Assembly: GCA_009781955.1 (NCBI GenBank)
Contig: WQUT01000037.1
Location: forward strand, 1-12,359
From: Pseudomonadota bacterium
Lineage (GTDB): Bacteria > Pseudomonadota > Alphaproteobacteria > Rs-D84
Length of the DNA: 12,359 bases
Direction: 5' to 3'
Shown here: positions 1 to 12,359 of the stretch, piece after piece
How the letters are laid out: every line of letters starts with the position of its first letter
Numbering within the stretch: position 1 is the stretch's first letter
Notes under the pieces: model-generated
Database searches by the model: none
What the model was told of the DNA's origin: nothing
Seen by the model: the letters and a program-made list of their open reading frames with translations, nothing else
Position numbers and translations under genes: made by a program

Positions 1-1354
1 CCAATTGCGTCAGTTCCAGATTCGCGCGGTGGGAATAGTCAAACTGCCGCGCCTCTGCCGCCGCGTCCAGAAACAGGTCCTTCATGGGGTCGGCCATCAT
101 CACCATCTGGTCGCCCTGCTTGCGCCGGTTTTCCAAATCTTCGGCGATGCGCACCTGGTTCACGTTCAGCCAATCCAGAATCATGGACAGCGACGCTTCC
201 TTGCCCAGCCATGCGGGGGGAATGTTTGACCAGGTTCCGACATGGACATAGTTCATGGAATTCAGCTGGCCCATAGACAGCATATTGCGCGCGGCCTCTG
301 CATTCGGGTCCTGCATCCGCGAGTAATAATCGCCCAGCAACGCGGCATCCTCGGCATCAAATGTGCCGGCATCCAGGCGCGCTTTGAAATAATCGTCCGC
401 TTTCGCCTTGTCAATTTTTGACACTATGAAATGCACCAGGCCGGACAAAGCGTTGCGCCCGGATATGGTCCAGTGCGGGTCGGCGGAACTGGTCTGCTTG
501 TCCGCAATCAAAACGTTCACAATGCTGTCTATATACAAATCGCGCTCTTCCGGCCGGAACGGCACGTGTTCGGGCGACAGCGGATTCCACGAAGGATAAT
601 AAATCCCGTGCATGGGATCATCCTGGCCCGCCCAGTTGATAATGAACACCGGTCCGACGGTCGCGCGGTATGCGGAAGATTGTTGCTTTAATTCCGGTTT
701 CGGGTCATTGATTATCATGGATACGTTATCGCAATCCAATATTGTCGGCAACACGACACCCTTGGTCTTACCGGTGCCGGGGGGCGCGACGCACAATGTG
801 GATAATGTCTCGTTCAGCATCAGCGGCACGAATTTCTCGGCCTTTTTCCAATATCCCAGAACGGTAATGAATCCCTTGAACAGACCCATCTTTTCTATAT
901 CCGCGGTTTCGGCCTTGCGCGAAGACATCTCGTCATACTTGTCTTTGCCGTGCGGATTGAATTCTTTCAGCAGCGAATCGTCGCGCAGAATGTAGTATGC
1001 GATAAACGGCAGCAGCGGCGCGACGGTCGCCATATCGGTCCGCAGAACCAGCCGCGTCAGGTATGCGGGAACCGCGGCAAATACCGACAGTCCCCAGCTG
1101 TCCCACATCATGTTAAAGTATAGTTCGGTCCATTTTATTGTCGCCGGCGTCCAGCCATATCGCCATATATGTTCCGCCGGAAACGCCAATGCAAACGCGA
1201 GAAGCGCGGCGAGCCAAACGCCCCAGTTCCAGCGCATGCGCCAGAACATCTGGGCAAAGGGCTTTTTTTCCCAGTCATTATACTTGGACGAATCAAAGAT
1301 TTTAAGCCCCTTGGACTTTCCGCCCGCCGATAAAAGGTTGAATTTCAACGCCAT
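1..1354 (-). CDS. virD4: Type IV secretion coupling protein (VirD4/TraG family), N-terminal ~451 codons; C-terminus lies beyond the window
   Basis: My own minus-strand translation from ATG 1354-1352 stays open to position 2. It is absent from the ORF track because no stop falls in the window. Sequence starts MALKFNLLSAGGKSKG.... Two N-terminal hydrophobic segments (WGVWLAALLAFALAF, WGLSVFAAVPAYL) are followed by LCVAPPGTGKTKGVVLPTIL (Walker A, GTGKT encoded at 764-778), SMIINDPKPEL, WNPLS and DPHWTISGRNALSGLVHFIV. This is the same motif order as I recall for A. tumefaciens VirD4 (LVVAPTRAGKGVGVVIPTLL ... ALDVKGEL ... YNPVL). Confidence 0.8.
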   Translation of the reverse strand, partial: MALKFNLLSAGGKSKGLKIFDSSKYNDWEKKPFAQMFWRMRWNWGVWLAALLAFALAFPAEHIWRYGWTPATIKWTELYFNMMWDSWGLSVFAAVPAYLTRLVLRTDMATVAPLLPFIAYYILRDDSLLKEFNPHGKDKYDEMSSRKAETADIEKMGLFKGFITVLGYWKKAEKFVPLMLNETLSTLCVAPPGTGKTKGVVLPTILDCDNVSMIINDPKPELKQQSSAYRATVGPVFIINWAGQDDPMHGIYYPSWNPLSPEHVPFRPEERDLYIDSIVNVLIADKQTSSADPHWTISGRNALSGLVHFIVSKIDKAKADDYFKARLDAGTFDAEDAALLGDYYSRMQDPNAEAARNMLSMGQLNSMNYVHVGTWSNIPPAWLGKEASLSMILDWLNVNQVRIAEDLENRRKQGDQMVMMADPMKDLFLDAAAEARQFDYSHRANLELTQL

Positions 1355-1398
1355 GGTGATATTATACCACAAGAACCAATCACCCGGAACTAAAAACT

Positions 1399-2133
1399 AT
1401 GCAGAATTTGCCCAGAATCTATCTGACCGAAAATCTTGCGGTCGGCAAAACTTTCCCCCTGCCGCCGGATCGGGGGCATTATCTGTCGCGCGTGATGAGG
1501 ACGGACAAATTTCTGGCTTTCGGTAATGGCGAAGAATTCCTCGCGGAACTGAAACAGGAAACAAATAAAAAAACTATTCATTATTCGCTTTTGGTTGTTC
1601 AATTAACCGGCCGCCCCGACCCATCGGGTAATATGACCCTTGCGTTCGCGCCCATAAAGCAGGCGCGGCTGGAAGAGATGCTAAACATGGCGACGCAATT
1701 GGGTGTCGCGGCTTTGCAGCCGGTAATCACCGACCGCACAGACGCGCGGAATATAAACTGGGAAAGAATCCGAAAAATAACGACCGAGGCGGCGGAGCAG
1801 TCCGGCCGCAACAGCATTCCAGAAATCCGCCCGCCGGTTAAATTCGGGGAATTTGTCGCAGATGCAAAAAATCTGGTTTTCGCGGACGAACGATTCGCGC
1901 ATGAAAAAATAAATGTAGGGGCAAATAATTACCGGGCCCCGACAAAATCGCAGATTTTGGTGGGTGGTTCTTTGCCCCTACAAGCCACTATTTTCATCGG
2001 GCCCGAAGGCGGATTTTCGTCCGCCGAATTCGCGGCGCTGGATGCGGCCAAGGCGGTTGGAATAAGTTTGGGGAAAACAATTCTGCGCGCTGAAACCGCG
2101 GCCGCTGTCGCGATAGCATTAGTGACAAAGTGA
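1399..2133 (+). CDS. rsmE: 16S rRNA (uracil1498-N3)-methyltransferase RsmE
   Basis: 244-aa ORF. The N-terminus PRIYL...L..G....L......HYLSRVMR and the C-terminal IFIGPEGGFSSAEF ... LGKTILRAETAAAVAIALV are the RsmE/PF04452 knot signature. The last codons (GTG ACA AAG TGA, 2122-2133) lie inside the octamer-armed repeat. Confidence 0.85.
   Translation: MQNLPRIYLTENLAVGKTFPLPPDRGHYLSRVMRTDKFLAFGNGEEFLAELKQETNKKTIHYSLLVVQLTGRPDPSGNMTLAFAPIKQARLEEMLNMATQLGVAALQPVITDRTDARNINWERIRKITTEAAEQSGRNSIPEIRPPVKFGEFVADAKNLVFADERFAHEKINVGANNYRAPTKSQILVGGSLPLQATIFIGPEGGFSSAEFAALDAAKAVGISLGKTILRAETAAAVAIALVTK
1914..1982. repeat. 69-bp (23-codon) palindromic element lying in frame inside rsmE
   Basis: A 12-bp perfect inverted repeat, TGTAGGGGCAAA (1914-1925) / TTTGCCCCTACA (1971-1982), encloses an inner hairpin CAAAATC-GCA-GATTTTG (1943-1959). 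It is translated as NVGANNYRAPTKSQILVGGSLPLQ immediately upstream of the conserved GPEGG motif. Confidence 0.7.
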
Positions 2134-2218
2134 CAGAATTAATGTGTCGGCTTTGCCGACAAGCAATATCCGCGCACAGCGCGGCTACCATCATTTTGTC
2201 ACTCTGTCACTTTGTCAC
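2122..2218. repeat. Octamer-armed palindromic element, copy 1 (MITE/REP-like, non-coding)
   Basis: Left arm GTGACAAA GTGACAGA (2122-2137). Right arm TTTGTCAC TCTGTCAC TTTGTCAC (2195-2218). The outer 16 bp are perfectly complementary. The core carries two hairpins, GTCGGC-TTT-GCCGAC (2146-2160) and CCGCGC-ACA-GCGCGG (2170-2184). The core is nearly identical to that of copy 3 at 11475-11531. Confidence 0.85.
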
Positions 2219-2223
2219 TAAAA

Positions 2224-2252
2224 TAAAAAACGCCGCATTCGCGGCATTTTTT
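2224..2252. terminator. Bidirectional intrinsic terminator between convergent rsmE and rpsO
   Basis: AAAAAAC GCCGC ATTC GCGGC ATTTTTTATTTT: a 5-bp GC stem (2232-2236 / 2241-2245) with a 4-nt loop, an A-tract upstream and a T-tract downstream, so it reads as hairpin plus U-tract on both strands. The stem is short. Confidence 0.55.
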
Positions 2253-2523
2253 ATTTTCTGATTCCCAGTTTCTTGATTATTTTCTCGTAATCTTCCGGGT
2301 TCCGGCCCTTGATATAGGCCAGCAGTTTTTTGCGCCGGTTCACCATCATCAGCAGGCCGCGTTTTGAATGCTCGTCCTTCGGCATTTTTTTCATATGCCC
2401 GGTCAGGTTCTTTATGCGCTCTGTCAAGACCGCAACCTGGGATTCCACCGAACCGCCGTTATCTTTGTCGGACGATTTGAATTGTTTTATCAATTCGGTT
2501 TTTTTTGATTTTTCAATCGACAT
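2251..2523 (-). CDS. rpsO: 30S ribosomal protein S15 (bS15)
   Basis: 90-aa ORF MSIEKSKKTELIKQFK...SVESQVAVLTERIKNLTGHMKKMPKDEHSKRGLLMMVNRRKKLLAYIK, the canonical bS15 sequence pattern. SD AAGGA at 2531-2535 (minus strand). The truB-rpsO order is conserved. Confidence 0.95.
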   Translation of the reverse strand: MSIEKSKKTELIKQFKSSDKDNGGSVESQVAVLTERIKNLTGHMKKMPKDEHSKRGLLMMVNRRKKLLAYIKGRNPEDYEKIIKKLGIRK

Positions 2524-2537
2524 TGCGTTTTCCTTTG

Positions 2538-3500
2538 TTAATTATTTATGACCCGCCGCGGCATCAGGACGTAATTATCATTCCGGCCTATCCCAATGAA
2601 ACGGCCGTTATGATAAACCCGCCGCAACCCCGCAGAGTCGTCTTTCGTTACGATAACGCCGCCGTGCCCGAACAATGCCGCGTCGTCATCATGCAATTCC
2701 GCAACCAGAATGTCGTCCAGTCCGAAATCCGCCGGGTTCAGGTAATCCCGCAACTCAGCCGGGGCATTATGATACACTTTTTCCAAAAAATCAAGCGTTT
2801 GCGCATCTTTTATCACGAAATTATGCGTGCGCGTGCGCCGAATCCCGGACACCGTCGCCAAATAGCCCCCCGAAAGATCGCCGATATCGCGCGCCAAAGA
2901 CCGGACATAAGTGCCGGTCCCGCAGTTCGCCAGAAACGCGCTGTATTTCATTTTGCCGGCCGGGCCGCCGGAACCCAGAACCAAATCATAAATCGTTACC
3001 TTTCGCGACGGCATTTTTATGTCCGCGCCGCGCCGCGCCAGTTCATAGGCATGGCGGCCGCCGATGCGGATGGCGGAAAAGGCGGGCGGCGTTTGAAGAA
3101 TCTCGCCCTTATACCCGTCGCAAAACCTGTCTATTTCTTTATAGTCCGGCAAGCGTCCGTCTTGTTTTATGATTTTTCCAGTCACATCCAACGTATCCGT
3201 TTCATATCCCCACTCTACGCCGAATGCATATTCCTTTTCGCCCATGCGCCGGCCCAAGTCATCAAAATGCGGGCGTTTCCATAGCTCCTCTAAAAACGGG
3301 ATCATTTTGGTGGCGTTGCCGAGGGCGATGGGCAAAACGCCCGACGCCATGGGGTCCAGCGTCCCCAGATGTCCGAACTTTTTTACGCCGAACATGCGCG
3401 CGACGCGACCGCCCGCCGCGCGGGATGTCATGCCGGAAGGTTTGTCCAAAATTACCCATCCGCCGTTGCTATCGCTATTGCGGGATTCATCTGATGTCAT
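2538..3500 (-). CDS. truB: tRNA pseudouridine(55) synthase TruB
   Basis: 320-aa ORF with GWVILDKPSGMTSRAAGGRVARMFGVKKFGHLGTLDPMASGVLPIALGNATK, the TruB motif II with the catalytic Asp in GTLDP. It lies immediately upstream of rpsO, as in most bacteria. Confidence 0.92.
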   Translation of the reverse strand: MTSDESRNSDSNGGWVILDKPSGMTSRAAGGRVARMFGVKKFGHLGTLDPMASGVLPIALGNATKMIPFLEELWKRPHFDDLGRRMGEKEYAFGVEWGYETDTLDVTGKIIKQDGRLPDYKEIDRFCDGYKGEILQTPPAFSAIRIGGRHAYELARRGADIKMPSRKVTIYDLVLGSGGPAGKMKYSAFLANCGTGTYVRSLARDIGDLSGGYLATVSGIRRTRTHNFVIKDAQTLDFLEKVYHNAPAELRDYLNPADFGLDDILVAELHDDDAALFGHGGVIVTKDDSAGLRRVYHNGRFIGIGRNDNYVLMPRRVINN

Positions 3501-3510
3501 GGTTATAGTT

Positions 3511-3987
3511 TTATTCTTTCGGGCGGTCCCTGCAAGCTGAAAGTTCTAACTGCGATTCGTAAAGAGCGCGGATATTCTGATATTTATCAAAAAAATAGTT
3601 CAATTCGGAACCTTTGCCAATCCCCACCAGCTTTTTTTCCCATTCTATATTCAGGGCCCGAGACTCTAGCGCCCATTGGATATTTTCCGACAAGTAAGTC
3701 ATAAATTGATGATTTTCAATCGTCCTTTCGCTAAACCCGGCAAGGGTAAGCTTTATTCCGGCTTGTAGGCATCCGCCATAATGGCAAACTAATCTATGAA
3801 AATGGTTTTGTATCTCTTCTCGCCAGCTGAATTGCTGCGCGTCTTTGAGTGCAGCCACAGACTTTTTATCCAAAGGCTGTTCATGTTTGTTAAGTATAAT
3901 TGCGACAAAACTTCTTGCCTTGGCAACATCGGTAAAACCAACCCCGGTGCCAGAGAAGGTTTTAAATACGATTATTGGCTGTAACAT
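3511..3987 (-). CDS. Hypothetical protein (158 aa), distal gene of an AT-rich two-gene cassette
   Basis: The ORF track gives 3511-4137, but the first 50 codons overlap the upstream gene out of frame. I take ATG 3987-3985 (MLQPIIVFKTFSGTGVGFTDV...), 19 nt after the upstream stop. The sequence is protein-like, with an N-terminal beta-loop-alpha carrying a Gly-rich SGTGVG loop. I recognise no family. Confidence 0.6.
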   Translation of the reverse strand: MLQPIIVFKTFSGTGVGFTDVAKARSFVAIILNKHEQPLDKKSVAALKDAQQFSWREEIQNHFHRLVCHYGGCLQAGIKLTLAGFSERTIENHQFMTYLSENIQWALESRALNIEWEKKLVGIGKGSELNYFFDKYQNIRALYESQLELSACRDRPKE

Positions 3988-4006
3988 TTTTGCATTCCCA
4001 TAATCG

Positions 4007-4294
4007 TTATCTGTATTTTTTCTGAAGCTCTGCAAATTTTTGCAAGAACGCGGGCACATCACACGCATCAATCCCGGTGCCTTCATAAAAAATAACGCCT
4101 TCGGTCTTTTTTGGATTGCCGTTGAATTTATGTTCACGAATCGTTTGGTCGGAAATATTGTCCTGGATAAACTTCACGGCTAATCCCATGGGCCTTTTGC
4201 CGCTTTTTTCCAGTTCTTTTAGCAATTGATCTTTATCGGGAAAACCAGAATACGAGCTTGTGTTATTATACCTCATAAGAATTATCAGCTTCAT
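4007..4294 (-). CDS. Hypothetical protein (95 aa), proximal gene of an AT-rich two-gene cassette
   Basis: ORF MKLIILMRYNNTSSYSGFPDKDQLLKELEK... preceded by a strong SD (AAAGGAAATTTGT-ATG on the minus strand, 4295-4307). Its C-terminal EGTGIDACDV segment resembles the N-terminus of the downstream gene. I recognise no family. Confidence 0.6.
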   Translation of the reverse strand: MKLIILMRYNNTSSYSGFPDKDQLLKELEKSGKRPMGLAVKFIQDNISDQTIREHKFNGNPKKTEGVIFYEGTGIDACDVPAFLQKFAELQKKYR

Positions 4295-4354
4295 ACAAAT
4301 TTCCTTTTATATTGCCTCTCTCGTCCTCCGATTGTAAATTGTTTTTTGACAAAG

Positions 4355-7171
4355 TCAATCGCCAAACAGCGACGGCTGGGGCTTTTTCGCCGGCGAAGAC
4401 ACCTTCGGACTTACCCCTGCCCTTGCGGCAGGGGTCGCGGTGGTGCTTTCTTGCATACCGCGGGGGATGGGTTCATTAATCAAAGCATCCTTGTCATTTT
4501 GCTGATTTAATTTATCTGACCCACCCCCCGCGCTTCGCGCGACCCCCGCCGCAAGGGCGGGGGTTACGGCTTCGCCGTTTTGGTTTTCCAGCCCCAGCAA
4601 TACCTCTTCCGCGCGCGCGACGACGGAATCCGGCATTCCGGCCATTTTCGCCACATGGATTCCATAGCTGCTGGCGGCCGCGCCCGGAACGATTTTATGC
4701 AAAAATATGATTTCGTTGTTGTGTTCCGCAACAGATACCGTCAGGCATTTGACATGGGCGAGAGCCGAAACCCGAGAACCGACAGCCGAAATTCGGTTTT
4801 CGGTTTTCGGCTCTCGGGTTTCGGCCAACACGGTCAGCTCGTGATAATGCGTTGCGAACAAAGTGCGCGGATGCATCGCGTCCAGGAATTCCAGCACCGC
4901 CTGGGCAATGCTCATCCCGTCATAGGTCGCGGTGCCGCGGCCGATTTCATCAAAAATAATGAATGATTTTTCAGTCGCGCGGTTCAGGATATTCGCGGTT
5001 TCCGTCATTTCCACCATGAACGTGGATTGTCCGGCGGCCAGATTATCCGACGCGCCGACGCGCGAAAACAACTGGTCGCAGATGCCGATGGTCGCCGAAT
5101 CGGCGGGCACAAAAGATCCCAGATGCGCCAATACGACAATCAGGGCGTTCTGGCGCAGATACGTTGATTTGCCCGCCATATTGGGCCCCGTAATCAGCGC
5201 TATGCACTGATTACGGGGCCCAGAGTTAAGAGTTGAGAGTGGAGAGTGGAGATTGGCCCCGCCTAAACTCTCGGCTCTTAACTCTCCGCTCTCTTGCGAA
5301 CACGCAGCGTTCGCAAGCAAGCAATCATTTTTAACAAACCGGCCGCCTTGGTCCCGCAGAATCTTTTCCACAACCGGATGCCGTCCGCCGCGGACATCAA
5401 AACCGCAATCATCCGTAATTTTTGGCCGCGCCCATCCGTATTCGTCCGCGCATTCGGCCAGAGCCGACCACACGTCCAGATCGGCCAGCATATCCGCCGC
5501 GAATAATAACGAAGGCGCCGCGTCTTTTACCATTTCAATCAGGCGCGCGATTATTTCGGCCTCTATGCCCGCCGCGCGATCGGCGGCCCCCCTTACCTCG
5601 TTATCCAGCTCTATCAGGCGCGCGGTGGTGAACCGGACGTTCCCGGTCATGGTCTGGCGGTGGATGAATCCGGAATCCGGCGCAAAGAGCTTGTCCGCCT
5701 GCTTGCTCGGCACCTCTATATGATACCCCAATATATTGTTGTATTTGATTTTCAGCGTCGCGACGCCGGTCGCTTTTACATAATCCGCCTGCATGCCCGC
5801 GATAACCTCTCGCGCGCCGTGGGCCAGGGCGTTCATGTTGTCCAGGCCGCTGTCATAGCGGGCGCGTATCACGCGTCCGTCGCGGAAAAACGCCGGCAAT
5901 TCGTCGGCCAGGGCCGCGCGCAATTCCGTCGCCAGGCCGTTATTGGTTTCAATCGCCGCAAACCGCGCGGCCAATTCGGCATCCAGCCGCGCGCCGATCG
6001 CCTTGACATGCGGCAGCGCGGACGCGAATTCCGCAACGGCGCGCAAATCCCGCGGGGTCCCGCGATTCGCGGCCAAGCGCGCGCACGCGCGGCCGATGTC
6101 CGGCACTTTGTCCAGCGTCGCGCGCGCGGCGTGCGCTATGTCGGAATTCAGCAGCAGGTGCCCGATATGCTCTTGCCTCTTTCGGATTTCATCGGCGTCG
6201 CCGGACAGCTCGCGCAAATACGCCCGCAGGCGCCGCGCGCCGGCGGCCGTCCGCGTTTTATCAATAACTTCCAACAGCGTGGCGCCATTCGGCTGCATGC
6301 CGGCGTCAATTTCCAGCGAACGCCACGTCGCCGCATCGCACAGCAGGCGCGCCCCCGCGCCCAGCCGATAAGGCGCGCGGAAAGAGAGCTTTGCGTCCCG
6401 CTGCGTCTGATCCAGATACCCGGCCAGCATTTGAATCGCCGCATTGATTTGCGTGGATTCAATCCCGAAAATCTCGCGCGCTATGTCCGTGATATTTCCG
6501 CGCTCGTAAATCCGGTCGTATACGGGCGCGGTCTTGAACGCGGCGCGCAACTTTCGGATATCCGGCGCTTCGGCCGCCGATTCGGGGTATATTACCTCTG
6601 CCGGATTCAGACGCGTCAATTCGTCCAGCACATTATCCGACAATTCGCCGACAAAGAATTCGCCGGTTGATATGTCGCATCCGGCAATGTCGTAAACCGA
6701 AAGACGAAAACCGAGAGACGATTCGGTTCTCGGCCCCCGGGTTTCGGTTTTCGGGAACAACGCCACCAGAAAATTCGCCTTCTTGGGCGACAGCAGATTT
6801 TCGTCGGTCAGGGTTCCGGCGGTCAGAACGCGTATTATCTTGCGCTCTATCTGTTTGTGCCCGCGTTGTTTCGCCTCTTCCGGGCTTTCCATCTGTTCGG
6901 CGATCGCGGCGGAAAATCCCATTTTCACCAGGCGCGACAAATAATTCTCGGCCGCATGCCACGGAATCCCGCACATGGGAATATCGCCGCCCGCGCCGTC
7001 GGTGCCGCGCTTGGTCAGAACCAGGTCCAGCGCGCGCGACACGATTTTTGCGTCTTCAAAGAAAGATTCGTAAAAATCGCCCAAACGGAACAGCAGCACG
7101 GCGTCCGGACATTCGGCCTTCATATCCAGATACTGTTTCATCACCGGCGATAATTCTGATTTCTTTGCCAT
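4355..7171 (-). CDS. mutS: DNA mismatch repair protein MutS (carrying several in-frame palindromic insertions)
   Basis: The ORF track gives 4355-7189 with a GTG start. I prefer ATG 7171-7169 (MAKKSELSPVMKQYLDMKAECPDAVLLFRLGDFYESFFEDA, the canonical MutS N-terminus). Walker A GPNMAGKS is encoded at 5165-5188, followed by STFMVEMTE, FDEIGRGTATYDG and THYHELT. Confidence 0.95.
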   Translation of the reverse strand: MAKKSELSPVMKQYLDMKAECPDAVLLFRLGDFYESFFEDAKIVSRALDLVLTKRGTDGAGGDIPMCGIPWHAAENYLSRLVKMGFSAAIAEQMESPEEAKQRGHKQIERKIIRVLTAGTLTDENLLSPKKANFLVALFPKTETRGPRTESSLGFRLSVYDIAGCDISTGEFFVGELSDNVLDELTRLNPAEVIYPESAAEAPDIRKLRAAFKTAPVYDRIYERGNITDIAREIFGIESTQINAAIQMLAGYLDQTQRDAKLSFRAPYRLGAGARLLCDAATWRSLEIDAGMQPNGATLLEVIDKTRTAAGARRLRAYLRELSGDADEIRKRQEHIGHLLLNSDIAHAARATLDKVPDIGRACARLAANRGTPRDLRAVAEFASALPHVKAIGARLDAELAARFAAIETNNGLATELRAALADELPAFFRDGRVIRARYDSGLDNMNALAHGAREVIAGMQADYVKATGVATLKIKYNNILGYHIEVPSKQADKLFAPDSGFIHRQTMTGNVRFTTARLIELDNEVRGAADRAAGIEAEIIARLIEMVKDAAPSLLFAADMLADLDVWSALAECADEYGWARPKITDDCGFDVRGGRHPVVEKILRDQGGRFVKNDCLLANAACSQESGELRAESLGGANLHSPLSTLNSGPRNQCIALITGPNMAGKSTYLRQNALIVVLAHLGSFVPADSATIGICDQLFSRVGASDNLAAGQSTFMVEMTETANILNRATEKSFIIFDEIGRGTATYDGMSIAQAVLEFLDAMHPRTLFATHYHELTVLAETREPKTENRISAVGSRVSALAHVKCLTVSVAEHNNEIIFLHKIVPGAAASSYGIHVAKMAGMPDSVVARAEEVLLGLENQNGEAVTPALAAGVARSAGGGSDKLNQQNDKDALINEPIPRGMQESTTATPAARAGVSPKVSSPAKKPQPSLFGD
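4364..4378 (-). other. Putative beta-clamp-binding pentapeptide QPSLF at the MutS C-terminus
   Basis: The last residues are ...KKPQPSLFGD*. QPSLF resembles the QL[SD]LF-type clamp-binding motif known at the C-terminal end of MutS proteins (for example QMSLL in E. coli). Confidence 0.45.
4414..4563. repeat. Pair of related 21-bp GC hairpins bracketing ~110 bp (about 36 codons) within the ~70-codon MutS C-terminal tail
   Basis: CCCCTGCC-CTTGC-GGCAGGGG (4414-4434) and CCCCCGCC-GCAAG-GGCGGGGG (4543-4563) are reverse complements of each other apart from one compensated stem base pair (T/A versus C/G). They are translated as TPAARAGV and TPALAAGV. Confidence 0.6.
4764..4825. repeat. Heptad-armed palindromic element (NCCGARA)4, in frame inside mutS, copy A
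   Basis: GCCGAAA CCCGAGA ACCGACA GCCGAAA TT CGGTTTT CGGTTTT CGGCTCT CGGGTTT CGGC. It is translated as ...TREPKTENRISAVGSRVSAL... between THYHELT and FLHK, where canonical MutS, as I recall it, is about 20 residues shorter. Confidence 0.8.
5183..5317. repeat. Compound palindromic insertion in frame inside mutS, directly upstream (protein sense) of the Walker A
   Basis: Three parts. (i) A perfect 15-bp inverted repeat GGGCCCCGTAATCAG (5183-5197) / CTGATTACGGGGCCC (5207-5221). (ii) A heptad palindrome GAGTTAA GAGTTGA GAGTGGA GAGTGGA ... AAACTCT CGGCTCT TAACTCT CCGCTCT (about 5222-5292). (iii) A hairpin CTTGCGAAC-N7-GTTCGCAAG (5293-5317). Translated as ANAACSQESGELRAESLGGANLHSPLSTLNSGPRNQCIA before LITGPNMAGKS. 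Confidence 0.8.
6696..6755. repeat. Heptad-armed palindromic element (NCCGARA)4, in frame inside mutS, copy B
   Basis: ACCGAAA GACGAAA ACCGAGA GACGA TT CGGTTCT CGGCCCC CGGGTTT CGGTTTT CGGG. It is translated as PKTETRGPRTESSLGFRLSV in the N-terminal mismatch-binding region, upstream of DISTGEF. Confidence 0.8.
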
Positions 7172-7196
7172 TTGTGATTTATATTCCACAATCTGA

Positions 7197-7357
7197 GACT
7201 ACCCCGGATTTCCATCGGCAACAAGTTGCCGGGAAATCCGACCCTTCTGAGAAGGGTAATTGCGCACTCATTTTGTTAAATTTTATGAGCGTCAAATGCC
7301 CTTCTCAGAAGGGCCGGAAAGCTTGGCAATTTATTGCCCTAGCTTTCCGGGGTAGTC
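7197..7357. repeat. 161-bp nested palindromic intergenic element (MITE-like) between the mutS start and the xseB stop
   Basis: Terminal inverted repeat GACTACCCCGGA (7197-7208) / TCCGGGGTAGTC (7346-7357). Internal hairpins are CGGATTTCC..GGAAATCCG around CGGCAAC-AA-GTTGCCG, CCCTTC-TGA-GAAGGG, GCCCTTC-TCA-GAAGGGC, CTCAT..ATGAG and CCGGAAAGC...GCTTTCCGG. Confidence 0.75.
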
Positions 7358-7362
7358 GTATT

Positions 7363-7617
7363 TTATTCAACCTTTAACTTTTCTATTTTCAGTTCCGCTT
7401 CTTTCAGCAATTGCTCGCAATACGCCTTTAACTTCATCCCCTGTTCATACGCGGCGACCGAATCGGACAGGGGCAGCGCGCCCGACTCCATCTTTTTCAC
7501 CAGTTCCTGCAACTGGGCCAGCGCCTGTTCAAAAGACAGATCGTTGGTCGCTGGTCGCTTGTCCTCCATAGCCTTGGCGGAGGAGGATTGGTCGTTGGCT
7601 TTGGTTTCTTTTTCCAT
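7363..7617 (-). CDS. xseB: Exodeoxyribonuclease VII small subunit
   Basis: LSFEQALAQLQELVKKMESGALPLSDSVAAYEQGMKLKAYCEQLLKEAELKIEKL is the XseB pattern. The ORF track extends to 7692. I prefer ATG 7617 (MEKETKAND...) because AAAGGA lies 9-10 nt upstream and the putative promoter sits at 7644-7672. ATG 7635 is an alternative start. Confidence 0.85.
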   Translation of the reverse strand: MEKETKANDQSSSAKAMEDKRPATNDLSFEQALAQLQELVKKMESGALPLSDSVAAYEQGMKLKAYCEQLLKEAELKIEKLKVE

Positions 7618-7643
7618 ATTTCGCATCCTTTTCATTTGGGAAA

Positions 7644-7672
7644 AGAATACTGTATAAAAAACGCTTTGGCAA
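7644..7672 (-). promoter_or_regulatory. Putative sigma70-type promoter for xseB
   Basis: The minus strand reads TTGCCA (7672-7667), a 17-nt spacer, then TATTCT (7649-7644). Confidence 0.4.
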
Positions 7673-7720
7673 TGGAAAAGGTATCCGTTCATAATTTTTA
7701 TACGAAACCTGCGGCATTTA

Positions 7721-7729
7721 TGATATAAT
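7721..7729 (+). promoter_or_regulatory. Putative extended -10 promoter (TGATATAAT) facing the secreted-protein cluster
   Basis: TGATATAAT is an exact TGnTATAAT match. It is followed by an A/U-rich imperfect hairpin at 7737-7766. No convincing -35 element is present. Confidence 0.4.
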
Positions 7730-7911
7730 TCTAGTGTCCAAATAAAACGGTCGTTTTTTTAGGACATTTTTCTTGCCCATATGAAAATCAAAAATCCCCA
7801 GAATTCCGCACATTTTTACATCCCTCTATTTTCTCGGCGGACGGGTAAAATAACCGACCGTTTATTTTCCCCAGCTTTTGCGGCGCAAAGCCTGTCCTCG
7901 CTTTTCTTTAT

Positions 7912-8220
7912 TTGTTTCTTATGCTGCCCTGCCCCACGGCGTATGCCGACCAGGATGGCGATAGCGATGCGGCCGCCGAAATCGCGCAAAAAACTGCATA
8001 CGCAACGCAGCTTTCGGCGGAAATACTGCAACTGGATTCAGAAATTATACGCTGCCGGAAAGCAAAAACCAACTGGACGGCGGCGACAGTTGTCGGTGGC
8101 ATCGGCACTGTCGCCACCGGCGCGGGGGCGATCGTGCAGCTGAACCAGATACAAAAGGCGAAAAAGGCCGGCAAAACGGAACAGCAACATGAAACGGTAG
8201 AGGCCGCAAAAACAGAATAA
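7912..8220 (+). CDS. Small coiled-coil protein with a Gly-zipper TM segment, paralog of 8390-8821; start codon unresolved, possibly decaying
   Basis: ORF track TTG start. The in-frame upstream extension from 7849 encodes a good signal peptide (..GAKPVLAFLYLFLMLPCPTAYA/DQDGD) but contains no ATG, GTG or TTG before 7912; only ATT at 7864. It shares CxK..TK..(W/F) ... ATGxGxxVxxN..K with the next gene. Confidence 0.45.
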   Translation: MFLMLPCPTAYADQDGDSDAAAEIAQKTAYATQLSAEILQLDSEIIRCRKAKTNWTAATVVGGIGTVATGAGAIVQLNQIQKAKKAGKTEQQHETVEAAKTE

Positions 8221-8228
8221 AAAACGCC

Positions 8229-8361
8229 CGTCATTCCGTTGCGGTGCCGGATGGCACCGACAACGGAATCCAGGTAAAAATAAGCCGCCGCGGCTTTGCC
8301 GCGACAACAAATTAACCTGGATTCCGGCGTTCGCGCGGTTCCGCGCGCCGCCGGAATGACG
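8229..8361. repeat. 133-bp nested palindromic intergenic element with CGTCATTCC termini
   Basis: CGTCATTCC (8229-8237) pairs with GGAATGACG (8353-8361), and GGAATCCAGGT (8265-8275) with ACCTGGATTCC (8315-8325). There are three internal GC hairpins: CCGTTGCGGTGCC-GGA-TGGCACCGACAACGG, CGCGGC-TTT-GCCGCG and ATTCCGGCG..CGCGCGG-TT-CCGCGCG..CGCCGGAAT. Confidence 0.75.
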
Positions 8362-8389
8362 ACTGTGCCCTAGGTAAAGTACCGAAGCG

Positions 8390-8821
8390 ATGAGAAAGTA
8401 TATTTTTTTGCTTTTTATATTCTCGCCCATCGTTGCGTTCGCAATGGACGATGATATGCAGTTACAGGCCTTGAACGACAGGATTGCAAAGATGGAGCAA
8501 GAGCGCGCCGTCAAAACCGCGCAGTTGCAGAAATGCGCAAAGGAAACCAAGGGATTCAAAATCGCGGGAATCACGACGCTGGCCGCGACCGGAATCGGAA
8601 TCGCGGTCAATATAAACCTGCACAACAAGCTGAACAAAATGTCAGGAGGAGACAGGAATGAAGAAAGCCATGCGTTGACATGCGAAGAGGAAAAGAGCTT
8701 ATTCTGCGACAAATCGTCCAAATCTTATAACAAGAATGCATGCCTTGCATACGAGGCATGCACATGCGGCAAGACTCCGCCGGACCAGTGTGACAATCCG
8801 GACTGCGATCCATGCATATAA
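8390..8821 (+). CDS. Secreted or membrane-anchored protein: signal peptide, coiled coil, Gly-zipper TM, Cys-rich tail (143 aa)
   Basis: MRKYIFLLFIFSPIVAFA/MDDD is a signal peptide. A heptad-like segment QLQALNDRIAKMEQERAVKTAQLQKC follows, then the hydrophobic IAGITTLAATGIGIAV, then a C-terminal tail with 8 Cys (CEEEKSLFC...CLAYEACTCGKTPPDQCDNPDCDPCI). I recognise no family. Confidence 0.65.
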   Translation: MRKYIFLLFIFSPIVAFAMDDDMQLQALNDRIAKMEQERAVKTAQLQKCAKETKGFKIAGITTLAATGIGIAVNINLHNKLNKMSGGDRNEESHALTCEEEKSLFCDKSSKSYNKNACLAYEACTCGKTPPDQCDNPDCDPCI

Positions 8822-8849
8822 CAAATCAACAAAACTAAAAGGGAAAGCC

Positions 8850-9416
8850 ATGAGAAAAATCATATTCGGCACACTGATCGCGATCATTTTCGTATACGGC
8901 GTTTACGCTATGCCGAACGCGGATGCCCGAAGGGCCGCGTGTGAAGCAGGCCCGGATACAACCTGGGTAGAAGCGGATAGCGCCTGCGTTAGTAATCAAT
9001 TAGATACATATTTTCAAAAAATTACAACCAGCGAAGAATGGGCAAAAAAACTGATTCAGTATTATCTGGACCACGAGGTAACCAACAGGCAAACCAAATT
9101 AGGAACCTGGCTTTGCGATGATTTTGTTTTTTCACATGACGACATGTTCAGCTATGTTACTTGCAAAAGCCGCTATGCCGCAGACTATAAATTCAGGTTT
9201 GGGCGAATTTATGATACAGATCACACCGGCGGGCGGATAGACGCGATCTGCAAAATGCTTGGCGGCACACTACGAGACGCCAAGAATGGCACGGGCTGGT
9301 GCCGGAACGGCGGATCAAGGGTTTGCGAAACCAAAATGTATTTCCGATGGAGCGAATGGGACATTGAAACATGGGAAGAAAACGAAACTGGCGCGACCGT
9401 GCTTTGCGCCAAATAA
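8850..9416 (+). CDS. Secreted Cys-containing protein of unknown function (188 aa)
   Basis: The ORF track gives 8736-9416. I take ATG 8850, preceded by AAAAGGGAAAGCC (SD-like). MRKIIFGTLIAIIFVYGVYA/MPNADA is a signal peptide. The mature part has 8 Cys and is Trp/Tyr/Asp-rich. I recognise no family. Confidence 0.65.
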   Translation: MRKIIFGTLIAIIFVYGVYAMPNADARRAACEAGPDTTWVEADSACVSNQLDTYFQKITTSEEWAKKLIQYYLDHEVTNRQTKLGTWLCDDFVFSHDDMFSYVTCKSRYAADYKFRFGRIYDTDHTGGRIDAICKMLGGTLRDAKNGTGWCRNGGSRVCETKMYFRWSEWDIETWEENETGATVLCAK

Positions 9417-9436
9417 AAACTAAAAGTTTTTTATCA

Positions 9437-9467
9437 GTCAGGCCGTTCCGGCCCTCGCCGGAATGAC
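9437..9467. repeat. Partial (right-end) copy of the CGTCATTCC-type element
   Basis: The 12-mer CGCCGGAATGAC at 9456-9467 is identical to 8349-8360. It is preceded by a GGCCG-TTC-CGGCC hairpin. Confidence 0.5.
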
Positions 9468-9469
9468 AA

Positions 9470-9493
9470 GCGGCGGCGATTGCTCGCCGCCGC
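9470..9493. terminator. GC-rich hairpin between convergent genes (candidate bidirectional terminator)
   Basis: GCGGCGGCGA-TTGC-TCGCCGCCGC: a 10-bp stem with a 4-nt loop. It is followed on the plus strand by CCATTTGGTTTTGG (T-rich). It lies 24 nt beyond the mreB stop on the minus strand. Confidence 0.5.
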
Positions 9494-9516
9494 CCATTTG
9501 GTTTTGGACGGAAAAA

Positions 9517-10626
<1,110 letters not shown>

Positions 10627-10628
10627 TT

Positions 10629-10658
10629 ATTTTACGACTATAAAACGCGAAATTGCAA
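10629..10658 (-). promoter_or_regulatory. Putative sigma70-type promoter for mreB
   Basis: The minus strand reads TTGCAA (10658-10653), an 18-nt spacer, then TAAAAT (10634-10629). Confidence 0.4.
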
Positions 10659-10675
10659 AAATCAAGCGGGGATAT

Positions 10676-10728
10676 CGGGATTTAAGATTTAAGATTTACG
10701 GATTTAAGATTTGCGGATTTAAGATTTG
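10676..10728 (+). repeat. Direct-repeat array, 3 x ~15 nt CGGATTTAAGATTTG (built from GATTTAA heptads)
   Basis: CGGGATTTAAGATTT (10676-10690), an extra AAGATTTA, CGGATTTAAGATTTG (10699-10713) and CGGATTTAAGATTTG (10714-10728). The last unit overlaps a TTGACA hexamer. Confidence 0.8.
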
Positions 10729-10754
10729 ACAGCTATGATTTTGCAATCTAAACT
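10726..10754 (+). promoter_or_regulatory. Putative sigma70-type promoter for rnpA
   Basis: TTGACA (10726-10731), a 17-nt spacer, then TAAACT (10749-10754). The predicted start site falls at about 10761, next to ATG 10762. Confidence 0.4.
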
Positions 10755-11103
10755 GAATTTTATGAGAAACACGATAAAAAAGCATGCCGATTTCGCCGAG
10801 CTGGAAAATTCCCGCACATTCAGGTGCGAGCTGTTCATCGCGCGCGCCCATCCGACCAAATTTCCGAATGATGCGCGATACGGCCTGATTGTTCCAAAGC
10901 GGGCGTTCAAACTGGCGACGCGGCGAAACCGCATAAAACGGCGCCTGCGCGCGTGGATACGGCTGAACGAGGGGCTCTTGCTGCCTGACCTGGACTATGT
11001 CTTCATCGCGCGGTCCGGGGTTTCCGACGCGGATCACCAGAAAGGCATGTTGTGGATGCAAAGGGCGTTAAAGGAAATAAAAAGTGACAAAGTGACAGAG
11101 TGA
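10735..11103 (+). CDS. rnpA: Ribonuclease P protein component
   Basis: ...IKKHADFAELENSRTF...GLIVPKRAFKLATRRNRIKRRLRAWIRL contains the RnpA RNR motif (xxRNRxKRxxR). The start is ambiguous: TTG 10726 in the ORF track, ATG 10735, or ATG 10762. The last 7 codons and the stop (10083-11103 region, specifically 11083-11103, SDKVTE*) are encoded by the left arm of repeat copy 2. Confidence 0.85.
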   Translation: MILQSKLNFMRNTIKKHADFAELENSRTFRCELFIARAHPTKFPNDARYGLIVPKRAFKLATRRNRIKRRLRAWIRLNEGLLLPDLDYVFIARSGVSDADHQKGMLWMQRALKEIKSDKVTE

Positions 11104-11199
11104 CAGAGTTGTGGTCACGGCTTTCGCCGTGGGTCAATAATGATTTTGCCCATCGGCATCAGCCGACGCATAAATTCTGTCACTCTGTCACTTTGTCAC
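11084..11199. repeat. Octamer-armed palindromic element, copy 2
   Basis: Left arm GTGACAAA GTGACAGA GTGACAGA (11084-11107) is the exact reverse complement of right arm TCTGTCAC TCTGTCAC TTTGTCAC (11176-11199), a perfect 24-bp TIR. The core contains the hairpin CACGGC-TTTC-GCCGTG. Confidence 0.9.
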
Positions 11200-11206
11200 T
11201 AAAACT

Positions 11207-11422
11207 ATGAAACCGATCGCCATATTTTTAATCAAAATCTATCAAGCCGCCATATCGCCCGTATTCGGCGGGCGGGCGGCGTGCCGGTTTATACCGACTT
11301 GTTCCGAATACGCAAAGCAGGCGATAGAGAAACACGGCGTTTTGCGCGGCTTCTGCCTGGCCGCGCGCCGCATCGGCCGATGCCGCCCCGGCGGGGGATT
11401 CGGGTATGACCCCGTCCCGTGA
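11207..11422 (+). CDS. yidD: Membrane protein insertion efficiency factor YidD
   Basis: 71 aa: IKIYQAAISPVFGGRAACRFIPTCSEYAKQAIEKHGVLRGFCLAARRIGRCRPGGGFGYDPVP. This is the YidD/PF01809 signature (CRFxPTCSxY ... RIxRCxP...GxDPVP). It lies downstream of rnpA, as usual. Confidence 0.92.
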   Translation: MKPIAIFLIKIYQAAISPVFGGRAACRFIPTCSEYAKQAIEKHGVLRGFCLAARRIGRCRPGGGFGYDPVP

Positions 11423-11442
11423 CTGCCTTACAGCTATTGTAA

Positions 11443-11563
11443 GTGACATAGTGACAGAGTGACAAAGTGACATAGTTAATGTGTCGGCTTTGCCGACAAA
11501 TAAAATCCGCGCATAACGCGGCTACCACCACTTTGTCACTATGTCACTATGTCACTATGTCAT
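11443..11563. repeat. Octamer-armed palindromic element, copy 3
   Basis: Left arm GTGACATA GTGACAGA GTGACAAA GTGACATA (11443-11474). Right arm TTTGTCAC TATGTCAC TATGTCAC TATGTCAT (11532-11563). The core at 11475-11531 is about 85-90% identical to the copy 1 core by eye, with the same GTCGGC-TTT-GCCGAC and CCGCGC-N3-GCGCGG hairpins. Confidence 0.9.
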
Positions 11564-11581
11564 TGCACGCCGCAGGCGTGC

Positions 11582-11610
11582 TTGACTTCCCATTCTTTTG
11601 GGGGTATTAT
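11582..11610 (+). promoter_or_regulatory. Putative sigma70-type promoter for accBC
   Basis: TTGACT (11582-11587), a 17-nt spacer, then TATTAT (11605-11610). It is followed by SD GAAGGAA (11632-11638) and ATG 11643. A hairpin GCACGCC-GCA-GGCGTGC (11565-11581) lies just upstream. Confidence 0.5.
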
Positions 11611-11642
11611 GAGCGGTGCACCCAAAATAAAGAAGGAACATA

Positions 11643-12116
11643 ATGTCATTACATTCCACGGTCGCCGATATGTCAAAGATGATGGACGAGATGGGCCTGA
11701 CCGAATTTACAATCCAGCAAAGTTTCTTGTTCGGGGTCTGGAAAAACGAAATTCATTTGTCTAAACAGCAACCAATGCTGGCCGCCGCGACGGCATTCGC
11801 CGCGCCCGCGCCGGCGGCGCCATTGGCAAAGCAAGAGCCTGCCTCTGCCAAGGCCGCAGCTGACAAGCCGGCCGCCGCGACCGGGACCGTCCTCCGCTCT
11901 CCTATGGTTGGAATCGCGTATCTGTCGCCCGAACCCGGCGCGCGCCCGTTCACCCAGATAGGGGCGCGGGTCAAGGCGGGCGAAACGCTGTGCCTGATAG
12001 AGGCCATGAAAACATTCAACCCGGTCAAGGCCGAATCCGCCGGCGTTGTCAAAGAAATACTCATCCAAGACGGCCAGGCGGTTGAATACGACACGCCGCT
12101 GGTGGTGATTGAATAA
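11643..12116 (+). CDS. accB: Acetyl-CoA carboxylase biotin carboxyl carrier protein (BCCP)
   Basis: 157 aa with an Ala/Pro-rich linker, then SPMVGIAYLSPEPGARPF...GETLCLIEAMKTFNPVKAESAGVVKEILIQDGQAVEYDTPLVVIE, containing the EAMK biotinylation motif. Confidence 0.93.
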   Translation: MSLHSTVADMSKMMDEMGLTEFTIQQSFLFGVWKNEIHLSKQQPMLAAATAFAAPAPAAPLAKQEPASAKAAADKPAAATGTVLRSPMVGIAYLSPEPGARPFTQIGARVKAGETLCLIEAMKTFNPVKAESAGVVKEILIQDGQAVEYDTPLVVIE

Positions 12117-12124
12117 AAGGAGTA

Positions 12125-12235
12125 GTGACAGAGTGACAAAGTGACATCGCAAAACCACAAGCGGTTTTGCTAGCGACAAAGTTGTATTGCACAACACTTT
12201 AACTCTGTCACTCTGTCACTCTGTCACTTTGTCAC
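12125..12235. repeat. Octamer-armed palindromic element, copy 4
   Basis: Left arm GTGACAGA GTGACAAA GTGACATC (12125-12148). Right arm TCTGTCAC x3 plus TTTGTCAC (12204-12235), then a degenerate TTTGTAAA. The core carries hairpins GCAAAACC-N6-GGTTTTGC and GTTGT-ATTGC-ACAAC. The arms have unequal unit numbers (3 versus 4). Confidence 0.9.
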
Positions 12236-12245
12236 TTTGTAAACT

Positions 12246-12359
12246 ATGCCACAAATACGTAAAGTTCTTATTGCCAACCGCGGGGAAATCGCGCTGCGCA
12301 TCATTCGCGCCTGTCGCGATATGGGAATCCGCACCGTTGCCGTCTATTCCACCGCCGAC
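12246..12359 (+). CDS. accC: Acetyl-CoA carboxylase biotin carboxylase subunit, N-terminal 38 codons (runs off the window)
   Basis: My translation from ATG 12246 is [38 protein letters not shown], the canonical AccC N-terminus ([18 protein letters not shown]...VAVxSxAD). It lies downstream of accB. Confidence 0.9.

Follow-up and report, generated by a model that had tools for sequence, protein, structure and literature searches.

In bacteriophage T4, a hairpin shortens the distance between the Shine-Dalgarno (SD) sequence and the AUG from 22 to 5 nt in gene 38 and from 27 to 11 nt in gene 25, the latter lying at the intercistronic 26-25 junction in a phylogenetically conserved arrangement (PMC3014915). 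On Escherichia coli thrS mRNA, the single-stranded segments to which the 30S subunit binds are not contiguous, and the long hairpin is accommodated in its folded state (PMC3936740). Short dispersed inverted-repeat elements, i.e. Correia/NEMIS, ERIC, Chunjie and REP/BIME, are found within operons, where they are transcribed as hairpins and can be RNase III substrates while the operon stays unbroken (PMC10969869). Finally, tandem repeats of 7-nt units, such as the cyanobacterial STRR, the long SSRs of Mrazek and the TAACTGA repeats of Beggiatoaceae, are intergenic, sporadic across phyla and often end a few nucleotides before SD-less starts (PMC4679880).

In this work, we analysed a stretch of 12,359 nucleotides from an alphaproteobacterium of the lineage Rs-D84 (contig WQUT01000037.1, assembly GCA_009781955.1; hereafter the window), in which a long hairpin built of tandem octamers separates accB from accC. 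These genes encode two subunits of acetyl-CoA carboxylase and are essential for fatty-acid synthesis, so that whatever separates them must allow accC to be produced. The source genome was sampled over ~30 kb, comprising the window, an independent ENA assembly (L001) that is 100% identical over window positions 4419-12359 and contains the complete accC (448 aa), and L197, which adds 8.6 kb upstream of the window. The affiliation to Alphaproteobacteria is also indicated by MutS and by the order of the genes. Features of the junction and the copies of the repeat element are listed in Table 1.

Table 1. Coordinates of the accB-accC junction and of the four copies of the repeat element in the window
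Feature	Position	Strand	Description and evidence
accB	11643..12116	+	Biotin carboxyl carrier protein, 157 aa; ORF list; Pfam PF00364; 100% identical to MCL2331327.1
SD-like motif AAGGAG	12117..12122	+	Adjoins accB stop; 1 nt 5' of 5' arm; sequence
Copy 4, hairpin	12124..12244	+	~120 nt, tandem 8-nt repeats; sequence
Copy 4, 5' arm	12124..12147	+	Three tandem octamers AGTGACAG AGTGACAA AGTGACAT (AGTGACAN units); repeat search, periodicity, paired in minimum free energy (MFE) fold
Copy 4, unique core	12148..12204	+	57 nt; MFE structure; unlike cores of copies 1-3 in alignment
Copy 4, 3' arm	12205..12236	+	Four tandem octamers (NTGTCACT units): CTGTCACT x3 + TTGTCACT; repeat search
Copy 4, degenerate fifth unit plus T	12237..12245	+	TTGTAAAC (12237-12244) plus T; A/U-rich leader without SD, adjoins ATG
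accC, start	12246..12359	+	Biotin carboxylase; ATG 12246-12248; gene runs off the window; translation
Copy 1	2121..2220	+	Between convergent genes rsmE and rpsO; supplies rsmE stop; repeat search, ORFs
Copy 2	11083..11200	+	rnpA-yidD junction; supplies rnpA stop TGA 11101-11103
Copy 3	11442..11562	+	Between yidD and promoter-like site of accB

The accB stop codon is TAA (12114-12116), and 123 nt of linear sequence separate the end of AAGGAG from the accC ATG. These positions agree with those given in an earlier note on this DNA, which had also placed the repeat element between AAGGAG and ATG; its start needed adjustment, the element beginning at 12124 and not at 12125. The duplex predicted between AAGGAG and the anti-SD has a dG of -8.2 kcal/mol, a value equalled by 1.5% of same-length segments across the window. 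As SDs of the AAAGGA/AAGGAG type are present at -7 to -13 in about half of 23 genes of the source genome, the rest having no SD, AAGGAG can be considered the real SD type of this organism. By contrast with this distant motif, accC has no SD of its own, as had been claimed previously: anti-SD complementarity was absent from the 22 nt 5' of its ATG (duplex dG +0.9), and the leader 12237-12245 gave a dG of +0.8.

Several simpler readings of the junction were considered and rejected. An alternative accC start was ruled out by the in-frame TAA at 12240-12242 and by the conserved N-terminus (MPQI...), which agrees with that of AccC in relatives. A mini-ORF driven by AAGGAG would begin at a GTG (12125) located just 2 nt away, would comprise 3 codons and has no counterpart in L199. 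No promoter-like or terminator-like site was found on the + strand of 12117-12245, so that accC must be read from the accBC transcript. In particular, this interval contains no sigma-70-like site that could serve as an internal accC promoter; TAAACT (12240-12245) was discarded as a promoter element, having no -35 hexamer at 16-18 nt and implying transcription that would begin past the ATG; and an intrinsic terminator, for which a G+C-rich stem directly ahead of a U tract would be expected, was discarded as well, the stem being followed by CUUUGUAAACU. Copy 4 had no match in Rfam 15 at gathering score, and the matches obtained at E <= 1 were far sub-threshold, to eukaryotic miRNA precursor hairpins, which led us to reject a known RNA family.

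Folding of the RNA 12100-12260, proposed in the earlier note as a check on arm pairing, bore out the expected structure. The segment folds at -61.1 kcal/mol with its arms paired, compared with -36.5 +/- 3.9 kcal/mol for shuffled sequences (z = -6.4; 0/200 shuffles as stable), and the stable structure of copy 4 was recovered in four folding contexts. The arms pair as a helix of ~23 bp with one mismatch, while the core forms two small hairpins in the MFE structure (12149-12170, GCAAAACC...GGTTTTGC, and 12181-12195, GTTGT...ACAAC). Because the arms are unequal (3 vs 4-5 units), the helix can adopt three slip registers, 8 nt apart, in which G12125 pairs with C12227, C12235 or C12244, giving an SD-AUG spacing of ~18, ~10 or ~2 nt, respectively. 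The single value of about 12 nt across the helix base was not retained, the spacing depending on the register. Predicted probabilities of the 18-, 10- and 2-nt registers were 0.40-0.99, 0.06-0.20 and 0.03-0.49, these predictions being dependent on the context folded; the most probable register thus has a spacing of 18 nt, which is poor for an SD. The partition function also predicts some pairing of AAGGAG itself, with a probability of 0.05-0.7 of being unpaired. When the helix adopts the inner register, AAAGGA is weakly paired with UCACUUU (12232-12238), and the AUG is mostly unpaired together with the 17-nt leader preceding it (12229-12245), the portion 12237-12245 having a high unpaired probability.

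To place these features in a comparative frame, the accB-accC junction was read in 18 members of an uncultured alphaproteobacterial clade, with AccB 51-93% identical to that of the window; part of these relatives came from a metagenome search with AccB, among the matches listed. A tandem-unit hairpin was present in 9/18 junctions, with at least five unrelated unit sequences, and 9/18 were tight (0-14 nt); the 65-nt junction of L122, which folds no better than shuffles (z = -0.7), belongs to neither count. The units, followed by the hairpin z-score and the anti-SD dG of stop plus 5' gap (kcal/mol), were AGTGACAN in the window (-6.4; -8.2), ATGGAAAA/TGGTAAA in L002 (-8.0; -7.6), AAGTGAAA in L200 (-3.6; -6.3), a degenerate unit in L204 (folded without shuffles; -8.4), TAGCAGT in L199 (-8.2; -11.6), AGGAACA in L203 (folded without shuffles; -5.6), AACTAAC/T in L117 (-5.0; -4.2), CGTTTAG...CGTAAAT in L121 (-7.4; +1.0) and CGTAAAT in L123 (-6.6; -5.0). 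Stability was significant for all hairpins folded against shuffles (7/9, L203 and L204 being left out), the z-scores lying between -3.6 and -8.2.

Beyond the hairpin, a common layout, i.e. stop, SD-like motif, long hairpin, 2-16 nt and ATG, was observed in eight of the nine hairpin junctions, the exception being L121, whose hairpin has no SD-like motif. The counterparts of AAGGAG at the same place are AAGAGGA (L002 and L200), AGGAGG (L199) and AAGGGAG (L204). None of the nine has an SD between hairpin and ATG, every 3' gap (2-16 nt) giving a dG >= 0. In the tight junctions (e.g. GAATAA-GTT-ATG or GAATAA-AA-ATG), weak or distant anti-SD matches (-4.5 to -5.8 kcal/mol) were found in at most 3/9, most values being near 0; no weak match was placed as a working SD, and AAGGAG occurred in 0/9. 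Compared with same-length windows of each locus, the 5' motif was enriched over all nine hairpin junctions (Fisher p = 3.6e-6), and also with one junction per lineage, worst case included (p = 4.8e-4 for five lineages that are not fully independent).

Hairpin-bearing and tight lineages interleave by AccB similarity (crude tree), which indicates several gains or losses. The window, L002, L200 and L204 form one lineage with related units (AAGTGACA and AAGTGAAA are one base apart), in which TAA(AA)AGAGGA or AAGGAG is kept down to an AccB identity of 67% (L200): in these four loci, the motif was retained through concerted change of the arms and divergence of the 3' gaps. Furthermore, in L199, L200 and L002 the SD region resembles the outermost repeat unit with two changes (TTAGGAGG vs TTAGCAGT, AAGAGGA vs AAGTGAA and GAGGATGG vs GAAAATGG). 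The presence of differently sequenced hairpins in the same layout among relatives suggests that folding would rejoin the SD and the accC start.

The same comparison weighed against another proposal of the earlier note, namely that AAGGAG is what remains of a normal accB-accC junction after insertion of the element. The nine hairpin-less relatives have junctions of 0-14 nt with no AAGGAG at the accB stop, the very outcome that the note had named as contradicting it, these relatives being distant (AccB 51-68% identical). Reconstruction of the ancestral sequence was equivocal: assuming a GTA duplication, removal of the element leaves TAAAAGGAGTAAACTATG, in which a perfect SD is followed by a spacer of 6 nt, whereas assuming a TAAA duplication it gives TAAACTATG, a 3-nt junction without SD resembling those of hairpin-less relatives. 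With one reconstruction for and one against, it is possible that AAGGAG is a displaced ancestral accC SD. Some of the enrichment of SDs at the 5' base could likewise come from SDs that are older than the hairpins and are not in current use.

Two other junctions of the same genome are split in a related way. At rnpA-yidD, the yidD ATG (11207) lies 6 nt past the 3' arm of copy 2 without SD, and AAGGA is found 5' of the element at a distance of ~10 nt. Excision of copy 2 together with one TAAAA makes ...KEIKL-TGA overlap the yidD ATG, restoring an ATGA overlap as in L003 and L205, and places AAGGA 10 nt before the yidD ATG, which points to an ancestral SD split by copy 2. At hyp285-rlmN, AAGGGGG precedes the stop by 5 nt and is followed by a (GATTTAA)n hairpin with the ATG flush with its 3' arm, the stop and start codons facing each other and pairing across the helix base. 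By contrast, at lptD-hyp285 the SD comes after the hairpin.

This pairing across the helix base bears on a first alternative, in which the hairpin would be a negative element. In the outer register of copy 4, GGAGUAGU (12119-12126) pairs with ACUAUGCC (12243-12250) at 7/8 positions, so that the AUG is hidden by the SD-like motif and vice versa; AAGGAG would then act as an anti-start, accC being translated only when a ribosome that terminates at the accB stop melts the helix base, i.e. by classical coupling through unmasking. The probability computed for this register ranges from 0.03 to 0.49 with the context folded, and, besides hyp285-rlmN, the AUAA of L199 pairs with the UUAU of its start region. 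However, the outer register is a minority in 3/4 contexts folded, the AUG is unpaired in the MFE structures of L117, L121 and L200, and the motifs AGGAGG (L199) and AAGAGGA (L002, L200) fit the anti-SD better than their own start regions. We consider such masking very improbable.

A second alternative dispenses with the SD altogether. The hairpin would be a tolerated selfish or neutral insertion, AAGGAG being incidental or a relic, and accC would start without SD through the A/U-rich unstructured leader seen in the inner register, through termination-reinitiation from accB, or through both. The absence of a functional SD from all nine tight junctions, some being only 0-3 nt long, indicates that accC translation in this clade needs no SD in principle, and the SD-less half of the genes of this organism, the mostly unpaired AUG and leader and the motif-less hairpin of L121 all agree with this view. 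Moreover, when a junction measures 0-3 nt, any hairpin that inserts there will by necessity adjoin the stop on one side and the start on the other, and selection need not be invoked for this proximity. On the other hand, this explanation alone among the rivals gives AAGGAG no role, and the comparative enrichment counts against it, the motif being located at the 5' base in 8/9 hairpin junctions, with none working in the tight ones (p ~5e-4), and being kept across the window, L002, L200 and L204 amid the turnover of its surroundings. Reinitiation, too, would require the ribosome to get past a hairpin of 50-60 kcal/mol. We regard SD-less initiation past a tolerated hairpin as rather unlikely.

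We regard a structure-bridged ribosome-binding site for accC, probably combined with coupling to accB termination, as the most likely reading of sequences and folds, to which we grant about even confidence. The arms would pair in the accBC mRNA with ~110 nt looped out, and the base of the helix would bring the accB stop, the adjoining AAGGAG and the accC AUG next to one another. AAGGAG would pair with the anti-SD of the 16S rRNA, the spacer consisting of the last 3' repeat unit and a few A/U-rich bases, and accC would be initiated from this split site. A ribosome terminating on accB would cover AAGGAG and melt the lowest base pairs, so that initiation would probably also be coupled to accB translation, and the unequal arms would let the helix slip by 8 nt between spacings of ~2, 10 and 18 nt.

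The junction displays what is expected of a split site, i.e. a distant SD-like motif, no near SD, a stable intervening fold and a layout conserved in relatives. With regard to spacing, for which 5-13 nt is functional, the closed stem leaves 8 nt in L199, 7 nt in L200, ~10 nt in L117 and 10 nt in the middle register of the window, whose three registers are context-dependent; in the three relatives, this amounts to roughly the length of a repeat unit and a few further bases. The motif-less hairpin of L121, the many SD-less genes, the tight junctions that do without a functional SD and a helix that RNase III would likely cut speak against a split site. The split site advanced in the earlier note is favoured in part by the layout shared by 8/9 hairpin junctions, by arms that differ between lineages, by the lack of a 3' SD in these junctions and by retention of the motif as far as L200, but is weakened by the partial sequestration of AAGGAG, by its pairing with the AUG in one register, by the 18-nt spacing of the top register and by a size about six times that of the T4 hairpins.

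Copy 4 belongs to a family with four copies in the window, each of 100-122 nt, the 5' side being made of (AGTGACAN)n and the 3' side of (NTGTCACT)n. Over 100 nt that include the core, copy 1 is 89% identical to copy 3; copies 2 and 4 have different cores. L002, a related species with 84% nucleotide identity to the window and differences at 22-27% of third codon positions, carries hairpins at the same three junctions (rnpA-yidD, yidD-accB and accB-accC), its ortholog of copy 3 being built of AATGACAN units. It is well supported that copy 4 predates the split of the window organism and L002, i.e. was present in their common ancestor. The units of window and L002 differ by few changes that are borne by every unit in both arms (AGTGACAN vs AATGACAN, AAAGTGAC vs AAAGAAC or AGAGGAC, and AGTGACAA vs AATGGTAA), which indicates that the arms evolve in concert with their complementarity kept.

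The genomic position of the copies is relevant to a third alternative, in which the hairpin would be an RNA-processing or stability element: by analogy with known repeats, RNase III would cut the stem, leaving an accB mRNA protected by the stem and an accC mRNA whose leader is short and has no SD, and thereby setting the AccB:AccC ratio. Two of the other copies, copy 1 (flanked by convergent genes) and copy 3 (following yidD), are located at the 3' ends of genes, and a stem in such a place would shield the mRNA. Judging from the predicted structure, the ~23-bp helix with its single mismatch is likely an RNase III substrate, and in Neisseria transcripts this enzyme cuts Correia elements at their inverted repeats (PMC10969869). 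Processing nevertheless leaves the SD-like motif at the 5' base unexplained, and a cut would separate this motif from accC, except where the two halves remained paired. As an account of the junction, it appears clearly improbable.

Whatever its role, the element shows features of two described classes. As in MITEs (transposable elements of the miniature inverted-repeat type), the arms are inverted, the length is below 300 bp, the sequence is non-coding and four dispersed copies are found in 12 kb. Reading of the flanks gave TAAAA on both sides of copy 2 and TAAA or GTA for copy 4 as candidate target-site duplications, with none seen for copy 1, and no parent IS with these ends was found in the ~30 kb of source genome (window, L001 and L197). 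The concerted change of the arms, as read from the aligned units, appears unlike the behaviour of classical MITEs. As in tandem arrays, for which at least three head-to-tail units of 5-11 nt, mostly intergenic, are taken as the definition, copy 4 has 3 and 4-5 octamers in its arms. Further 7-nt arrays were found at 10679-10742 and in L197, L002, L117, L121, L123, L199, L200 and L203. Those at 10679-10742 and in L197 include (GATTTAA)n arrays with hairpins; separately, (CCGAAAA)n hairpins occur inside the mutS ORF, which illustrates that arrays can sit in-frame in genes.

A contig scan for three GTGACANA units (query GTGACANAGTGACANAGTGACA) returned more than 110 arrays among the matches listed, in many unrelated phyla, for ~1 expected by chance; many of them, among these matches, are inverted pairs that separate the stop codon of one gene from the ATG that follows. 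Our literature search on octamer or inverted tandem-repeat hairpins did not retrieve a description of this class, the nearest papers being those on TAACTGA, STRR and long SSRs. It is well supported that copy 4 is a palindromic repeat with tandem-octamer arms, representing a fast-evolving class of hairpins with 7-8-nt units, and that this class colonises intergenic and intercistronic junctions of the uncultured alphaproteobacterial clade.

A broader scenario, which we offer as decidedly doubtful, would make tandem-arm hairpins a self-renewing class present in many phyla and distinct from classical transposons, with arms homogenised by slippage and intrastrand templating. At tight operon junctions they would be domesticated, the outermost 5' unit mutating to an SD and the outermost 3' unit, whose 7-8 nt are an ideal SD spacing, to a spacer. 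Gain or loss of units, or 8-nt register slips, would then tune or switch accC translation, making the junction a slippage-adjustable, termination-coupled split site akin to ribosome shunting.

If a repeat hairpin of 110 nt is indeed looped out of a ribosome-binding site, the split site would be no T4 curiosity and would represent a general route by which operons outlast the palindromic repeats that invade them and later turn these to use; starts of this kind would be misread by gene finders and RBS calculators that consider no more than 20 nt upstream. The same layout rebuilt from unrelated units in several lineages amounts to a natural compensatory-mutation series, and the analysis brings into view inverted tandem arrays of 7-8-nt units, a widespread class whose arms evolve in concert.

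Among described systems, a parallel in geometry outside bacteria is the shunting in the CaMV 35S leader, where the base of a long stable hairpin follows the end of a short ORF within a few nucleotides and the ribosome resumes at a landing site just 3' of the hairpin, as in the succession of accB stop, hairpin and accC AUG; CaMV shunting is a eukaryotic scanning mechanism, and we know of no established bacterial counterpart. Known MITEs have unique, IS-derived terminal inverted repeats and defined target-site duplications, whereas the present elements have tandem 7-8-nt arms, differing cores and concerted change. STRR, long SSRs and TAACTGA repeats are direct arrays, with one inverted TAACTGA repeat reported; here, inverted arrays form a long hairpin with the SD-like motif on its far side. 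In thrS, SD and AUG are contiguous and are split from an upstream standby segment by a non-repeat hairpin, which is the ThrRS-bound operator. The T4 hairpins cut the spacing by just 16-17 nt and have a unique and conserved sequence, whereas copy 4 would loop out ~110 nt in a branched structure about six times larger, with a stem of tandem 7-8-nt units that belongs to a dispersed repeat, is replaced in sequence between relatives and can slip by 8 nt, its function being predicted from comparison. Nonetheless, the layout is shared with the T4 split sites: the SD is too far from the AUG in linear sequence, and the intervening hairpin would restore the spacing.

The arms of the hairpin elements shared by the window and L002, a related species with 84 % nucleotide identity, were compared at two orthologous sites. 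Differences between the two genomes were repeated in all units and in both arms (e.g. AGTGACA/TGTCACT versus AATGACA/TGTCATT), which at the sequence level is a pattern of concerted evolution, with arm complementarity being kept.

Repeats are also located at gene ends and starts. The last codons and the stop of rsmE (ending in LVTK) are supplied by copy 1 (its part at 2121-2133) and those of rnpA (ending in SDKVTE) by copy 2 (its part at 11083-11103); two protein C-termini have therefore been rewritten by elements. Direct heptamer arrays extend to the start of rnpA; in L002 their place at the orthologous spot (1692-1752) is taken by a hairpin of inverted (ATTGCTG)n/(CAGCAAT)n repeats. At the hyp285/rlmN junction, located in L197 (a stretch of the source genome upstream of the window), the stop TGA pairs with the rlmN ATG across the hairpin base; AAGGGGG lies 5 nt 5' of this stop and no SD lies 3' of the hairpin.

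Coordinates of the repeats and associated features (window unless stated)
Feature	Coordinates	Location
Orthologous hairpin pair	11442-11562; L002 2453-2526	
Orthologous hairpin pair	11083-11200; L002 2125-2216	
Direct (GATTTAA)n heptamer arrays	10671-10742	Upstream of rnpA, reaching its start
(GATTTAA)n hairpin	L197 2880-2971	hyp285/rlmN junction, source genome, ~5.7 kb before window position 1
Three small ORFs	7921-8220; 8456-8821; 8850-9416	Within xseB-mreB insertion
50-nt inverted repeat CGTCATTCCG...CGGAATGACG	8229-8361	Within xseB-mreB insertion
Inverted repeat, 46-nt arms, 78 % complementary	7217-7338	Between mutS and xseB
(CCGAAAA)n/(TTTTCGG)n heptamer-arm hairpins	4764-4825; 6691-6753	In-frame within mutS ORF (4355-7189, minus strand)

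Three tandem GTGACANA units were retrieved from more than 110 stretches among the matches listed in the scan of genome contigs (L007-L116), for a chance expectation of about one stretch. These stretches belong to many phyla, including Bacteroidota, Planctomycetota, Acidobacteriota, CPR and several Proteobacteria. Many of the listed arrays are inverted pairs situated between a stop codon and the ATG that follows, and in several loci (L106, L014, L015 and L029) arrays of very different 7-8-mers lie nearby.

Other features were observed. About 1.8 kb (7700-9500) separates xseB and mreB, which are neighbours in L002 and in the relative L003. The mutS/xseB inverted repeat is not made up of tandem units. 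L003 and L004, two independent assemblies of the closest relative of L117, both stop 150-170 nt past accB (3466-3633 and 3466-3615, respectively) with accC not directly next, which suggests that a repeat was left unassembled or that an insertion is present there.

Finally, heptamer-arm hairpins were found inside a coding sequence, that of mutS. At 6691-6753, the encoded MutS contains a 14-aa insertion (TRGPRTESSLGFRL) compared with the L003 protein (63 % identical), and such in-frame insertion resembles that of the Rickettsia palindromic elements, also in-frame.
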